Assembly: GCA_035765535.1 (NCBI GenBank) | Contig: DASTXE010000005.1 | Coordinates: 36,684 to 100,683, forward strand | Length of the DNA stretch: 64,000 nucleotides | Source of the DNA: Rickettsiales bacterium | Lineage (GTDB): Bacteria > Pseudomonadota > Alphaproteobacteria > Rickettsiales > JABCZZ01 | Direction of reading: 5' to 3' | The notes under the pieces: generated by a model | Seen by the model: only the letters and a program-made list of their open reading frames with translations | The model's database searches: none | What the model was told of the DNA's origin: nothing | Shown: piece by piece, positions 1 to 64,000 of the stretch | Position numbering within the stretch: position 1 is the stretch's first letter | How the letters are laid out: each line of letters starts with the position of its first letter | Program-made: the position numbers and the translations under genes

Positions 1-691
1 ACGTGAAGCGGCTGCCAAGTGTTGCAATGTCAAAACCGTGACTATTGAGCACCCAGGTAAGCAGTGTCCCGATAGCAATGCCTACGACCGGGGGCGGTAC
101 TTTGGGCAGGGCGAAGCGGGAGGTGAACATGATGAAGAGCGAGACCAATCCTACAAGCGCTTCCGGCCAATATAGCGATGGCATATGGCTGGCTATGACA
201 CTTACTTTCTCAATATAGCTGCCATGAAGATTTTCAATCCGCAAGCCGAGCAGATCATTTAGTGAAATAGTCGCAATGACCATGGCGATGCCAGAGGTAA
301 AACCGGTAGTGACGGGATAGGGGACATAATTGATATAACGTCCGACCTTGGTTATCCCCATAAGAATCAGCAGAATACCGGAGATGATGGTGGTAATGAT
401 CAGTCCGTGCAGGCCGTGTTGCGAGACAATAGGCGCGAGGATGACTACGAACGCGGCGGTCGGTCCGCTAACCTGAAATGGTGCTCCGCCGAGCAGGGGT
501 ACGATAATACCGGTGACGATGGCGGTATAGAGGCCATATTGTGGCGGCAGGCCGACAGCGATCGCCAATGCCATATCCAGCGGCAGGGCGACCAGTGAGA
601 CGATCAGGGCTGCGATCAGATCGTGCCTGAACGTATTCAGGCTATATCCTTCCCGAAGCGATTTTCTCAGTGCGCAGGCCAAGGGGAACAT
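1..691 (-). CDS. SulP-family inorganic anion (sulfate) permease, N-terminal part; gene runs off the left window edge
   Basis: Hand translation of the minus strand from ATG at 691 gives MFPLACALRKSLREGYSLNTFRHDLIAALIVSLVALPLDMALAIAVGLPPQYGLYTAIVTGIIVPLLGGAPFQVSGPTAAF..., with no stop down to position 1. This is the typical SulP N-terminus (PxxxAxAxxxGLPPxxGLY). It is absent from the ORF track because it is open-ended. Confidence 0.7.
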   Translation of the reverse strand, partial: MFPLACALRKSLREGYSLNTFRHDLIAALIVSLVALPLDMALAIAVGLPPQYGLYTAIVTGIIVPLLGGAPFQVSGPTAAFVVILAPIVSQHGLHGLIITTIISGILLILMGITKVGRYINYVPYPVTTGFTSGIAMVIATISLNDLLGLRIENLHGSYIEKVSVIASHMPSLYWPEALVGLVSLFIMFTSRFALPKVPPPVVGIAIGTLLTWVLNSHGFDIATLGSRFT

Positions 692-695
692 AGGA

Positions 696-869
696 TTACC
701 AGCTTACGTTATGTTCGTTCAGGAAATCGCGGATCATCTGGCGCAGTGCCTGAGACGGGGTTTTATCCAGCCGCGCGCAGAGATCCTCGAACGCTTTTTT
801 CTTATCCGGGTCGATAAGAATTGTCAGGCGGGCGGTGCGGTTTTCTTTTATGATAGCTTTCTGTTTCAT
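696..869 (-). CDS. Small ribbon-helix-helix (CopG/Arc/MetJ-like) protein, 57 aa
   Basis: Hand translation gives MKQKAIIKENRTARLTILIDPDKKKAFEDLCARLDKTPSQALRQMIRDFLNEHNVSW. It shows a beta-strand/helix/helix pattern (RLTILID, KKAFEDLCARL, TPSQALRQMIRDFL). The ATG overlaps the upstream DUF167 stop (ATGA at 866-869), and its stop lies 4 nt before the SulP ATG. It is below the 60-aa cutoff of the ORF track. Confidence 0.55.
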   Translation of the reverse strand: MKQKAIIKENRTARLTILIDPDKKKAFEDLCARLDKTPSQALRQMIRDFLNEHNVSW

Positions 870-1123
870 CCGATACTCACTGTTTTGTTGCGTGATGTGT
901 GCCCCCGCAGGATAGCAAGGGCGGATAGCGGAACGTTGAAATGCCCTGCCAATAATTTCAGCAAGGCTTCATTCGCCTTGTTTTTATCAGGTGCGGCAGT
1001 GACATAGACGGTCAGTACTTCCTTGCCGTCTGCGGTAGAACGCATCTCACCGATACGGTCACTGGAGGCTTTCGGTGTCAGTTTAATATTGATGGTTCTT
1101 GCTGCTGCCATGAGAGATATCAT
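866..1123 (-). CDS. DUF167 (YggU/UPF0235) family protein
   Basis: 85 aa. Pattern LKV/YVTAAPxxNKANEALLKLLAxxFxVPxSALxILRGHTSRNKTVSIG matches the YggU family signature (PxxGKAN...sG.tsr.K.v.i). Confidence 0.7.
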   Translation of the reverse strand: MISLMAAARTINIKLTPKASSDRIGEMRSTADGKEVLTVYVTAAPDKNKANEALLKLLAGHFNVPLSALAILRGHTSRNKTVSIG

Positions 1124-1252
1124 AATTTCATTATAATCTTATTTCAATCTGTATATCATTAAATTTACACGAAAAAGCCATTTGTCATAAAAGCTTAAAG
1201 GACATAGCCTGGGAAAAATGTTAAACTCAGGGTAAGTTAGGATACGTGCGCT

Positions 1253-2065
1253 ATGTTTTTTAAAAAAGGCAAAGACACTCAAATAGGCGAGTCACCCTCG
1301 CTGGACCAGGAAAAATGGTTCAAGAAACTTTCCCCCAATAGTCCTATCAGGAAGGTGCTGGCAGTCTTTGCCTCCAATAGTATGGGGCTTCCGGAGATTG
1401 AAGGCGATAAAGCTGCGCTCATGGCTGCCAGGCGATTGGGGCGTGGTAAAGATGCCAATGTTGTCATAAACCGCTATTCGGGTGGCAGAAAACCCGAGGA
1501 TAAAGCGCTTGGCGCTAATCCTGCAGCGACGATGTCGCAAGAAGTGATTAATGCGAATACAGCTGCGATGGAAAAGCAGCTTGAGCATGAGGCGGCTGCC
1601 AAAGCGGTTATGGAGAAGCAATTCGGTCAGGAAGCAGTAGCTAAAGCTGAGGAAGAGGAAAGGGCTGCTGCGGCAGCTGCAAAAACGGAAGAAAAAGATG
1701 AAGAAAGGTCTTGTCCGTTCAATGCGAATGAGCGGCTTTTTATCCGGTTGGAGGGGCTGGATCCTCACAATTTGACATCAAGGCAGATGGATCAATACCG
1801 TAACTGGTTTAATACGCATAATCTGGCGGAACTGGAAGCGGAAGAAAGATGTATGAACCGCGTGCTTTCCCCTACGGAAAACGCACTCGAGGCGTCACTG
1901 CATTTTACGGATAAGGAACAGGCGCAGATCGATTCCATCCGGAATGAATTTGCTAAGAAATTCGGTTCGACCTGCTATGCGCAGGATGCAGAGTTGCCTG
2001 ATAACAGCCCCACGGTCGGCACCAAGCAAAGGGTTGCTTCCACCTCTATGGGCGGACCGGATTAA
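1253..2065 (+). CDS. Hypothetical protein, Ala/Glu-rich low-complexity centre; carries a module shared with the 738-aa ORF
   Basis: 270-aa ORF with no recognisable catalytic motif. Residues ~80-113 (KPEDKALGANPAATMSQEVINANTAAMEKQLEHE) recur in the protein at 7832-10048. There is an internal duplication MEKQLEHEAAAKA/MEKQFGQEAVAKA. Confidence 0.5.
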   Translation: MFFKKGKDTQIGESPSLDQEKWFKKLSPNSPIRKVLAVFASNSMGLPEIEGDKAALMAARRLGRGKDANVVINRYSGGRKPEDKALGANPAATMSQEVINANTAAMEKQLEHEAAAKAVMEKQFGQEAVAKAEEEERAAAAAAKTEEKDEERSCPFNANERLFIRLEGLDPHNLTSRQMDQYRNWFNTHNLAELEAEERCMNRVLSPTENALEASLHFTDKEQAQIDSIRNEFAKKFGSTCYAQDAELPDNSPTVGTKQRVASTSMGGPD

Positions 2066-2555
2066 TTACTATCAGCGTGGTTTCATCGACGGTCCTCAGT
2101 ATTTCCAGCATATGTTCCAGCGAAATGGCAACACAGCCGAGCGTCGGGCTGTAATCCGGTTTTGCCAGATGGAAGAAGATCGCACTGCCTTTGCCGGGCA
2201 CGATCTCCGTGTCGTTGAAGCCGATTGGAACAATGATGTCGTACATATGATCTTCACGCCAGAGCTTCTCGTGCGAAGCTGGGAAGGGGAGTTTCACATG
2301 CTTGTTATAGTCTTTGTGTTCCGGCGCATCGCACCAGCCGTCATCTTCCGCGATGGGGCGGAGTTTGAGCTTTGTTTCCGGTGGAGTTACGCGGTCCGGC
2401 CGGTACCAGCATTCACGTAAATAAAAGCTGCCGAGCGGCGTTTTCTTTGCGCCTTCCTGTGGTGTATCCGTGAAGCCGTGCTTGCCTATGGCGCAAGTGT
2501 ATTTCTGGCCTAGGAATTCCAGTTCATTGGGACCGGTGACATAGATATGGTTCAT
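2046..2555 (-). CDS. L,D-transpeptidase (YkuD) family protein
   Basis: 169 aa. The catalytic-type motif SAIFFHLAKPDYSPTLGCVAI (His ... S/T-x-G-C) is typical of the YkuD fold. 4-nt overlap with the folC stop. Confidence 0.65.
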   Translation of the reverse strand: MNHIYVTGPNELEFLGQKYTCAIGKHGFTDTPQEGAKKTPLGSFYLRECWYRPDRVTPPETKLKLRPIAEDDGWCDAPEHKDYNKHVKLPFPASHEKLWREDHMYDIIVPIGFNDTEIVPGKGSAIFFHLAKPDYSPTLGCVAISLEHMLEILRTVDETTLIVINPVRP

Positions 2556-3868
2556 AGATATTTTGTCTCAAGCCAGAGGTAAAGTGAGCCGAACACCAAG
2601 ACACGAAACGGCTCTTTTGCATTGCGCATGATATCGTTTAAGGCATCCTGAATACTCTCGCAAGCCTTGACTGCGAGCGGGGCAGAAAGGTCACGAATGG
2701 TTTCGGCCTTATAGCTGCGCGGTTCGGATTTCACGGGCACGGCGTATATCTGCTTTGCGATAGCGGTAAAAGGAGCGAGCATGGAGGGAACGTCTTTGCC
2801 CTCCGTGGTGCCGAAAATCAGGTAGAATGGTTTCTCCTGCCAGTATTGCTGCGCATGATAGGCTATGACTCCGGCAGCTGCCATATTGTGGCCGCCATCA
2901 AACCAGAGTTCGCAACCTGACGGCAGATCGTGATAGTCCATTTTCTGCAGGCGGCCTTTCCACTGCGCCTGCATGAGGCCGCGTACAACATGGCTTGATT
3001 CCACATTGAAATCCTGTAGCGCGCTGATGGCGGCAATGGCATTGCCTGCATTGACGATCTGATGTGCGCCGAGCAGTGAAGGCAGGGGTAATTTTGCTTC
3101 CGCATCGGCATCGGCATACAGCATACCTTCAGGTGTTTTGCGGGTCAGCCAGTGTTTGCCATATATATGCAGCGGGGCATTAATACGTGTTGCTTCCCGC
3201 TCCAATGACTCCAGCGCTTCGGGCGGTTGGTAGCTGACAATGCAGGGAACGTCTGGCTTTAATATGCCTGCTTCAAACCGGGCAATTGAATCCAGCGTAT
3301 TGCCCATATATTCCATATGGTCATAGGAGATGGTGGTCAGTACGGTGAGCAGCGGGGAATCGATAATATTGGTCGCGTCCACCGTGCCGCCCAGCCCCAT
3401 TTCCATCAATAATACATCTGCGGGATGATTTGCAAAGGCCAGTGTGGCGGCGGCTGTTGTGGCATCAAAGAAGCCGACATCCATATCGCCCGCCGCCATT
3501 CGCGTAGCCTCAAGCACTTCTTGCAGTGTTTCGTCGCCAATTTCTCTTCCGCTCAGCACAATACGCTCGTTGAAGCGCTCGATATGCGGTGAAGTATAAG
3601 TATGTACGCGGTAGCCTGCTGCTTCCAGCATGGTGCGCATAAAGGCGATGGTAGATCCTTTGCCCTTTGTGCCGCCGACATGCACGACCGGGGGGAGCCG
3701 TTTTTCCGGATACCCCATTTTTGCGAGCAATTTCCTGGCGCGTTCGGAGGGGGTACCTTGCGGCTCAGGGCCCAACGGCTTGGGCCAGTGCGGCATATGC
3801 AGGGCGTAGGGGGACAAAAAAGAAGGGGCCATAGCGCGAACTATGGCCCCCTGCTTTTGTTTGGTCAA
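2552..3868 (-). CDS. folC: Bifunctional folylpolyglutamate synthase / dihydrofolate synthase
   Basis: 438 aa. Mur-ligase P-loop VHVGGTKGKGST, followed by the typical FolC layout. Confidence 0.9.
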   Translation of the reverse strand: MTKQKQGAIVRAMAPSFLSPYALHMPHWPKPLGPEPQGTPSERARKLLAKMGYPEKRLPPVVHVGGTKGKGSTIAFMRTMLEAAGYRVHTYTSPHIERFNERIVLSGREIGDETLQEVLEATRMAAGDMDVGFFDATTAAATLAFANHPADVLLMEMGLGGTVDATNIIDSPLLTVLTTISYDHMEYMGNTLDSIARFEAGILKPDVPCIVSYQPPEALESLEREATRINAPLHIYGKHWLTRKTPEGMLYADADAEAKLPLPSLLGAHQIVNAGNAIAAISALQDFNVESSHVVRGLMQAQWKGRLQKMDYHDLPSGCELWFDGGHNMAAAGVIAYHAQQYWQEKPFYLIFGTTEGKDVPSMLAPFTAIAKQIYAVPVKSEPRSYKAETIRDLSAPLAVKACESIQDALNDIMRNAKEPFRVLVFGSLYLWLETKYL

Positions 3869-3877
3869 GTTCCCAGA

Positions 3878-4507
3878 TTATTTCTGGAAGTCGAACTCGA
3901 TCTCAACACGGCGGTCTCTTGCCATGCAAGCGATCTTCTTCTTGCGGGCTTTGACTTTCGAGCAATCCACTACCGGATCCTTTTCGCCCATACCGCGCAG
4001 GCCGATAACGTTCACGTCGATATTCACACGTCTTGCCAGATAAGCCTGTACAGCATTAGCGCGTTTGACGGACAGTTTATCGTTATAGGAGCTGGTGCCG
4101 ATTTCGTCCGTATACCCAACGATCTTCACACGAAGCACGCGCGGTGAATGCCTTACAGCGTCCGCGATTGCGTCGAGTTTGATCTTTGCGTTTTCGGTCA
4201 GGTCGGCCTTGTTGAAGTTGAAGTAAATGGTCAGCTGTTCATGAGCGAGCCTGCTTACCGGCTGCTGAACAACAGGTGCGGGTGCGGGAGCCGGAGCGGC
4301 TACTACCGGTTGCGGTGCCGGAGCCGGTTCACACGGATTGGAAGCGGCGGTCCATTTCGTCTGGACGCAGGTGCCGAATTTTTCGCTCTTTACGGGCTGC
4401 TTACCCGGGCCGACGACAACGTCCTGCGATTCAGCGGCGAAAGCCGACTGCGCAAGGCCGAAAATAAGCGCCAGGGTGGCGAGCGATTTTATCATTTTTT
4501 TGTACAT
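3878..4507 (-). CDS. OmpA-family peptidoglycan-binding outer-membrane/periplasmic protein
   Basis: Signal peptide MYKKMIKSLATLALIFGLAQSAFA. Pro/Ala-rich linker (PAPAPQPVVAAPAPAPAPVV). C-terminal OmpA domain with GYTDEIGTSSYNDKLSVKRANAV. Confidence 0.85.
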   Translation of the reverse strand: MYKKMIKSLATLALIFGLAQSAFAAESQDVVVGPGKQPVKSEKFGTCVQTKWTAASNPCEPAPAPQPVVAAPAPAPAPVVQQPVSRLAHEQLTIYFNFNKADLTENAKIKLDAIADAVRHSPRVLRVKIVGYTDEIGTSSYNDKLSVKRANAVQAYLARRVNIDVNVIGLRGMGEKDPVVDCSKVKARKKKIACMARDRRVEIEFDFQK

Positions 4508-4596
4508 AGTTAAACACTCCGAGGTTGATTTGAGCGGATGCTATTCATTTATTCTTGAACCGTCAAGATGTAATGTAGTAACTCATACCGGGAGGT

Positions 4597-5274
4597 GTGA
4601 CGGTAAAAAATATGGAATGGAAAGTCAGCGAACAGCCTGTAGATTACCTTGCCGCAGTGGCGGCAATGGAGGGGCGCGTGCGTGCCATCCGGGCGGGTGA
4701 AGCAGACGAGCTTGTCTGGCTGCTTGAGCATCCGCCACTTTATACCGCAGGGACAAGCGCGCAGGATGGCGACCTGCTCGACAGTAACGGTTTCCCTGTC
4801 TACAAAACCGGGCGTGGTGGGCAATATACTTATCACGGCCCCGGCCAGCGCATTGCTTATATTATGCTCGATCTTAAGCGGCGCACGCCAGATGTGCGGC
4901 TTTATGTGCAGCAGCTGGAGCAGCTTGTGATTGCGACGCTGGCTGATTTTGACGTGACGGGAGAGATCAGGGAAGGACGTGTCGGAGTCTGGGTGCGGGA
5001 AAAAGCAGGAAGTCTCTCCGGCGAAGATAAGGCGGAAGCTATAGCGTATAATGGCAAGGAATCCAAGATTGCTGCGCTCGGAGTGCGTATCCGCCAATGG
5101 GTAACGTATCACGGCGTAGCGGTCAACATCAGCCCTAATCTGGATCATTATAAGGGGATAGTCCCATGCGGCATCACGGAACATGGCGTGACCTCCTTGC
5201 AACAGCTGGGAAAAAATGTGGGGTATGGGGAATTTGACACAGCCTTCAGAAAAGCATTTCACACTATTTTTTAG
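4597..5274 (+). CDS. lipB: Lipoyl(octanoyl) transferase
   Basis: 225 aa with a LipB-like sequence ([34 protein letters not shown]). The start is uncertain: GTG at 4597 or ATG at 4612. Confidence 0.9.
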
Positions 5275-5312
5275 CTGTTATAACCGCACTATTACTGTAT
5301 AGTCAGCAGAGT

Positions 5313-6083
5313 ATGAGAAACGAAGCAGAATCAACCTTTACGCCGAAACTTGTCGAGAAGAATTCCGGCCTCAAAGCATGCAACATAGGTAAGAGCTATG
5401 CGAAGAAGCCGGTCGTGCGCGATGTCACGCTCAGTGTTCAGCGCGGGGAAGCGGTTGGGGTATTAGGCCCCAACGGTGCCGGTAAGACAACCTGCTTTTA
5501 CATGGTAAGTGGGTTGATCCAGCCGGATTACGGTTCCATCTTCCTTGACGGTAACGACATTACAGCTCTGCCGATGTACCGCCGGGCCCGGCTTGGTATC
5601 GGTTATCTGCCGCAGGAATCCTCCATCTTCCGCGGGCTTACGGTGGAACAGAATATTATGGCAGTGCTCGAGGTGAATCAGCCCGTGCGCGAGAAATGCC
5701 ATACGATGCTGGACGAGCTGCTGGGTGAATTTTCCATCACGCATCTGCGTCATGTTCCGGCACTCGCATTGTCCGGCGGTGAACGCCGCCGCGTTGAAAT
5801 CGCACGCGCCCTTGCATCCAACCCGTCCTTCGTGCTGCTGGACGAACCGTTGGCCGGTATCGATCCGATTGCGGTAGCGGAAATCCGCATGTTGGTTTCG
5901 CATCTGAAAGATCGCGGTATCGGCGTGTTGATTACGGATCACAACGTGCGCGAAACACTCGAGATTATCGACCGTGCATATATCATGCATGACGGGATCG
6001 TGCTCATGGAGGGCACACCCCGTGAGATTGTGGACGATGACGAAGTGCGTCGCGTCTATCTTGGCGAGAGATTCAGTCTTTAG
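5313..6083 (+). CDS. lptB: LPS export ABC transporter ATP-binding protein
   Basis: Walker A GPNGAGKTT, signature LSGGERRRVEIARAL, and a position directly upstream of rpoN. Confidence 0.9.
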   Translation: MRNEAESTFTPKLVEKNSGLKACNIGKSYAKKPVVRDVTLSVQRGEAVGVLGPNGAGKTTCFYMVSGLIQPDYGSIFLDGNDITALPMYRRARLGIGYLPQESSIFRGLTVEQNIMAVLEVNQPVREKCHTMLDELLGEFSITHLRHVPALALSGGERRRVEIARALASNPSFVLLDEPLAGIDPIAVAEIRMLVSHLKDRGIGVLITDHNVRETLEIIDRAYIMHDGIVLMEGTPREIVDDDEVRRVYLGERFSL

Positions 6084-6110
6084 CATCATTGCAAGCAAAA
6101 CGTTTTTATT

Positions 6111-7583
6111 ATGTCAGCAATTGTCCCTCGTTTGGAACTAAGGCAAGGCCAGACACTGACGATGACGCAGCAGTTGCAGCAGTCGATCAAGCTGCTGCAG
6201 ATGTCTTCGCTCGAGATCACGGAGTATGTCGAGCAGGAAATCGAAAAAAATCCGCTGCTATCGGGCGAAGATGAAGAAGGCGAAAAGCCGGAGGGGCAGG
6301 AAGAGGCTGAAGTCTTAGAAACAGCTGGGCAGGAGAACGAACAACTCGCCGCGCAGGAGGAAGAGCCTGCAGCTGCTTATGAAGATGAAAGCAGCGTTTA
6401 CGAGAATCCTTACGAAGGCGAACAGTATGAGCCGCGTATCAAAACGCAGGATCATAACTATGAAGAGGGTGAAGGGTTCGAGTCTTATACGGCCAGCGAG
6501 AAAAGCCTGCGCGAATTTCTGCTGGAACAGCTGAACCTGGAAGCAACCGATCCAGTCATGCGCATGATTGGCCAGCACCTGATCGATCTGGTCGATGAAT
6601 CGGGGTATATCAAAGACGATCTGGCTAATATTGCGGCGTTGCTTTCCTGTCCGCCGGAGCTGATCGAGGAAACATTGCGCGTGCTGCAAGGGTTTGAGCC
6701 TATTGGCGTATGCGCGCGTAATCTGGCGGAATGCCTTTCCATTCAGCTGCGTGATAAGAACCGGCTTGATCCTGCCATGGAGAAGCTGCTTGCACATCTG
6801 GACCTGGTTGCAAAGAAAGATATCAAACAGCTCAGCAAGATCTGCGGGGTGGATGAAGATGACATCCGCGAGATGAGCGCAGAAGTACGTGCGCTTAATC
6901 CCCGTCCCGGCAGCGGTTTTCAGCATGAGGCAGTGCAGGCCATCATACCGGATGTATTCCTGCGGCGTGCGGGAGATAACTGGAATATAGAGCTTAACGC
7001 AGCGAGCCTGCCGCGTGTGCTGGTCAATCGCCGTTATTATGCGCAAGTGTCCGGCAAGGCGTCCGATAAGCAGGAAAAGAAATATCTCTCGGAGCAATTT
7101 GCGGCAGCAAACTGGCTCGTGCGGGCTCTGGACAGCCGCGCACAGACTATATTAAAAGTGGCGACCGAAATTGTGAAACAGCAGGAAAATTTTTTTCTCT
7201 ACGGTATCAAATACCTGAAACCGCTGACACTTAAAGAAGTTGCGGATGCAGTGGAACTGCATGAAAGCACGGTCAGCCGCGTGACGACCAATAAATTTAT
7301 TCTGACTGCACGCGGCACGTTTGAATTCAAATATTTCTTTAATGCTTCGATTCAGGGCAGTGACGGCGGAGAGTCTTATTCCAATAAGACCGTTCAATAC
7401 ATGATCAAGGAGCTCATTGATAAAGAAGGAGCAGACAGCGTACTTTCCGATGACACGATTGCAGAGCGCCTGCGGGAGAATGGTATTGAGCTGGCGCGAC
7501 GTACGGTTGCCAAGTATCGCGAGCTGATGAAAATCCCGTCTTCTTCGGTGAGGAAACGGCAGCTGCGTGGAGGCGAAAAGTGA
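6111..7583 (+). CDS. rpoN: RNA polymerase sigma-54 factor
   Basis: 490 aa. N-terminal Gln/Leu-rich region (LRQGQTLTMTQQLQQSIKLLQMS), an acidic linker, and a C-terminal RpoN box (ARRTVAKYRE). Confidence 0.95.
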   Translation: MSAIVPRLELRQGQTLTMTQQLQQSIKLLQMSSLEITEYVEQEIEKNPLLSGEDEEGEKPEGQEEAEVLETAGQENEQLAAQEEEPAAAYEDESSVYENPYEGEQYEPRIKTQDHNYEEGEGFESYTASEKSLREFLLEQLNLEATDPVMRMIGQHLIDLVDESGYIKDDLANIAALLSCPPELIEETLRVLQGFEPIGVCARNLAECLSIQLRDKNRLDPAMEKLLAHLDLVAKKDIKQLSKICGVDEDDIREMSAEVRALNPRPGSGFQHEAVQAIIPDVFLRRAGDNWNIELNAASLPRVLVNRRYYAQVSGKASDKQEKKYLSEQFAAANWLVRALDSRAQTILKVATEIVKQQENFFLYGIKYLKPLTLKEVADAVELHESTVSRVTTNKFILTARGTFEFKYFFNASIQGSDGGESYSNKTVQYMIKELIDKEGADSVLSDDTIAERLRENGIELARRTVAKYRELMKIPSSSVRKRQLRGGEK

Positions 7584-7828
7584 GCAAGTCGTTTCTGGGT
7601 AAATTTGAATCCTCACTCGGCGAACAGGTTTATCTTGTCACCGGCAATGATGCAGGCAGGGATTTATGGCATTATGTGCTAGTGGATAAGGCTAAGCTCC
7701 CGCTGTTCAAGCGTATGGTAAATTCCCCAACTATTGATGTCGCCGAATATGGCAAGGTGCTGTATTCCGGCTGGGGCAAAGAGCCTCCGCAGGAAATTAC
7801 AGAAAAGATCAAACAGGATTACTCTTAA
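7580..7828 (+). CDS. Hypothetical 82-aa protein, translationally coupled to rpoN
   Basis: GTG start overlaps the rpoN TGA (GTGA). A strong SD (GGAGG at 7569-7573) lies 6 nt upstream. No recognisable family. Confidence 0.55.
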   Translation: MSKSFLGKFESSLGEQVYLVTGNDAGRDLWHYVLVDKAKLPLFKRMVNSPTIDVAEYGKVLYSGWGKEPPQEITEKIKQDYS

Positions 7829-7831
7829 GGT

Positions 7832-10048
7832 TCAGGCGCGGGAGGTTTTTGCGTAGGATTCCGTTACCGTATGGAGTGGTGAGCCTGCTTCCGGCATATT
7901 GCTTGCACCAGCCTGCACGCTGACAGGGCCTTCGAAGGTGATGGAAGTCTCATCATGCTCAGGAGCTTCCTGTTTTGCGTAGCGCTGCGTATAGCTTGCT
8001 TTTTCATGCGACACCTTAGAAGTTCCTTCCTGATTGGGCTTCTTTTCAGCCGCAGGTGAGGATTTATGCTCAAACTGCTTTTCCAGTTCTGCTGCATTTG
8101 CATCAATAACATCCTGTGACATTGTCAAAGCAGGATTGGCAGAGGGTGCTTTGTCATCAGGTTTCTTGACGTCTGAATGGTGATTCGCTGGCTTGTCGGT
8201 TTCCTTGCCCCAGTCTTCACGCCACATCTGTACCATGTCGCGGTAATCTTTCTGTTCCTGGGCGACTTTCTTTCCGGTTCCCATCAGGCGGGCAAAGCGT
8301 CCGATCAGACCGCCGATCTGCTGGAAATCGATCTGCATCGTATCGATTCCGCATTCATAGAGTGTCTTATCCAGTCCTCGACCGGTAAAATGTTCTTTTA
8401 AGTCCTTGGCCAGGTCTTCCTGCTTGTCTTTCGGCACGCCGCCTTCCTGCCAGTACTTATCACGAACACCATTGAGCTTATCGACAAACTTCTTAATATG
8501 TTCGCCGGTCAATTCAACGCCTGCGGCTTTCGCAAGTGGCCCCATGACGGTGTAGGCGTAATATTCAAACTGTTCAGGGCGCTGTGAAGGGTTATGTTCG
8601 GCGTATTTGCGCAAATATTGCAGGCCTTCGCGCACACCGAAATAGGAATAAGTCGTATTGCCTGTGAGTACGTCAAGCCCGGGGCTGGTGATATTACGGT
8701 CCTGCATGGATACGACGCGGTAGGCGAGCGATGAGCCATAGTTGATGCCGGGAATAATAGGGACCAGATAAGTTCCGGCTGCGGAGCCGAATATACTGGA
8801 CGACGCGATGAAAGGGATCATTCTGTCGCCGTGATGTTGCCTGACTCTTGCCACGTAATCTTCCAAAGAATCAGGATTGCTGTTTCTAAGGTAAGTGCTT
8901 TTATAGGCGTGCTTACTACCGATCATGACACCCACGGCGCAGAATGCCGCAAATACATATTTGCCGGCGGCGGTGAGCAATTTGTTTTTTGCGTCCGAAT
9001 ATTCAGGGTTCGGCGCCATAATGCCGTTGAGGGATTGCAGCGGCTTTGGAAGGCTTGCTTCTTTAAAGCCAGCGCCACCGGCAAGGCCTTTGCCGGTAAG
9101 CAGTTTGCCTGCTGCAAGACCCAGAGTGCCGCCAGCGGTCAGGCCAATCGCCGACCAGAAACGGTGAACGGGAATAACGGCCAGGGCCGAGTCCGCCATC
9201 CAGTCTGCGACTTTCAGAACCTTGCCGTTCAACAGTCCTTTTTCTTCTTTCTCGTCGCGTTTCTTCCCTACGGCATCGACATATTGCTGCGCCGATATTT
9301 TTGACACATCTTCATTGATATCCACATCGGAAGCTGCGCGTTCCCGCTTGCGCGAGATATAATGCGCGAACAATCCAAGTCCGGCAATCACCGCTCCCAT
9401 TTCACCCGCTGCCCACATGATGCGGCTGCGGGTAGGGGCAGGCGGTGCTTTCTTGGAGTTATTTCCCAGCCAGAAAGCCGTATTCAGCGATGTCCCGTAG
9501 AGAAGGCCGGTAAGACCTGAAGCGCTCGAAGGCCAGGCTGTAAGTCCAGCAGCGAGGCGCCATGTCTTGCCTTTTGCATAGGAATCGACTGCGGCCTGTT
9601 CGGCTGCGGTGAGGCCTTTGCTCGCCGACTTTTTAACCAGATCCTTGAACTTTTGATTTGTGCCATTCTGTTCGAAGAAATAGGCGCTTCCCATGATGGC
9701 GCCTGTTGCACCGCCGACTGCCGGCAGCATCTTATGCACGATCGTCAGTTCCTTATCCCTCTTCTCGTCGGAATGTGGATTGGATTTTATGATGCCATGC
9801 AGAGGGCGCAGAATGGAAGGTACATTTTCTTTCAGGATTTCTTCATGGTGTCCGCCATTGATGCGGTGACCATACATGATATCGCCGATATATTTTACGC
9901 CGTTAAATCCCGCAACCATCCCCAGCACGTTAAACAGGCGGTGCATGGCGGGCAGTGTTTTAAGCGGATTGGAGTTTTCGGCGGGAATGGCGTGAAACCC
10001 GCTCGACACTTTATTCATCCGTTCATGTATATTATCGAATGCTGCCAT
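7832..10048 (-). CDS. Hypothetical large glycine-rich polytopic membrane protein (738 aa) with a hydrophilic C-terminal tail
   Basis: Long uninterrupted ORF. It has several Gly/Ala-rich hydrophobic segments (AVGGATGAIMGSAYFF, IMWAAGEMGAVIAGLGLFAHYI, FWSAIGLTAGGTLGLAAGKLL). The C-terminal ~130 aa are charged and contain the module KPDDKAPSANPALTMSQDVIDANAAELEKQFEHK. Confidence 0.6.
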   Translation of the reverse strand: MAAFDNIHERMNKVSSGFHAIPAENSNPLKTLPAMHRLFNVLGMVAGFNGVKYIGDIMYGHRINGGHHEEILKENVPSILRPLHGIIKSNPHSDEKRDKELTIVHKMLPAVGGATGAIMGSAYFFEQNGTNQKFKDLVKKSASKGLTAAEQAAVDSYAKGKTWRLAAGLTAWPSSASGLTGLLYGTSLNTAFWLGNNSKKAPPAPTRSRIMWAAGEMGAVIAGLGLFAHYISRKRERAASDVDINEDVSKISAQQYVDAVGKKRDEKEEKGLLNGKVLKVADWMADSALAVIPVHRFWSAIGLTAGGTLGLAAGKLLTGKGLAGGAGFKEASLPKPLQSLNGIMAPNPEYSDAKNKLLTAAGKYVFAAFCAVGVMIGSKHAYKSTYLRNSNPDSLEDYVARVRQHHGDRMIPFIASSSIFGSAAGTYLVPIIPGINYGSSLAYRVVSMQDRNITSPGLDVLTGNTTYSYFGVREGLQYLRKYAEHNPSQRPEQFEYYAYTVMGPLAKAAGVELTGEHIKKFVDKLNGVRDKYWQEGGVPKDKQEDLAKDLKEHFTGRGLDKTLYECGIDTMQIDFQQIGGLIGRFARLMGTGKKVAQEQKDYRDMVQMWREDWGKETDKPANHHSDVKKPDDKAPSANPALTMSQDVIDANAAELEKQFEHKSSPAAEKKPNQEGTSKVSHEKASYTQRYAKQEAPEHDETSITFEGPVSVQAGASNMPEAGSPLHTVTESYAKTSRA

Positions 10049-10277
10049 AGAGATGGAGTAATTATTACTTATGTTTATTTTACCATCTGATACTTCCCGC
10101 TCTCAATGTAATTCAATGATGTAAAACAATATTTCATAAAACTGTCATAATTGAAAAGTTGACGAAACCGTTGGTACGGGCTGCACCTGTGGGGTGTATA
10201 TAGGGTGATGATTCCCTGTGCATAAGTTAAATCATGCTGAGAGGCATCTCATTCGTAAATGTTTTTATATACTGTTT

Positions 10278-10457
10278 TTCTTATATTTCTTATGCCTACG
10301 AAAAGGCATGCAACCCTAAGGTTGTTATTCTAATAGTTGTATTATTATTTGATTGATGCTTTTTAGGGTGGAAAAATCTAACAGTAAAAAATGAGTTTTT
10401 CTTATACTTATAATTACTATAAGAATTATAAATATTTCTTGGTAACATCTTTCTTAT
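10278..10457. repeat. Four copies of TTCTTAT(A/G) plus a nested palindrome, inside an AT-rich 474-bp intergenic region
   Basis: TTCTTAT occurs at 10278, 10287, 10399 and 10451. Palindrome CTTATAATT-N8-AATTATAA(A) lies at 10407-10431, containing CTTATA/TATAAG. Function unknown. Confidence 0.3.
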
Positions 10458-10522
10458 AGAAATAATATAAAGCCGTACCTAGAAAACAAGTAACCTGTTC
10501 TCAAATTCGCCTTACGAAAAGA

Positions 10523-11311
10523 TTAGAATGGAGATACGGCATCGATTACCTGACTACCCCAACGACGCTGCTGCGTGTCCATGTTCTGGCCGCGGCCGCC
10601 GTAGGTAATACGTGCTTCGGCGATCTGTGTGGAATCGATCGTATTGGTGGAGTCAATATCCTGCGGTCTCACCACTCCCTTAATGGAGACTTCCCTGATA
10701 TCGTAATTCATCAGGAATTCCTGTTTGCCGCTGATGACGAAGTTCCCGTTGGGCAGAACCTGCATAATCATTGCGGCGACCTGTGTCTGAACGGTCTCCT
10801 TGCGTTTGGCTACCACGTTGCCCTGATGGTTATTGCTGCCGGTTAAATCCACCAGATCGGCAGGATTGGGATTGCCGCCTGGCAGACGGGAGAGTTTCTT
10901 CTGCAAGCCCAGGAATGCGGGGGCTTTCACGCTTTCCGCCGTGGTGCGCGTGCTGGTGGTGTTATTATCAAATTCGGCCTGATCGGTGATATTGATCTTC
11001 ACACGCAGAATATCGCCGACGCGGGCAGCCCTGCCGTCGCGATAAAACGCACGCGCGCCGGGTTGCCATAATGAATTAGCTTCAGGCTTTGGCGGAGGTG
11101 GAGACTCCGGTAGAGGCCAGGTCTGTCCCTTATAATCCGGGGCTGCTGTCGGATCATTTATTTTAGCAAGCGGCGGCGGTTTGCCGATTGAATCCAGCCT
11201 ATCGAACAGGCTCTGGCACGAGCTGAGCGACAGCAGCAGTATGCAGGCAGCGCTTAGTGCTTTTCCTGTCTGCAATGCTGTGTTGGAGCTAGAGTGATGG
11301 GATAGTTTCAC
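10523..11311 (-). CDS. flgH: Flagellar L-ring lipoprotein
   Basis: 262 aa. Lipobox LSLSSC. FlgH core (VGDILRVKINITD..., ITYGGRG). Confidence 0.9.
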   Translation of the reverse strand: MKLSHHSSSNTALQTGKALSAACILLLSLSSCQSLFDRLDSIGKPPPLAKINDPTAAPDYKGQTWPLPESPPPPKPEANSLWQPGARAFYRDGRAARVGDILRVKINITDQAEFDNNTTSTRTTAESVKAPAFLGLQKKLSRLPGGNPNPADLVDLTGSNNHQGNVVAKRKETVQTQVAAMIMQVLPNGNFVISGKQEFLMNYDIREVSIKGVVRPQDIDSTNTIDSTQIAEARITYGGRGQNMDTQQRRWGSQVIDAVSPF

Positions 11312-12054
11312 ATTGTCCCCGCTGTATCTTTGCCTGGCGGGCTTACGCGTACCAGGTCGCTGGTTTCCACAGTGGCATCGATTACCGATTTGCTGGAAAG
11401 ATTCTTTACGCGAACTATATCGCCCTTTGCTCCGTTATCGAGTGCCTGCCCGATGGTGCGAATCTCAAGATTGCCGGAGCGGTATAGCATGGTTACGCGC
11501 GCGCCTTTATGCATGAGCGCCGCATTTTCAATTTCATCCTGACGGATAGGGCGGTTTTGCGAGATGGCATGTCTTGGAGATTTTCCAATCAGCATTTTTG
11601 TATCCGTGATAATGTCGTTGCGCATGAATCGGTCAGACTGTTTTTCATATCTTATGTCATCTGCACTGATGACCTCATCCGCGCGCACAGTGTGGGTGAG
11701 TACGGGAATCTGCTTTATGACGTCGTAATTACCGGTGAGCACGACAGGAGCAAGATTCTTATCGCCGGTTTTCAACAGCAGCACGGCTCTCCAGACGGTG
11801 CTTTTATCGTCAAAGCTGAGATTATCCACTTCACCTGTGATAGGGCTGCTGGCATTGGCGACGATACCGTCCTCGCGTACTTCATTGATGCGCACATGCA
11901 CGTCGTTGCCGGCGCCAGCCTTGGAAAGCGCTTCGGCGATCAACTGGGATGCGTTATAACCGGTGAATACGCCGGGGGTATCCGCATAGGCATATCCTGA
12001 AGCCAGCATCAGGGCTGCGCATATCGTCCAGAATTTTCTAACCACACCTTCCAT
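11308..12054 (-). CDS. flgA: Flagellar basal-body P-ring formation chaperone
   Basis: 248 aa. Signal peptide, SAF-like segment (VISADDIRYE), and C-terminal KGARVTMLYRSGNLEIRTIGQALDNGAKGDIVRVKNLSS. 4-nt overlap with flgH. Confidence 0.85.
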   Translation of the reverse strand: MEGVVRKFWTICAALMLASGYAYADTPGVFTGYNASQLIAEALSKAGAGNDVHVRINEVREDGIVANASSPITGEVDNLSFDDKSTVWRAVLLLKTGDKNLAPVVLTGNYDVIKQIPVLTHTVRADEVISADDIRYEKQSDRFMRNDIITDTKMLIGKSPRHAISQNRPIRQDEIENAALMHKGARVTMLYRSGNLEIRTIGQALDNGAKGDIVRVKNLSSKSVIDATVETSDLVRVSPPGKDTAGTM

Positions 12055-12133
12055 AACTCAACACCATCTTCAGCAGTCCCACACTATGTATCTATCCTAC
12101 CGGGACCGATTATACAATGGCCTTATTCCCTGA

Positions 12134-12922
12134 TTACCCGATCTGGCCTAAGGTCTGGAGCATCTGATCGGAAGCGGTGATGACTTTTGTGTTCATTTCA
12201 TAAGCGCGTTGGGCAGTGATCAGCGTGGTGATTTCCGTCACCGGATTGACGTTAGAGGTTTCCAGGAACCCTTGCTCGATTGAGCCTACGCCATCTACGG
12301 CGGGAGTGCCGACCACGGGTGCACCTGAAGCCTGCGTTTCAGAGTAAAGATTATGGCCGAGTGCCTGCAGACCGTTTTCGTTAATGAATGTTGCAAGCTG
12401 AAGCTGGCCCAGATTGCTTGGGTCCACCTGGTTCGGAATGGTCGCTTCCACTACACCGGAGGCATTGACACTTACGCTCGTAGCATTGGGTGGAATCGTA
12501 ATGTTGGGCACGACCGGGTAGCCATCTGCCGTTACGATTTCACCGGTTGAGGAAAGCTGGAACGTGCCATCACGCGTATAGGACGTGCTGCCGTCCGGCA
12601 TGGTTACCTGAAAATAACCCAGCCCGTTGATGGTCAGGTCGAGCGGGCCGGAGGTGGAGTTCGGGGTGCCCTGCGCAAGGTCGCGGTGGATAGCAGCCGT
12701 CTGCACACCGAGGCCCAGCTGGATGCCGACCGGATTCACCGTGCCGGTGTCAGAAGAGGTGGTGCCCACGCGCTTCAGATTGACATAAAGCAGATCCCGG
12801 AATTCTGGAATCTGCCGTTTGTATGCTGTGGTGCTGACGTTCGCGAGGTTGTTCGAAACCACGTCTACGCTGGTTTGCTGTGCCTGCAATCCGCTGGCGG
12901 CTATGTCGAGAGAGAGAAACAT
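12134..12922 (-). CDS. flgG: Flagellar basal-body rod protein FlgG
   Basis: 262 aa. N-terminal rod motif SGLQAQQTSVDVVSNNLANVSTTAYKR and C-terminal TSNVNPVTEITTLITAQRAYEMNTKVI. Confidence 0.92.
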   Translation of the reverse strand: MFLSLDIAASGLQAQQTSVDVVSNNLANVSTTAYKRQIPEFRDLLYVNLKRVGTTSSDTGTVNPVGIQLGLGVQTAAIHRDLAQGTPNSTSGPLDLTINGLGYFQVTMPDGSTSYTRDGTFQLSSTGEIVTADGYPVVPNITIPPNATSVSVNASGVVEATIPNQVDPSNLGQLQLATFINENGLQALGHNLYSETQASGAPVVGTPAVDGVGSIEQGFLETSNVNPVTEITTLITAQRAYEMNTKVITASDQMLQTLGQIG

Positions 12923-12941
12923 TTATATTATCTCCGTAACG

Positions 12942-13664
12942 TTAATATACTTTTGCCAGGGTATCGGAAGCTTTGCGGGCCAGCGTGTTGATCGTGCTGA
13001 TATAGTTCGCCGTATCGCCCAGGCTGCGCGAAGTGGCGATCATATGGGTCAGCGCCAGCACCGGCTTTACGTTGGAGCCTTCCAGCATGCCGCCAGCGAC
13101 GGTGAAGTTCTGGGCAGGTTTTGCCGGTGCGGCGGATTTAAACATGGTATTGCCGACTTTTTCCAGCAGATGATCATTATCGAACTGCACGATGTTAAGT
13201 GTCGCGCGATTTGTGCCGTCGACGCTGACGGAGCCGTCTTCGCGGAAGATAATATTTCGATCGGTTTCGTCGAAGGTGATGGGCTGGTTGGTCTGGTCCA
13301 TTACCGGGTAACCTTCCAGCGTGACCAGCACTCCGGTTGCGTTGACTTTGAAGTTGCCGCTACGGGTGTAACGTGTGCCAAGCGGTGTCTGCACTACGAA
13401 GTAGCCCGTACCGAGGATGGCCGCGTCCAGTGGATTTCCGGTGGATTCCAGCGGACCCTGTGAATTGTCGCGGAAGGTGCCGATGTCATTTGCATAGGCA
13501 ATGTTGTTCTCACGCAATGGCGTATTGACGAGATAATCCCTGAACAGAAGGCTGTCACCCTGGTAACCTGTGGTTGCCATGTTTGCCAGATTGTTGGCGG
13601 TCACATCCACATCGCGCAGGATTCCGAGTTCCTTCGACAATGCTACATATATGCCAGTATCCAT
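12942..13664 (-). CDS. flgF: Flagellar basal-body rod protein FlgF
   Basis: 240 aa. NNLANMATTGYQ near the N-terminus and GSNVKPVLALTHMIATSRS near the C-terminus. Lies upstream of flgG, as in alphaproteobacterial flgFGAH operons. Confidence 0.88.
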   Translation of the reverse strand: MDTGIYVALSKELGILRDVDVTANNLANMATTGYQGDSLLFRDYLVNTPLRENNIAYANDIGTFRDNSQGPLESTGNPLDAAILGTGYFVVQTPLGTRYTRSGNFKVNATGVLVTLEGYPVMDQTNQPITFDETDRNIIFREDGSVSVDGTNRATLNIVQFDNDHLLEKVGNTMFKSAAPAKPAQNFTVAGGMLEGSNVKPVLALTHMIATSRSLGDTANYISTINTLARKASDTLAKVY

Positions 13665-13704
13665 CTGTCTACCTCATAAATGCTTTGACTGCATAAATTA
13701 AGAC

Positions 13705-13719
13705 GCAATTTTTGTGCCA
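13705..13719 (-). promoter_or_regulatory. Sigma-54 (-24/-12) promoter upstream of flgF
   Basis: The minus strand reads T-TGGCAC-AAAAA-TTGC-G, a perfect TGGCAC-N5-TTGC. The -12 element lies ~40 nt upstream of the flgF ATG (13664). rpoN is encoded in the same window. Confidence 0.6.
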
Positions 13720-13843
13720 ACACGATTTGTTGCGCTTAGTATGATCACGAGCGGCTGAATTCTGCGATTGTGAAAAATGCGGATGCAATGGGATGAGGGT
13801 AATTCTTTCCTGCCTGCGGCAAATTTTTCCGCGAGAGGGGAAG

Positions 13844-14548
13844 TTATTTCAGGCTTTCGTATATTGCCTTGGCCGCTTCATGCGGATTTTCCGCTTCCGT
13901 GATCGGGCGGCCAATGACGAGATAGTCAGCACCTTTTTTCATGGCCTCTGCTGGGGTGAGCGTGCGTTTCTGATCATCTGCCGCGCTGCCTGCCGGTCTG
14001 ATGCCGGGAACGACAAGCGTGAAATCATTGCCGCATTGCTTGCGCAGTGCTGCGATTTCATAAGCGGAACAGACTACGCCGTCGAGGCGGCAGCTCTGTG
14101 CGAGGTCTGCAAGGCGCGCGACCTGATCGTTCAGGTTATCCTTAATGCCGACCATGTTGAGATCATCCTGGTCCAGGCTGGTGAGTACGGTGACACCGAT
14201 GATGAGCGGGCGATCCTTGCCGGTCAGGTATGCTACTTCCATAGAGGCGTCGATGGCAGCCTGTAGCATTGCTCTTCCACCGGCAGTGTGCACCGTCATC
14301 ATGAAAGTATTGATTCCGGCGGTTGCTTTAATGGCTTTGGCAACCGTGTTCGGAATATCGTGGAATTTCAGGTCGAGAAATACCGGTATATTGTGGTTGG
14401 CAAGCTTCCTTACGCCGCGCGCCCCGTTGGCTGTAAAGAATTCCAGGCCGAGCTTAATGGCTCCTATATCATCCCGCAAGGTTTTGATAAGGCTATCGGA
14501 TTCGTTGACGTCGGTGGTGTCGATGGCGCAGATTACCGGGTTTTTCAT
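13844..14548 (-). CDS. pyrF: Orotidine 5'-phosphate decarboxylase
   Basis: 234 aa, with ICAIDT..., IKLGLEFF and VFLDLKFHDIPNTV motifs. Confidence 0.92.
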   Translation of the reverse strand: MKNPVICAIDTTDVNESDSLIKTLRDDIGAIKLGLEFFTANGARGVRKLANHNIPVFLDLKFHDIPNTVAKAIKATAGINTFMMTVHTAGGRAMLQAAIDASMEVAYLTGKDRPLIIGVTVLTSLDQDDLNMVGIKDNLNDQVARLADLAQSCRLDGVVCSAYEIAALRKQCGNDFTLVVPGIRPAGSAADDQKRTLTPAEAMKKGADYLVIGRPITEAENPHEAAKAIYESLK

Positions 14549-14656
14549 ACTTTATTTCTGTGTGTTTATGCTGTAATAAAACGCTTGTACTGTTTTGTGC
14601 AACGAATATTTTTTCGCTCATGGGTTACCATACCATAAAGGCATTCACAAATATAT

Positions 14657-15502
14657 ATGCGGATATTAATTGTTACGGGATTATCAGGGGCAGGGAAGTC
14701 GGTCGCGTTAAAGACGCTGGAGGACATAGGCTGTGAGGCTGTCGACAATGTCCCGCTGCTGTTAATTCCGTCGCTTGTTGCTTCCGGCTATGGTGAGTCT
14801 CACAGCCTGGCTATCGGTGAGGATGTGCGCAGCCGTGATTTTTCACTCTCCCATTTTAAGGATGTAGTGGCGGCGCTGCAGAAGCAGGGGCACAAAGTAG
14901 AAGTGCTCTTTCTGGACTGTGACGACAGCGTCCTGCAGTTGCGTTTCACCGAGACAAGACGCAAACACCCACTCGCGCTGGACAGGCCCGTCATGGACGG
15001 CATTGCGCATGAGCGTGAGATGTTCTCACATCTGCGTGATCTGGCGGATGTGACATTCGATACGAGCCAGTGGAGCAACGGCGATCTGCGCCGGGCAATC
15101 CGTGAATATTACGGTAATGACAATAAGCGGCTTTCGGTCTTCGTTACTTCATTTTCTTTTAAACGCGGTGTGCCGCGCGATGCGGATATCGTGTTCGACG
15201 TCCGTTTCTTACGTAACCCGTTTTATGACGATACTTTGCGAGACCAGACAGGACTCGATGCGGGGGTTGTACGTTTTATCGAGAATGACCCCGATGCGGG
15301 CACTTTCTTTCATAATTTAACGGTATTATTAGAGCCTCTGCTGCCGCGTTACCTGGAAGAAGGCAAGAGCTATCTGACGATTGCTATCGGCTGCACGGGG
15401 GGGAGGCACCGTTCTGTTTTCATGACTGAAAAGCTTGCTGGATTTTTAAGGCAGAAAGAGTATAACGTAGGCATCCGGCATCGCGATCTGGAAAAAGAGT
15501 GA
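14657..15502 (+). CDS. rapZ: RNase adapter / nucleotide-binding protein RapZ (YhbJ)
   Basis: 281 aa. N-terminal Walker A VTGLSGAGKS. C-terminal IGCTGGRHRSV motif. Confidence 0.9.
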   Translation: MRILIVTGLSGAGKSVALKTLEDIGCEAVDNVPLLLIPSLVASGYGESHSLAIGEDVRSRDFSLSHFKDVVAALQKQGHKVEVLFLDCDDSVLQLRFTETRRKHPLALDRPVMDGIAHEREMFSHLRDLADVTFDTSQWSNGDLRRAIREYYGNDNKRLSVFVTSFSFKRGVPRDADIVFDVRFLRNPFYDDTLRDQTGLDAGVVRFIENDPDAGTFFHNLTVLLEPLLPRYLEEGKSYLTIAIGCTGGRHRSVFMTEKLAGFLRQKEYNVGIRHRDLEKE

Positions 15503-15536
15503 TATAGATTTATATCATAAAACAAAAGGATAAAGA

Positions 15537-15965
15537 ATGATTGGTATTGTTGTTGTTTCGCACGGCAAGCTGGCCCTGGATTTTATTTCCGCAACGGAAC
15601 ATGTGGTCGGCAAGCAGGAAAATATCCGGGCGATCTGCATTGAACCGGATGACGATGTAGAAAAAAGGCGCGAAGATATCATCGCTGCCGTTAAGGAAGT
15701 CGATACCGGCAAAGGGGTTGCGGTACTCACGGACATGTTCGGCGGGACACCTTCCAATCTGGCAATCTCAATTATGGGCAAGGTTCCCGTAGAAGTGATA
15801 GCAGGGGTGAACCTTCCGCTGTTGGTGAAGCTCGCAAGCATCCGTTCCACCGTCCCGATTACGGAAGCGGTGAGCATGGCGCAGGAAGCTGGCCGCAAAT
15901 ATATCAATGTTGCGAGCAACCTGCTTTCCATGGAACCCAAGAAGGATAAAGTCGGCAATGGGTGA
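15537..15965 (+). CDS. PTS EIIA component, mannose family (regulatory PTS)
   Basis: 142 aa. MIGIVVVSHGKLA (phosphorylatable His near position 9-10) and TDMFGGTPSN. Confidence 0.85.
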   Translation: MIGIVVVSHGKLALDFISATEHVVGKQENIRAICIEPDDDVEKRREDIIAAVKEVDTGKGVAVLTDMFGGTPSNLAISIMGKVPVEVIAGVNLPLLVKLASIRSTVPITEAVSMAQEAGRKYINVASNLLSMEPKKDKVGNG

Positions 15966-16260
15966 CACGGAGCTCGTAGTCAGGATTGCCAACAAGAAAG
16001 GCCTGCATGCGCGGGCTGCAGCTAAGTTCGTAAGAACCGCTGAAATATATGACGCCAAAGTGCTGGTGGCAAAAGTCGCCGGTGCAGGCGTGGCTGATGG
16101 TGCTCAGGCTACGGATGTTTCCGGCGGTTCTATACTCGGCCTGATGATGCTGGGTGCTGAATGCAATTCCAGCATTCGTCTTCGTATCAGTGGGGCTCAG
16201 GCTGCCGACGCCGCAGATGCGCTTAAGAAGCTGGTCGAAGACAAATTCGGCGAAGATTAG
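15958..16260 (+). CDS. ptsH: HPr/NPr phosphocarrier protein
   Basis: I place the start at ATG 15958, which overlaps the EIIA stop (ATGGGTGA) rather than the track start at 15907. His15 motif KKGLHARAAAKF and the Ser46 region GGSILGLMMLGA. Confidence 0.85.
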   Translation: MGDTELVVRIANKKGLHARAAAKFVRTAEIYDAKVLVAKVAGAGVADGAQATDVSGGSILGLMMLGAECNSSIRLRISGAQAADAADALKKLVEDKFGED

Positions 16261-16266
16261 TTTTCC

Positions 16267-16716
16267 ATGGAATATAATTTGCTGCACAAACTCAGTGGAA
16301 TCTGGGAGGGTGAAGAAATGATCGTCCCTTCCAAGTGGGGAGCGGGCGGAATAGCCAAGGCTTATATTACTGCCCGTGAGCAGTGGAGTGGCAAGATGCT
16401 GACGCAGGAATATAGCGCGGTGCGCGATGGGAAGTCCTGGCTGCAGGCGCATGCCGTGTTTACATGCAGTGCTGAATTAAAGCAGTATAAGCTTTTCTGG
16501 TTTGACAGTTTCGGATTCGTCCCCGCACAGCCAGCTGAAGGAATTCTTGAAAACGCAGATACGCTCTCTTTTATCCGTGTCTCCGAACGCGGCATGACTC
16601 GCCATATTTATAATTTTAAGCAAGACGGTAAATACAGCCTGCAGCTTGAAAGCTCATTCGATGGCGGCGCTTCCTGGGAAGCTGTCATGAACGGAGAATA
16701 TGTGCGTGTTGCGTAA
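16267..16716 (+). CDS. Hypothetical protein, DUF1579-like
   Basis: 149 aa. The LSGIWEGEE... start and overall pattern resemble DUF1579 proteins. Recognised from memory only. Confidence 0.45.
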   Translation: MEYNLLHKLSGIWEGEEMIVPSKWGAGGIAKAYITAREQWSGKMLTQEYSAVRDGKSWLQAHAVFTCSAELKQYKLFWFDSFGFVPAQPAEGILENADTLSFIRVSERGMTRHIYNFKQDGKYSLQLESSFDGGASWEAVMNGEYVRVA

Positions 16717-16721
16717 TAGGC

Positions 16722-17567
16722 TTATTGCATTTTGAGCGTTAGCGCGCAATTGATCCCTGTGCCGTTATTCTGGCTTGTCGAATATTGTAGCGATGTCGTA
16801 TCGAAGCATGTGGTTGAAGATGCCGTAGCTGCATTGGTGGCATACTTAATAGGGCTTGCGCCGCCTGCGCTGTACTGTGCTATGACATTACCGGATTTGG
16901 GTAGACCGTCGTCAATTTTCTTATCCACGTAATAAGCCTGATAGACCGACATGCCGAGACTGGAAGTATAGTTTCCACTCAGGCCGATCTGCACCGGTAC
17001 GGAAAGACCGAAATAATTGCCACTGTTAATACTGTAGGTATAGATATAATTGCCATTGCCGATTTTGGCCTTGGGTAGAAAAGCATCAAAGCTTGGGTTC
17101 GTGGTAGCGTTAATCGTGCCGTTGCCGGTGTCGATGGCCGTGTTAAAATTACCATCAATGTAATTGGCTGAAGACAGGTCTTCCCAAAAGAAGAGCGTTT
17201 CCCCTCCCTCATCCCATGAGTATGCGGGCTGCGAACAGCTGCTGAAGCAGGCTCCTTCCAGAACGCCATTTCCGTCTCCATGTCCCTGCGCGCCGCTTCT
17301 GCTGGTAAAGCCGAATTGCGATGCAAGCGATGCGTTTAGATCGCCGGGAATGCCCCCATATTGGCTTCTGAATGTATTGACGGCAGTATTGTAGCGTTCA
17401 AGCTGGGTCGCCTGTGCACGCATTGACGCATTGTTTATCAGTTCCGCCCCGGTCAATATTCCACCGACAATAAGACCAATGATGACCAGTACGATACTGA
17501 GTTCTATGAGGGTAAATCCGCCGTTGGCTTTGGGAAGGGCGGGAGAGGAGGAAACAGACGGTTGCAA
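16722..17567 (-). CDS. Type IV pilin-like / pseudopilin-like protein with prepilin-type N-terminal cleavage-methylation motif (281 aa)
   Basis: Leader ...KANGG followed by FTLIELSIVLVIIGLIVGGIL (class III signal, G|FTLIE). C-terminal Cys pair CFDTTSLQYSTSQNNGTGINC. TTG start at 17567 with AAGGA 7 nt upstream, only 11 nt after the fliI stop. Confidence 0.75.
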   Translation of the reverse strand: MQPSVSSSPALPKANGGFTLIELSIVLVIIGLIVGGILTGAELINNASMRAQATQLERYNTAVNTFRSQYGGIPGDLNASLASQFGFTSRSGAQGHGDGNGVLEGACFSSCSQPAYSWDEGGETLFFWEDLSSANYIDGNFNTAIDTGNGTINATTNPSFDAFLPKAKIGNGNYIYTYSINSGNYFGLSVPVQIGLSGNYTSSLGMSVYQAYYVDKKIDDGLPKSGNVIAQYSAGGASPIKYATNAATASSTTCFDTTSLQYSTSQNNGTGINCALTLKMQ

Positions 17568-17578
17568 TTTAGGGTCCT

Positions 17579-18913
17579 TTACTTCATGCCCAGGATACGC
17601 GCGAGTTCCGTATAACCGCGTTCGAGATCGCTTGGTTCATCCTTGCGCTGGCGTAGGAAGTTATCGATGGCAGGATATATTTGAATAGCTCTGTCCACTT
17701 CCGGGTCCGTGCCTTTGCGGTAAGCGCCAAGGCGGATCATTTCCGCCATGTTCTCGTACGTGGAAAGAATCTGACGTGCTGCCGTTACGAGCTTGTTTTC
17801 TTCCTCCGTATTGCAATCCGGCATGGTACGCGAAACGCTGCGCAAAATATTGATGGCGGGGAAGCGGCCGCGTTCGGCGATGGAGCGGTCGAGAATGATA
17901 TGACCGTCCAGAATGCCGCGCACGGCGTCGGCAATCGGTTCGTTATGATCGTCGCCATCCACCAGCACGCTGAACATGGCGGTGATGGAGCCTGAACCTA
18001 CGGCGCCCGGGCCTGCACGTTCCAGAATCATCGGCAGTTCGGAGAATACAGTTGGCGTATAACCCTTTGTGGTTGGCGGCTCACCGGCGGAAAGGCCTAT
18101 CTCGCGTTGCGCCATGGCAAAGCGTGTGACGGAGTCCATGATGCACAATACATTTTTGCCTTGATCGCGAAAATACTCCGCTACGGACAGGGTGAAATAA
18201 GAAGCCTGACGCCGCATCAGGGCGGAATCGCTGGAGGTGGCCACGACCACGACCGAGCGTTTCAGGCCTTCCTCGCCCAGATCGTCCTCGATGAATTCCT
18301 GTACTTCGCGGCCGCGCTCGCCGACGAGACCGATCACGTTGACATCGGCTTGCGAATAGCGTGCCAGCATGGACATAAGAATGGATTTCCCCACCCCCGA
18401 ACCTGCGAAGATGCCCATACGCTGGCCGCGGCAGCAGCTCAGGAAAGTGTTGATGGCGCGCACGCCGAGGTCGATCTTGCCGCGTACACGCTGGCGGGTG
18501 TGGGCGGGCGGCGGCTCGCCACGCAGTTTGTAGGGAGTTTTGCCCATCGGCAGTATGCCGCCGCTATCCATCGGTTCGCCCAGCGGATTGATGACGCGGC
18601 CGAGCCAGGAGTCGTCCGGAAAAATGGCGGATTCATAACCCAGAAATGTAACCTGCGCGCCGAGGCCGATGCCTTCCAGGCTGTTATAGGGCATCAGCAG
18701 CGCACGGTCTTCACGGAAGCCGATAACTTCGGCGATGACCTTCGGCAGCCTGCCGTTGATGGGAATGATGCCTTCAATCTGGCAGCGCGCGCCAACGCTC
18801 AGAATTTTCTCAATCCCACTGCATTCCACCAGCAATCCCTTCACGGACAACACTTTGCCGACAAGGTTATGCGTCGGCAGATGCGCTATCTCGGCAAGGA
18901 TATGTTCAAGCAT
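17579..18913 (-). CDS. fliI: Flagellum-specific export ATPase
   Basis: 444 aa. Walker A GSGVGKS and F1/T3SS ATPase-like core (IGLVGERGREV, VLCIMDSVTRFA). Confidence 0.93.
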   Translation of the reverse strand: MLEHILAEIAHLPTHNLVGKVLSVKGLLVECSGIEKILSVGARCQIEGIIPINGRLPKVIAEVIGFREDRALLMPYNSLEGIGLGAQVTFLGYESAIFPDDSWLGRVINPLGEPMDSGGILPMGKTPYKLRGEPPPAHTRQRVRGKIDLGVRAINTFLSCCRGQRMGIFAGSGVGKSILMSMLARYSQADVNVIGLVGERGREVQEFIEDDLGEEGLKRSVVVVATSSDSALMRRQASYFTLSVAEYFRDQGKNVLCIMDSVTRFAMAQREIGLSAGEPPTTKGYTPTVFSELPMILERAGPGAVGSGSITAMFSVLVDGDDHNEPIADAVRGILDGHIILDRSIAERGRFPAINILRSVSRTMPDCNTEEENKLVTAARQILSTYENMAEMIRLGAYRKGTDPEVDRAIQIYPAIDNFLRQRKDEPSDLERGYTELARILGMK

Positions 18914-18983
18914 GAGAAGGACCGTTATTTATTGCTTCAAAATATTTATATTGCCATTATAATCGCGCCGGGCTGATTAGTAT

Positions 18984-19598
18984 ATGAATTTAGTGTGCAA
19001 TTTATTTATGAATGAAACTGAAGTTTTTAAAGAATTTACGGACGCAGGCGCAATCCTGAAAGGGCATTTCATCCTTTCCTCCGGCCTGCATAGCGACACT
19101 TATCTCCAGTGCGCGCGCGTGCTGATGGACGGCAAGCGTGCTGACCGTTTATGCTCTGCACTTGCGGTCAAAATCCGCCAGCAGCTTACGGGCATCCAAT
19201 TCGACATGGTAGTCGCTCCGGCCATGGGCGGTGTGGTCGTCGGATATGAAATGGGACGGCAGTTGGGCATTCCTTCCATTTTCTGTGAACGCGAAAACGG
19301 TGCGTTTACGTTCCGCCGCGGTTTTGCCGTTGAGCCGGGCAGCAAAATCCTTGTGGTGGAAGATGTCGTGACAACCGCTAAATCTTCGCTGGAAACGATT
19401 GAGTGCATTCAGGCGCAGGGCGGTGTGGTCGTGGCCGAAGCTTCGTTGATCGACAGAGGGGAAGGGGCCAAGAACCTTCCGGTGCCGCTGGTTTCGCTAA
19501 TGAAGCTTTCCGTGCCTGTATATCAGCCGGACGCACTGCCTGCGCATCTGAAAGATGTTCCGGCGGTCAAGCCGGGAAGCCGCTTCCTTAAAAAATAG
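18984..19598 (+). CDS. pyrE: Orotate phosphoribosyltransferase
   Basis: PRPP-binding motif ILVVEDVVTTAKS and HFILSSGLHSDTYLQC. The start may be the downstream ATG at 19008 (MNETEVF). Confidence 0.88.
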   Translation: MNLVCNLFMNETEVFKEFTDAGAILKGHFILSSGLHSDTYLQCARVLMDGKRADRLCSALAVKIRQQLTGIQFDMVVAPAMGGVVVGYEMGRQLGIPSIFCERENGAFTFRRGFAVEPGSKILVVEDVVTTAKSSLETIECIQAQGGVVVAEASLIDRGEGAKNLPVPLVSLMKLSVPVYQPDALPAHLKDVPAVKPGSRFLKK

Positions 19599-19604
19599 GG
19601 ATGT

Positions 19605-20153
19605 ATGAGCAGTTTTAAGAAAGACTTTCTTGCCGGGCTTTATTACTACCGCAAGGAAGACATGCATGAATGCAAGCTCATCAATGCACGCATGAGCTGG
19701 ATGATCTACATGCAGACTCTGCTCATTACTTCCTATTTTATTATTGCGACGAATTCCGATCAGGTGTTCGTGCTTTATAACTCACTGCTGCTGTTTGCGA
19801 TCGCGGTGTATTTCGCACTTTCGCTCGGCAAGACAGTAAGAGCAGCGGAGAAGATGATCCTTGCATGGCATTATAAGGAAAAGCGTTTGTTCAAGAGCCT
19901 CGAAACCATAGAGGATCCTTTACTTAAGCAAGATCTGGAAAGCTTCTTCGTTGCCGATAAATACGGTGCGACCGATGAAGAGGATCTGAAGAATTCCAAC
20001 GCGTTTTCTTTGAACAAAACCGTTACGCCGGTGATTATTGTGTTCTGGTTCGGCCTATTGGTGTTTAGCTGCTTTAATTTTATCCACCATCAATCTCATG
20101 GTGCGGCGGATACAACAAGCAACGCATTGGAAAAGCAGTTGGACGGTCGCTAG
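19605..20153 (+). CDS. Hypothetical membrane protein (182 aa)
   Basis: Three hydrophobic segments (WMIYMQTLLITSYFIIA, LLLFAIAVYFALSL, PVIIVFWFGLLVFSCFNF). No recognised family. Confidence 0.45.
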   Translation: MSSFKKDFLAGLYYYRKEDMHECKLINARMSWMIYMQTLLITSYFIIATNSDQVFVLYNSLLLFAIAVYFALSLGKTVRAAEKMILAWHYKEKRLFKSLETIEDPLLKQDLESFFVADKYGATDEEDLKNSNAFSLNKTVTPVIIVFWFGLLVFSCFNFIHHQSHGAADTTSNALEKQLDGR

Positions 20154-20422
20154 CTTGCACGGATTAAGAAGGCATTCAATGTGCTATGGATTCGGTGTCT
20201 GTTCCCTTCGGTAACACCGTCAGGATCAATCAAACCGATATCATTCGTTTTACCCTCTTTCATAGCTGCCAGAAATTCGTTTACGATGACGATTTCCGCA
20301 GCATTGTCTTTATGCTTTCTCAATAAAGCCTGCGCGACTTCGTGTTCGGATGCTCCTGAAGCTCTCTGAACATGGGTGTAGTGCCCAAGGCAGTTCAGTA
20401 ATTCTCTTCTTGCGGATGCCAT
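20150..20422 (-). CDS. Hypothetical 90-aa protein
   Basis: ORF with AGGGG 7 nt upstream of the ATG. Its end overlaps the convergent neighbour by 4 nt. No recognised family. Confidence 0.4.
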   Translation of the reverse strand: MASARRELLNCLGHYTHVQRASGASEHEVAQALLRKHKDNAAEIVIVNEFLAAMKEGKTNDIGLIDPDGVTEGNRHRIHSTLNAFLIRAS

Positions 20423-20517
20423 ATATAGCCCCTATTGGCGGGTAATTAACTAATATTAGCATAAAATTGTTAACGTTTTATTACGGTATTGATTTAAATA
20501 GTTTTCCGGGAAAAACC

Positions 20518-21273
20518 CTATTCCGCCAGTACGGTACGGGCGATGGTCAGCACGTAAACATCGCGGACGCCAGCGTCATGCAGGGTGCGGGAACAGGCTT
20601 CCAGCGTTGCTCCGGTCGTCATAACATCATCCACCAGCAAGACAGATTTGCCCTTCAATATGCTGTTTTTCCCTTTTTTAATATGAAAGGCACCGCGCAT
20701 ATTGTCTTCGCGCTGCCTGCGGGAAAGCCCCGATTGTGGTGGTGTTTTGCGTGCCCGAAGCAGTGTGTCAGGCAGTACAGGAAGGCCTGTATGAGTGGAA
20801 ATTGCGTGCGCCAACAGCGCGGCCTGATTATAGCGACGGGAGATGAGGCGTGTATAATGCAGGGGAACAGGTATAATGGCGTGGGTTTTCGTGGCATAAT
20901 CCTGGGCAATGCGTGCAAGCCACGCGCCGAATACGGGGGCTAGCTGGGTTTTATCATGGTATTTCATTGCCAGAACCTGGCCGCGGCTGGCTTCGTTGTA
21001 GCGAAATACTGCGCGGGCCTGTGTATAGGCGGGTTTGCGTGTCATGCAGGGGCCGCAAAATGCCTGTTCACCAATATGATATTCAAAGGGAACCCCGCAT
21101 TTGCAGCACATCGGGTCCGTGATGAAGTGAATATTTTGCCAGCATGCGGAACAGAGTGAACCGTGCTGGCCGACCGTTTCCCGGCATGCAGGACAGCGCG
21201 CCGGAAACAGTGTGTCTACTACGGCACCCATGATAGGTTTTGCTTTTACGTAATATTGTTTTACTATCCGCAT
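20518..21273 (-). CDS. comF: ComF-family phosphoribosyltransferase-domain protein
   Basis: N-terminal Cys clusters (CPACRETV...CSACW, CCKCG...CGPC). C-terminal PRTase motif VLLVDDVMTTGATL. The start is possibly the internal Met (MGAVVDTLFP). Confidence 0.85.
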   Translation of the reverse strand: MRIVKQYYVKAKPIMGAVVDTLFPARCPACRETVGQHGSLCSACWQNIHFITDPMCCKCGVPFEYHIGEQAFCGPCMTRKPAYTQARAVFRYNEASRGQVLAMKYHDKTQLAPVFGAWLARIAQDYATKTHAIIPVPLHYTRLISRRYNQAALLAHAISTHTGLPVLPDTLLRARKTPPQSGLSRRQREDNMRGAFHIKKGKNSILKGKSVLLVDDVMTTGATLEACSRTLHDAGVRDVYVLTIARTVLAE

Positions 21274-21293
21274 CGGTAAATTCTAGGTGGGCA

Positions 21294-22136
21294 ATGGATA
21301 ATAGCAAGATTTTTAACCGCGCGCTTTTGCGCAAGCGCCGCAATCGTGCTGCAGGGGAATGGGAGCGTTTCAACTTTCTGAAACTGGAAGCGGCTCGCAG
21401 GCTTGCGGATTGCGTTGCCGATGTGGCAAGGGAGTTTCCGCTGGTGCTGGATCTGGGATGCCACCAAGGTGAACTGGCTTCGGTTCTGGGCGCCAGCAGT
21501 CATATTATCGGTGCGGATTTAGCCCAGGCTATGCAGCCGGATATTGTCTGCGATGAAGAACTATTACCGTTTGCATCCGATATATTCGACTTGGTTACAA
21601 GCGTTCTTTCCTTGCATCATGTGAACGATCTTCCCGGCAGCCTGATCCAGATACGCAATACTCTCAAAGCGGACGGGTTGTTTATTGCCATTGTGCCGGG
21701 GGCAAACACACTTATTGAGCTGCGGCATTCGGTAACCGGTGCTTCTGCCGAACACGGATTCCCGCTTTCGCCGAGGGTGGCGCCTTTCGTGGAAGTGCGC
21801 GATGCAGGGGCGCTTATGCAGCGAGCAGGATTCTCATTGCCTGTTATCGGCAGCGAGAGCATAGAAGTGCATTACGATACGCCGCTAAAACTCATGCAGG
21901 ACCTGCGTGGTATGGGGGAGAGCAATGTATTATGTGAGCAGCATCCCGGGTTTATGTCGCGCGCGCATATTGCTGCTATCTGCGATTATTATGTGCGTCA
22001 TTTCCCTTCGGATGAAGGTGGTGTAACTGCGACGTTTGAGTTGGTCACCATGACGGGGTGGAAGCCGCACCCGTCGCAGCAGCAGGCGGCCAAGCGTGGC
22101 AGCGGTAAGATTAACCTGAATCAGGCGCTCGGTTGA
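21294..22136 (+). CDS. Class I SAM-dependent methyltransferase
   Basis: Start placed at ATG 21294 (MDNSKIFNR). Motif I is VLDLGCHQGE. There is a SVLSLHHVNDLP segment. The comF-adjacent position is common in alphaproteobacteria. Confidence 0.7.
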   Translation: MDNSKIFNRALLRKRRNRAAGEWERFNFLKLEAARRLADCVADVAREFPLVLDLGCHQGELASVLGASSHIIGADLAQAMQPDIVCDEELLPFASDIFDLVTSVLSLHHVNDLPGSLIQIRNTLKADGLFIAIVPGANTLIELRHSVTGASAEHGFPLSPRVAPFVEVRDAGALMQRAGFSLPVIGSESIEVHYDTPLKLMQDLRGMGESNVLCEQHPGFMSRAHIAAICDYYVRHFPSDEGGVTATFELVTMTGWKPHPSQQQAAKRGSGKINLNQALG

Positions 22137-22702
22137 GCCGTGTATCTCAGGAAAACAATCTTCGTGTTTCCGTAGTGGCGTTCGTCAAAAACAGTGAAAT
22201 GCTCGGGCGGTTCCAGCGTTTCCTTATGCGCAAGCTCTGCAACAATCACAGCGTCCGGCTCAAGCCAGCCCTGCATATGCAGGCTTTTGAGCGATTTTGG
22301 TGCCAGACCGCTGTTGTAGGGCGGATCGAGAAAAGCGAGCGAGTGGGTTTTATAGGATTTGGGCAGGGAAGAGGAGTCGCTGCGGACGAAGCGCGCATTT
22401 TCTTCCTCACCGAGATGCTGCACATTGGTGCGGGCAAGCGAAAGCGAAGCCTGGGATTCGTCAACGAAGGTTACGTGGCTTGCGCCGCGCGAGAGCGCTT
22501 CCAGCCCGAGTGCACCGGTTCCGCAGAAAAGGTCGAGTACGGGCTTGCCGATCAGCGGTGAATGGCCGCTTGCGCCGAACTGCCCATGCATGAGTATGTT
22601 GAAAATAGCACCGCGCGCCTTGCTTCCGGTCGGGCGTATCTTTGCATTTTCCTTGATTTCAATTCTCTTACCACGATATTTCCCAGCGATAATTTTAAGC
22701 AT
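22121..22702 (-). CDS. rsmD: 16S rRNA (guanine966-N2)-methyltransferase
   Basis: 193 aa, with IRPTGSKARGAIFNIL, DLFCGTGALGLEALSRGA and FLDPPY. Confidence 0.85.
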   Translation of the reverse strand: MLKIIAGKYRGKRIEIKENAKIRPTGSKARGAIFNILMHGQFGASGHSPLIGKPVLDLFCGTGALGLEALSRGASHVTFVDESQASLSLARTNVQHLGEEENARFVRSDSSSLPKSYKTHSLAFLDPPYNSGLAPKSLKSLHMQGWLEPDAVIVAELAHKETLEPPEHFTVFDERHYGNTKIVFLRYTAQPSA

Positions 22703-22777
22703 TATAAATCCATGATTTAGGTCAGAGTATCTCTCACATTATCAGCAAAAAATTAATAATCCAGCCCCTCATTCCTG

Positions 22778-22805
22778 TTGACTGGAGGGAAATAATTGGT
22801 ACATT
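22778..22805 (+). promoter_or_regulatory. Candidate sigma-70-type promoter of rho (TTGACT-16 nt-TACATT), followed by a ~125-nt leader
   Basis: TTGACT at 22778-22783 and TACATT at 22800-22805. The leader has a C-rich stretch (GTTAGTTCCCCCCTCCCTG). Assigned from sequence match only. Confidence 0.35.
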
Positions 22806-22931
22806 AATAGCAGTCTGGCCGTTCGGTCAGGAAACTTAAGGTGCACCTGGTGGTGCTTTCAAGAAATCCCAGCAGTATCAGTTAGTTCCCCCCTCCCTGT
22901 ATTTCAGTATTATATTTAAGAGATTTTCCCT

Positions 22932-24188
22932 ATGCGTTTACAAGAATTAAAGCGTAAATCGCCCGACGAGTTACTTACGCTTGCCGAAGAATATCAGATC
23001 GAGAATGCCGGCTCGATGCTCAAACAGGACATTATTTTCGCGATCCTGAAAAAAGTTGCCGAAAACACTCCGATCATTGGCGAAGGTGTGATTGAGCTGC
23101 TGCAGGACGGATTCGGCTTCCTGCGCTCTCCCGAAGCCAATTATCTTGCAGGCCCTGACGATATTTATGTTTCACCGAGCCAGGTGCGCCGCTTCGGCCT
23201 GCGCACAGGCGATACGGTGGAAGGCGAAATCCGTGCCCCCAAAGACGGCGAGCGTTATTTTGCCCTGCTGAAAGTCAACAGCATCAACTTCGATCCGCCG
23301 GATTCCATCAAGCACAAAATTAACTTCGACAACCTTACCCCGCTCTATCCGGATAAAAAACTCCAGATGGAGAATGAAAAGGCTTCCAATAAAAATGATC
23401 TCAGCACCCGTGTGATCGACATCGTTGCCCCGCTCGGCAAAGGCCAGCGCGGATTGATCGTGGCGCCGCCGCGTACGGGTAAAACCGTTATTCTCCAGAA
23501 TATCGCACACTCTATCACGGCAAACCATCCGGAATGTTTCCTGATCGTGCTGCTGATTGATGAGCGTCCTGAAGAAGTGACGGACATGCAGCGCACAGTA
23601 AAAGGTGAAGTGGTCAGTTCCACGTTCGATGAACCGGCTTCACGCCATGTCCAGTTGGCTGAAATGGTGATCGAGAAGGCGAAGCGTCTTGTGGAGCATA
23701 AGAAAGACGTGGTCATTCTGCTCGACTCCATTACGCGTCTGGCCCGTGCTTATAACACCGTGATTCCTTCTTCCGGTAAGGTTCTGACCGGCGGTGTGGA
23801 TGCCAATGCGCTGCAGCGCCCGAAGCGTTTCTTCGGTGCGGCACGTAACATCGAACAGGGTGGCTCGCTCACGATTATTGCGACGGCGCTGATCGAAACC
23901 GGTTCGCGCATGGACGAAGTGATCTTTGAAGAATTCAAGGGTACGGGTAACTCCGAACTTATCCTTGACCGTAAGCTCGCCGACAAGCGTACATTCCCGG
24001 CGATCGACATCACCAAGTCCGGCACACGTAAGGAAGACCTGCTTTACGATAAGGGCATGCTTACGAAAGTATGGGTGCTGCGTCGTATCCTTAACCCGAT
24101 GGGCGTTATGGACGGCATGGAGTTCCTGCTGGATAAGCTTAAAGACGCCAAGACGAATGACGATTTCTTTGAGCGTATGAATAAATAA
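22932..24188 (+). CDS. rho: Transcription termination factor Rho
   Basis: 418 aa. N-terminal [24 protein letters not shown]-binding domain GFGFLR, and Walker A PPRTGKT. Confidence 0.96.
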
Positions 24189-24206
24189 GAATCGAACAAC
24201 GGTTTT

Positions 24207-24233
24207 AACAGGGGCTTCGGCCCCTGTTTTTTT
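24207..24233 (+). terminator. Intrinsic terminator after rho
   Basis: AACAGGGGC-TTCG-GCCCCTGTT hairpin followed by a T-run. Confidence 0.75.
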
Positions 24234-24241
24234 GTGCCGCT

Positions 24242-26674
24242 TTATGGAGTCAGTTTATCGCTCTTGCCTTGCTTGCGGGTGTCCGCGAGGAAGGTTTTGA
24301 TGGTTTTGATATCCTGGTCGATATTGGGCAGGTTGTCGTAATCGGTCGAGCCTGATTCGCTCGTGATAAAGAGGAAGCTTTGCCTGTCCGGATTGTCTTT
24401 CAGCAGGGGTGTAAAATAATCGCGCAGATATTGTATCTGTCCGGCATCATGCTCATAGACGTAAGCCGTAGCCAGTTTCAGTAGCACTCCTGATTCTTCA
24501 ATATTGAGAGGTGCACCGGGATCGTTACGGTTGCTGAGGATTTCCTCGGCCGTCAGTGTTACGTTGGGCCAGTCCTTATTGTTCCAGTAGATGCTCAGGC
24601 GCAGCATGCTGCCTTCGGGACTGTTGTCGCTGTTCAATACTTCAATAGCCTTATCCGAGTGGCCCTCTGCCGCGAGTGCTTTTGCCGTCAGGCGAATGCG
24701 CTGTAGCTGGACATCCGCTGGAAGATCGCCGTAACCAGTGTTTTTCAGGGTATCGAGCGCTTTGTCCGGCTGGTGATTCTTCAGGTAAATCTCGGCGAGC
24801 CTTGCGCCCACACGGCTGCGTTCGCTGCCCTGAAGACGGTTCTGCACCTGCTGGTTCAGAAGTTCGGCGGCTCTTTCCAGCAGGTCAATCTTCACCAGGC
24901 GCTCCGACAGATTACGTATCATCATATCGCCGTCGCGTCCGCTCGGAACGAGATCCCTGAACTCATAAAAGAGCGCAAGCGCATCCAGCGCCAGCATGCT
25001 GTCTGCGCCGTTCTTATTATAGAGATAAACGAAAATGGATTCCATTTTGGCCGCTACATTAATTGTGCCTGCTGATTCCGGGAAGTAGCGGACGATTTCG
25101 CGGAATGTGTGCAGTGCATCGCTATAACGTTTCTGTTCAAGATAAAGGTTGCCTAGCAATGTTAGGATATTGAGTTCCAGGCTGTCGCCACGCCAGACGA
25201 ATAAAAGCTTTTCCAGCTGAGTGATGGCCTTGTCCGTTGTAATTCTGTCCTCACGCACGAGCATGTTCGTCAGGGAGAAGGAAGCGCTTGCGCGTATCAA
25301 CGGATCGTCCAGGTAGCTTGACTGTTTTTCCCAGATACGCTGCGCCTCATCTTCATTACCGGTTTCGGAATAGATTTTGCCGCGCAAATATTCGATATAA
25401 CGCTGTATAGGTTCGTCCAGATTGCTCTTTACAATAATATTGAATGTGTTGAGAGCGGTATCGAAATCCTTTCGGTTAATGCTGGCATTCGCGGAGATGA
25501 TGGCCAGTTTCTGGATGAAAGAAGGGGGGTATTTGCTGATATAGCGTTCGTAATTGCCCGGAAAATCAAACACCGAGGAAGAATCGCCCAGTTCCTGATG
25601 GCAAAGAGTCCGCCACATTGCAGCCTCTTTATCGTCCGCCAGTTCGGGGGAGGCAAAATCGCGTTCAGCCCTCTCCAGATGGTGCAAGAAGAAATGCGCT
25701 GCACCGCGCATTGCCGCGACGTTGTTTGTGCGGTAGAATTGATAGCTGCTGCGCAATATGTCATTAGACATGCCCAGCGCTTCCGCGAATAGTCCCTGGC
25801 CGAGATAAATCTCCAGCAGTTTAAGGCGGGCCTTGTTGGAGGAATCCATATCGCCGTAAGCAATTTCATGGAACAGCTTCATCTCTGTTGCGACAAAGTT
25901 CTTATTGTCGCTGAGTTTCCAGCGCTGGTAGGGGAAGAGTGTTTTTGCTTTGCCTTCGGGTTCTTTTTCCGGCAGGTCGCTCAGCTGCTCGACGATAGAG
26001 GGCGAGAATTTCAATCCTAAAGGAGCGGAAACTTTTACCACTTCCTTGTTTGTGTCGACCGTTACCGCATCCAGTTTTTTCTGTACTACTACACCCTGAA
26101 CGGTCTGCAGCAGGTTAAATTCTGCAAAGGAGCGTGTAGGGTAGGTGCCGCTGCCGATTTCGCTGGTGGGCACTACCAGGAAGTCGCTGCCGGTCATCGG
26201 TTCATTCACTGTGATGGGCGCGCGTATATTCTTCAGGATAATAGCCAGTGAGGATTGTTTATCCGTTCCGGTGCTGATGTAAGGAGTCAGGATGGATGAA
26301 GGCTTATGAATGCCCTGGTGCAGGAGAATGTTGATAGCGGTCTCAGAAGGTTTTTCGACCGTGGCGGAATAGTCACCACTCAACTGAAATGTGAATATCT
26401 CTGCCTGTGTTGAGGGGATCTGGGCGATATGGGTTACGGAGCGCAGATTATTCTTTTTCAATGCGTCCAGCGTGATATGTGCTGAGTTTTCTGCCACAAG
26501 CCACATCGTCTGTTCGTAAATGAAGACAGCGAAGGGGTCGTCCTGCAGTGGCACTTCGATGGTTTCCGTATCGGCAGGGTGCTCCTGTTGCTGCGCATAT
26601 GCCATATCCGGCATATTACACAGGCAAAGAAGAAGGGCCGTCAGGACGGATAGAATTCTGGTCAGCATAAACAT
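24242..26674 (-). CDS. Large secreted TPR-repeat-like protein (810 aa)
   Basis: Signal peptide (LLCLCNMPDMAYA). The C-terminal two thirds form a helical-repeat region with TPR-like periodicity (e.g. LGNLYLEQKRYSDALHTFREIVRYFP, ARLAEIYLKNHQPDKALDTL). Function unknown. Confidence 0.6.
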   Translation of the reverse strand: MFMLTRILSVLTALLLCLCNMPDMAYAQQQEHPADTETIEVPLQDDPFAVFIYEQTMWLVAENSAHITLDALKKNNLRSVTHIAQIPSTQAEIFTFQLSGDYSATVEKPSETAINILLHQGIHKPSSILTPYISTGTDKQSSLAIILKNIRAPITVNEPMTGSDFLVVPTSEIGSGTYPTRSFAEFNLLQTVQGVVVQKKLDAVTVDTNKEVVKVSAPLGLKFSPSIVEQLSDLPEKEPEGKAKTLFPYQRWKLSDNKNFVATEMKLFHEIAYGDMDSSNKARLKLLEIYLGQGLFAEALGMSNDILRSSYQFYRTNNVAAMRGAAHFFLHHLERAERDFASPELADDKEAAMWRTLCHQELGDSSSVFDFPGNYERYISKYPPSFIQKLAIISANASINRKDFDTALNTFNIIVKSNLDEPIQRYIEYLRGKIYSETGNEDEAQRIWEKQSSYLDDPLIRASASFSLTNMLVREDRITTDKAITQLEKLLFVWRGDSLELNILTLLGNLYLEQKRYSDALHTFREIVRYFPESAGTINVAAKMESIFVYLYNKNGADSMLALDALALFYEFRDLVPSGRDGDMMIRNLSERLVKIDLLERAAELLNQQVQNRLQGSERSRVGARLAEIYLKNHQPDKALDTLKNTGYGDLPADVQLQRIRLTAKALAAEGHSDKAIEVLNSDNSPEGSMLRLSIYWNNKDWPNVTLTAEEILSNRNDPGAPLNIEESGVLLKLATAYVYEHDAGQIQYLRDYFTPLLKDNPDRQSFLFITSESGSTDYDNLPNIDQDIKTIKTFLADTRKQGKSDKLTP

Positions 26675-26805
26675 TGATTATCATAATAGAAAAATAGTCA
26701 CTACCGAATTTTAGTGGTGCTTTACGGTTTTTTATGGTTACAATACAAGCGGGTTTTACGGGTGTGCCTGCCGTATCTTAACGCTTATTATTCATAGACT
26801 CACAT

Positions 26806-28224
26806 ATGTTGAAGCTTATTGCTCCTTTCCGCGTTCTCTTCAGTCTCGACAGTTCACTTGTTGCCGCCAATCACGGAGCGTTTACTGCCTTTCTCAGGCA
26901 AGTGGAAAAGGAACTGCAGGATCCGCAAAGCGGCATATGCAGTCGCATCAGCCCGGCGCTTGACGTTATCGTGAATGTACCGGTTGAGGCGAGCGATTCA
27001 GAAATCGGGTCGCGCTATATCAGCGTGAATGCCAATGGCAGCCTTTACCTCTCACCGCGCGTTTTTACAGTGCATTTCAAAGCTTCCGAAGCGGAAGAGC
27101 TCAAGAAAATTTATACCAAGTCCGCCCTTATGGCGGATGAAGTGGTCGGACAACATTCGAATTGTTTTACCCCGGATATCGCATCTTTGCGGGTGGACCT
27201 GCAGGATAACACCATTGCGACATTGTCGTTAGAGCTGGCCGTGGACACTAAACAGACTGGTGCTTGGAACCGGCTGGATGAATGGACGACCGTATTGGTA
27301 CATTTTCTGTTGGCAGGCCTTTACGAGACTTATATCTTTCCTCTGTTGGAAGCCTTGCGGGAATTCAGTGAGAAGGTGGAAAGCCACTTTATCCAATCGG
27401 TGAATGATTATAACATATTCCTCGATCTGGTTGGTGATGCTGACGAGCCGCGCAATGATATCCGTAAGCGTTTTATCCTGATGTGGGTAAACCGGACACT
27501 CTGCTATTATAACGATTATCCCGTGAACGCATGGATGAAGCCGTTGTTCAAGCAGCATGAGATCCAGCATGTGCGCGGAGCGGAAGTGCATCTGAATTCA
27601 GGAAACAGTCTGGTGCTTATGCCGGCGGGAATGGATACGCGTCACCTGGGACAGTTGTGGGATGTCATGCTGACCGCGCAATACTACTATGCGGCGCTGG
27701 ACGTGGTGAATCTGAATCTCGTTAAATATATCGGCACCACCTTTAACCGGCAGAGCAGCCGTAATCTGCGCCGGCTGAGCGGAGAAATGGAATCCATTAT
27801 CAACAAGATTACCATCCTGCAGGTACGTTATAATGACTTTATGATGGAATTGCAGGGAGTGCCGCGCAAACTGTTCCATGTTCTGCAGAAGGAATGGGAT
27901 TTTGCCGTGCTGGCTGGAAACGTTTCCAAGAAGCTTGAACTGTGCAAATCCAATATCGAGGTGCTGAATCAGGAGACGAATCACCGTAACCAGGGGCGTA
28001 CGGAAGTGGTGCTGACAAGCCTCACCGGCATGGGAGTGCTGAATCTGTTTGTCGAGTTGGGAAATTATGCCACGCAGATGCCGCCGGAGCATATGGGGAT
28101 GGTGGGCAAAATCCCTGGATTTATGGACTTAGGCTTCATCATGTCCGGTAATGCACTAAGCTGGATCGGTATTTTTATTGCTGTTTCCGTTATTGTCTAT
28201 ACTGCCAAGAACCGTCTTTTATAA
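26806..28224 (+). CDS. Hypothetical protein with long soluble N-domain, coiled-coil and C-terminal 2-TM hairpin (CorA-like topology)
   Basis: 472 aa. C-terminus: ...NQGRTEVVLTSLTGMGVLNLFVELGNYATQMPPEH...ALSWIGIFIAVSVIVYTAKNRLL. This resembles the CorA arrangement (LT..., G-x-N, MPE) but has no GMN motif. Confidence 0.5.
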   Translation: MLKLIAPFRVLFSLDSSLVAANHGAFTAFLRQVEKELQDPQSGICSRISPALDVIVNVPVEASDSEIGSRYISVNANGSLYLSPRVFTVHFKASEAEELKKIYTKSALMADEVVGQHSNCFTPDIASLRVDLQDNTIATLSLELAVDTKQTGAWNRLDEWTTVLVHFLLAGLYETYIFPLLEALREFSEKVESHFIQSVNDYNIFLDLVGDADEPRNDIRKRFILMWVNRTLCYYNDYPVNAWMKPLFKQHEIQHVRGAEVHLNSGNSLVLMPAGMDTRHLGQLWDVMLTAQYYYAALDVVNLNLVKYIGTTFNRQSSRNLRRLSGEMESIINKITILQVRYNDFMMELQGVPRKLFHVLQKEWDFAVLAGNVSKKLELCKSNIEVLNQETNHRNQGRTEVVLTSLTGMGVLNLFVELGNYATQMPPEHMGMVGKIPGFMDLGFIMSGNALSWIGIFIAVSVIVYTAKNRLL

Positions 28225-28827
28225 ATGATACAAATCAAAACACTGATTGGTTATTGTTCGTTAGTCGCCGCCGCCATCAGTTATGTGTTTTACCTGCGTT
28301 CCGTGCTTCAGGGGCGAACGAAGCCGCATGCTTTTTCCTGGACGACCTGGGGAATCCTGACCTCCATAGCATTTTATGCCCAATATACCAATGAGGCCGG
28401 GGCGGGGGCGTGGGCAACCTGTCTGGTGGCTGCTTTCTGTTTTCTTGTGGCGTTGCTTGCATTCTTTATCGGAGAAAAAGATATAAGACGCAGCGATTGC
28501 ATTATGTTCGTGGGGGCATTGTGCATATTGCCAGTCTGGTATGCGACTAAGAATCCGCTTACGGCCGTTATTATGGTGGCGGTTATCGACGCTTTCGGGG
28601 GGTATTATCCCACTTTTCGCAAATCCTATTATAAACCACATCAGGAAATGCTGCAGCTATACATTATCGGCCTTATACAGGTGATACTTTCCCTGTTTGC
28701 CATGGAGCATTATTACCTTGTGAATATTTTTTACCCTCTGTTCATTATTTGCGGCAATACGGCCTTTATCGCCATGGTTGTGTGGCGGCGGCATAAAATG
28801 AATATTCCCGAATCGGTAGTGGACTGA
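28225..28827 (+). CDS. Hypothetical 7-TM membrane protein with internal duplication
   Basis: 200 aa. The ATG immediately follows the TAA of the upstream gene. Seven hydrophobic segments. A K-P-H loop follows both TM1 (RSVLQGRTKPHAFS) and TM5 (PTFRKSYYKPHQEM), suggesting a 3+1+3 architecture. Confidence 0.5.
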   Translation: MIQIKTLIGYCSLVAAAISYVFYLRSVLQGRTKPHAFSWTTWGILTSIAFYAQYTNEAGAGAWATCLVAAFCFLVALLAFFIGEKDIRRSDCIMFVGALCILPVWYATKNPLTAVIMVAVIDAFGGYYPTFRKSYYKPHQEMLQLYIIGLIQVILSLFAMEHYYLVNIFYPLFIICGNTAFIAMVVWRRHKMNIPESVVD

Positions 28828-28942
28828 TTTCTATTTATATATTATAGTGTTGTGGTTAGCTTTCCGGCATATATTCCATCTTTGGGCAAGAGTTTCCGCG
28901 TGGGATATGCAAGGAGTGCTTCAAACATGAACCGTTAGGGCT

Positions 28943-29923
28943 ATGAACCAGCAATTAATGCTTCAGATAGCGCCGCTCGCAGCCGTTTTCTGCATACTGC
29001 TCTTCCTATTGTTATGGAAAAGCGACCGTAGCAGGCGTATCGAACAACGCATTCAGCGCATGAAGAATCGTAAATCCGGTGTCGTGGTCCAAAAGCAAGT
29101 GGATGCGCTTACCTTGCGCCGCAAGACACAGGAACATTCCGTTCCCATTATCGGTGTCATCATCAGTAAATTGCCTACGCAGGCGGCGCTCAAGGCCAGA
29201 CTGGAACGCGCAGGCCTGGCTATTCCTACAGACCGTTACGTTATGGGCTCTGCGGGTGTTGTTGCGCTTTGTGTCGGTCTGTTTCTGCTGACTGGCAAGT
29301 CGGCGTTCGGCGGCATCATAGTTGGGGTGATGCTGGGCGTGGTTGTCCCGCATTTTGTTATCGGTTTTCTGGGAGGGCGCAGGATCAAAAAATTCCTGGT
29401 GCTGTTTCCGGATGCAATTGACTTCATCGTACGCGGGTTGCGATCCGGTCTGCCGGTAACGGAATCCATGAATATCGTCGGCAATGAGATGGCGGAGCCG
29501 ATCAGGAGCATATTTTCCCATATCGGAGAATCGGTAAGGCTTGGCGTGCCGCTGGACAAAGCTTTGCAGGATATGGCGCGAAAGCTCAATTCGACGGAAT
29601 TTAACTTCTTTGTTACCAGTATTATTCTTCAGCGTGAAACGGGTGGTAACCTTTCGGAAATCCTTAATAATCTTTCTGACGTATTGCGTAAGCGCCTCAT
29701 GATGCGGCTTAAAATTAAAGCGATGTCATCGGAAGCAAAAGCATCCGCCATGATTGTCGGCTCACTGCCGTTTATCGTGATTCTGGCGTTGCGGTTTGTT
29801 TCGCCGGGCTATCTCGATCCGCTTATAGATACGGCCAAGGGCAATATGATTGCACTGGGATGTGGTTTCAGCCTGGCGCTTGGAATCGGCATCATGATTA
29901 AAATGACGAAGTTCGAGATTTAA
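28943..29923 (+). CDS. tadB: Tad/Flp pilus assembly inner-membrane platform protein TadB (T2SS-F family)
   Basis: 326 aa. T2SSF-type domain (FPDAIDFIVRGLRSGLPVTESM..., LQRETGGNLSEILNNLSDVLRKR). Confidence 0.85.
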   Translation: MNQQLMLQIAPLAAVFCILLFLLLWKSDRSRRIEQRIQRMKNRKSGVVVQKQVDALTLRRKTQEHSVPIIGVIISKLPTQAALKARLERAGLAIPTDRYVMGSAGVVALCVGLFLLTGKSAFGGIIVGVMLGVVVPHFVIGFLGGRRIKKFLVLFPDAIDFIVRGLRSGLPVTESMNIVGNEMAEPIRSIFSHIGESVRLGVPLDKALQDMARKLNSTEFNFFVTSIILQRETGGNLSEILNNLSDVLRKRLMMRLKIKAMSSEAKASAMIVGSLPFIVILALRFVSPGYLDPLIDTAKGNMIALGCGFSLALGIGIMIKMTKFEI

Positions 29924-29942
29924 CAGGGGAGGGAAACAAAAA

Positions 29943-30917
29943 ATGCCGATTCTTCAGTACCTCCCCGATATTAAAGCCAATGACGTTTACATGTTTCTCA
30001 CAGGCCTGATGGGGCTTGTGGTGCTGTATATGCTTGCCACCAGCATGTTTGAGACCCAGCGCAGAGCAGCCCGTGTACGGTCACTTCACCAGCGCAGAGC
30101 GCTTCTGAAGGGGCAGCTAATGGCGCCGCGCAAACGCGGCAAGAAAAGTGGCTCCAGCTCAACCAGCGTGGATCTGATACGTCTGATTGTTGACAAGATG
30201 AACCTGATCCAGAAGTCACAGGTCGGAAAGATGACCAAAACACTTTCCAATGCCGGTTACCGCTCGAAAGATGCGATTTTTATCTATGCATTTTTCCAGC
30301 TGGTGGGACCGATTTTTGCCTTCGTAGTGGGAATTTACGATCTGGACATTAAATTTTCCGATCCGTTTGCTGACAAGACGAATTTGATGATATTGCTAGG
30401 GATGGTGCTGCTGGGGTTCAAACTGCCGCAGCTTATCGTCAGCAATGCGTTGAAGAAACGCTATCACAAGGTTCAGCAGGGGCTTTCCGACACTCTGGAT
30501 CTTATGATGATCTGCGCGGAAGCGGGATTGAGTCTCGCCGCTTCGCTCGACCGTGTGTCGCGCGAGCTTGGCATGACCTATCCCGAACTGGCTGAAGAGC
30601 TTGCTCTGACTTCGATTGAGCTCGGCTTCCTGCCGGACCGTAAGAAAGCGCTCAGTAATCTCGTGGAACGTGTTGATATTCCCGAAATACGTGGTGTGGC
30701 GGGGGTGTTGATTCAAACTGAGAAATATGGGACACCTGTTGCGCAGGCGCTACGCGTGCTGGCGGCGGAGTTCAGAACCCAGCGCATGCTGCGTGCCGAG
30801 CAGAAGGCCGCGCGCCTTCCGGCAATCATGACGGTTCCCATGATCGTTTTCATTCTGCCGACCCTGTTCGTGGTGATCTTAGCCCCGGCATTGATTAAAC
30901 TTTTTGCAACGATATAG
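29943..30917 (+). CDS. tadC: Tad/Flp pilus assembly inner-membrane platform protein TadC (T2SS-F family)
   Basis: 324 aa, with LSDTLDLMMICAEAGLSLAASLDRV, IQTEKYGTPVAQALRVLAAEFRTQR and RAEQKAARLP. Confidence 0.85.
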   Translation: MPILQYLPDIKANDVYMFLTGLMGLVVLYMLATSMFETQRRAARVRSLHQRRALLKGQLMAPRKRGKKSGSSSTSVDLIRLIVDKMNLIQKSQVGKMTKTLSNAGYRSKDAIFIYAFFQLVGPIFAFVVGIYDLDIKFSDPFADKTNLMILLGMVLLGFKLPQLIVSNALKKRYHKVQQGLSDTLDLMMICAEAGLSLAASLDRVSRELGMTYPELAEELALTSIELGFLPDRKKALSNLVERVDIPEIRGVAGVLIQTEKYGTPVAQALRVLAAEFRTQRMLRAEQKAARLPAIMTVPMIVFILPTLFVVILAPALIKLFATI

Positions 30918-30986
30918 TTGCTCTTTCCCTTTAATTATGATTATTTGCCTAACTCTACTTTTATAAAAAAAGGAACGTTACCCACT

Positions 30987-32354
30987 ATGCAAGTCACCGA
31001 AGTTAAAAATGAAGGCCTCAAGCGCGAATTTACCGTAAAGCTGGATGCCAAAACCCTTAACGAGAAGACGGAAGCCCGCCTGGAGTCGATGTCCAAGAAC
31101 ATGAAGATCGACGGATTCCGCCCCGGTCATGTGCCCATGAACGTGCTGAAGAAGCGCTATGGAAAACATGTCGCCGGCGAAGTTATGGAAGGTTCGGTGA
31201 ATGAAGCGACCCAGAACGTTCTGCGTGAAAAGAACCTGACGCCTGCCATGCAGCCCAAAGTGGAAGTCACCGCTTACGAAGAAGGCGGCGATCTGGAATT
31301 CAAGATCGATATGGAAGTGCTGCCGGAAGTGCCGGAACTGGATTTCTCCCAGATTGCACTCGATAAACTGACTTGCGATATCGATGAAAAGGAAGTCGAT
31401 GAGGCGATTGAACGTCTTGCAGAGCGTAACCAGAACTTCGTGCGTGAAAAAGAAGGCGCGAAAGCTAAAAAGGGCAACCGTGCCGTGATCGATTTCACCG
31501 GCAAGGTGGATGGTGTGGCGTTTGAAGGCGGTGCTGCAAAGAAGTTCGCGCTTGAACTCGGCAGCGGCAGCTTCATCGCGGGGTTTGAAGACCAGATTGT
31601 CGGCGCCAAGGAAGGTGACGACTTGGTTGTAAAAGTTACGTTCCCGGAAAACTACCATAAGGCCGATCTTTCCGGTAAGCCCGCTGAATTCGACGTGCAT
31701 GTGCATGAAATCCTCAAAGGCGAAAAACCGGAAGTGAATGACGAATTCGCCAAGAAATTCGGCTTCGAGAACCTCGAAGGCCTCAAGAAAGCAATCAAAG
31801 ATCAGCTGGGCGGCGACCATGAATCCATGTCGCGCGTGAAGATCAAAAAGCAATTGTTTGACGATCTGGACAAGCGCCTGACGTTCCCCGTTCCGCAAAG
31901 CATGTTCGACGCTGAATTCAAGGCGATCTGGGACAAGCTGGAACAGGCGAAGAAAGAAGGCGACGAAGCGATTTCCAGCAAGAGCGACGAAGAGCTGCGC
32001 ACCGAATACACCAAGATCGCTGAACGCCGTGTAAAGCTCGGTATTGCGCTTTCGGATATCGCTGCCAAGAATAAGCTCCAGATCACGCAGGAAGAACTTT
32101 CCCGTGCTGTGATGCAGCAGGCGAGGCAGTTCCCGGGCCAGGAACGCGCTATCTTTGATTTCTACCAGAAAAACCCGCAGTATCTGCAGGAGCTGCGTGG
32201 CCCAATCATGGAAGAAAAAGCAGTCGATCTGATTCTCGGCAAAGCCAAGGTGACCGAACGCAAGGTTTCCCAGGAAGAGCTGATGAAGGAAATCGACGAA
32301 GACGCTCCGGCTGCCGAGGAAAAGCCTAAGAAGAAAAAGGCTGCTAACTCTTAA
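30987..32354 (+). CDS. tig: Trigger factor
   Basis: Start placed at ATG 30987 (MQVTEVKNEGLKREFTV). FKBP-type segment DFTGKVDGVAFEGG. Lies upstream of clpP. Confidence 0.93.
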   Translation: MQVTEVKNEGLKREFTVKLDAKTLNEKTEARLESMSKNMKIDGFRPGHVPMNVLKKRYGKHVAGEVMEGSVNEATQNVLREKNLTPAMQPKVEVTAYEEGGDLEFKIDMEVLPEVPELDFSQIALDKLTCDIDEKEVDEAIERLAERNQNFVREKEGAKAKKGNRAVIDFTGKVDGVAFEGGAAKKFALELGSGSFIAGFEDQIVGAKEGDDLVVKVTFPENYHKADLSGKPAEFDVHVHEILKGEKPEVNDEFAKKFGFENLEGLKKAIKDQLGGDHESMSRVKIKKQLFDDLDKRLTFPVPQSMFDAEFKAIWDKLEQAKKEGDEAISSKSDEELRTEYTKIAERRVKLGIALSDIAAKNKLQITQEELSRAVMQQARQFPGQERAIFDFYQKNPQYLQELRGPIMEEKAVDLILGKAKVTERKVSQEELMKEIDEDAPAAEEKPKKKKAANS

Positions 32355-32387
32355 GCCCATCACGCATAACCTTAATATGGAAGTATT

Positions 32388-33062
32388 ATGACACAGGATA
32401 TGAAGAATATTTTTGATAAAATGATGGATGCAGGTAATGTTCCGCACATGGACCTCGTCCCGATGGTAGTGGAACAGAGCAGCCGCGGCGAACGTGCGTA
32501 TGACATTTTCTCCCGCCTGCTGAAAGAACGCATTATCTTCCTGACCGGACAGGTGCATGACGGCATGGCTTCGCTGATCGTGGCGCAGCTGCTGTTCCTT
32601 GAATCGGAAAACCCGGACAAGGAAATCTCCATGTACATCAACTCGCCGGGTGGCGTTGTGACTGCAGGTCTGTCGATCTACGACACGATGCAGTACATCA
32701 AGCCGAAGGTTTCCACGCTCTGCATCGGCCAGGCAGCTTCCATGGGCTCCCTGCTGCTCACGGCAGGTGCTACCGGTAAGCGTTTTGCTACGCCGAACGC
32801 ACGCATCATGATCCACCAGCCTTCCGGCGGGTTCCAGGGTCAGGCTTCGGATATCGAAATCCACGCCAAGGAAATCATCTCGCTGCGTCACCGTCTCAAT
32901 GAGATCTATGTGAAGCATACCAGCCAGAAGCTTTCCACCGTTGAAAAGGCAATGGATCGCGATAATTTCATGTCCGCTGAAGCGGCTAAGGATTTCGGCC
33001 TGATCGACGAAATCGTTGACAGCCGTCATCCGGAAAAAGCTGCAGCCGATAAGAAGAAATAA
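32388..33062 (+). CDS. clpP: ATP-dependent Clp protease proteolytic subunit
   Basis: 224 aa, with [20 protein letters not shown], catalytic Ser context GQAASMGS, and IMIHQPSGG. Confidence 0.96.
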
Positions 33063-33087
33063 ACTTCTTTAAGCATAGGTCTAAAGG

Positions 33088-33120
33088 AACCCCCGCTGGC
33101 CTTTGCCGCGGGGGTTTTTT
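33088..33120 (+). terminator. Intrinsic terminator after clpP
   Basis: AACCCCCGC-11 nt loop-GCGGGGGTT followed by a T-run. It overlaps the stop codon of the convergent GT-C paralog 1. Confidence 0.7.
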
Positions 33121-34765
33121 ATTGCGCAAGGCAATGATGGGCTTTCCCAATGGGTGAGAGGACTTCATTCAGAAAGTCATCTTTCTTTACAGCAACAAAA
33201 ATGACCGGATATTTGTGCATCTCTGCACCGGCGAGCGGAGTTGCGGATGCGAGGGCAGGAAATGTGGTTATCTGTTTATCAAGTGCGTTGCACTCGATCA
33301 GATGCATCATAGGGGCAGAATTGAGATAGGTGTTGACGAAGACGAGATGAGTAAAACGATTCAGGATACCTGCATTCTTTGCCTGCTCCAGCATGGCAAG
33401 GAGCATGCTATCCTTATAAATACGCATATCGCGGCGGTTATTCCAAAGCAGAGTGGTACGATAGTAAGGCATCAGAGCTGCGAGAGCGGAAATATTACGG
33501 GGGTTGCTATCCCCTAATTCCGCATACATTTGCAGGTTGGAGGGGGCGAGCATAATTGCATCCGTTCTGCCCATGACAATAAGTGAATCTGGACCGAGTG
33601 ATTGCAGATAAGCTGAGACCTGTCGCCATTCTGTCTCGGTCATACCGTATTCCGTCTGATCGTCGAAGCGGTAGATAGGATTGGCGCATTGCAGTCCTAG
33701 AGTGAAGAGCGTAAGCGCGATTATAATATTGAAAAAGCGCAAATGCCTGTTGTAATACTGCAAACCCTCGGCAAGCAGCCAGCCCATGGGTATGGCCAGC
33801 AAAGGCAGCATCCAAAGACTATGCCGGTCTCCGGCGAACGGGTAAGCGCGGCTTATCCATAAAGCTGCGGCGAAGCACAATGTTGTGCCTGCCAGTGCCA
33901 GCGTAGATTTAAGCACGGTATTCTTGCCATTGATTACGGGTATCAACGCGAGGACCAATAAGAAGATAAAAGGCCATCCCGGGAATATATAACTGATGAC
34001 GGAGATAATATAAGACGGAAGCAACGCAATCTGCTCCCAGATATTCTGCGAGGCCATTTCCTGGCGGGCTAATGCATCTACGGGCGCGAGCGCCGGTTGC
34101 CATAGCAGATAGGCACTCCAGAAAAGCATAGCAGGAATGGAATTGGCCAGCAGCCAGTTTGCTGCTTCCCTGCGGGGAATCTTTGACTGCAACATACATG
34201 ACAGTTCATATGCGAACAGGCAGAGCGCTGTGAAAATGCCTGAGAAATGCGTAAAACAGGCCAGTCCAGCGCATAGGCTATAGGCAATAAGCCATGAGGT
34301 CTTACGATTTTCGCGCCATGCCAGATAAGCATAAAATGCAGCTGTCAGCAGGCATAGGAATAAGGTGTAATTACGCACAACGTAAGACTCGACGATGCAG
34401 CCCTGGCTGAAGGTAATTAATATGGCTGCGCATATGCCGCAGAACTGGCCGCCCAGCTTTTTACCGGTTACATAATAAAGTGGGATCAGTGCTAAGCCGA
34501 ACAGCAGAGAAAAGCCGCGCGTGAATTGCACGGAGTCGCCCAGCATCTGCCAGTAATGGCGTAAGATATGGCCGAGCGGAGGATGGGTCTCCATCAGTGA
34601 GAACTGCCATACCTGTCGGAGATTCTTGCCCTGAGCGATGCCAATATGCATCAGTTCGTCTGCATGGTAATGGTAAGCGTCCACCCCATGCACGCGCAGC
34701 CAAGTACCCACTGCTACCAGCAGCGCAAGCCATAGCATTGCGGAGCGTTTACTTAAGGCATTCAT
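33119..34765 (-). CDS. GT-C fold membrane glycosyltransferase, ArnT/PMT (family 39/83)-like, paralog 1
   Basis: 548 aa. First-loop acidic motif HADELMH, then ETHPPLGHILRHYWQMLGDS..FTRGFSLLFGLALIPLYY. It has more than 10 hydrophobic segments and a C-terminal soluble domain ending in GKAHHCLAQ. Confidence 0.7.
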   Translation of the reverse strand: MNALSKRSAMLWLALLVAVGTWLRVHGVDAYHYHADELMHIGIAQGKNLRQVWQFSLMETHPPLGHILRHYWQMLGDSVQFTRGFSLLFGLALIPLYYVTGKKLGGQFCGICAAILITFSQGCIVESYVVRNYTLFLCLLTAAFYAYLAWRENRKTSWLIAYSLCAGLACFTHFSGIFTALCLFAYELSCMLQSKIPRREAANWLLANSIPAMLFWSAYLLWQPALAPVDALARQEMASQNIWEQIALLPSYIISVISYIFPGWPFIFLLVLALIPVINGKNTVLKSTLALAGTTLCFAAALWISRAYPFAGDRHSLWMLPLLAIPMGWLLAEGLQYYNRHLRFFNIIIALTLFTLGLQCANPIYRFDDQTEYGMTETEWRQVSAYLQSLGPDSLIVMGRTDAIMLAPSNLQMYAELGDSNPRNISALAALMPYYRTTLLWNNRRDMRIYKDSMLLAMLEQAKNAGILNRFTHLVFVNTYLNSAPMMHLIECNALDKQITTFPALASATPLAGAEMHKYPVIFVAVKKDDFLNEVLSPIGKAHHCLAQ

Positions 34766-36455
34766 GTGCTTTTCCGTTGGGTGCGATCACCTGCTCGAAG
34801 AACTCTTTCTTGGAAACAGTCATGAATGCTGCCGGGGCAAGCGCCTTTTCCTCATCCGAAACCGATTTCTTGAGTGTTATCTCAGGGAAATTAAAGGAGG
34901 GGAAGGAGACGATCTGCTTATCAAGCTGTTTGCAGGTAAAGAGCCATGGCAGAGGTTCATAGCCTTTGGCATAGACGTCCCACACGGTTTTCATAAAAAC
35001 AAGTTTGTCCACGCCGTTCAGCATACCCTTCTGCTGCGCTTGGTTCAACGTTGCAAGCAGGATGCCAGTGGTTTCGATTCGGCGCTCGTAAGGATGAATG
35101 ATAATATGCGTATTAGCATAAGGAATTATCACGGCAGCATTTTTATCCGTGAAAGCATCCTTGCCGAGGTAAGGGTAAGTATCGTGCAACATAACAGCGT
35201 CATCACGCGCGGCGATAATGACGGAGTGGTTGTCCAGTGTCTTCAGGTAATCCGTCATGGCCTGCCAGTTTTCCTGTTTCATCTGGTATTCGCTGGGCTC
35301 TTTTTCAAAGCGTTGTCCGGCGTTGCAGAGAATAAGACTTCCTAGCAAGATCAGTGTGGCGACAGCAATATTGCCATTGATGCGGGTTTTTTGTTCGATA
35401 TACGGGCTCAAAAGCTCGGCCCCATTGCCCATCATCCAGCCTGCAGTGACGATGATGAAGGGCATCACCCATATACCGTGGCGCGTGCCTGCGGGATAAT
35501 AATGATTGATGGCGATTAGGAACATGCCGACTTCCAGCGCGATAACGCAGATCGCCGAGAAATCTCGGAATTTTTTGTCTTCGCGAACGACCGGCAGGAA
35601 CAGTAGAAAGATTATCAGCGGTAGGAAATAAGCCGATGGCAGCACGTATAACGTAGCGGTGAGCGGATTGATCAGGGTGATCAGAATATATTTATACCAC
35701 TCATCGACATGGAAATAAGGTGAAGAAAGCACAATGCCTTTGAAAAACCAGATCAGGTAAATGCCTATGGCGATTGCGGCGAGCGTAAAGTTAAGCGCAA
35801 TCCATTGCAGTTGGCTCCTAAGCGGGCGTTTAGTAACGTAAGCATCCACGGTTTCATAAGCTGCAATAGGAAAGATGGCGAGTATGGCGGAGAAATGCGT
35901 GAGGGCTGCAAGCAGTGCATAGAATACGTAAAGCCATAGATGTTTATTCTGTCTGCTATCGCGCCATTGCACATAGTAATACAGGAACATCGTGGCGAAG
36001 AAGACGAAGATAGAGTAGTTGCGGGTGACATAGGATTCGATGATCGAGCCGTAGCTGTAGGCTGCGAGTGCTGCGGCGCACATACCTGCAAACTGGCCCT
36101 TGAGGCGGTTTCCAATGCAGTAATAGACCGGGATTGTCGCAATGCCGAAGACAAGTGACAGGCAGCGCGAGAACCAGACGGAATCATCTATCTGAAGCCA
36201 GTAATAGCGTAACAGATGGCCAAGCGGCGGATGGGTTTCATAGAGCGAGAGCACCATGAGCTGCTTCAGCGACTTTGCCTTGGCGAGCCAGATATGCAGG
36301 ATTTCATCTTCGCTATAGTAATAGACGCCAGCGCCATGCACGCGGACGTAAATAGCCAGCAGGATGAGAACTGTCAGCCAGCCCCAGATGAAAGTTTTTG
36401 AGAAAATGCGTTCGTTATTCGGCATGGATTTTGTTTCCCGGAGGCGGTTCGACAT
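34749..36455 (-). CDS. GT-C fold membrane glycosyltransferase, ArnT/PMT-like, paralog 2
   Basis: 568 aa, with SEDEILH and ETHPPLGHLLRYYWLQIDDS..FSRCLSLVFGIATIPVYY. The C-terminus is NGKAHECLK. Its stop overlaps the paralog 1 start by 17 nt. Confidence 0.7.
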   Translation of the reverse strand: MSNRLRETKSMPNNERIFSKTFIWGWLTVLILLAIYVRVHGAGVYYYSEDEILHIWLAKAKSLKQLMVLSLYETHPPLGHLLRYYWLQIDDSVWFSRCLSLVFGIATIPVYYCIGNRLKGQFAGMCAAALAAYSYGSIIESYVTRNYSIFVFFATMFLYYYVQWRDSRQNKHLWLYVFYALLAALTHFSAILAIFPIAAYETVDAYVTKRPLRSQLQWIALNFTLAAIAIGIYLIWFFKGIVLSSPYFHVDEWYKYILITLINPLTATLYVLPSAYFLPLIIFLLFLPVVREDKKFRDFSAICVIALEVGMFLIAINHYYPAGTRHGIWVMPFIIVTAGWMMGNGAELLSPYIEQKTRINGNIAVATLILLGSLILCNAGQRFEKEPSEYQMKQENWQAMTDYLKTLDNHSVIIAARDDAVMLHDTYPYLGKDAFTDKNAAVIIPYANTHIIIHPYERRIETTGILLATLNQAQQKGMLNGVDKLVFMKTVWDVYAKGYEPLPWLFTCKQLDKQIVSFPSFNFPEITLKKSVSDEEKALAPAAFMTVSKKEFFEQVIAPNGKAHECLK

Positions 36456-38097
36456 ATTGTTCCAGATAGGTGTTTTCCTTCAGGCAGTGATAGGCTTTTC
36501 CGTTTTCGGATACAACCTGTTCCAGAAAATCTTTCTTGCGGACGATGAGCAGCATCGCCGGATTGGCGAAAGCTTCCTCAGCGGTAAATGATTTCCCCGT
36601 GGGAGGGAAAGTGAATATCTGCCTGTCCAGCTCCGGACAGCCTATCAGCACCGCCTGAGGATAAGAATGCATGAAGATAAGCCTTTCCACGCCGTCCAGC
36701 ATATGCTGTTCCTCTGCCGCCTTCAGCGTAGTGAGAAGAAGATTGCGTGTGCGTAGGCGGCGGTAATACGGATTCACGATCAAAGAGGTGCTCTCGTAGG
36801 GGATTTTCAGGGCCATATCCTTGCCCGTGAAAGCGGCATCGCCTAGATAGGGATAGATATCCTTGATGCGGAACGCTTCGTCGCGTTCGGCAATAATGGC
36901 GTCATGCTCGTCCAGTGTTTCCAGGTAATATTTTACAGCGTCAAGATTTGCCTGTTTGATGCCATATTCGCTATAGTCCGTGAAACGCCGCTGCGGGCTG
37001 TAAGCTAGCAGCCCGGCTGTGAGCAGCATGATTGCCATTGTATGAGTCTTGGAGGAATATGCACTGGCAGCATCTGATATGATGAGGGCAGCGCAGGGAA
37101 TAATAAGCGGAATCAGCCATAAATCGTGCCGCGTGCCGGACGAGGAATAATGCAGCGTGACGATCATGAAGATTTTGATGCCGATGCCGCAAGCCGCCAG
37201 TGCCAGGCAGTTGCGCGTGGCCTGTGAATGTTTTCCCGCACGTAGCGCAAACAATAGAATCAGCAGATAAAGAGCGTAGGGCGAGGGCAGGAGATAATCC
37301 AGATCGTGAAACGGATAAGACAGGGCATTATAGACTGTCTGGGTAAGATCGGTTGGGAAATGGGAATAAGGCTGGGCAAGTGCCAGAGTTTTCCGCCAGG
37401 GCAGTGTAATCAACACAGCTGAAACTGCCAGCAAGGCATTGATCCCAAGCCATTGCAGCAGCTTGGATTTCTGACCCGTACGATAGAGGCGGAGCGCTTC
37501 AAGCACCGCGAGCGGTGTAAGGCTCAGTACCGCAAAGAAATGTGTGAGGCAGGCGAGCAGGCCGAATCCGCCGTATTGTAGTAACGAGCGCAAGGAAGGC
37601 TTTTCACGCCAGGAGAGCCATGCGTCAAAGCTTAAGGAGAGAAAGAGCAGGAAAACTGTGTAATTGCGAGCGATATAGGATTGGATGATGCAGCCGAAGC
37701 TGAATGTTATCAATGCGGCTGCGCAGAGGCCCGCAAACTCACCACCCAGACGGCGGCCGATCCGGTAGTATAGTGGAACGAGTGCGATGCCGAACAGCAA
37801 TGAAAATAATCTTGAAAACCATACCGTATCCGAGATTTCCTGCCAGTAATGGCGCAGGATATTGCCCAATGGCGGGTGGGCCTCATAAAGGGAAAATTGC
37901 AGTACCTGTTTCAGGGAGTCTGCACCGGCAATGGCGGTGTGGAGCAATTCGTCGTCCCCGTAAGCATATTGGTCGACACCGTGCACACGTATGAAAATGG
38001 CGATAATTATCAATATTATCAGCCATGTTCTTATAAAAACTTTGGACATTGGCGGATTATTCCAATAATTATCTGTCTGGTTTTCCATTTTGGGCAA
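36415..38097 (-). CDS. GT-C fold membrane glycosyltransferase, ArnT/PMT-like, paralog 3
   Basis: 560 aa, with GDDELLH and EAHPPLGNILRHYWQEISDT..FSRLFSLLFGIALVPLYY. The C-terminus is NGKAYHCLK plus a 20-aa tail. It overlaps the paralog 2 start. The start could instead be the internal Met at 38049 (MSKVFIRTW). Confidence 0.7.
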   Translation of the reverse strand: MPKMENQTDNYWNNPPMSKVFIRTWLIILIIIAIFIRVHGVDQYAYGDDELLHTAIAGADSLKQVLQFSLYEAHPPLGNILRHYWQEISDTVWFSRLFSLLFGIALVPLYYRIGRRLGGEFAGLCAAALITFSFGCIIQSYIARNYTVFLLFLSLSFDAWLSWREKPSLRSLLQYGGFGLLACLTHFFAVLSLTPLAVLEALRLYRTGQKSKLLQWLGINALLAVSAVLITLPWRKTLALAQPYSHFPTDLTQTVYNALSYPFHDLDYLLPSPYALYLLILLFALRAGKHSQATRNCLALAACGIGIKIFMIVTLHYSSSGTRHDLWLIPLIIPCAALIISDAASAYSSKTHTMAIMLLTAGLLAYSPQRRFTDYSEYGIKQANLDAVKYYLETLDEHDAIIAERDEAFRIKDIYPYLGDAAFTGKDMALKIPYESTSLIVNPYYRRLRTRNLLLTTLKAAEEQHMLDGVERLIFMHSYPQAVLIGCPELDRQIFTFPPTGKSFTAEEAFANPAMLLIVRKKDFLEQVVSENGKAYHCLKENTYLEQYVEPPPGNKIHAE

Positions 38098-38127
38098 TTT
38101 ATAGCAACCTTAGCAAGAACACAAACA

Positions 38128-39603
38128 ATGAAAAAAGCGCTGGTTATGATTATCGCCTACAATGCTGAGCGGCATATCGTCTCGGTATTGAACCGCATTC
38201 CCGATACTTTGTGGAATAATCCGGATTATCAGGCGGATGTCGTGGTGATCGACGATTGTTCGAAGGATCATACCAGTGCTGTGGCGCGCGAGTATATCTC
38301 CGGCTCCAGCCGCCCGATCCGCCTGCTGCGCAACCAGCTCAATCAGGGGTACGGTGGTAACCAGAAAGTCGGCTATACTTATGCGATCGAGAATGGTTAT
38401 GAGGCTGTTGTCATGGTGCATGGGGACGGGCAATATCCGCCGGAATTCATTCCGCAGATGCTGGAGCCGCTCATGAGAGGTGAAGCAGCTGCCGTATACG
38501 GCTCGCGTATGATCAATAAAAAAGATGCGCTTGCGGGCGGCATGCCGTATTATAAATTTGCGGGCAATATCGTTCTGACGCAGTTGCAGAACTGGATGCT
38601 TGGCAGCAATCTCAGCGAATTCCATTCCGGGTTCCGGGCTTATAGCATTGCGGCGCTGAGGCAGATTCCGTTTCAGTATAATTCCAACGTCTTCCACTTC
38701 GACACGGATATTATCATCCAGTTGGTGGATAATGGGCTTACCATTAAGGAAATCCCTATTCCGACGCATTACGGGGATGAAGTCTGCCATGTGAACGGTC
38801 TGCGTTATGCTAAGGATGTCATGGTTTCGACGCTGCTTTCGCGTATCCAGAAGTTTGGCATCTTTTACGATCCCAAGTTCGACTATGAGCGCACAGTCAC
38901 CTATCCCGATAAAAGCCAGTTTGCCAGCAGCCATAGTTTTGCGCTGGAACAGGTCAATGCCAATGAAACCGTGCTTGATCTTGGCTGCGAGGCGTATGTT
39001 ACGGGCAACCTGAAAACGCGCGGATGCAAGGTAATCGGCTGCGACTGGCAGGTGAACGACCGTATGCGCGAAGCTTATGAAGGCGTATTCGCAATGGACC
39101 TGAACCAGCCTGATTTCGATGTGCTAGGCCAGCAGCATTTCGATGTGATTATGCTCCTCGATGTGATTGAACATATCAGCGACCCGGAAGCGTTCATGGA
39201 AAGGCTGCATAGGCGGTTCGCGGCGATGAACCCGCGTATTGTCGTGACGACGCCGAACATTGCTTTCTTTATCCAGCGCATCATGCTGCTGCTTGGCCAG
39301 TTCAATTACGGCAAGCGCGGTATTCTTAACCGGAAGCATACACGCCTCTTTACGTTTGCATCCCTTTCGCGCCTGCTCAGCAATTCCGGTTTCAATGTGA
39401 TAAAACTGGAAGGCATTCCCGCGCCGTTCCCGCTTGCTTTCGGCGATAACGGGTTCGCACGTGCGCTATTGAAATTTAATCAATCGCTGATGAAAATCAG
39501 CAGGACGCTGTTTTCCTACCAGATTGCGGCAGTGATACAACCCAAGCCGACGCTCGAGATTCTCGTCAGCCAGGCTATTGAATATGGTGACCGGACGATA
39601 TGA
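38128..39603 (+). CDS. Bifunctional-looking GT2 glycosyltransferase (polyprenyl-phosphate glycosyltransferase-like) fused to a class I SAM methyltransferase-like domain
   Basis: Start placed at ATG 38128 (MKKALVMIIAYNAERHI). The GT2 part has VVVIDDCSKDHT and VHGDGQYPPEFIP. The C-terminal part has VLDLGCEAY..., FDVIMLLDVIEHISDPEAF and IVVTTPN. Its stop overlaps the valS ATG (ATGA at 39600-39603). Confidence 0.7.
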   Translation: MKKALVMIIAYNAERHIVSVLNRIPDTLWNNPDYQADVVVIDDCSKDHTSAVAREYISGSSRPIRLLRNQLNQGYGGNQKVGYTYAIENGYEAVVMVHGDGQYPPEFIPQMLEPLMRGEAAAVYGSRMINKKDALAGGMPYYKFAGNIVLTQLQNWMLGSNLSEFHSGFRAYSIAALRQIPFQYNSNVFHFDTDIIIQLVDNGLTIKEIPIPTHYGDEVCHVNGLRYAKDVMVSTLLSRIQKFGIFYDPKFDYERTVTYPDKSQFASSHSFALEQVNANETVLDLGCEAYVTGNLKTRGCKVIGCDWQVNDRMREAYEGVFAMDLNQPDFDVLGQQHFDVIMLLDVIEHISDPEAFMERLHRRFAAMNPRIVVTTPNIAFFIQRIMLLLGQFNYGKRGILNRKHTRLFTFASLSRLLSNSGFNVIKLEGIPAPFPLAFGDNGFARALLKFNQSLMKISRTLFSYQIAAVIQPKPTLEILVSQAIEYGDRTI

Positions 39604-42224
39604 AGCAACTACCCAAGAATTACGACCATAAAGAAGCTGAAAAGCGGATACAGCTTCAGTGGGAAGCTGAAGGCGTTTATGCGTGGGATAATACGCAGCC
39701 GCGCGAGAATACTTTTGTCATCGATACACCGCCTCCGACAGTATCCGGCGTGCTGCATATGGGGCATATCTTCAGCTATACACAAGCGGATTTCGTGGCG
39801 CGTTACCAGCGCATGAAAGGCAAGACCGTATTCTACCCGATGGGGTTTGACGATAACGGTCTGCCGACGGAGCGCCTTGTTGAAAAGGAAAAGAAGGTGC
39901 GCGGCAGCGCGATGCCGCGTGATGAGTTCGTGGCCTTGTGCCGCGAGGTGGTGAAGAACGCGGAAGATGAGTTCCGCAACCTCTTCAAGAGCGTGGCCGT
40001 TAGCGTGGACTGGAGCCAGGAATACCAGACGATCAGCGACGAAGTGCGCATGCTGTCGCAGATGTCATTCCTGGATTTGATGCGCAAAGGCGAAGCTTAC
40101 CGCGATTTCCGCCCTACTTACTGGGACTGGGTAGACCAGACCGCGATTGCGCAGGCTGAGATCGAAAATAAGGAAATGCCTGGCACAATGAACGAGATCG
40201 AGTTCATGCTGGAAGGAGAAACACCGATTGTGATTGCCACGACACGTCCAGAATTGCTCGGTGCCTGCGTTGCGGTCATGTACCATCCGGATGATCCGAA
40301 TGCGTCAAATTATAAAGGGCAGATTGCCGTAACGCCGCTGTTTGACGTGAAAGTGCCGATGATTGCAGACAGCGCCGTTGAGCGCGATAAAGGCACGGGT
40401 CTTGTTATGTGCTGCACTTTCGGTGACGATACGGACAAGGAATGGTGGCGCGCTCATAATCTGCCGATGCGTCCTGTGCTGGCAACGAACGGTAAGATCG
40501 AGTTCACTCGCGTCATGAAGGATGATCTGTGCGTGGGGCTCACCTTTACGGCTGCGCGTGACGGCAAGCAGAAAGCCATGCTCGACGAAACCAATACGCA
40601 GGATTTTGAAAAGACGCTTGCGGTTTTCGGTGCGATTGAAGGGCTGAAGCCCAAGCAGGCAAACTCCAAGATATTGGAAATGCTGGAGGTGCAGGGTAAA
40701 CTGCGCAAGCAGACGCCGATCATGCATACGGTAAAATGCGCCGAACGTTCCGGCACGCCGATTGAAATCATTCCGACCTACCAGTGGTTCATCAAGGTGG
40801 TGGATAAGAAGGAGGCGCTGATTACCAAGGGCAATGAGTGCAAATGGTATCCGGAATTCATGCATATCCGCCTGAACCAGTGGATCGAAGGACTCAAAGA
40901 AGACTGGTGTATCTCGCGCCAGCGTTTCTTTGGTGTGCCGTTCCCCGTGTGGTATTCCAAACGCGAGGGTGAAGAAGGCAAAGTGCTGGTTGCGGACGTG
41001 AAGCAATTGCCGGTCGACCCGCTTACGGATGCGCCTGAGGGCTATACGCGTGATGAAGTCATCCCCTGCACGGATGTTATGGATACCTGGGCGACTTCTT
41101 CCATCAGCCCGCAGATTAACGCCAAGGGGATCAGCAAGAATCGTTGCGTAGATGCTACGCGCTACGAGCAGCTTTTCCCGGCCGATCTGCGTCCGCAGGC
41201 CCATGAGATCATCCGCACCTGGGCGTTCTACACGATTGTGAAGGCGCATCTGCACGAAAACAGTATTCCCTGGAAAAACCTGATGATCTCAGGCTGGTGT
41301 CTTGCCTCCGACAAGACCAAGATGAGCAAGTCCAAGGGTAATGTCGTTACCCCGGTCGATCTGATTATCGATAAGGGGGCAGACGTTGTGCGTTACTGGG
41401 CGTCGACGTCACGTCTGGGGGCGGATACGGCGTTTTCGGAAGATCTGTTGAAGATCGGCAGGAAGCTTGTGACCAAGCTGTGGAATGCTACTAGCTTCGC
41501 AGGTATTCATCTGAGCAAGCTCAGCGGTAAGCCTTCCACCGCAGCGGAAGATGTTGCGAGCGGCAGGATCAGCGAGACACTCGATAAATGGATTCTCGCA
41601 CGGCTGCGTAAGACCATCGTGAAAGCGACCTCGGAATTCGAGAATTTCGAATATTGCGATGCACGTGTGGCGATTGAGGAATTTTTCTGGAAAGATTTCT
41701 GCGATAATTATCTCGAACTGGTCAAGGCCCGCGCTTACGGCGAGGTCTCTGATGAAGCTGGCAGTCTTTCCGCCCATCTGACGCTTTATCACTGCCTGGA
41801 TGCGATATTGCGTCTGTTCGCACCGTTCGTACCGCATGTGACGGAAGAGCTCTATACCCATCTGTTTGACGGACAGGGCTCCATCCACCGTTGCGGCAAC
41901 TGGCCGAAGGCGGAAGCCTATCCGGCGGACGATAATGCTGAGCAAAGCGGCATCTACTGCGTCAGTATTCTGGAAGCAATCCGTAAGGCCAAATCCGAGC
42001 GGCAGGTTTCCATTAAGTTCCCGGTACAGGAGCTTGTGCTTGCATCGCTGCAAACGGATTGGCAGGATATCGCACCTGTCGTTACCGATCTCAAGAGCGC
42101 CGGTACCGTGCAGAAGCTGGAATGGGTTGATACGTTGCCGGAAGACGGGGTCTATACGGAAGACCGCCGATTCACGCTGGCGCTGACGTTTGCAGAGAGT
42201 GCACAAGGGGAGTCTGCCGCCTAA
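39600..42224 (+). CDS. valS: Valine--tRNA ligase
   Basis: 874 aa. HIGH-type motif PPPTVSGVLHMGH and KMSKS motif KTKMSKSKGN. Confidence 0.95.
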   Translation: MKQLPKNYDHKEAEKRIQLQWEAEGVYAWDNTQPRENTFVIDTPPPTVSGVLHMGHIFSYTQADFVARYQRMKGKTVFYPMGFDDNGLPTERLVEKEKKVRGSAMPRDEFVALCREVVKNAEDEFRNLFKSVAVSVDWSQEYQTISDEVRMLSQMSFLDLMRKGEAYRDFRPTYWDWVDQTAIAQAEIENKEMPGTMNEIEFMLEGETPIVIATTRPELLGACVAVMYHPDDPNASNYKGQIAVTPLFDVKVPMIADSAVERDKGTGLVMCCTFGDDTDKEWWRAHNLPMRPVLATNGKIEFTRVMKDDLCVGLTFTAARDGKQKAMLDETNTQDFEKTLAVFGAIEGLKPKQANSKILEMLEVQGKLRKQTPIMHTVKCAERSGTPIEIIPTYQWFIKVVDKKEALITKGNECKWYPEFMHIRLNQWIEGLKEDWCISRQRFFGVPFPVWYSKREGEEGKVLVADVKQLPVDPLTDAPEGYTRDEVIPCTDVMDTWATSSISPQINAKGISKNRCVDATRYEQLFPADLRPQAHEIIRTWAFYTIVKAHLHENSIPWKNLMISGWCLASDKTKMSKSKGNVVTPVDLIIDKGADVVRYWASTSRLGADTAFSEDLLKIGRKLVTKLWNATSFAGIHLSKLSGKPSTAAEDVASGRISETLDKWILARLRKTIVKATSEFENFEYCDARVAIEEFFWKDFCDNYLELVKARAYGEVSDEAGSLSAHLTLYHCLDAILRLFAPFVPHVTEELYTHLFDGQGSIHRCGNWPKAEAYPADDNAEQSGIYCVSILEAIRKAKSERQVSIKFPVQELVLASLQTDWQDIAPVVTDLKSAGTVQKLEWVDTLPEDGVYTEDRRFTLALTFAESAQGESAA

Positions 42225-42272
42225 GTATTGGCGGCGGCACTCTTTGCCCTTTACAACGTCTTCTGGATTCTA

Positions 42273-42310
42273 TAGAAAATTTGTGTAATATTATATCATA
42301 ACATTTTCTA
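42273..42310. promoter_or_regulatory. Candidate operator (Zur-box-like): 8-bp perfect inverted arms around an AT-rich core, abutting the zur start codon
   Basis: TAGAAAAT (42273-42280) and ATTTTCTA (42303-42310) flank TTGTGTAATATTATATCATAAC. The right half, ATAACATTTT, resembles a Zur-box half-site. The left half is imperfect. Confidence 0.3.
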
Positions 42311-42720
42311 TGATCCCCAAAAAGCCGATAAAAGGTCCCAATAAGCTCGTGCAGGACGTTCTCAGCGAAAGCGGAAAGCCTCTGGGAGCTTATGAGATAC
42401 TTGAGCGCGTGAAAGTGAAGGGCATCAACGGCCCGCCCACCGTATACCGTGCGTTGGACAAGCTGATGAAGCTCGGCATGGTGCATCGTATTGCATCCAA
42501 ACATACCTATATCATCTGCCGTCATGGCAGCGAACATGCGAATGAGTCCATTATTTTTGCTGTCTGTAACCGTTGCGATAATGTGGACGAGATCCCCAGC
42601 GAAGACCTTCATCATGCGTTTGAAGGCGTGCGTCGCGAGAAGGGATTCAGGATTGAGCATGAAATCGTGGAAGTGACCGGGCTCTGCGGTAACTGCAGCG
42701 AGCAGAAAGGTGCGCACTGA
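42310..42720 (+). CDS. zur: Fur-family metalloregulator, Zur-like
   Basis: 136 aa. Winged-helix N-domain (PPTVYRALDKLMKLGMVHRI). Two CxxC pairs (CNRC, CGNC). Lies upstream of znuCBA-type genes. Confidence 0.7.
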   Translation: MIPKKPIKGPNKLVQDVLSESGKPLGAYEILERVKVKGINGPPTVYRALDKLMKLGMVHRIASKHTYIICRHGSEHANESIIFAVCNRCDNVDEIPSEDLHHAFEGVRREKGFRIEHEIVEVTGLCGNCSEQKGAH

Positions 42721-42808
42721 TGTATTACTGGAGCGCGCTGCAACGTGTGGGAGCGGCGTTGCTCGCAATAGCGGGTATATGGATCATCTGCGCGTGGGCG
42801 ATGGGATT

Positions 42809-43531
42809 ATGGCCCCGATTCTGAAACTGCACGACTTGACCGTCGCATATAACCGTTATCCGGCGGTGCATCATTTAAAAGGCGAGTTTGCTGGTGGCGC
42901 TTTGACGGCTATTACCGGGCCGAACGGCGCAGGCAAGAGCACGCTGCTCAAGACGATTGCGGGCATATTGCCCGTGCATGAAGGTTCTGTCGAGTTCTGT
43001 GGGATCACACGTAAGGATATGGCTTATCTCCCGCAGGCGGCTGAGCTGCAGGTGGATTTCCCTCTTAATGTATTGCAGATGGTATGCTCCGGTTTCTGGC
43101 GCGTGAGCAATGGGTTCCAGCGTATCAGCAAGCAGCAGCGCGAGCGGGCAGAAGAAGCGCTTGCGGTCGTGGGGCTGCTAGGGATGGCGGACAGGACGCT
43201 TGGCAGTCTCTCCGCAGGCCAGTTCCAGCGTGCGCTGTTTGCGCGCGTCATCGTGCAGGATGCAAAGCTGATTATGCTGGATGAGCCGTTCACCGCCATG
43301 GATGCAGGCACGACGGACGCATTACTGAAAGTGATCCACCAGTGGCAGGGGGAAGGCCGCACGGTCATCAGTGTTCTGCATGATTTTGATCAGATCAGGG
43401 AGCATTTTCCTACCTGCCTGCTGATTGCGCGTGAGTGCATTGCATGGGGAAAATCGCAGGATGTGCTGAAGCCGGAGAACCTTGTCAGTGCGCGGCTGTT
43501 CCGCGAAGTTTTACCCCATAGGCAACACTGA
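42809..43531 (+). CDS. znuC: Zinc/manganese-type ABC transporter ATP-binding protein
   Basis: Likely start MAPILKLHDLTVAY at 42809; the track ORF begins at GTG 42710, which overlaps zur. Walker A GPNGAGKST and signature LSAGQFQR. Confidence 0.8.
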   Translation: MAPILKLHDLTVAYNRYPAVHHLKGEFAGGALTAITGPNGAGKSTLLKTIAGILPVHEGSVEFCGITRKDMAYLPQAAELQVDFPLNVLQMVCSGFWRVSNGFQRISKQQRERAEEALAVVGLLGMADRTLGSLSAGQFQRALFARVIVQDAKLIMLDEPFTAMDAGTTDALLKVIHQWQGEGRTVISVLHDFDQIREHFPTCLLIARECIAWGKSQDVLKPENLVSARLFREVLPHRQH

Positions 43532-43532
43532 T

Positions 43533-44402
43533 ATGATGTTATACGATGCGATTATCCAGCCTTTTGCCGATTACGGATTTATGCGCCGGGCACTTGCGGC
43601 GTGCATCGTGATGGCCGCAAGCAGCGCTCCGCTCGGCCTGTTTCTGGTGCTGCGCCGCATGAGCCTGATGGGAGACGCAGCCGCGCATGCGATCCTGCCC
43701 GGTGTGGCAGTAGCATTTATCTTCAGTGGCGTTGCGCTCTGGCCGATGACGCTTGGCGGGCTTGCCGCCGGGTTGCTGATGGCGCTTGCGGCTGGAGTAG
43801 TGACGCGGCTCACTGCGCTCAGGGAGGATGCGAGTTTTACGGCGGCGTACCTTACTTCACTTGCGGCAGGCGTGATGATCATCTCCATGCATGGCAGCGC
43901 TATCGACCTTATGCATATATTATTCGGTAATGTGCTGGCGGTGGATAATGATTCGCTGCGGCTGATCGCGATGATCGCCACGGTGAGCCTTTTGACGCTG
44001 GCCGTGATTTACCGGCCTTTGATTATGGAATGTTTCGACCCGTTCTTCCTCAAGGTGCAGCAGGGGCGCGGAGCGGTGTATCATCACCTGTTTCTCGTGC
44101 TGGTGGTGCTGAATCTGGTGGCGGCGTTTCAGGCTTTAGGAACGCTCATGGCGGTGGGTATCATGGTGCTGCCTGCCATTGCTACACGGTTCTGGACGCG
44201 CAATATTGATATAGCCGTAGGGCTCAGTATCCTGTTCGGCATCCTCTCTTCCGTAATAGGGCTGCTGCTTTCCTACCATTACAGCCTGCCTTCCGGCCCG
44301 GCGATCGTGCTGACAGCGAGCGCATGGTACATCATTTCCGTCTTTGCAGGGGCAGATGGCGGCATATTGATCCGGTTCTTTCCGCGTAAGCATTTCCATT
44401 AA
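43533..44402 (+). CDS. znuB: Zinc/manganese-type ABC transporter permease
   Basis: Likely start MMLYDAIIQPF at 43533, 1 nt after the znuC stop. ABC-3 family-like (MSLMGDAAAHAILPG). Confidence 0.8.
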   Translation: MMLYDAIIQPFADYGFMRRALAACIVMAASSAPLGLFLVLRRMSLMGDAAAHAILPGVAVAFIFSGVALWPMTLGGLAAGLLMALAAGVVTRLTALREDASFTAAYLTSLAAGVMIISMHGSAIDLMHILFGNVLAVDNDSLRLIAMIATVSLLTLAVIYRPLIMECFDPFFLKVQQGRGAVYHHLFLVLVVLNLVAAFQALGTLMAVGIMVLPAIATRFWTRNIDIAVGLSILFGILSSVIGLLLSYHYSLPSGPAIVLTASAWYIISVFAGADGGILIRFFPRKHFH

Positions 44403-44413
44403 GAGCATTCGTT

Positions 44414-45292
44414 ATGAAAGCATTGCTGATCTCCATGCTGGTATTGCTTTTGCCGATGCAGGCCAGTGCGCAGCATAAGCTAAAGGTCGTGGCCAGTTTT
44501 AGCGTACTTGGCGATATTGTGCATCAGGTGGCACAGAACGATGCGGATGTGCAGGTGCTTGTAGGACCCAACGGTAATGCGCATGAATATGAGCCCACCA
44601 CGGCGGACGCGCGCATGATTGCGGATGCGGATATAGTGTTCGTCAACGGGCTCGGGTTTGAGGGGTGGATGCAGCGGCTTATCGCCTCGGCGGGGTATAA
44701 GGGGCGGGTGGTGACGGTCAGTGCAGGTGTGAAGCCGATCACAACGCTCGGGCATGAAGACCCGCATGCTTGGCAGGATGTGGCGAATGTAAAGCTTTAT
44801 GCCGCCAATATTCGCGATGCGCTTGCCCAGACGGATATGGAACATGCGGCGGATTATACTCGCAATGCGGACGCCTATATCGCGCAGCTGGAAGCGCTGG
44901 ATACATGGGTGAAGGCACAGATTGCGAGCGTACCACCCCAGAAGCGCAAAGTGATCAGCGCGCATGATGCGTTTGGCTATTTTGCCGCGCATTACGGAGT
45001 GGTTTTCATTGCGCCGCTTGGCATGAGCGCGGAAAGCCAGCCTTCGGCGGCGGATATCGCCCGGATTATCGATGCTGTGCGCAAGCAGGATATCAGGGCG
45101 GTATTTCTGGAAAATATGGCCGATACGCGCCTGATGGAGCAGATAAAGCAGGATTCAGGGGCACATCTGGGCGGAACGCTCTATTCGGACGCGCTTTCGC
45201 CTCCACACGGCCCGGCGGCGGATTATCTGGCTATGCAGCGCCACAATGTGGCCGAACTGGTGGCCGCCATGCAGGAAAATCCGGGAAAATAG
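44414..45292 (+). CDS. znuA: Metal (Zn/Mn) ABC transporter substrate-binding protein, cluster A-I (TroA/ZnuA-like)
   Basis: 292 aa. Signal peptide, with LKVVASFSVLGDIV, NAHEYEPT and DPHAWQD metal-ligand contexts. No His-rich loop, so metal specificity is uncertain. Confidence 0.75.
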   Translation: MKALLISMLVLLLPMQASAQHKLKVVASFSVLGDIVHQVAQNDADVQVLVGPNGNAHEYEPTTADARMIADADIVFVNGLGFEGWMQRLIASAGYKGRVVTVSAGVKPITTLGHEDPHAWQDVANVKLYAANIRDALAQTDMEHAADYTRNADAYIAQLEALDTWVKAQIASVPPQKRKVISAHDAFGYFAAHYGVVFIAPLGMSAESQPSAADIARIIDAVRKQDIRAVFLENMADTRLMEQIKQDSGAHLGGTLYSDALSPPHGPAADYLAMQRHNVAELVAAMQENPGK

Positions 45293-45362
45293 GCGTCTTA
45301 GCTTATTAGGCGCTTGACAGATGGTTACACTGCCCATATACGACTATTCCCACCTGAATTAT

Positions 45363-45437
45363 GGCTCGGTAGCTCAGTGGTAGAGCAGGGGAATCATAAT
45401 CCCTTGGTCGGGTGTTCAAATCACCCCCGAGCCACCA
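45363..45437 (+). tRNA. tRNA with CAT anticodon (elongator Met, or Ile2 if lysidine-modified)
   Basis: 75-nt cloverleaf folded by hand: acceptor GGCTCGG/CCGAGCC, D arm GCTC..GAGC, anticodon stem GGGGA/TCCCT with loop ATCATAA, T arm GGGTG-TTCAAAT-CACCC, encoded CCA. The G1-C72 pair argues against an initiator. Confidence 0.9.
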
Positions 45438-45548
45438 ATTTCCGCTCAAAAGCAAATGGCCCTTCGCATCATATGCAAAGAGGCCACCGCCTAACACTAA
45501 CAATTTATATTTTGCCGAAAGAAAATCGGCCTTATTCGATAACTGGCA

Positions 45549-45809
45549 CTACTCCGAGTAAGGGTTCGGGTGGAGCTCGCTCGCTTCCTTTACCACATTC
45601 AAGGCCTCCTTCGGAGGGAGCTTCGCCAATGCATCCTCAGCTGCTTTCAATGCATCAGGATCATCGGGCTTTGCCGCAGACTTCTGAACAGCTTTTCTGG
45701 CATCGTCTCTGGCATTCAATAAGAACTCCTTATCTCGCTGGTCTACGCGAATTGTCATGCATAGACTGTAGGTATTTTCAACCAAGAAAACCAACATATC
45801 ATTTTGCAC
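45549..45809 (-). CDS. Hypothetical small protein (86 aa, or 68 aa from the internal Met MTIRVDQ)
   Basis: ORF only. Charged, helical-looking sequence with no recognised family. Confidence 0.35.
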   Translation of the reverse strand: MQNDMLVFLVENTYSLCMTIRVDQRDKEFLLNARDDARKAVQKSAAKPDDPDALKAAEDALAKLPPKEALNVVKEASELHPNPYSE

Positions 45810-46037
45810 ATGCTGGCAAACCGTTTAGGGAAACCGCTTCAGCTTCCGACAACTAAACGACGAACACGGGTATTTTAAGAATTATCAATAAATTTGCTAA
45901 TTTAATAATATGAATTTTTTATGACGGCAGGTTTTACAGGATATCAATGAGATGTTGCGGATGTAAACCGGATTGCAAAAGCCGAGGGATATGATACACC
46001 AGCGCAAGTAGCTGCAAGTCACATTACCGGAGGTGCT

Positions 46038-46307
46038 ATGGGTTTACGCTTTCATAAAGCCATTAAAATCTTACCGGGGGTTCACCTGAACCTGAGCAAG
46101 AGCGGCGCGAGCATTTCGCTCGGTGAAAAAGGCGTTAGCTATAATATCGGCACCAAAGGTGCCCGCACGACCGTCGGCCTGCCGGGCAGCGGACTTTCCT
46201 ATTCCAAGTTTTCCTCTTACAGCAAGATCAAAAACGGTGGCATCAGCATGATCGCCATCTGGATCGTGATCGGCGCGGGCGTGGCCGCGCTGGTGATGAT
46301 GCGTTAA
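46038..46307 (+). CDS. DUF4236 domain protein with C-terminal TM helix
   Basis: MGLRFHKAIKILPGVHLNLSKSGASISLGEKGVSYNIGTKGARTTVGLPGSGLSY is the characteristic DUF4236 repeat pattern. The C-terminal segment is IAIWIVIGAGVAALVMM. Confidence 0.7.
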   Translation: MGLRFHKAIKILPGVHLNLSKSGASISLGEKGVSYNIGTKGARTTVGLPGSGLSYSKFSSYSKIKNGGISMIAIWIVIGAGVAALVMMR

Positions 46308-46327
46308 TTAAGTCTTCAGTATTAGTA

Positions 46328-47380
46328 ATGCCTGAAAACATAGCAGCAAAATTCAAGCGTGCCGGTGTTGTGCCTGCGGTAGAACCCAAAAAATACGATG
46401 TGGTTGCGATTGGAAGGGCTGATACTGATGTTATTGCGGAAGTTTCTGAGCGTTTTCTTCAGGAGAATGGTATTCCCCCCAATGCTCAGAAGGATTGTTC
46501 AGCCGATGAAGTGCGGACTCTTCAAGCATCTCTTGGTGCGTTCCAGATTCAGGCAGGTGGAGCAACCGCTAATTCAATGGCGGTTGTTTCCGCACTTGGG
46601 GGGCGTGCGGGATTCTTCGGCAAGGTGTGCGATGATGATAAAGGCAAAGTGTTCTTAAATGATTTCAGGCGCAGGAGTGTCGATGTATGTTGCCCTCCTT
46701 ATAGTAATGAATCTGATATCTCCTCTACCTGCCTTGTTTTGCTCAATGGTAAGAATCGCAGCTTCGCTTACGCTCCAGGAGCAAGCGAGGATTTTTCTGC
46801 TCAGGATTTTTCCGGTTTTGACTTTAATTCTACTCATTTCTGCCTCGTAGAGGGAGATCTGCTGACAGGCGTTAATACCAAAGCAAAACCGGCAGTCATG
46901 GAAGCTATGAAGCAGGCTGAAGGCAAGTGTCGTATCGCTGTTAATTTGCAGAATATATTGGACTGGAGTGGGCATGAAGATGTGCTGCATTACATTTTAC
47001 AACATGCCGATGTTGTTATCGGCAATGAGGAAGAGCAGGCTGCATTTTTTGCGGCCAAAAAGAGTAGCCCTGAAAAAGCCGGTCAAATGGTGATTACCAC
47101 ACGAGGCGAAAATGGAGCAGATGTTTCGGTAGGTAATAGAATTCTGCATGTACTGGCCGCTCCTCCTCAAGAGTTTGTAAGCTCGGTTGGGGCAGGAGAT
47201 GCATTTACTGCAGCGTTTTTATTGGGACAGGCAAGAGGCTTGGAAGTTGATAAATGCGCTCGTCTTGCAGTGCGCGTAGCAAGTAAGGTTATTGAAGAGT
47301 ATGGAGCTCGTCCCACACGTCCGCTTCAGCATTATTTCCCTGACTTTAAATCAACAGAAGAAGCTTATGCAAGGCTGTAA
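46328..47380 (+). CDS. PfkB-family kinase, adenosine kinase-like
   Basis: 350 aa, with an N-terminal GRADTDVI segment, GGATANS, and the PfkB signature VGAGDAFTAAFL near the C-terminus. Confidence 0.65.
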   Translation: MPENIAAKFKRAGVVPAVEPKKYDVVAIGRADTDVIAEVSERFLQENGIPPNAQKDCSADEVRTLQASLGAFQIQAGGATANSMAVVSALGGRAGFFGKVCDDDKGKVFLNDFRRRSVDVCCPPYSNESDISSTCLVLLNGKNRSFAYAPGASEDFSAQDFSGFDFNSTHFCLVEGDLLTGVNTKAKPAVMEAMKQAEGKCRIAVNLQNILDWSGHEDVLHYILQHADVVIGNEEEQAAFFAAKKSSPEKAGQMVITTRGENGADVSVGNRILHVLAAPPQEFVSSVGAGDAFTAAFLLGQARGLEVDKCARLAVRVASKVIEEYGARPTRPLQHYFPDFKSTEEAYARL

Positions 47381-47396
47381 TAGTCAGTTGGGGAAG

Positions 47397-47472
47397 TGGT
47401 GGGCGATCGCAGAATCGAACTGCGGACAGGCTGATTAAGAGTCAGCTGCTCTACCAACTGAGCTAATCGCCC
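47397..47472 (-). tRNA. tRNA-Lys (CTT)
   Basis: 76-nt cloverleaf on the minus strand: GGGCGAT..ATCGCCC acceptor, anticodon stem GCTGA/TCAGC with loop CTCTTAA, T arm CGCAG-TTCGATT-CTGCG, encoded CCA. Confidence 0.92.
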
Positions 47473-47501
47473 AACAGCCGGAGGAACCACGCTTATAAGA
47501 T

Positions 47502-47539
47502 AAATCGCCCGGTATGTAAATGAAATACTCGGGCGATTT
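47502..47539. terminator. Hairpin between cysT and tRNA-Lys, possible terminator
   Basis: AAATCGCCCG-18 nt-CGGGCGATTT. T-rich on the plus-strand side (TTTTGACTTTTTT). On the minus strand it follows the cysT stop. The direction of action is uncertain. Confidence 0.35.
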
Positions 47540-47551
47540 TGACTTTTTTAC

Positions 47552-48391
47552 CTAGCGTGAGGTGGCGGCGGTAAGCCACTTGTTTAATATATTGATTAGG
47601 AACAATAAAACAAACGAAGCGATCAGCATCACTAGGGCGATGGCGGTGGCTCCGGCGTAATCATACTGCTCGAGTTTCGTGATGATGATGAGCGGTGTGA
47701 TTTCTGAGACTCCGGGCAGGTTTCCGGCGATGAAGATGACCGAACCGTATTCCCCGAGCCCCCTGGCGAACGCCATCGCAAAACCGGTGACAAGGGCAGG
47801 GGCGAGATGCGGCAGGATGATTTTGTAGAAGACCTGCCAGCGGTTAGCGCCGAGCATGGCGGCGGCTTCTTCCACTTCGGAATCCATGTCTTTCAGGATC
47901 GGTTCGATCGTGCGGATGACGAAGGGTAGCCCTACGAAAATAAGCGCAATGGCGATGCCTGCGGGAGTAAAGCCGAGCTTGATGCCCATCTGCTCCAGCG
48001 GCTTGCCGAGCCAGCCTTGCGAGGAATAAAGTGTGGATAAGGCAATGCCTGCTACGGCGGTGGGCAGGGCGAAGGGGAGGTCGATCATCGCGTCGAGAAT
48101 GCGTTTGCCCGGTATCCGGTAGCGCACGAGCACCCAGGCGACAATAAAGCCGAAGACGGCGTTCACGGCGGCAGCCACCAGCGACATGCCGAAGCTCACG
48201 CGGTAGGACGCCATGACGCGCGGGCTGGTGACGGCATCCACGAATTGCCGCCACGGCATAGCGGCGGTTTCGACGAACAGGCCGGAAAGCGGAATAACAA
48301 CGATCAGCAGCAGATACAGCAATGTGAAGCCGAGCGTGGTTTTAAACCCCGGTATGACCCCGTGCGACCTGAATGCTGTCAACAATGCCAT
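47552..48391 (-). CDS. cysT: Sulfate/thiosulfate ABC transporter permease CysT-like
   Basis: 279 aa, with PGFKTTLGFTLLYLLLIVVIPL and the EAA loop EEAAAMLGANRWQVFYKIILP. It is full length, but no cysP/cysW/cysA gene is adjacent. Confidence 0.75.
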   Translation of the reverse strand: MALLTAFRSHGVIPGFKTTLGFTLLYLLLIVVIPLSGLFVETAAMPWRQFVDAVTSPRVMASYRVSFGMSLVAAAVNAVFGFIVAWVLVRYRIPGKRILDAMIDLPFALPTAVAGIALSTLYSSQGWLGKPLEQMGIKLGFTPAGIAIALIFVGLPFVIRTIEPILKDMDSEVEEAAAMLGANRWQVFYKIILPHLAPALVTGFAMAFARGLGEYGSVIFIAGNLPGVSEITPLIIITKLEQYDYAGATAIALVMLIASFVLLFLINILNKWLTAATSR

Positions 48392-48406
48392 AAAGATGCC
48401 TTGCGG

Positions 48407-48967
48407 TTAGAGTTTTTCCAGCCTCTGCATGACCTGCCGGATGATGGCGACATGATCCGGCCTGCCGTGATGGACGAATTCTTCTTCCGTGAACCAGCGC
48501 ACTTCGTCCGTGGTGGCTTCGTAATGCCCGAAATTTTCGGTGTCGATAATCTCCGCGGCAAACAGGTGCATCGGTTTCTGGATGCCTTTGCTTGCGGAAA
48601 TAAAAGTGAACCCGCCGAGATCGAACATGGAGCGGATGTTTTCCTGCTTCAGTCCGATCTCTTCATTACCTTCGCGCAGCGCCGTGGCGAGCAATGTCTC
48701 GTGGAACGACTCGTCGGCATAGTGCAGATCGTCCAGGCGCATGTCGCACCATTCGCCGCTGATGTTGATGCGGCGCGTGCCCTTGGCGATCTGGAACTGG
48801 GGCTTACCCAGCACTTCATTTTCCGCGAGCGGTTTCATCGCCATGATTTTTATGCCTTCCGGCTGCCGGACGAACGGCAGAATCCCCACTTTAATCACTT
48901 GCGGAGGCAGAACCCCTTCATCATATAGGCGTATAATTTCAAAATTTGCTTGGAGTTTATTTTTCAT
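48407..48967 (-). CDS. NUDIX hydrolase family protein
   Basis: Nudix-box-like segment G-x-...-TLLATALREGNEEIGL. I prefer the start at ATG 48967 (MKNKLQANFE) over the track start at 49042. The stop lies 15 nt before the cysT start. Confidence 0.6.
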   Translation of the reverse strand: MKNKLQANFEIIRLYDEGVLPPQVIKVGILPFVRQPEGIKIMAMKPLAENEVLGKPQFQIAKGTRRINISGEWCDMRLDDLHYADESFHETLLATALREGNEEIGLKQENIRSMFDLGGFTFISASKGIQKPMHLFAAEIIDTENFGHYEATTDEVRWFTEEEFVHHGRPDHVAIIRQVMQRLEKL

Positions 48968-49085
48968 ATCATATAGGTTGACTAGTAACGTTCTTATCGA
49001 TTGTGCGAGCGGCGATTCTAAAGGGGAACGCCTTGATTGCACAATATAAATATACCAATGGCAGCGAAAAAAATGCCATTGGTAT

Positions 49086-49643
49086 ATGAGGTATATAAAG
49101 CATATCCTTTTGCCGGATGAAGAAATCCTTTATGACGGCCATGTCCATCCCCGTGTGCTCGTGCCGGGGCTCTTGCTGCTTGGGCTAGCTGCGCTCATCC
49201 TGATGGGGGCGAGCAATACGGGCGGCGGCCATTCTTTCCTGCTCAATTTTTCTTACCGCCTTGCACAGAATTTTCCGTCTACTATGGGGCTCTACCGAAT
49301 GCTCTGGAACTGGCAGACCACGACCCCCAATATTGCACTGGAGATCAAGGTCGTGGCGCTCGGCATTGCGATGTACGGTTTCTCCAAGTTAGGCACCCAG
49401 CTGGCCATCATGCAGACGACGGAGCTGGTCGTGACGAATCTGCGCATTATCGCCAAGACGGGGATTCTTACTGTCATTACGCTGGAAATGGACCGGCGGC
49501 GTGTGGCCGGTGTTACGGTTTACCAAACCTTCTGGGGGCGGCTGTGGGGGTATGGCAATATCTACATCCAGGGCTTTACAAGTTCCATTGGAGGCTTACC
49601 CATCATGGTGAATCCGCACATGGTGGAAAAGTTCGTAAGCTAA
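49086..49643 (+). CDS. Membrane protein with bacterial PH (bPH_2/YdbS-like) domain
   Basis: LLPDEEILYDGHVHPRVLV followed by two TM segments and a C-terminal beta-rich domain. Pattern recognised from memory. Confidence 0.5.
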   Translation: MRYIKHILLPDEEILYDGHVHPRVLVPGLLLLGLAALILMGASNTGGGHSFLLNFSYRLAQNFPSTMGLYRMLWNWQTTTPNIALEIKVVALGIAMYGFSKLGTQLAIMQTTELVVTNLRIIAKTGILTVITLEMDRRRVAGVTVYQTFWGRLWGYGNIYIQGFTSSIGGLPIMVNPHMVEKFVS

Positions 49644-49645
49644 TT

Positions 49646-50056
49646 TTAGAGCGGATTGCCGTTCATAAAGGATTTGCATTCCTGCGTCATGAACTGGCTC
49701 GCGTTGTCTTCGGATGAGCCGGACATTTCATGCTTACGCGCTTCGTCGTATTTCTGTTCCGACGTTAAAGCAGTGATGGCGGCAGGGCTGAAGCTGCATT
49801 CCATCTTCATGTTATTGGGCAGCAAAAATTCAACAAGGCAGTGATCGCCTTCCTTGCCCTTGATAATATTCTTCGATGTCGAGGATGGATCCATCGGGTT
49901 GGGATAAGCGAACGTATAAGGAGTACAGGTTTTTAAATTATCCATGTACATCATGCTATGTTCATAGAAAGCATTATCGGGCTCCGCAGCAGCTGCATAA
50001 GGCAATGCGGCCGCAGCCAGGAAAGTGAGAAGGATGCGGGATGCTTTATGAGCCAT
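49646..50056 (-). CDS. Hypothetical secreted protein (136 aa)
   Basis: Signal peptide MAHKASRILLTFLAAAALPYAAAA. Contains 4 Cys residues. No recognised family. Confidence 0.5.
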   Translation of the reverse strand: MAHKASRILLTFLAAAALPYAAAAEPDNAFYEHSMMYMDNLKTCTPYTFAYPNPMDPSSTSKNIIKGKEGDHCLVEFLLPNNMKMECSFSPAAITALTSEQKYDEARKHEMSGSSEDNASQFMTQECKSFMNGNPL

Positions 50057-50074
50057 ATATGCCTCTGGTAAAGG

Positions 50075-51484
50075 TTAGTAACCTGTCATGATACGGTCCA
50101 CCAGCTGCTTCACGGTAGGAACAAACCCATTCGCGTAGAAGGGGTCCTGTCCGAACTTGTAAGCATTATGGCCGGAGAACATCAACTGGTTTTCCACATC
50201 GCCGGTATGGACAATGGCCTGCAGCGTTTTCTGAATGCAGAAACTGCGCGGGTCGGCCTTTTTGCCGGTGGTGAAATCGTCACGGTCTTTCCAGTTGCTG
50301 AACTTGCAATGGCTCAGGCAGCCCATGCAGGCAATCTGGTCAGCCAGGATTTCCGCTGATTTTTCCGGTGTGACGAAGACCAGGGTTGAATCTTCCGTTT
50401 TCAGCGCTTCCGTAAAACCATGAGCGATATATTCCTCTGCCTTGGTTTTGTCCGCAGTGCGCACGTAAACCGGCCTGCCGCGCGGGCCGATCAGCAATGT
50501 TTCCACGAACTCATCTTCATCCGGCGCGGTGCGGTAGTCGATCTGCCGGTGGCTGCGTTCAGTCAGTTCGTGGATGAATTCGTTCTTTACCGCGGAGGAA
50601 TAAAAACCGGTAGGGCTGAAACGGTTCAGGTAGACATCGCCTTCCTTCAGCGTGAGCAACTTGCGTTTCCAGGTATCCGGGACCGGGCTTTCCTTCGTCA
50701 GCAGCGGACGCGTGCCGAACTGGAAGGCAATTTTGCCGATCTCGGGATTTTCGAGCCAGCTTTCCCAGTCTTTCAGATGCCATGCTCCGCCCGCCATGAT
50801 GATGGGGGTATCCTGCAGGCCGACTTCATTCATGAATTTGCGTATTTCAGCCACGCGCGGGTACGGATCTTCCGGTTTGCGCGGATCTTCGCTGTTGGAA
50901 AGGCCGTTATGCCCACCTGCAAGCCACGGATCTTCATACACTACGCTGCCCAGCAGATGGGGAACCTTGCTGTAGGAGCGCGCCCATAATGCGCGGAATG
51001 CACGCATGGAGGAAACGATAGGATGATAGTAGACATTATATTGCGCTGCGATTTCCGCAAGCTTATAGGGCATGCCCGCGCCGCAGGTGATGCCGTGGAT
51101 GATGCCTTTGCTGCCTTCGAGCACGCCGTGGAGGATGCGCTCAGCGCCGCCCATTTCCCACAGCACGTTCATATGGATTCGGCCCTGGCCGCCGGAAATA
51201 TCGTGTGCGCGGCGTGCCTGTTCAATGCCGCCTTTGATGCCAAATTCAATCAGTTCTTCATGACGTTCACGGCGCGTCTTGCCATGGTAAATTTGGGGAA
51301 TGGGGTGGCCCTGTTCGTCATACGTATCTGCGTTGACGCCGGAAAATGTGCCCACGGCACCCGCTGCAGCAAACGCTCCGCAGCTTACGCCGGTGGTTGC
51401 CGCAATCCCTTTTCCGCCTTCGATGATGGGTAGCACTTCTTTTCCCGAAATTACCACGGGCTTCAATTTATCTGTAAATGCCAT
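50075..51484 (-). CDS. Nitronate monooxygenase / NPD-family FMN oxidoreductase-like protein (long form)
   Basis: 469 aa, with PIIEGGKGIAAT, ITCGAGMP and PIIMAGGAWH segments typical of the 2-nitropropane dioxygenase-like TIM-barrel family. Function not assignable. Confidence 0.55.
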   Translation of the reverse strand: MAFTDKLKPVVISGKEVLPIIEGGKGIAATTGVSCGAFAAAGAVGTFSGVNADTYDEQGHPIPQIYHGKTRRERHEELIEFGIKGGIEQARRAHDISGGQGRIHMNVLWEMGGAERILHGVLEGSKGIIHGITCGAGMPYKLAEIAAQYNVYYHPIVSSMRAFRALWARSYSKVPHLLGSVVYEDPWLAGGHNGLSNSEDPRKPEDPYPRVAEIRKFMNEVGLQDTPIIMAGGAWHLKDWESWLENPEIGKIAFQFGTRPLLTKESPVPDTWKRKLLTLKEGDVYLNRFSPTGFYSSAVKNEFIHELTERSHRQIDYRTAPDEDEFVETLLIGPRGRPVYVRTADKTKAEEYIAHGFTEALKTEDSTLVFVTPEKSAEILADQIACMGCLSHCKFSNWKDRDDFTTGKKADPRSFCIQKTLQAIVHTGDVENQLMFSGHNAYKFGQDPFYANGFVPTVKQLVDRIMTGY

Positions 51485-51721
51485 TTCCTAACCTAGTCTG
51501 AAGCTTGCGTCCTGATGTTGCCACTGCCGGATGCTCCCGTTCCGGCAAGAGAAACGCAGTATATTGACGCTTCGTTACAATGCAATATTATTTATTAATC
51601 CTGCCATTGGCCCTTATGGAGCGATCAGGAATAATTCCGCTAGAATCTTGATTCTACTGTGCAACTATATTAAGCACTTAAGCATTCTATCACTATCGTA
51701 ACTTATATAGTACCTGTTTTT

Positions 51722-52504
51722 ATGAAAAATGTTCTCGCGGAAATCTGTCAGGTAAAACTGGATCATGTAGCGGCGCGTAAATTAGAGCGCCCCCAGCAGG
51801 AATTGACTTCCGCGGTCCAGTATCTGCCGGCCACGCGAGGATTTATCCGTGCGCTTCAACGTCAGGAAACGGGATTGATAGCGGAGGTTAAAAAAGCCTC
51901 TCCGAGCCGGGGAATTATCCGCAATGATTTTGATCCTGCAAGTCTGGCCGTTGCTTATGAAGCTGGCGGTGCGGCATGTCTTTCAGTGCTGACGGACGAG
52001 CCTTATTTCAAGGGGCACGATAATTATCTTGTGGCGGCCAGAAACGCGGTACGCCTGCCTGTGCTGCGCAAGGATTTTATGCTGGATACGTACCAGATCA
52101 CGGAATCGCGCGTGCTTGGGGCGGATTGCATCCTGCTGATCGTGGCGGCGCTCAGCGATGCGCAGGCGCAGGAACTGGAGCAAGCGGCGCATGAATTGAA
52201 TATGGACGTACTGATCGAAGTGCATGATGCCGATGAGCTTGAGCGGGCTTTGCAGCTTAAATCTCCGCTGATAGGCATCAATAACCGTAACCTCAAAACG
52301 CTGGAAGTGGATCTTGCGACAAGCGAAGCGCTTGTGAAGCTGGTGCCACAGGACAGGGCGGTCGTGTGCGAAAGCGGCATTGCCACGCATGAGGATGTTC
52401 TGCGTATGAAGCGCGCCGGTATTCATTGTTTCCTGGTCGGGGAATCGCTGATGCGTCATCCGGACGTGGAGCAGGCTACAAAGCAGCTGCTCGGCACGCG
52501 CTAG
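51722..52504 (+). CDS. trpC: Indole-3-glycerol phosphate synthase
   Basis: 260 aa, with [41 protein letters not shown] and [10 protein letters not shown]. Confidence 0.93.
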
Positions 52505-52647
52505 GCGTGTAATTCAAAGTTTTAACTGTCGCCTGCCTTTTATCCGAGTGCATTTATGACACCTGTTCGAGTGCTAAATAGGAAATCAGTTGCATTTTCC
52601 GATACTTTGGCATAGTCAGAACATCCTTTAGTTATTTTTATGGAGTT

Positions 52648-53190
52648 GTGAAAGTGTCCAAAGCCGTCTGTGTATTTTGTGGTGCAAGCAATAATGCTCC
52701 GAAGGAGCATCTCGATATCGGAACCAAGTTTGGCGAGATGCTGGCAAGGGAAGGCATCCGTCTGGTTTACGGCGGCGGCGATTGCGGCGTAATGGGAACG
52801 GTTGCCAATGCTGTACTGCGCAATAACGGCAAGGTAACAGGCGTATTTCCGCGCAGCCTGAAAAATATCGAATCCGAACACGCTTCCTTAAGCGAAATTA
52901 TCATGGTGGAAAGCATGCATGAGCGTAAGCGCATCATGTTTGAGCGTTCGGATGCTGTCGTGGTGCTGCCGGGCGGTTTCGGCACGATGGATGAAATGTT
53001 TGAAATCATTACCTGGAAACAGCTCCAGTTCCATAACAAGCCGGTCGTCATCCTGAATAACCAGGGTTATTGGGATCCGCTGGTTTCTCTGATGGACAAT
53101 ATCATTGAAACGGGCTTTGCAAAATATGAAACCCGCAGCCTGTACCGTGTGGTCAATACAATTGACGAAGCGCTTCAGGAAGTTCGTTAA
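52648..53190 (+). CDS. LOG-family (TIGR00730) nucleotide phosphoribohydrolase
   Basis: 180 aa, with VYGGGDCGVMG and PGGFGTMDEMFE motifs. GTG start. Confidence 0.85.
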   Translation: MKVSKAVCVFCGASNNAPKEHLDIGTKFGEMLAREGIRLVYGGGDCGVMGTVANAVLRNNGKVTGVFPRSLKNIESEHASLSEIIMVESMHERKRIMFERSDAVVVLPGGFGTMDEMFEIITWKQLQFHNKPVVILNNQGYWDPLVSLMDNIIETGFAKYETRSLYRVVNTIDEALQEVR

Positions 53191-53220
53191 TTAGCTGCGA
53201 ATATACGGCTATAAAAAAAG

Positions 53221-53254
53221 AAGGAGGATGTCTGCACATCCTCCTTTTATTTTT
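53221..53254. terminator. Bidirectional intrinsic terminator between the LOG gene and the convergent 138-aa gene
   Basis: 11-bp stem AAGGAGGATGT-CTGC-ACATCCTCCTT, flanked by an A-run upstream (ATAAAAAAAG) and a T-run downstream (TTTATTTTT). Confidence 0.75.
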
Positions 53255-53269
53255 GCCATGAAGAAAATC

Positions 53270-53686
53270 CTAATTCCTGGTAACCTGAGTAATATCCATT
53301 TCCCAGAACTGCTGCTCAGCCAGTTTGCGCAAATAAGCATCTCCGCTGGCGGCGGTAGGGGATGTTGCGGGAATGTGGGGCTGAGGATTCAGGGGTAAAA
53401 TATTATTCTCAATATGCTTGATATGTTTTTCCTGCAGCGTGACGCTGGTCTGCTGCAGGGGGGCTGCGGCAGTCACGGCGGCAGGCTGGGTATCCTTCCT
53501 GCGTGAAGGCAATATGCGCGTGCATAGCATCAGCATGCGCCGCAGAAAGCCAGCTTTGTGATGTTGAACCGGGTGCGCATCGCGCTCCTGGCTGATGGTG
53601 ATCTTAAGTTGTGGGGCCGAACTGACTCTTGGTTCTGTCAGTGTTGAGGCGGTATTGCCCGGTGTGTTGGTGCCTGTGTTTTGCAT
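53270..53686 (-). CDS. Hypothetical protein (138 aa), Pro/Thr/Gln-rich
   Basis: ORF 11 nt downstream of the 473-aa gene and followed by the strong terminator. No recognised family. Confidence 0.45.
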   Translation of the reverse strand: MQNTGTNTPGNTASTLTEPRVSSAPQLKITISQERDAHPVQHHKAGFLRRMLMLCTRILPSRRKDTQPAAVTAAAPLQQTSVTLQEKHIKHIENNILPLNPQPHIPATSPTAASGDAYLRKLAEQQFWEMDITQVTRN

Positions 53687-53697
53687 ATGTTCCCCCC

Positions 53698-55119
53698 TTA
53701 TTGTATGGCTGCTGAAACTGGTTTCATTTTCTGCTGTGCAATCGTGTCCGAGAAGTTACGCTGTTCCTCCGACATACGTCTGTCCGCCAGGATTGTTTCT
53801 GGTGTGCTCTGAGGATTTCTTTCGAGCTTTCTATTGAGCTCTGCCGCTTCTTCCGGCGTAATTTTATATTCCGGGAAACCTGGTACGGTGGCGGTCGCGC
53901 CTACAGGATTTTCCGGCTTGATATCATATACATTATTATAGACGGCCTTGCTGGCGCTGGAGATGGCTCCGATAGTATTTAGTGCGCCGTCAAATACCAT
54001 GCCGGGTATTCTCTTGCGGCCTTTGTCGATATTTTCTTCTACCGTAGTGTCGATACCTTTCTGCTTCTGCAGTTCACGCAGTTTGAATTCGTCATCTATG
54101 GTGCGCGTAATGGCTTCGGTGCCGGCGTTATAGCCAGCTTCTGCGAATGTCTTTGCGCCAAAAATGGCACCTGCTATGATGGTCGCACCGATAATGGGCA
54201 GTGCCAGATGCACGGCAGTCAGGGCGAGAAGGCCGCCTACGACTGCGCCCGTAACAGCGCCAATCAAGCTGCCCCCCAGGCCACCCTGAAGATAACCCTT
54301 GATGCCACCCATGAAAATTTTCTCGTCGTATTTCATGTGCAGGTCGTGAATCATTTCTTCGCGTTCCATGCGGCGCTCTTTCAGGCGCGGATCTTTTTCT
54401 TGCTCAATGAACTGTTCGTGACCTTCCTTGCCCTTCTTCCTGCCATTGACGAAGCTATCGATCTTATTGAAGACTGTGCCGAAAATTCCGCGATCGATAC
54501 CAAAAGTCAGCCCCAGCAAACCAAACACCAAAGCGCCTGCGACAATCGGGGCTGCTGCTGCGCTTAATCCCAATACACCGCCACCGATAAGGGTCGCGAT
54601 AACCGGTATTTCTGCTTCTGCGGCAATTCCAATCAATGCACCAGCCGCCATTCCAACCAATGCGCCTGTTGTGCCGGATTTCCACTGAAACCACGAGCGT
54701 TTCCTTTCGGGGTTACCCTGATAGTGGTAATCATCAAAATTCATTAAACGATCTTTGAGGATCTTTTCCTGATCGCCTTCATTGGCAGGATCAAGGGCGC
54801 TCGCATGGCTTTCTGCCAGGCTTGCCGCTCGCGAGCCAGATGCTGTGCCAATGCTGCTGAGTTGTTCTGCGCCGGTGAGCGCGCCTGCGCCTGCGAAAGC
54901 TGCCACGCCTAAAAGTCCTAAAGGAGGAAAGATGGCCATCGTTGCAAGGCCGATAGCTCCGCCAACCAGTGTACCGAGCGAAACACCAGTCAGCATGCCC
55001 CGGACGTGGTGTTTATACCCACCCCAGAAGATGCGCTGGTATTGTTCCGGATTATTGCCTGCCGTGCGAGTCTGCCATGTCTCCGGCTGGGCAATTCCGA
55101 TTCCCGTTGTTTCGACCAT
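53698..55119 (-). CDS. Hypothetical membrane protein with three long Gly/Ala-rich (glycine-zipper-like) hydrophobic blocks
   Basis: 473 aa. Hydrophobic blocks: LTGVSLGTLVGGAIGLATMAIFPPLGLLGVAAFAGAGALTGA; GALVGMAAGALIGIAAEAEIPVIATLIGGGVLGLSAAAAPIVAGALVFGLLGLTFGI; GGLGGSLIGAVTGAVVGGLLALTAVHLALPIIGATIIAGAIFGA. They are separated by charged linkers. Confidence 0.55.
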   Translation of the reverse strand: MVETTGIGIAQPETWQTRTAGNNPEQYQRIFWGGYKHHVRGMLTGVSLGTLVGGAIGLATMAIFPPLGLLGVAAFAGAGALTGAEQLSSIGTASGSRAASLAESHASALDPANEGDQEKILKDRLMNFDDYHYQGNPERKRSWFQWKSGTTGALVGMAAGALIGIAAEAEIPVIATLIGGGVLGLSAAAAPIVAGALVFGLLGLTFGIDRGIFGTVFNKIDSFVNGRKKGKEGHEQFIEQEKDPRLKERRMEREEMIHDLHMKYDEKIFMGGIKGYLQGGLGGSLIGAVTGAVVGGLLALTAVHLALPIIGATIIAGAIFGAKTFAEAGYNAGTEAITRTIDDEFKLRELQKQKGIDTTVEENIDKGRKRIPGMVFDGALNTIGAISSASKAVYNNVYDIKPENPVGATATVPGFPEYKITPEEAAELNRKLERNPQSTPETILADRRMSEEQRNFSDTIAQQKMKPVSAAIQ

Positions 55120-55260
55120 TACAATTTATCTCAAACGCTGGTGACTTATCTCCAGAATTCATTATATTGACAACATGGCGATTAGAAAAGTTAAGTTTTT
55201 GTGACATCGTAAAGTAACACACTGATTAATAATGTATAATTTAACCACGAGAGTTTAAAG

Positions 55261-56550
55261 ATGCGCGTTTCCCGTTTTTTCCTGCCCCTGCTTAAAGAAA
55301 CCCCCTCGGAAGCCCAGATTGTTTCCCATCGCCTGATGTTGCGCGCCGGGATGATCAAATTACAGGCAGCGGGTATCTACAGCTGGCTGCCACTGGGGCT
55401 TAATGTCCTGAATAAGGTAGAAAATATTGTCGCGGATGAGTTGAATAAGGCCGGATGTATTCAATTGCGTATGCCAACACTTCAACCAGCTGATTTATGG
55501 AAAGAATCCGGGCGTTATGATGCGTATGGCGAAGAAATGCTGCGTTTTCCCGACCGTTCGGGGCGTGAGTTGCTCTACAGCCCGACCTGCGAGGAAGTGA
55601 TTGTCGATATTTTCCGCAGCTATGTGAAGAGCTACAAATCCTTGCCGCTCCATCTCTACCAGATCAATTGGAAATTCCGCGATGAGATCCGCCCCCGTTT
55701 CGGTGTCATGCGCGGTCGTGAATTCCTGATGAAAGATGCCTATTCCTTCCATGTGGATATTGAGGATGCCAAGCGCGAATATTCCAAGATGTATGAGGTT
55801 TACCATAATATTTTCCACCGCATGGGACTCGTTACAATTGCAGTGAATGCTGCGACGGGAGAAATTGGCGGAAGCCAGAGCCACGAGTTTCATGTGCTGG
55901 CAGAAACCGGTGAGAGCCAGGTTTATTACGATGCCGTAGTGGATGATTACCGTAGTGGCAAGATCGCATTCGACAGTGAAAAACTTCGTGGGCTTTATGC
56001 TGCAGCGGATGAAATGCATGATGCTGCGAAATGCCCCGTGCCTGCGGACCGTCTGCGTACGGCACGCGGTATCGAAGTGGGGCAGATATTCCTGCTGGGA
56101 CGCAGATATACGGATGCGATGAAAGTGGATGTAACCGGACCGGACAGTCAGCCCGTTCGCGTGGAAATGGGGACTTACGGTATCGGCGTTTCCCGTCTGC
56201 TTGGTGCGATTATAGAAGCTAATCACGATGAAAACGGCATTATCTGGCCGGAGCCGGTAGCGCCCTACCGTGTGGGGCTTATCAATATCCGTGTTGGCGA
56301 TGCTGCATGCGATAAAGCGGCAGAAGAATTATATAGTAAACTTATCGCTGCAGGCGTAGAGACTTTGTATGACGATACTGCGGAGAGCGCCGGCAAGAAG
56401 TTTTCGGGTATGGATCTCATCGGCCTTCCGTGGCAGGTTGTCGTAGGCCCCAAGGGGGTGGCTGCGGGAGTCGTTGAACTGAAAAACCGCCGCACCGGCG
56501 AAAAGATTGAATTGTCACAAGAAGCATTATTAGGAAAGCTTACAGCATGA
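55261..56550 (+). CDS. proS: Proline--tRNA ligase (short form without the large INS editing domain)
   Basis: 429 aa, with class II motifs ([44 protein letters not shown]) and a C-terminal anticodon-binding domain. Confidence 0.93.
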
Positions 56551-57122
56551 TAAAAAGTCTTTTACTCTCTGCTTTATTGTTGCTACCGCTCACGGCGAAT
56601 GCAGGTGGAATGCCGCATTGGAAAGTGAATGCAGGCAAGAGCTGGGTTCAATGGGCAACCGTCTCTTCCGGTAAGCCTATTACAGGTTTTTTCCCAACCT
56701 TTTCTTCCGACATCGTATTTGATCCTGCACAGCTTAATAAGAGCAGTGTGCGTGTAGAAATCAAAACGGAGGAAGTGAAAACGGATGATACGGATGCACG
56801 TGAAAACCTTCCAAGCCGAGATTGGTTTGCCAGCAATCAGTATCCGTTGGCGATCTTCAATTGTACCCAGTTCCAGTCTCTGGGAGGCGGCCGCTATCTT
56901 GCCAATGGTACGTTGACGCTGCGTGATAAAAGCCTTCCGGTGCAATTGCCATTCTCCCTGAAGATAAGCGGGAACACAGCGGTAATGGATAGTGACGTGG
57001 TCTTGAAGCGCCTGGATTTCGGCGTGGGGCAGGGCTCATGGGCAGATACGAACGCCATTGCAGATGCCGTCAAAGTGAAAGTGCATGTGGAAGCTGAGTT
57101 AGCTGCTGCGCGCGGAGGGTGA
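56547..57122 (+). CDS. YceI-family periplasmic protein
   Basis: 191 aa. Signal peptide and the YceI pattern ([13 protein letters not shown]..., [25 protein letters not shown]). ATGA overlap with proS. Confidence 0.8.
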
Positions 57123-58010
57123 GCCTGTTGAATGCGCAAATTCCGGTCTGCCGATTTTGTGCAGCCACAGTACGCCGGGCAGGCAGGCTATAAAGGAGAG
57201 CGCGAAGAAGCACAGTGATAGGGAAATGCCTAATTCTCCATCGGCACTGCTTTCCGTATAATGGCGCAAAAGCGTTGCACCGTAATAATATGCGCTTTCT
57301 TTGATGCCCAGGCCGCCGACGGAGATCGGGATCATGGCGGCAACGCTGGCAGCGCAATAGAGTGTGGCGTAGTCGATAAATCCGTGACCGTTACCAAGCG
57401 ATCGCCAAAGCATCCAGACGGTCAGTACCCAGAATACTTGCGCGGAAAAAGAGTAATGCAGTGAAACCAGCATGGTTTTAGCAGGTTGTTTCAGCAAAAT
57501 CCATGAGAGGGCAGTGTAACCAATGAGTGTCAGTGCCGCCGCTGCAATTAGCAAGGGTTTGTGATAGGGGATAGCGGAGGTCCAGTTGTAACCCCACAGG
57601 CTGGCATACATAAATAATAATAGAATACACAAGCCGCTGGCGCGGTCGGCCACCATAATTTGAATGCCTTTTGCAGTCGGCATGTCGAAGCGCTTGCGCG
57701 ATAGCATGACCTTATATGCATCGCCGCCAATGCCGCCAGGCAACAGGAAATTATAAAATGTTCCCACGTAAAACAGGATAACGGCGAATTTGTGGGAAAG
57801 ATGATAACCGGAGCGTTGGAAAAAATAACGGGTACGCAAAGCGGAAATAAGCTGTGCGATTGTCATGCACAACAAAGCGCCCAGCAAGTGCAGTGTCGAG
57901 ATATGGCGCATGTAGCTGCCGATCTTTTCTATATCGGTTTTATACAGTATTAATGCCAGCAGCAGAAGAGCCAGCACATACTTGGCTACGGATTTGGTTT
58001 TTGACGTCAT
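57099..58010 (-). CDS. Flippase-like / lysylphosphatidylglycerol-synthase TM-region (UPF0104) family membrane protein
   Basis: 303 aa, polytopic. The N-terminus (AKYVLALLLLALILYKTDIEKI...IAQLISALRTRYFF) is typical of the family. Its 3' end overlaps the convergent yceI by 24 nt. Confidence 0.65.
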   Translation of the reverse strand: MTSKTKSVAKYVLALLLLALILYKTDIEKIGSYMRHISTLHLLGALLCMTIAQLISALRTRYFFQRSGYHLSHKFAVILFYVGTFYNFLLPGGIGGDAYKVMLSRKRFDMPTAKGIQIMVADRASGLCILLLFMYASLWGYNWTSAIPYHKPLLIAAAALTLIGYTALSWILLKQPAKTMLVSLHYSFSAQVFWVLTVWMLWRSLGNGHGFIDYATLYCAASVAAMIPISVGGLGIKESAYYYGATLLRHYTESSADGELGISLSLCFFALSFIACLPGVLWLHKIGRPEFAHSTGSPSARSS

Positions 58011-58039
58011 GAATTACCGGCGTACTTGCTGCAAGGATG

Positions 58040-58855
58040 CTATTTCTTCGGCAGGTATTGTTCGGGATCAACAGGGGCTCTGCCTTTGCGCAGCGAGAAA
58101 TGCAGCTGCGGTGTTTTGGCGTTTCCGCTGGCGCCGACATAGGCGATGATGTCGCCCTGTTTCACGTGCTGGCCTTTCTTAACCGCGAGCCTGCTGGCAT
58201 TGGCATAAGCGGTAAGCCATGAATTGTCGTGGCGCAGGATCACCATATTGCCGTAGTCTTTCAGATCGTCACCGGAATAGACCACGGTACCGCTGGCAGC
58301 CGCAACGATAGGCTCCCCTTCTTCAAGGGAGATATTGATACCGTCATTCTCGGCACCCTTGAAATGCGCGGTGATCTTGCCTCCGGTTACCGGCCAGATC
58401 AGGCCGATACCGTCATGCGCATATACTTTTCCGGGAGCGGAAGCATCCGCTGCGCCTGCCACGGGGGCTGCTGCGGGCTGTTCCAGTGGCTTGGAGGGAG
58501 GGGTATTAAACGGGGAGGAGATATCCTCGTTGGTGACGGTAATGCTGTTGTCCGTGTTGCTGCCGCCGTAGGTATTAACATCATTGCCGTTGGGCGAGTG
58601 TTTCTGATTCGCCTGCACGGGGGGCAGGTCCGATTCTCCCACGGTGGGTACCGCAGCTGCTTTCACAGGTCTGGAAGCCGGAGTTCCGGGGCTATAAGAA
58701 GAGCTATTATCATCTGCCTCCCCGTAGCTGGCGGAACCTTCGCCGCGGCCATAATATTTCTTGCCAAGGTCTTCTACCGGGGCCTGGTTGGGAGAGCATG
58801 CTGCCAGCAACAATATTGCCAGGCTAGCGAGAGATAAGCGTGTCAGTGCTTTCAT
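58040..58855 (-). CDS. nlpD: M23/LytM-domain lipoprotein, NlpD-like with degenerate catalytic residues
   Basis: Lipobox LLAAC and a Pro-rich linker. The LytM domain has NDGINI where active enzymes have HxGxD, and QLHFSL instead of HLHFE. This suggests an amidase activator rather than an active peptidase. Confidence 0.75.
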   Translation of the reverse strand: MKALTRLSLASLAILLLAACSPNQAPVEDLGKKYYGRGEGSASYGEADDNSSSYSPGTPASRPVKAAAVPTVGESDLPPVQANQKHSPNGNDVNTYGGSNTDNSITVTNEDISSPFNTPPSKPLEQPAAAPVAGAADASAPGKVYAHDGIGLIWPVTGGKITAHFKGAENDGINISLEEGEPIVAAASGTVVYSGDDLKDYGNMVILRHDNSWLTAYANASRLAVKKGQHVKQGDIIAYVGASGNAKTPQLHFSLRKGRAPVDPEQYLPKK

Positions 58856-59547
58856 ATAGAAACCGGCTCCTGTGGGAAAGAGAGTTCATGACGCGCGCGC
58901 CAGTCATCCGTTACGTAATTGATGATGAGCGACCTGCGTGTATCCAGTATTTTGCGTTTCTCGAAGCCGTGATAGCTGTTGGGCTCTTTGGGGACGAAGA
59001 TCATGCCCTGATTCATAAAGGAAGGCGCACGACCGAAATGGCTCTTGTCCGCATTGTAAATATCGGTGCCGAGCGTTTGCGCATCTTCGCCCGTATTGAG
59101 GTAAATCTGGATAGTCACCAGTTTCTCTTTGATATCCATATGCGGTTCAAGCCAGAAGCCATTTTTATCCTGGCAATATTCTATACGCAGATAACTGCCT
59201 GCACAGGATATACCGCATAACTGCTCAATTGACCGGATGACGTCGCGGTTCTGGAAAATATCTGCCACCTGTTTCATTGTGCCATATTCCGCCTGCATCT
59301 GTGGCGAGAAAAAGCGGCGCAGTTCGTTATGACTGTCGCGTTTGCCTTGCGTGTCATATTCACCGGCGGCCTGAATAGGAAGAGCGATAACCTGTTTACA
59401 TAATTCGGTTGGAAGTGCGCCTTCAAACAGCCAGTAGGTGTAAGGGACCGTCTTTTTTTCGGCGTTATTGAAAGCCGTTACGGCACCTGAAATGGCAGCG
59501 TCTGTAGCGGAACTGGAAGAAGCGGAATTCTGTATGGTGGCTTGCAT
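58852..59547 (-). CDS. Putative 2OG-Fe(II) oxygenase superfamily protein
   Basis: 231 aa. Possible HxD...H triad (LEPHMDIKE ... NSYHGFEK) and a downstream Arg (RRSLIINY). Its TGA overlaps the nlpD ATG (ATGA). The family call is tentative. Confidence 0.45.
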   Translation of the reverse strand: MQATIQNSASSSSATDAAISGAVTAFNNAEKKTVPYTYWLFEGALPTELCKQVIALPIQAAGEYDTQGKRDSHNELRRFFSPQMQAEYGTMKQVADIFQNRDVIRSIEQLCGISCAGSYLRIEYCQDKNGFWLEPHMDIKEKLVTIQIYLNTGEDAQTLGTDIYNADKSHFGRAPSFMNQGMIFVPKEPNSYHGFEKRKILDTRRSLIINYVTDDWRARHELSFPQEPVSI

Positions 59548-59633
59548 GGATTTTCTTAATGAATAGAATCTATAATACGTATGCTTAAAAGCTTAGTTTT
59601 TCATACAGCAAAAGCCTGCCTATAGCAAGGCGA

Positions 59634-60251
59634 TTACGCCCCTCTGCCCTTGACGAAGCGTGTGCCGCAAAGCAGGTTATGAAACCCGGTTTTGTCCTTA
59701 GGCAGGGCAATGGACAAGGCCCAGATAAGTGCCATGAAAGCCGCGAGAGCCAATGCTGCAAAGCAAAGCTGCTGGAACTGGCTGAAGGGAACGTGGATAA
59801 TCGTTTCTATTTCAGCAATGCAATCATCCAACCCGATATTCTGTTCCTTGCAGCTCTGCCTTAATTCACTGACAGCCACCAGGTCGAATTTGGACTGTAT
59901 GTACATGATACCTGCAAAGCAGAACATCCAGCCAATGGTGCTGGTAACCAGCCAGTACATAGCCTGTCCGACAGAAACTTTACTGCCGTCTGCATTGCAG
60001 ATATGGAAGTGCAGCAGGTACATTCCGGGAGTGGCTTTCATTCTGCTGGAAAAAAAGAAAGCGTAATAGGCGCATGCCACCACCACGGAGATAGCCTCCT
60101 TTACCCAAGGGTAATCCAGCCCCGGGAGCATCATGATGCCGTAATAAATGGGCGTGAAAATGGCGAGGTCAATACAGACTGATAAGAAGCGTACCCAGAA
60201 ACCGGCATAATCTGTGTGATCGAATTTGCTTTGTGCTATAGTGTCCTGCAT
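59634..60251 (-). CDS. RDD-family membrane protein
   Basis: 205 aa. The YAGFWVRFLSVCIDLAIF start and 3-4 TM segments are typical of RDD-domain proteins. Confidence 0.6.
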   Translation of the reverse strand: MQDTIAQSKFDHTDYAGFWVRFLSVCIDLAIFTPIYYGIMMLPGLDYPWVKEAISVVVACAYYAFFFSSRMKATPGMYLLHFHICNADGSKVSVGQAMYWLVTSTIGWMFCFAGIMYIQSKFDLVAVSELRQSCKEQNIGLDDCIAEIETIIHVPFSQFQQLCFAALALAAFMALIWALSIALPKDKTGFHNLLCGTRFVKGRGA

Positions 60252-60341
60252 ATCGAGCCTTTGTTTTTGGGAAGTTTAAAAACTTTTCAAAATACGTCAA
60301 GGGCTTAACTGAATATTTTTTGCAAAAACGGTCAAAGGCGC

Positions 60342-61256
60342 ATGAATATACTCTTTATTACCAGCGGCAGCATAGGCGATGCTATTATCTCTTCCGGGAT
60401 ATTTAATTATCTTGCCGACCAATATCCGCAGGCGCGTTTTACTGTTGCGGGCGGTCCTGCTGCTGTCAGTGTATTCGAAGCATTTCCGAGACTGGATCGC
60501 ATTATTAAAATTATCAAGCAGCCGCGTAATCGGCATTGGCTCACTTTATGGCAGGAAGTGCGCGGGCAGAAATGGGATATTGTGGTGGATCTGCGCGGAT
60601 CGGCTCTCAGTTATCTGCTAAGGGCAAAGAGGCGCTATGTTTTTTTCCGTCCGGATAAATCCAAGTCGAAAGCTCAGCAGCTTGCGCTGATGATGCGGCT
60701 TCCCGCACCGCCGCCCACGCGACTTTGGTCCAGCGCAGAGGCAAAAGCGAATGCGGAAAAATTACTGCCTGCGGGTAAGCAAATAATCCTGCTGGCTCCT
60801 AAAACCAATTCGGAAGCGAAGGACTGGCCTATTGAGCGATTTGCGGAACTTGCAAAGCGGCTCTGCACGCCGAATACAGTTTTCGTAGTACTTGCAGCGC
60901 AGGTGCAAAAGGAATCTGTGCAGCCTATTATAGAGGCGTTACCCAAAGAGAATGTGCTGGATTTAAGCGGCGTAACCGATCTGCTCACCGCCTATGCAAT
61001 CATGGAGCGTTCGCAACTATTTATCGGCAATGATTCGGGCTTGCTGCATATGGCCGCCGCTTCCGGCATTCGTTGCGTTGGTCTCTATGGGCCTTCTAAC
61101 GACAAGGTTTATGCGCCGCGCGGGCCGCACGTGACAATCGTGAAATCCTATGATTTTGCGATGGGCGAGAAAGAGAAGCGCGACAATAAATACATGCAGA
61201 TGATCAGCGTGGATCAGGTAGAGCAGGCGGTGCGCAGCGCCATGCACTCGCTTTGA
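60342..61256 (+). CDS. Glycosyltransferase family 9 (heptosyltransferase-like)
   Basis: 304 aa, with MNILFITSGSIGDAIISSG and a C-terminal GNDSGLLHMAAASG motif. Confidence 0.75.
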   Translation: MNILFITSGSIGDAIISSGIFNYLADQYPQARFTVAGGPAAVSVFEAFPRLDRIIKIIKQPRNRHWLTLWQEVRGQKWDIVVDLRGSALSYLLRAKRRYVFFRPDKSKSKAQQLALMMRLPAPPPTRLWSSAEAKANAEKLLPAGKQIILLAPKTNSEAKDWPIERFAELAKRLCTPNTVFVVLAAQVQKESVQPIIEALPKENVLDLSGVTDLLTAYAIMERSQLFIGNDSGLLHMAAASGIRCVGLYGPSNDKVYAPRGPHVTIVKSYDFAMGEKEKRDNKYMQMISVDQVEQAVRSAMHSL

Positions 61257-61259
61257 GAG

Positions 61260-62519
61260 TTACCACCGGTGCTCGAAGCGTTTACGCACATACATGGCCA
61301 GTGAGTTCAGCAGGGCCAGTATAACGAGCAGTACAAGAATCCCGGCATCGGTTTTCTGCACGAAGCTTTCCTGCGGATTCGTGGACCAGAGATAGACCTG
61401 CACGGGCATGGTGGTGGCGGGATCCAGCAGGTTATGCGGAATATCCACGATAAAGGCTACCATACCGATCATCAGCAGTGGCGCAGTTTCGCCCATGGCC
61501 CTGGCAATGCCGAGTATCGTTCCGGTCATAATACCGGGAATGGCAAGCGGGAATGTGTGGTGCAGTACGACCTGCAGCGGCGAGGCGCCAAGACCGCGCG
61601 CAGCGTCGCGTATAGTATCCGGAATAGCTCTCAAGCTTGCGCGCGTGGCGATAATGATTGTGGGCAGAATGATAAAGGCAAGCGTAAAACCGCCGGCCAG
61701 TGAGGCTGAGCGTGGCATACCCATAATATTAAGGTATAGCGACAGGCCCAGCAGGCCGTAAACGATGGAAGGAACGGCCGCCAGATTATTGATATTCAGT
61801 TCGATCAGGTCGGTTATCCAGCCTTTGGCAGCGAATTCTTCAAGGTAAATCGCCGCCATTACCCCGACGGGTAAAGCTATCATCATGCAGGCGAGCAATG
61901 TGAGGAGCGATCCAACCATACTTCCCAGGAAACCTGCCAGTTCAGGTTCCAGCGAATCGCCTTGCGTGAAGAAGTAGGGTGAAAAAGTCAGCCGCGCCGC
62001 GTTGTCTCGCTGCAGGCTTTCCAGCCATCCTAACTGCATGTCGCTGATTTTGCGGTTATCCTGTGGTGTTTTGCGCGTGACGTGTTCTTTAAGCGCCATA
62101 TCAACTTTGTCCGAGGCTGGCAGCCATAATTCTACCGGCCGGTGCAGAATTGTTTCGTCCTTCAATATTGCATCGCGCACTGCCTGTATGGCGCCGGAGC
62201 TTAATAGCGCCATTAAAGCACGCGTGTCGTGTGGGTTTTTGACTTCCGGGAAACGAGAGGTCAATGCCTGTTTGATGAACGGGCTGACGTCGGCATGGCG
62301 CCATTTGGACTTCTCACCAAGTGCCGTAGCGTCCACTACGACAGGGAGGCGTATTTCTGCATGGAAGAAACCGTCATAGCCATGTTTGACGATGCTTCCC
62401 AGCAGCAGGACAAGCATGGAAAGCGCCAGGGCTATGGCTAATTGACCGTAAAGTTTGAAACGCCGCTCTGCCTTATGGCGCGCGGCCATATTGGATATTT
62501 GCTTATTCATAAGCCTCAC
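61260..62519 (-). CDS. pstA: Phosphate ABC transporter permease PstA (long form)
   Basis: 419 aa. N-terminal extension with a large periplasmic loop and the EAA-type loop DAARGLGASPLQVVLHHTFP. Confidence 0.88.
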   Translation of the reverse strand: MRLMNKQISNMAARHKAERRFKLYGQLAIALALSMLVLLLGSIVKHGYDGFFHAEIRLPVVVDATALGEKSKWRHADVSPFIKQALTSRFPEVKNPHDTRALMALLSSGAIQAVRDAILKDETILHRPVELWLPASDKVDMALKEHVTRKTPQDNRKISDMQLGWLESLQRDNAARLTFSPYFFTQGDSLEPELAGFLGSMVGSLLTLLACMMIALPVGVMAAIYLEEFAAKGWITDLIELNINNLAAVPSIVYGLLGLSLYLNIMGMPRSASLAGGFTLAFIILPTIIIATRASLRAIPDTIRDAARGLGASPLQVVLHHTFPLAIPGIMTGTILGIARAMGETAPLLMIGMVAFIVDIPHNLLDPATTMPVQVYLWSTNPQESFVQKTDAGILVLLVILALLNSLAMYVRKRFEHRW

Positions 62520-63429
62520 GGTATTTCTTGACGATGCGCAGGGCGATAAAATTAAGGGCGAGCGTTACGGCGAATAATACGAACCCCAGTGCGAAGGCAG
62601 CCAATGTTTTGGGGCTGTCGAACTCCTGATCCCCGACCAGCAGGGACACCATCTGAGCTGTAACGGTGGTGACTGAAGCCAGCGGATTGGCCGTAAGATT
62701 GGCCGCAAGGCCAGCCGCCATGACGACGATCATCGTTTCACCGATGGCGCGTGAAACGGCCAGCAGCATAGCGCCCATGATGCCGGGCAGGGCGGCGGGC
62801 AGCACGACTTTGCGAATGGCTTCGGATTTGGTGGAGCCTAAACCCAACGAAGCGTCGCGCAGGGCACGCGGAACGGCGCTGATAATATCATCCGACAGCG
62901 AAGAAATGAACGGTATGATCATAATGCCCATCACGAACCCAGCGGAAAGCGCGCTTTCCGAAGCAACCGGGATATGCAATGCTGTTCCCAGGGATTTCAG
63001 TACGGGAGTAACGGAAATAATCGCAAAATATCCGTATACTACCGTTGGAATGCCCGCGAGGATCTCCAGTATCGGTTTAATCAGCGCATGGGTCTGACGG
63101 GAGGCGTATTCCGACAGGTAAACAGCAGAAAGAAGACCTATCGGCGTGGCTACGGCCATCGCGATCAGCATGATAAGGCAGGTTCCTGCAAACAGAGGCA
63201 CGGTGCCAAATGAGCCGGAGCTTCCGGCCTGATCGGCACGCATGGCGGTTTGCGGTGTCCAGTGCAGGCCAAACAGAAAATCGAGCGGATTAACAAAATG
63301 GAAGAATTCCAGTGACTTGGAGAGAATGGTGAAGATAATAGCTACTGTCACCGCAATGGAGAATAATGCCGAAAGCATGAACAATGCTTCCAGGAGCTTT
63401 CCGGTCCAGATTTGGTTACTCTTCTTCAT
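62503..63429 (-). CDS. pstC: Phosphate ABC transporter permease PstC
   Basis: 308 aa, with RDASLGLGSTKSEAIRKVVLPAALPG. It overlaps pstA by 17 nt and phoR by 14 nt. Confidence 0.88.
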   Translation of the reverse strand: MKKSNQIWTGKLLEALFMLSALFSIAVTVAIIFTILSKSLEFFHFVNPLDFLFGLHWTPQTAMRADQAGSSGSFGTVPLFAGTCLIMLIAMAVATPIGLLSAVYLSEYASRQTHALIKPILEILAGIPTVVYGYFAIISVTPVLKSLGTALHIPVASESALSAGFVMGIMIIPFISSLSDDIISAVPRALRDASLGLGSTKSEAIRKVVLPAALPGIMGAMLLAVSRAIGETMIVVMAAGLAANLTANPLASVTTVTAQMVSLLVGDQEFDSPKTLAAFALGFVLFAVTLALNFIALRIVKKYREAYE

Positions 63430-64000
63430 AAATCTGCAGATATACGCTGAATGTACTGCCTTCTCCTACCACACTATCAATCGTAAGTATACCGTGATGA
63501 CGGTTGATAATGTGCTTCACAATGGCCAGCCCCAGCCCCGTGCCGCCGATGGAGCGCGTCCTCGCGGAATCCACGCGGTAGAAGCGCTCTGTCAGGCGCG
63601 GCAGATGTTCGCGCGGGATGCCTTCACCGTTATCGATAATAGCAACGCAAAGCGCACGATGAAGTTTGCTGAAATTCGGGTCTTCAGGGATAATAGAGGT
63701 CACGCGGGCGCTGACGGTGACTTCGGTTCCGGCATTGCCGTATTTAATGGCATTGCCGATCAGGTTGTGCATAACTTGGCGTAATTCGCCTTCTTCGCCC
63801 TGCGCGTAAGGCAAATTGTCCGGCACATCGAGCCGGAGCGTCATATTCTTTTCCTTAATTGCCCAGGTGAAGGCTTCTTTTGTGCCGCGAATGAGCTGCA
63901 ACAGGTCCACTTTGCCGTCCGGGATTGTCCACTCATTTGCCTGAATCTTGGAAAGCGTCAGCAGGTCGTCAATCAGGCTTTGCATGCGGTTGGCCTGTTC
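63416..64000 (-). CDS. phoR: Phosphate-regulon sensor histidine kinase PhoR, C-terminal part; gene runs off the right window edge
   Basis: HATPase_c boxes: N (HNLIGNAIKYG), G1 (DNGEGIP), G2 (GGTGLGLAIVKHI). The frame stays open to position 64000. Lies directly upstream of pstC. Confidence 0.75.
   Translation of the reverse strand, partial: EQANRMQSLIDDLLTLSKIQANEWTIPDGKVDLLQLIRGTKEAFTWAIKEKNMTLRLDVPDNLPYAQGEEGELRQVMHNLIGNAIKYGNAGTEVTVSARVTSIIPEDPNFSKLHRALCVAIIDNGEGIPREHLPRLTERFYRVDSARTRSIGGTGLGLAIVKHIINRHHGILTIDSVVGEGSTFSVYLQIYEEE

What the first reader, a model, noticed from the sequence alone, without database searches (positions are those of the whole stretch)
1490..1591. A ~35-aa module shared by two otherwise unrelated orphan proteins
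The 270-aa ORF (residues ~80-113, nt 1490-1591) reads KPEDKALGANPAATMSQEVINANTAAMEKQLEHE. The 738-aa membrane ORF (minus strand, nt 8063-8167) reads KPDDKAPSANPALTMSQDVIDANAAELEKQFEHK. That is about 70% identity by eye over ~34 aa, while the rest of the two proteins is not alignable by eye. In the 270-aa protein the EKQ(L/F) part is additionally duplicated (MEKQLEHEAAAKA / MEKQFGQEAVAKA). A short conserved module in a disordered, charged context, shared between a soluble and a polytopic orphan protein, could be a recognition or targeting element. Possibilities include a secretion signal, a chaperone- or partner-binding site, or a peptidoglycan/host-binding motif.
Basis: seen in the sequence. 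Interest (0 to 1): 0.55.

Follow-up and report, generated by a model that had tools for sequence, protein, structure and literature searches.

The report
Shared peptide segment in two orphans
Two otherwise unrelated, uncharacterised proteins of an uncultured Rickettsiales-like bacterium share a genuinely homologous stretch of about 70 residues, an old partial gene copy kept by selection, but it occurs nowhere else and its function is unknown, so it is a modest curiosity.

Summary
ORF270 (1253-2065, +) and ORF738 (7832-10048, -) share a 34-aa core (23/34 identical) inside a ~70-aa homologous stretch. BLASTP gives E=1e-14, and composition-matched shuffles give z=21.7 (p~1e-12). Nothing else in the two proteins aligns, even profile against profile.

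It is neither an assembly artefact nor a recent conversion. An independent assembly reproduces both copies exactly. Codon-position identity is 27/30/17 of 34, with dN 0.18 and dS ~2. Each copy is also present in an ortholog from another metagenome.

The segment has a disordered Pro/Lys/Asp leader, a helix-prone core TMSQ[DE]V[IV][DN]ANxAx[ML]E[KR]x[LF]E, and two degenerate 14-aa Ala/Glu/Lys repeats.

No further carrier was found in the window, in 12 related loci, in 1.84 billion cluster representatives, in GTDB genomes or in JGI metagenomes. More distant members of the 738 family lack it.

Tests for a Rickettsia-palindromic-element-like insertion, a C-terminal secretion signal, a coiled coil and known families were negative or inconclusive.

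Best reading: an old partial duplication retained as a short docking or helical module. The evolution is shown; the function is only inferred. Interest is low to moderate.

The parts
1253..2065 (+). ORF270 (GenBank HEU5047714.1, VFT64_07715). An orphan, non-hydrophobic 270-aa protein that carries the module at aa 65-136.
   Evidence: It is a real gene: its ortholog P0009 is 59-61% identical with whole-gene dN/dS 0.11. There are no Pfam, NCBIfam or PHROG hits. No other relative exists among 1.84e9 representatives. Maximum KD19 is 0.67, so no TM segment or signal peptide is evident.
1445..1660 (+). Extended homologous stretch in ORF270 (aa 65-136).
   Evidence: BLASTP alignment, tblastn and the four-sequence alignment A3.
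1490..1591 (+). Module core in ORF270 (aa 80-113): KPEDKALGANPAATMSQEVINANTAAMEKQLEHE.
   Evidence: In the AF2 model the leader has pLDDT ~32, and a helix starts at residue 96 with pLDDT ~70.
1568..1651 (+). Two tandem 14-aa units, MEKQLEHEAAAKAV (1568-1609) and MEKQFGQEAVAKAE (1610-1651). The first overlaps the end of the core.
   Evidence: 9/14 aa and 27/42 nt identical; 2 of 1000 shuffles reach the score. The units are conserved in P0009 (87% identity over aa 114-136). Degenerate counterparts are present in the ORF738 tail and in P0002.
7832..10048 (-). ORF738 (GenBank HEU5047722.1, annotated from Met11 as 728 aa, VFT64_07755). An orphan all-helical, probably membrane-associated protein with an internal duplication. 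Its conserved core ends at W609 and is followed by a variable tail.
   Evidence: There is no Pfam, NCBIfam or PDB sequence match and no PDB fold match.
8000..8209 (-). Extended homologous stretch in the ORF738 tail (aa 614-683).
8063..8164 (-). Module core in ORF738 (aa 629-662): KPDDKAPSANPALTMSQDVIDANAAELEKQFEHK.
   Evidence: In the AF2 model the tail (aa 617-738) is low-confidence, and its only helix of four or more residues is 646-658, inside the core.

Best explanation
The shared stretch is true homology produced by an old partial duplication. About 200 nt were copied between the region encoding the flexible C-terminal tail of ORF738 and the middle of the small orphan ORF270, which lies 6.5 kb away on the other strand. 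The direction of copying is unresolved. The copy predates the split from the relatives sampled in two other metagenomes, and both copies have since been kept by selection on the peptide, not on the DNA.

The module has three parts: a disordered Pro/Lys/Asp leader (KPxDKAxxANP), a ~20-residue helix-prone core (TMSQ[DE]V[IV][DN]ANxAx[ML]E[KR]x[LF]E), and two degenerate Ala/Glu/Lys-rich 14-residue helical repeats.

The most likely function, which is inferred and not shown, is a short docking helix in a flexible region. Through it the soluble protein and the tail of the membrane-associated protein would contact the same partner, or each other, which would tie ORF270 to the ORF738 pathway. It is a private feature of a narrow lineage, not a widespread targeting signal.
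For: Shown:
- Homology is significant (E=1e-14; z=21.7 and p~1e-12) and restricted to the module.
- Identity by codon position is 27/34, 30/34 and 17/34, with dN 0.18 and dS ~2.0 (ratio 0.09) between the two copies. This indicates an old event with selection on the protein.
- The module is present in P0002 (ORF738 ortholog, 85% identical, different SRA run) and in P0009 (ORF270 ortholog, 59% identical, another run). The module profile scores 117-131 bits on all four proteins.
- An independent Logan assembly is 100% identical over 11,123 nt covering both genes, so this is not an assembly chimera.
- Within the fast-evolving ORF738 tail the core is a conserved island. It is 62% identical between orthologs, against 33% and 45% for the flanking tail pieces.
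- The AF2 models give a low-confidence leader followed by a helix in both proteins.

Inferred: the docking or partner-binding role, from the general behaviour of short conserved helix-forming segments in disordered regions.
Against: - The module is not the best-conserved part of either protein. The ORF738 core is 91% identical between orthologs against 62% for the module; the ORF270 C-domain is 70% against 50% for the module core.
- ORF738 relatives at 68% identity or less lack the module, so it is dispensable for the family's basic function.
- The hydrophobic moment of the helix is not above shuffles, so no clear amphipathic binding face is evident.
- No partner, no co-occurring gene and no further carrier was found.
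- The topology of the ORF738 tail, and hence whether the two modules share a compartment, is unknown.
- The AF2 models are of low confidence (mean pLDDT 53 and 60).
Confidence: 0.55

Rival explanations
1. Relic linker. The stretch is a leftover of a partial duplication that now serves only as a flexible or helical spacer (Ala/Glu/Lys-rich, EAAAK-like), with no specific recognition role. Its conservation reflects only the general constraints on such a spacer.
For: The ORF738 tail evolves much faster than the core (58% against 91% identity). The module is absent from ORF738 relatives at 68% identity or less. A long single helix covering aa 96-153 is predicted in ORF270. The hydrophobic moment is not significant. 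No partner or further carrier is known.
Against: The invariant positions form a specific non-repetitive pattern (N, MSQ, V, AN, A, E, E across four sequences), not a compositional one. The core is more conserved than the neighbouring tail pieces. dN/dS is ~0.1 with near-saturated synonymous sites. Shuffles that keep composition never approach the observed score.
Confidence: 0.25
2. Secretion or translocation signal. The module marks both proteins as substrates of an export system, such as the flagellar type III apparatus encoded next to ORF738 or a type IV system elsewhere in the genome, or it binds an export chaperone.
For: ORF738 lies directly beside flgH, flgA, flgG and flgF, with fliI further along. 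The P0003 locus has fliC, fliD and fliS within 10 kb. ORF270 has no signal peptide yet is an orphan with a charged disordered region, which is typical of effectors.
Against: The module is internal. It ends 76 residues before the C-terminus of ORF738 and 157 before that of ORF270, and it starts at residue 80 of ORF270, so it is neither an N-terminal T3SS signal nor a C-terminal T4SS signal. The other ORF738-family loci have no flagellar or secretion genes nearby. There are only two carrier families. No sigma-54 promoter links the genes to the flagellar regulon.
Confidence: 0.08
3. Selfish in-frame insertion. The stretch is a small mobile DNA element of the Rickettsia palindromic element (RPE/MITE) type that inserted in frame into two unrelated genes.
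For: RPEs of ~150 bp insert in frame into unrelated genes of Rickettsia and encode a conserved peptide (PMC10969869, read). Here the host is annotated as Rickettsiales, the two carriers are unrelated, the copies are on opposite strands, and both lie in flexible regions.
Against: There are only two copies in 64 kb plus about 9 kb of flank, both coding and in the same frame, with none intergenic. No palindrome was found: RNA fold z-scores are -2.1 and -1.4, and the two folds differ. No terminal inverted repeats or target duplications are shared by the copies. The codon-position pattern shows peptide-level, not DNA-level, conservation. No copies were found in GTDB genomes or JGI metagenomes.
Confidence: 0.05
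4. Host-derived mimic. The module descends from a captured fragment of a eukaryotic dynein light chain LC8 gene (strand 1 and helices 1-2), reused as a host-mimicking peptide by a symbiont.
For: The module profile aligns colinearly with residues 6-57 of DYNLL2 (M.QqDaVD....AMEK..E...AA..K) at 14-16 bits and E 0.11-0.6 against PDB. The same chains reappear with the ORF270 profile at E ~2.
Against: The E-values are at chance level. Pfam Dynein_light is not returned for any of the four segments even at E<=10. A spike HR1 construct scores as well through three 7-bit repeats, which shows that this score range is populated by generic helices. An LC8 half cannot adopt the LC8 fold.
Confidence: 0.03
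5. Chance similarity of two charged low-complexity regions, or an assembly or binning artefact.
For: Both regions are charged and rich in Ala, Glu and Lys.
Against: z=21.7 against composition-preserving shuffles, E=1e-14 with composition-adjusted BLASTP, orthologs from other samples carry the module, and an independent assembly is identical.
Confidence: 0.01

Closest known systems
Rickettsia palindromic elements (RPE), MITE-like repeats that insert in frame into protein-coding genes (PMC10969869)
   Same: A ~100-200-nt stretch encodes a conserved peptide inside two unrelated genes of a Rickettsiales-annotated genome. It is in frame in both and lies in flexible, presumably surface-exposed regions.
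   Different: There is no palindromic structure and no terminal repeats. Only two copies were seen, none of them intergenic. Conservation is at the peptide level, with third codon positions half randomised. No sequence relation to RPE families could be tested here.
Short linear motifs / molecular recognition features (MoRFs): short helix-forming islands of conservation in disordered regions
   Same: It is a 20-35-residue conserved island in a region predicted to be disordered. It is predicted to form a short helix, is more conserved than its immediate flanks, and occurs in otherwise unrelated proteins.
   Different: Classical motifs are shorter (3-12 residues) and usually arise convergently. 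Here the sharing is by descent (a ~70-aa colinear copy including an internal repeat), and no binding partner is known.
Partial gene duplication / segment shuffling between paralogous fragments in bacterial genomes
   Same: Colinear homology confined to one segment, the two genes 6.5 kb apart in one genome, and age shown by near-saturated synonymous sites.
   Different: Such fragments usually decay. Here both copies stay in frame and under purifying selection in at least two lineages each.
ER/K-type single alpha-helix and EAAAK-like helical linkers
   Same: The distal part (EHEAAAKAVMEKQFGQEAVAKAEEEERAAAAAAK) is rich in Ala, Glu and Lys and is predicted as one long helix in ORF270.
   Different: The proximal core (ANPxxTMSQxVIDAN) is not of that composition, and it carries most of the invariant positions.

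Membership tests
Rickettsia palindromic element (RPE) / MITE | Many copies per genome, including intergenic ones | tested here: not met
   There are two copies in the 64-kb window and none in the ~9 kb of extra flank. Both are coding and in the same frame. The remainder of the genome could not be read.
Rickettsia palindromic element (RPE) / MITE | Palindromic sequence or terminal inverted repeats with a stable hairpin | tested here: not met
   RNA fold z-scores are -2.1 and -1.4, and the two copies fold differently. No shared terminal inverted or direct repeats were found.
Rickettsia palindromic element (RPE) / MITE | In-frame insertion into unrelated genes, visible as presence/absence against orthologs | tested here: inconclusive
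   The stretch is in frame in two unrelated genes. It is absent from P0003-P0007, but their tails are unalignable, so no clean empty site can be defined.
C-terminal type IV / N-terminal type III secretion signal | Location at the extreme C-terminus (T4SS) or N-terminus (T3SS) of the substrate | tested here: not met
   The core is aa 80-113 of 270 and aa 629-662 of 738, with 157 and 76 residues following it.
C-terminal type IV / N-terminal type III secretion signal | Carriers associated with a secretion system | tested here: inconclusive
   ORF738 is adjacent to flagellar genes in this window. The P0003 locus also has flagellar genes within 10 kb. The loci of P0004, P0005 and P0007 show no such neighbourhood. 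Export itself is not testable with these tools.
Dynein light chain LC8 (Pfam PF01221) | Significant match to the family profile or to solved LC8 chains | tested here: not met
   The best PDB E-value is 0.11 at 16 bits. Pfam returns no Dynein_light hit for any of the four segments at E<=10.
Coiled coil / amphipathic docking helix | Regular heptad pattern or a significant hydrophobic moment | tested here: inconclusive
   The hydrophobic moment is 0.23-0.33. Between 10% and 31% of shuffles reach it. A helix is predicted, but at low confidence.
Any curated protein family (Pfam, NCBIfam, PHROGs, PADLOC, PDB sequences) | Hit above the curated threshold | tested here: not met
   There are no significant hits for either protein or for the module. 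The best weak hits are PADLOC PtuB, E 8.6e-4 on ORF270 aa 170-226, outside the module, and a spike S2' five-helix construct in PDB, E 0.0024 summed over three ~7-bit repeats.

The most novel reading that the evidence does not exclude
The module is a lineage-specific handle with two possible forms. In the first, the soluble orphan ORF270 docks onto the tail of the ORF738 membrane protein, or both dock onto one common partner, which would define a new two-component system next to the flagellar cluster. In the second, more exotic form, it is a host-derived LC8-like fragment spread into two genes of a protist-associated Rickettsiales-like bacterium. Neither form is excluded, and neither is supported beyond conservation of the peptide.
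Probability: 0.12. Interest if true: 0.5.

Novelty: new member of a known kind. Interest (0 to 1): 0.25.

Why it matters
If the docking reading is right, the module gives the first functional handle on two families with no annotation. It would link a small soluble orphan to a conserved but uncharacterised membrane-associated family found in a handful of uncultured alphaproteobacteria. It also supplies a defined peptide for pull-down or two-hybrid experiments.

It is also a clean small example of a protein segment copied between unrelated bacterial genes and then kept by selection. Its reach is narrow, however. There are two families, four known sequences, no cultured organism and no link to a known pathway, so the general significance is limited.

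Tried and rejected
1. Word-index search of 5.8e9 proteins with the 4-sequence module profile. It returned nothing at E<=10, not even the four source proteins, which score 117-131 bits locally. The positive control failed, so this result is uninformative and is not counted as a negative.
2. HMMER search of 1.84e9 cluster representatives with the ORF270+P0009 profile. It returned only the query's own cluster and P0010, a repetitive junk-like ORF (E 5.7e-4, outside the module). ORF738 itself was not returned, although it would score E ~1e-8 at that library size. Its 50% cluster is probably represented by a member that lacks the module. The negative therefore holds for representatives only.
3. Degenerate-pattern scans for the module in GTDB genomes and JGI metagenomes. 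There were 170 and 542 pattern matches, none confirmed. The window's own genome was not returned by the GTDB scan, so there was no positive control there either.
4. A scan for ORF270 relatives in JGI metagenomes found nothing.
5. The RPE/MITE idea was rejected.
6. A 'vestigial' module in P0003 (ANTETSMLSQ...), suggested by the MAFFT alignment, is not significant against shuffles or against the HMM, and was dropped.
7. Concerted evolution or gene conversion within the genome. The in-genome pair is more alike (68%) than either ortholog pair (50% and 62%). Informative sites split 4:2:2 in favour of the orthology topology, and the distances are non-additive, so this is unresolved and is not claimed.
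8. The LC8 and spike-HR1 resemblances are at chance level.
10. A sigma-54 promoter scan gave 43 matches against 43 expected, with none upstream of either gene.
11. The ORF738 family has no conserved gene neighbourhood.

Full report
**1. The observation**

The window carries a 270-aa ORF at 1253-2065 (+) and a 738-aa ORF at 7832-10048 (-).

- BLASTP of the two proteins gives one significant segment: aa 65-136 against 614-683, 34/72 identical, E=1e-14 with composition adjustment. Everything else has E>1.
- The 34-aa core (aa 80-113 against 629-662) is 68% identical in protein and 73% in DNA.
- I shuffled the charged region of ORF270 2000 times and realigned it to the ORF738 tail. The shuffles gave 33.4 +/- 5.9 against the observed 162 (z=21.7, Gumbel p~1e-12).
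- Profile-profile comparison of the two family alignments aligns only 31 module columns.
- At DNA level this is the only inverted repeat of 40 nt or more in the whole 64-kb window.
Two tandem 14-aa units are 9/14 identical, 2 of 1000 shuffles reach the score, and the units are conserved in the ortholog.

**2. Source and artefact check**

Both proteins are annotated hypothetical proteins of a 'Rickettsiales bacterium' MAG: HEU5047714.1 and HEU5047722.1, on a 225,893-bp contig. A Logan assembly of run SRR25158471 is 100% identical over 11,123 nt spanning both genes. A MAG-assembly chimera is therefore excluded.

**3. Age and selection**

Between the two copies, identity by codon position is 27/34, 30/34 and 17/34. 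NG86 gives dN 0.18 and dS ~2.0, a ratio of 0.09. The copy is old, and what is conserved is the peptide, not the DNA.

Each gene has an ortholog from another metagenome that carries the module: P0002 (85% identical to ORF738) and P0009 (59% identical to ORF270). A profile built from the four segments scores 117-131 bits on all four proteins and below 1 bit on P0003-P0007.

Both genes are under purifying selection overall, at 0.07 and 0.11. In ORF738 the conserved core (aa 1-613) is 91% identical between orthologs and the tail 58%. Within the tail, the module core (62%) and the extreme C-terminus (79%) stand out against the pieces that flank the module (33% and 45%). In ORF270 the module core is 50% identical, the second repeat region 87% and the C-terminal domain 70%.

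The branching order of the four copies cannot be resolved. Informative sites split 4:2:2, slightly favouring orthology, and the distances are non-additive. I therefore claim neither gene conversion nor a direction of transfer.

**4. Anatomy**

The four-sequence alignment shows three parts:
- a variable Pro/Lys/Asp leader;
- an invariant scaffold N..(..)MSQ.V..AN.A..E...E, summarised as TMSQ[DE]V[IV][DN]ANxAx[ML]E[KR]x[LF]E;
- two 14-residue Ala/Glu/Lys-rich units that are clear in the ORF270 family and degenerate in the ORF738 tails.

In ORF270, AF2 models the leader at pLDDT ~32, then a long helix at 96-153 with pLDDT ~55-72. In ORF738, the low-confidence tail (aa 617-738) has only one helix of four or more residues, at 646-658, inside the core. 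The hydrophobic moment of that helix does not exceed shuffles.

**5. The carriers**

ORF270 is non-hydrophobic (maximum KD19 0.67). It has no family hit and no relative other than P0009 among 1.84e9 representatives.

ORF738 belongs to a small family found in a few uncultured alphaproteobacterial MAGs. The protein is all-helical with Gly/Ala-rich, weakly hydrophobic segments, of which only two reach KD 1.6. It has an internal duplication, aa ~30-130 against ~285-390, E=3e-11. It has no PDB sequence or fold match and no conserved neighbourhood.

In this genome ORF738 lies between rpoN plus a conserved 82-aa orphan on one side and the flgH-flgA-flgG-flgF cluster on the other. ORF270 lies between a DUF167 gene and a ykuD-folC pair.

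**6. Search for further carriers**

No third copy was found in:
- the window in any frame;
- ~9 kb of extra flank;
- 11 related loci;
- 1.84e9 cluster representatives;
- GTDB species genomes;
- JGI metagenomes.

Three caveats apply. The word-index search failed its positive control and is discarded. The representative library hides carriers whose cluster representative lacks the module, as happened to ORF738 itself. The rest of this MAG could not be read.

**7. Mechanism**

What is shown is an old partial duplication kept in frame and under purifying selection in two unrelated genes of a narrow lineage.

What is inferred is that the conserved helix-prone island in a flexible region acts as a docking element for a common partner, or between the two proteins.

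The main rival is that it is only a helical spacer relic. More distant members of the ORF738 family lack it, and it is not the most constrained part of either protein.

A secretion signal is unlikely because the module is internal and the association with flagellar genes is not conserved across the family.

An RPE-like mobile insertion has a known Rickettsia precedent (PMC10969869). It fails on copy number, palindromy, terminal repeats and the codon-position pattern.

The resemblances to the N-terminal half of LC8 and to coronavirus HR1 are at chance level.

**8. Novelty and score**

The module matches no described family. As a phenomenon it is a lineage-private segment shared by descent, which is a known kind of event. 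It gives a concrete experimental handle on two orphan families, but it has no demonstrated function and no wider distribution. Interest is 0.25.

Noticed in passing
window 7832-10048 (-), aa ~30-130 vs ~285-390 of ORF738: ORF738 contains an internal duplication. Two ~100-aa units share the pattern HR(L/F)..G..G...(loop)..LP..L..L.GI...NP..SD....L....G..GS. They are 27% identical with BLASTP E=3e-11, so the family core is built from a repeated membrane-associated unit.
   Followed up: partly
window 33119-38097 (-): Three tandem paralogous genes of 548, 568 and 560 aa with weak PMT_2/PMT (ArnT-like glycosyltransferase) hits. They also appear as DNA repeat families with ~1645-nt spacing.
   Followed up: partly
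window 7580-7828 (+): An 82-aa ORF overlaps the rpoN stop by 4 nt and has no family hit. It is conserved in the same position, between rpoN and the ORF738 ortholog, in L001 from another sample.
   Followed up: no
window 10049-10522: A 474-nt AT-rich intergenic region lies between flgH and the start of ORF738. That is unusually long for this compact window. No Rfam hit was found.
   Followed up: no
window 10019-10048 (-): GenBank annotates ORF738 from Met11 (728 aa). The ortholog P0002 conserves the ten upstream residues MAAFDNIHER exactly, and Logan aa, so the longer start is more likely.
   Followed up: partly
window 1760-1930 (+), ORF270 aa 170-226: The C-terminal domain of ORF270 (the best-conserved globular part, containing PHNL...THNL) gives a weak PADLOC hit to PtuB (E 8.6e-4, 17 bits). 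The ORF270 family profile also gives a weak PDB match to proteasome activator PA28 alpha over profile positions 129-192, which span the acidic linker and the start of this domain (E 0.09). Neither is significant.
   Followed up: no
window 7832-7945 (-), ORF738 aa 701-738: The extreme C-terminus of the ORF738 family keeps a small conserved element (S-I/V-x-F-x-G-x-V ... G) even though the tail around it is unalignable. It is 79% identical between the two closest orthologs.
   Followed up: no
tool behaviour: The word-index protein search with a short (72-column) profile returned no hit at E<=10, even for the proteins the profile was built from. Negatives from that tool with short charged profiles should not be trusted without a positive control.
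   Followed up: yes

Follow-up and report, generated by a model that had tools for sequence, protein, structure and literature searches.

In this study, three regions at the 3′ ends of tandem minus-strand genes were analysed in a 64,000-nucleotide stretch of DNA from a Rickettsiales bacterium (hereafter the window). They are probably the C-terminal periplasmic alpha/beta domains of a tandemly triplicated, 11-helix GT-C glycosyltransferase, specific to this family, fused to its core, and acting in the four-step mechanism proposed below. The tail was judged to be this family's own version of the periplasmic C-terminal domain usual in GT-C enzymes, carried by a familiar type of enzyme and not by a new kind of system.

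The three genes, designated W1, W2, and W3, are tandem minus-strand ORFs encoding GT-C glycosyltransferases of 11 helices that are 34–41% identical to one another. The core of all three paralogs is PMT/ArnT-like, and its first outer loop bears an invariant Asp-Glu and an E-x-HPPLG motif; the locus is flanked by tig, clpP, valS, and fur. W1 (33119..34765, minus strand) encodes 548 aa with 11 predicted TM helices, and the codons of its DE motif, D36-E37, are located at 34655-34660 on the minus strand. A protein of equal length, HEU5047748.1, annotated at NCBI as 'glycosyltransferase family 39 protein [Rickettsiales bacterium]', falls in the 90%-identity cluster of W1. W2 (34749..36455, minus strand) overlaps W1 by 17 nt and encodes 568 aa when counted from the first ATG, or 558 aa in the gene call of the identical public contig. 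W3 (36415..38097, minus strand), the gene of which overlaps that of W2, encodes 560 aa when counted from a TTG; in the gene call of the identical public contig, its start is the ATG at 38049 and its product has 544 aa.

The C-terminal domain is a discrete, real, and rare module of ~185 aa, specific to a small GT-C family and always fused to the core. An earlier note on this DNA had claimed an alignable soluble domain in all three paralogs, and this was borne out, with the three ranges being the 3′ ends of the minus-strand ORFs: 33119..33673 in W1 (residues 365-548 plus stop, opening with the RF..EY start motif), 34749..35303 in W2 (residues 385-568 plus stop), and 36415..36996 in W3 (residues 368-560 plus stop). 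The domains are 33–48% identical among W1, W2, and W3, which is far above chance. The motifs that had been named were also found, namely RF..(x)EY after the last TM helix, CNALDKQITTFP / CKQLDKQIVSFP / CPELDRQIFTFP, and KK(D/E)F..(E/Q)V...GKA(H/Y)xCL. Their wording held overall and needed correction at two places: W1 reads KKDDF, with one D more, and W3 has L at the position given earlier as W. In W3, a non-conserved tail of ~20 aa follows C538.

The domain was also present in 21 more full-length homologues, and 94 cluster representatives carried it; it occurs in about 90 clusters among 1.84 billion. The named sources of the domain-bearing proteins were Rickettsiales MAGs. In the survey of co-occurrence that had been suggested, the domain was seen only fused to this GT-C core, at the C-terminus of proteins of ~530–600 aa. 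Standalone versions were rejected, as every short match begins inside TM10-TM11 and is a truncated gene call or fragment. A single 3711-aa match (P0120) was set aside as spurious, as its sequence is repetitive and the 28 partial matches in it are weak. A word-index search with the W1 domain alone gave no match despite a 100% identical protein (P0001) in the database; this was treated as an artefact of tool sensitivity and not as a sign of absence.

The full-length AF2 model had a pLDDT of 89.9 and a pTM of 0.89. When it was compared with the PDB by Foldseek, 32 matches were obtained at E<=1e-3, all of them GT-C enzymes. The best were STT3/PglB/AglB (E about 1e-6, TMq 0.5–0.56), and those that followed included Pmt4, ArnT, ALG12, ALG9, and DPY19. 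Comparison of the full-length proteins with the sequences of solved structures gave no meaningful match. By the fold match of the predicted model and the acidic first outer loop, the family is placed in the GT-C superfamily (GT-C_A fold).

A 491-aa GT2-methyltransferase fusion is encoded at 38128..39603 on the plus strand, divergent from the GT-C genes. Its N-terminal part is similar to GT2 polyprenyl-phosphate-hexose synthases (AglJ/DPM1/ArnC/PpgS-like; ArnC match E=1e-6), and a class I SAM methyltransferase domain makes up the C-terminal part. The fusion is presumed to make the lipid-linked sugar donor. Methylation of the donor is doubtful in the window's genome because motif I of the methyltransferase is altered there (GC-EA, not GCGEG). 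The fusion gene stands divergently beside 1, 2, or 3 GT-C copies in the window, L002, L007, L008, and L009, and in L004 a more distant GT-C is located upstream of a same-strand homologue of the fusion (47% identity). Adjacency of a GT2 synthase-like gene in the window and 5 related loci is consistent with a lipid-phosphate-linked donor for W1, W2, and W3. The GT2 gene was not adjacent in the more distant family members L005, L006, and L010, and no flippase gene adjoins the locus. Between genomes, the fusion is 72–75% identical, compared with 43–49% for W1 and its L008/L009 orthologues. Pilin glycosylation via the upstream tad pilus genes was considered and set aside: tig and clpP lie in between, and valS, fur, and the fusion gene, but not tad, are kept at the related loci.

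The C-terminal domain had been regarded as the likeliest main determinant of acceptor specificity, a view not specifically supported by the comparison of the paralogs. The tails are more alike (33–48% identity, as given above) than the variable TM module with outer loop 4 (residues 201-362), which is 19–27% identical between paralogs; the N-terminal catalytic core is 46–49% identical. Since the paralogs differ more elsewhere than in this domain, the data fit a mainly structural function of the domain as well as they fit one in specificity. W1, W2, and W3 each belong to a clade of their own that includes orthologues from other genomes, and are therefore old, retained duplicates. This agrees with the idea of different acceptors or positions. 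No feature marks the tail as the determinant of specificity.

The location of the domain was predicted by an analysis of hydropathy and charge based on the AF2 helices. W1 showed 11 hydrophobic TM helices, its N-terminus being inside; K+R accounted for 19.5% of residues in the predicted cytoplasmic loops but only 6.0% in the predicted periplasmic loops. Helix parity and this strong positive-inside bias place the domain in the periplasm, which had been called its probable location. Near-invariant residues, including D36, E37, E59, H61, P62, P63, R131, Y133, H173, F174, Y308, R314, W318, R366, F367, E372, and Y373, nearly all shared the outer side with the domain; D36 was found in 76/78 members and E37 in 70/78, and E59, H61, P62, and P63 are within the long first extracytoplasmic loop (25-82). 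The domain would be cytoplasmic, with a reduced Cys pair, if the 29-residue hydrophobic stretch 249-277 formed a helical hairpin instead of one kinked helix, and the AF2 secondary structure indeed splits this stretch about a conserved Pro into helices 249-260 and 265-279. Such an arrangement is highly improbable: half-helices of 12 and 15 residues are each too short for the bilayer, three K/R-rich loops (278-287, 336-345, and, by parity, the rest) would be set outside, the R314/W318 loop and the R366-Y373 motif would come to lie opposite the catalytic DE loop, and wherever a characterised GT-C enzyme has a C-terminal domain, that domain is, as far as is known, extracytoplasmic. Within the domain, the two cysteines that had been called invariant proved to be its most conserved feature in an 80-sequence family alignment, being kept in 78/78 and 76/78 full-length members, and 77/80 family members have exactly two Cys in the domain. 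Their codons, all on the minus strand, are at 33290-33292 and 33131-33133 in W1 (C492 and C545), 34932-34934 and 34758-34760 in W2 (C508 and C566), and 36637-36639 and 36484-36486 in W3 (C487 and C538). Because the domain is placed in the periplasm and the pair is invariant, a structural periplasmic disulfide is the best reading, which we infer from the invariance, number, and compartment of the cysteines. It is rather improbable that they serve instead as metal ligands or as a redox/catalytic pair. Functional residues too are typically absolutely invariant, and many members have a His one or two residues ahead of the second Cys (GKAHxCL), but in other members this His is swapped for R, N, Y, S, A, or Q, and the two Cys are accompanied by no conserved third or fourth ligand. 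Moreover, GT-C catalysis is served by acidic loop-1 residues, which are intact in this family, and the oxidising periplasm would be an unusual place for free thiols. No description of this GT-C family or of its Cys pair was found in literature searches.

The earlier note did not recognise the domain, and the searches made here, against Pfam, PDB sequences, the PDB and BFVD by Foldseek, and a PMT_2 tail by hhalign, gave no match either. A Pfam scan of 23 domain sequences returned scattered single matches only (E>=0.025), the best match of the domain profile to PDB sequences had E=0.27, and no NCBIfam model matched residues of the C-terminal domain in the full-length proteins. The domain-only AF2 model (pLDDT 92.1) was of the alpha/beta class with a b-a-b-type order of secondary structure. 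In Foldseek searches of the PDB with the isolated domain, nothing was significant (best E=0.057, TM 0.24–0.34), and ArnT, PglB, and AglB were absent from the top 50; the matches in the PDB and BFVD were generic Rossmann-like alpha/beta proteins (TM 0.2–0.34) and were rejected as noise. The family could be aligned by hhalign with another PMT_2 subfamily over the N-terminal core only (residues 11-236, probability 97.8%). It is possible, if somewhat doubtful, that the domain is no new module but a strongly diverged periplasmic alpha/beta domain of the ArnT/PglB or PMT_2 type to which a lineage-specific disulfide has been added. Consistent with this are the shared position right after the last TM helix, the shared compartment, the similar size, and the alpha/beta class, as well as the full-length Foldseek alignments to PglB/STT3, which cover ~580–600 columns, or about the whole query. 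Other PMT_2-family matches (~520–530 aa) have soluble tails of ~150 aa after a last TM helix at ~370, often with exactly two Cys, patterned differently, and the best local hhalign match, insignificant in itself, fell on the equivalent first helix and strand. Against such descent are the lack of any significant PDB match to the isolated domain, the hhalign probability of 0.4% between the domain and the tail of another PMT_2 subfamily, and the empty Pfam and PDB sequence-profile searches. Less likely still is that the tail is a new, disulfide-stapled periplasmic fold acting as the acceptor-recognition module of an undescribed envelope glycosylation system restricted to Rickettsiales-like alphaproteobacteria, in which the GT2-methyltransferase would supply a (methyl-)hexose donor to as many as three anciently diverged transferases for three surface sites.

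Under the preferred reading, that of a family-specific periplasmic domain on a GT-C core, the following sequence of steps is proposed. The GT2-methyltransferase fusion would load a hexose, possibly methylated, onto polyprenyl phosphate at the cytoplasmic face, and the lipid-linked sugar would then be flipped across the membrane. Each paralog would pass the sugar to a periplasmic acceptor (perhaps an envelope glycolipid, LPS, or a protein) at an outer-face active site to which outer loop 1 contributes its invariant Asp-Glu and E-x-HPPLG and the other outer loops contribute conserved residues. The C-terminal domain, starting right at the outer face with the conserved R-F-x4-E-Y and presumably held in shape by a disulfide of its two invariant Cys formed in the oxidising periplasm, may help form or cover the pocket for the acceptor and the donor headgroup, as the corresponding periplasmic domains of ArnT and PglB do. 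If this is right, GT-C enzymes gain another unannotated periplasmic module, and uncultured Rickettsiales-like bacteria, the envelope chemistry of which is essentially uncharted, would have a small locus for surface glycosylation in which each donor synthase serves 1 to 3 transferases. A new Pfam-type entry for the domain would improve on labels such as 'glycosyltransferase family 39' and 'hypothetical protein', and the invariant Cys pair offers a simple experimental handle (redox state, Cys-to-Ser mutants). The general understanding of GT-C enzymes would be unchanged, family-specific periplasmic C-terminal domains being a known theme.

Compared with known systems, W1, W2, and W3 share with GT39/PMT enzymes (PF02366, PF13231; e.g. 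M. tuberculosis Rv1002c) the GT-C fold, 11 TM helices, an N-terminus inside and a C-terminus outside, and a polyprenyl-phosphate-hexose donor, here presumed, from a DPM1-like GT2. In PMTs, outer loop 1 opens with a catalytic Asp-Glu, after which comes an HPPLG-type motif, and W1, W2, and W3 resemble them in this. Matches to the Pfam models PMT, PMT_2, and TMEM260 were confined to residues ~60-245: W3 scored 34.2 bits on PMT (cutoff 22.7) and W2 27.7 bits on PMT_2 (cutoff 26.1), whereas W1, with 23.8 bits on PMT_2 (cutoff 26.1), was under the threshold for every Pfam model. No PMT_4TMC (PF16192) module or MIR domain was matched at E<=1. Differences are that PMTs are without the ~185-aa soluble domain in which W1, W2, and W3 end, and that no solved PMT was matched at the sequence level. 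In the M. tuberculosis PMT, the C-terminus is periplasmic and the acceptor is recognised by an outer loop 4 hairpin (PMC12331936).

ArnT (GT83) is similar in having a membrane GT-C core followed by a periplasmic alpha/beta C-terminal domain and a partner GT2 resembling undecaprenyl-phosphate sugar synthases, and the full-length model matched ArnT 5EZM by Foldseek at E=5e-5. ArnT differs in having 13 TM helices, not 11, and W1, W2, and W3 matched no ArnT-type family in NCBIfam or Pfam. The flanks here are tig, clpP, valS, and fur, and the rest of the arn genes are missing; the isolated domain does not retrieve ArnT by Foldseek, and a Cys pair has not been described for ArnT. The presence of several paralogous transferases beside one donor synthase is shared with ArnT and related lipid A/core-modifying GT-C enzymes. 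In the Rhizobium RgtA/B/C/D-RgtE system, several GT-C paralogs reportedly use one common lipid-linked donor.

STT3/PglB/AglB likewise combine a membrane core with an extracytoplasmic C-terminal domain, which in their case binds the acceptor. They have 13 TM helices as opposed to 11, and the C-terminal domain found here is much smaller. The WWDYG motif (WWD[YWFN]G) occurred in 0/80 family members, scores on the NCBIfam archaeal STT3 model were ~18–20 bits (cutoff 450), and the context points to a monosaccharide-phosphate-lipid donor and not to a pyrophosphate-linked oligosaccharide.

The GtrA/GtrB/Gtr* and GT136 systems follow the same logic, in which the sugar is loaded onto polyprenyl phosphate by a GT2, and its transfer, outside the cytoplasm, is the task of a GT-C (PMC11127046). 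In such three-component periplasmic glycosylation systems, TM11 of the GT-C enzyme is commonly followed by an additional periplasmic domain (Kelly et al. 2024, PMC11127046). A variable transferase with a conserved synthase is a further feature shared with GtrA/GtrB/Gtr*. The locus in the window differs from these in lacking an adjacent GtrA-like flippase, in the fusion of its GT2 to a methyltransferase domain, and in lying outside an O-antigen or prophage context. From GT136 it differs in the domain itself, which is alpha/beta with a Cys pair, whereas that of GT136 is described as beta-rich.

Three GT-C glycosyltransferase paralogs are encoded head-to-tail on the minus strand within 33119-38097 of the window: W1 (33119-34765, 548 aa), W2 (34749-36455, 568 aa) and W3 (36415-38097, 560 aa). 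They share 34-41% pairwise identity over the whole length. Neighbouring ORFs overlap by a few codons and the genes are therefore probably co-transcribed. The public Logan contig L001 was identical across the W1-W3 locus, and the 90%-identity cluster of W1 contained a member of the same length (548 aa), NCBI HEU5047748.1, 'glycosyltransferase family 39 protein [Rickettsiales bacterium]'. Within the species-genome collection, matches came only from uncultured Rickettsiales MAGs.

Beside the locus, adjacent 326-aa and 324-aa ORFs at 28943-30917 (+), each with several hydrophobic stretches, look like pilus platform proteins of the TadB/TadC type and immediately precede two ORFs read as tig (30918-32354) and clpP (32388-33062). 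Since these neighbours are not conserved at the related loci, no link between them and the GT-C genes is evident. A 683-aa ORF at 30978-33029 (-), which overlaps tig and clpP on the opposite strand, is almost certainly no gene but a non-coding shadow ORF. At the gathering threshold, only two tRNA genes, at 45363-45434 (+) and 47400-47472 (-), were matched by Rfam in the window.

All three proteins are GT-C glycosyltransferases, and their core is PMT/ArnT-like. The Pfam matches (PMT, PMT_2 and TMEM260) were weak and confined to residues ~60-245, and NCBIfam gave only sub-threshold matches to Agl23 and archaeal STT3, likewise N-terminal. Solved structures were not detectable by sequence, even with the family profile. 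The AlphaFold2 model of W1, built from a 23-sequence family alignment, was confident (pLDDT 89.9, pTM 0.89), and in Foldseek against the PDB it matched GT-C enzymes exclusively, with STT3, PglB and AglB at the top (E about 1e-6, TMq 0.5-0.56), followed by Pmt4, ArnT, ALG12, ALG9 and DPY19.

Assignment of TM helices from the AlphaFold2 helices and family-averaged hydropathy gave 11 (W1 residues 8-24, 83-99, 109-122, 133-145, 160-172, 176-186, 204-221, 249-277, 288-304, 319-335, and 346-359), with helix 249-277 kinked at a conserved Pro. With the N-terminus placed inside, K+R made up 19.5% of cytoplasm-assigned loops versus 6.0% of periplasm-assigned loops in 80 sequences. Nearly all near-invariant residues fall on the predicted periplasmic side, including a catalytic-type DE and E-x-HPPLG in loop 1, R131/Y133, H173/F174, Y308/R314/W318, and R366-Y373, where the C-terminal domain begins. 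Since helix topology, charge bias and the side of the conserved residues agree, the domain is predicted to be periplasmic, as the earlier note had supposed.

The three ranges in which that note had described a conserved soluble domain coincide exactly with the final 184-193 codons of W1, W2 and W3. The motifs it quoted are present, except that W1 has KKDDF and W3 has L for W in the first motif. Its two invariant Cys also held across the family: C492 was found in 78/78 full-length members and C545 in 76/78, and exactly two Cys occur in the domain of 77 members of the 80-sequence alignment. The domain as a whole is only ~37% identical per column; other near-invariant positions are R366, F367, E372 and Y373, straight after the last TM helix, and N412/Y414, F476, L489, K497 and G540 further along. 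Because the invariant pair lies on the predicted periplasmic side, a structural disulfide is its simplest reading.

A profile search with W1/W2/W3 retrieved 21 full-length relatives. Of 1.84 billion cluster representatives searched exhaustively by HMMER with the C-terminal domain alone (23-sequence profile), 94 matched at E<=1e-3, almost all with the domain at the extreme C-terminus of 530-600-aa proteins. Short matches, candidates for standalone domains, are truncated gene calls whose first residues lie within the last TM helices, and a match to a 3711-aa repetitive protein was spurious. Thus, among the 94 representatives, the domain never occurs alone or on another scaffold. Queried with the 184-aa W1 domain, a word-indexed protein search gave no match, although the 100% identical P0001 is in the database and was recovered with full-length alignment; a negative from such an index with short queries does not equal absence.

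Modelled alone, the domain was again confident (pLDDT 92.1, pTM 0.90), an alpha/beta fold in which six strands alternate with helices, the first Cys following helix 4 and the second lying in a short C-terminal helix after helix 6. Searches for relatives gave nothing consistent in Pfam (all 23 domain sequences), a best E of 0.27 for the profile against PDB sequences, generic Rossmann-like proteins in Foldseek against the PDB (best E=0.057, TM 0.24-0.34; the top 50 did not include ArnT, PglB or AglB), and a best E of 0.011 against BFVD. In hhalign, the probability of a match between the domain and the ~150-aa tail from a different PMT_2 subfamily was 0.4%, against 97.8% for the N-terminal cores of the two subfamilies. 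The domain, which the first reading did not recognise, is real and currently unannotated.

W1, W2 and W3 belong to three separate clades, all of which include orthologues from other genomes (P0002, P0004 and P0006 for W1; the first genes of loci L008 and L009 for W2; P0039 for W3), indicating that the duplications are old and the copies retained. This fits the proposal that the threefold divergence reflects three acceptors or positions. Divergence between the paralogs does not peak in the C-terminal domain, however: identity is 46-49% in the N-terminal core (residues 1-200), 33-48% in the C-terminal domain and 19-27% in residues 201-362, a variable TM module that contains outer loop 4. Because residues 201-362 diverge more, and outer loop 4 recognises the acceptor in M. 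tuberculosis PMT (PMC12331936), the suggestion that the tail is the main determinant of acceptor specificity is not specifically supported.

Divergent from W3 lies a 491-aa GT2-MTase fusion gene (38128-39603, +). Its N-terminal GT2 half resembles polyprenyl-phosphate-sugar synthases (AglJ, dolichyl-phosphate hexose transferase, PgfS, PpgS, and ArnC), and its C-terminal half belongs to the class I SAM methyltransferases. Tandem GT-C copies beside this gene vary from three in the window to two in L008, L009 and L002 and one in L007; in these four loci the fusion is again divergent, with 72-75% identity. The L002 MAG has a third copy on a separate contig, and L009 also keeps the valS-fur neighbours. 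SAM motif I in the window (~residues 283-292) reads LDLGC-EAYV, with a one-residue deletion and a Gly-to-Ala substitution within the glycine-rich loop compared with LDIGCGEGYV in the L007, L008 and L009 orthologues, to which the protein is elsewhere 72-75% identical; judging from this motif, the methyltransferase half may be impaired in the window. In L004 a more distant GT-C is followed on the same strand by a GT2-MTase homologue (47% identity), and L005, L006 and L010 carry more distant single-copy members with no such neighbour. In L006 (6265-9656) an AsmA-family gene ends 8 bp before the GT-C gene, and in L005 (1858-4327) an OMP beta-barrel/Surface_Ag_2 gene lies just upstream of it; these neighbours hint at an outer-membrane-related role. 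No flippase gene is adjacent to the W1-W3/GT2-MTase locus.

The best-supported mechanism follows known extracytoplasmic glycosylation logic. The GT2 would load a hexose onto polyprenyl phosphate, the lipid-linked sugar would be flipped across the membrane, and each GT-C paralog would pass it to a periplasmic acceptor. As the conserved domain start continues directly from the active-site face, the putatively disulfide-stapled domain may help build or cap the substrate pocket, by analogy to the ArnT and PglB periplasmic domains.

The family has the fold and catalytic loop of the GT-C superfamily, its membership in Pfam PMT and PMT_2 is borderline, and it would work like a PMT/ArnT/Gtr*-type GT-C. 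It differs from PMT in lacking PMT_4TMC and MIR, from ArnT in lacking the ArnT family signatures and 13-TM layout, and from oligosaccharyltransferases in that their WWDYG motif occurs in 0/80 members. Proteins of unrelated PMT_2 subfamilies (P0023-P0037, ~520-530 aa) have soluble tails of ~150 aa that follow the last TM helix, very often with exactly two Cys (adjacent CC near the C-terminus, C-x5-C, or terminal C-x9-C), and disulfide-stabilised periplasmic tails may be a general, largely unremarked feature of bacterial GT-C enzymes. Since a family-specific periplasmic domain after TM11 recurs in these enzymes, e.g. GT136 (PMC11127046), and other PMT_2 tails also carry two Cys in different patterns, the domain is an unannotated tail on a known enzyme type, a variation on a theme already known in GT-C.
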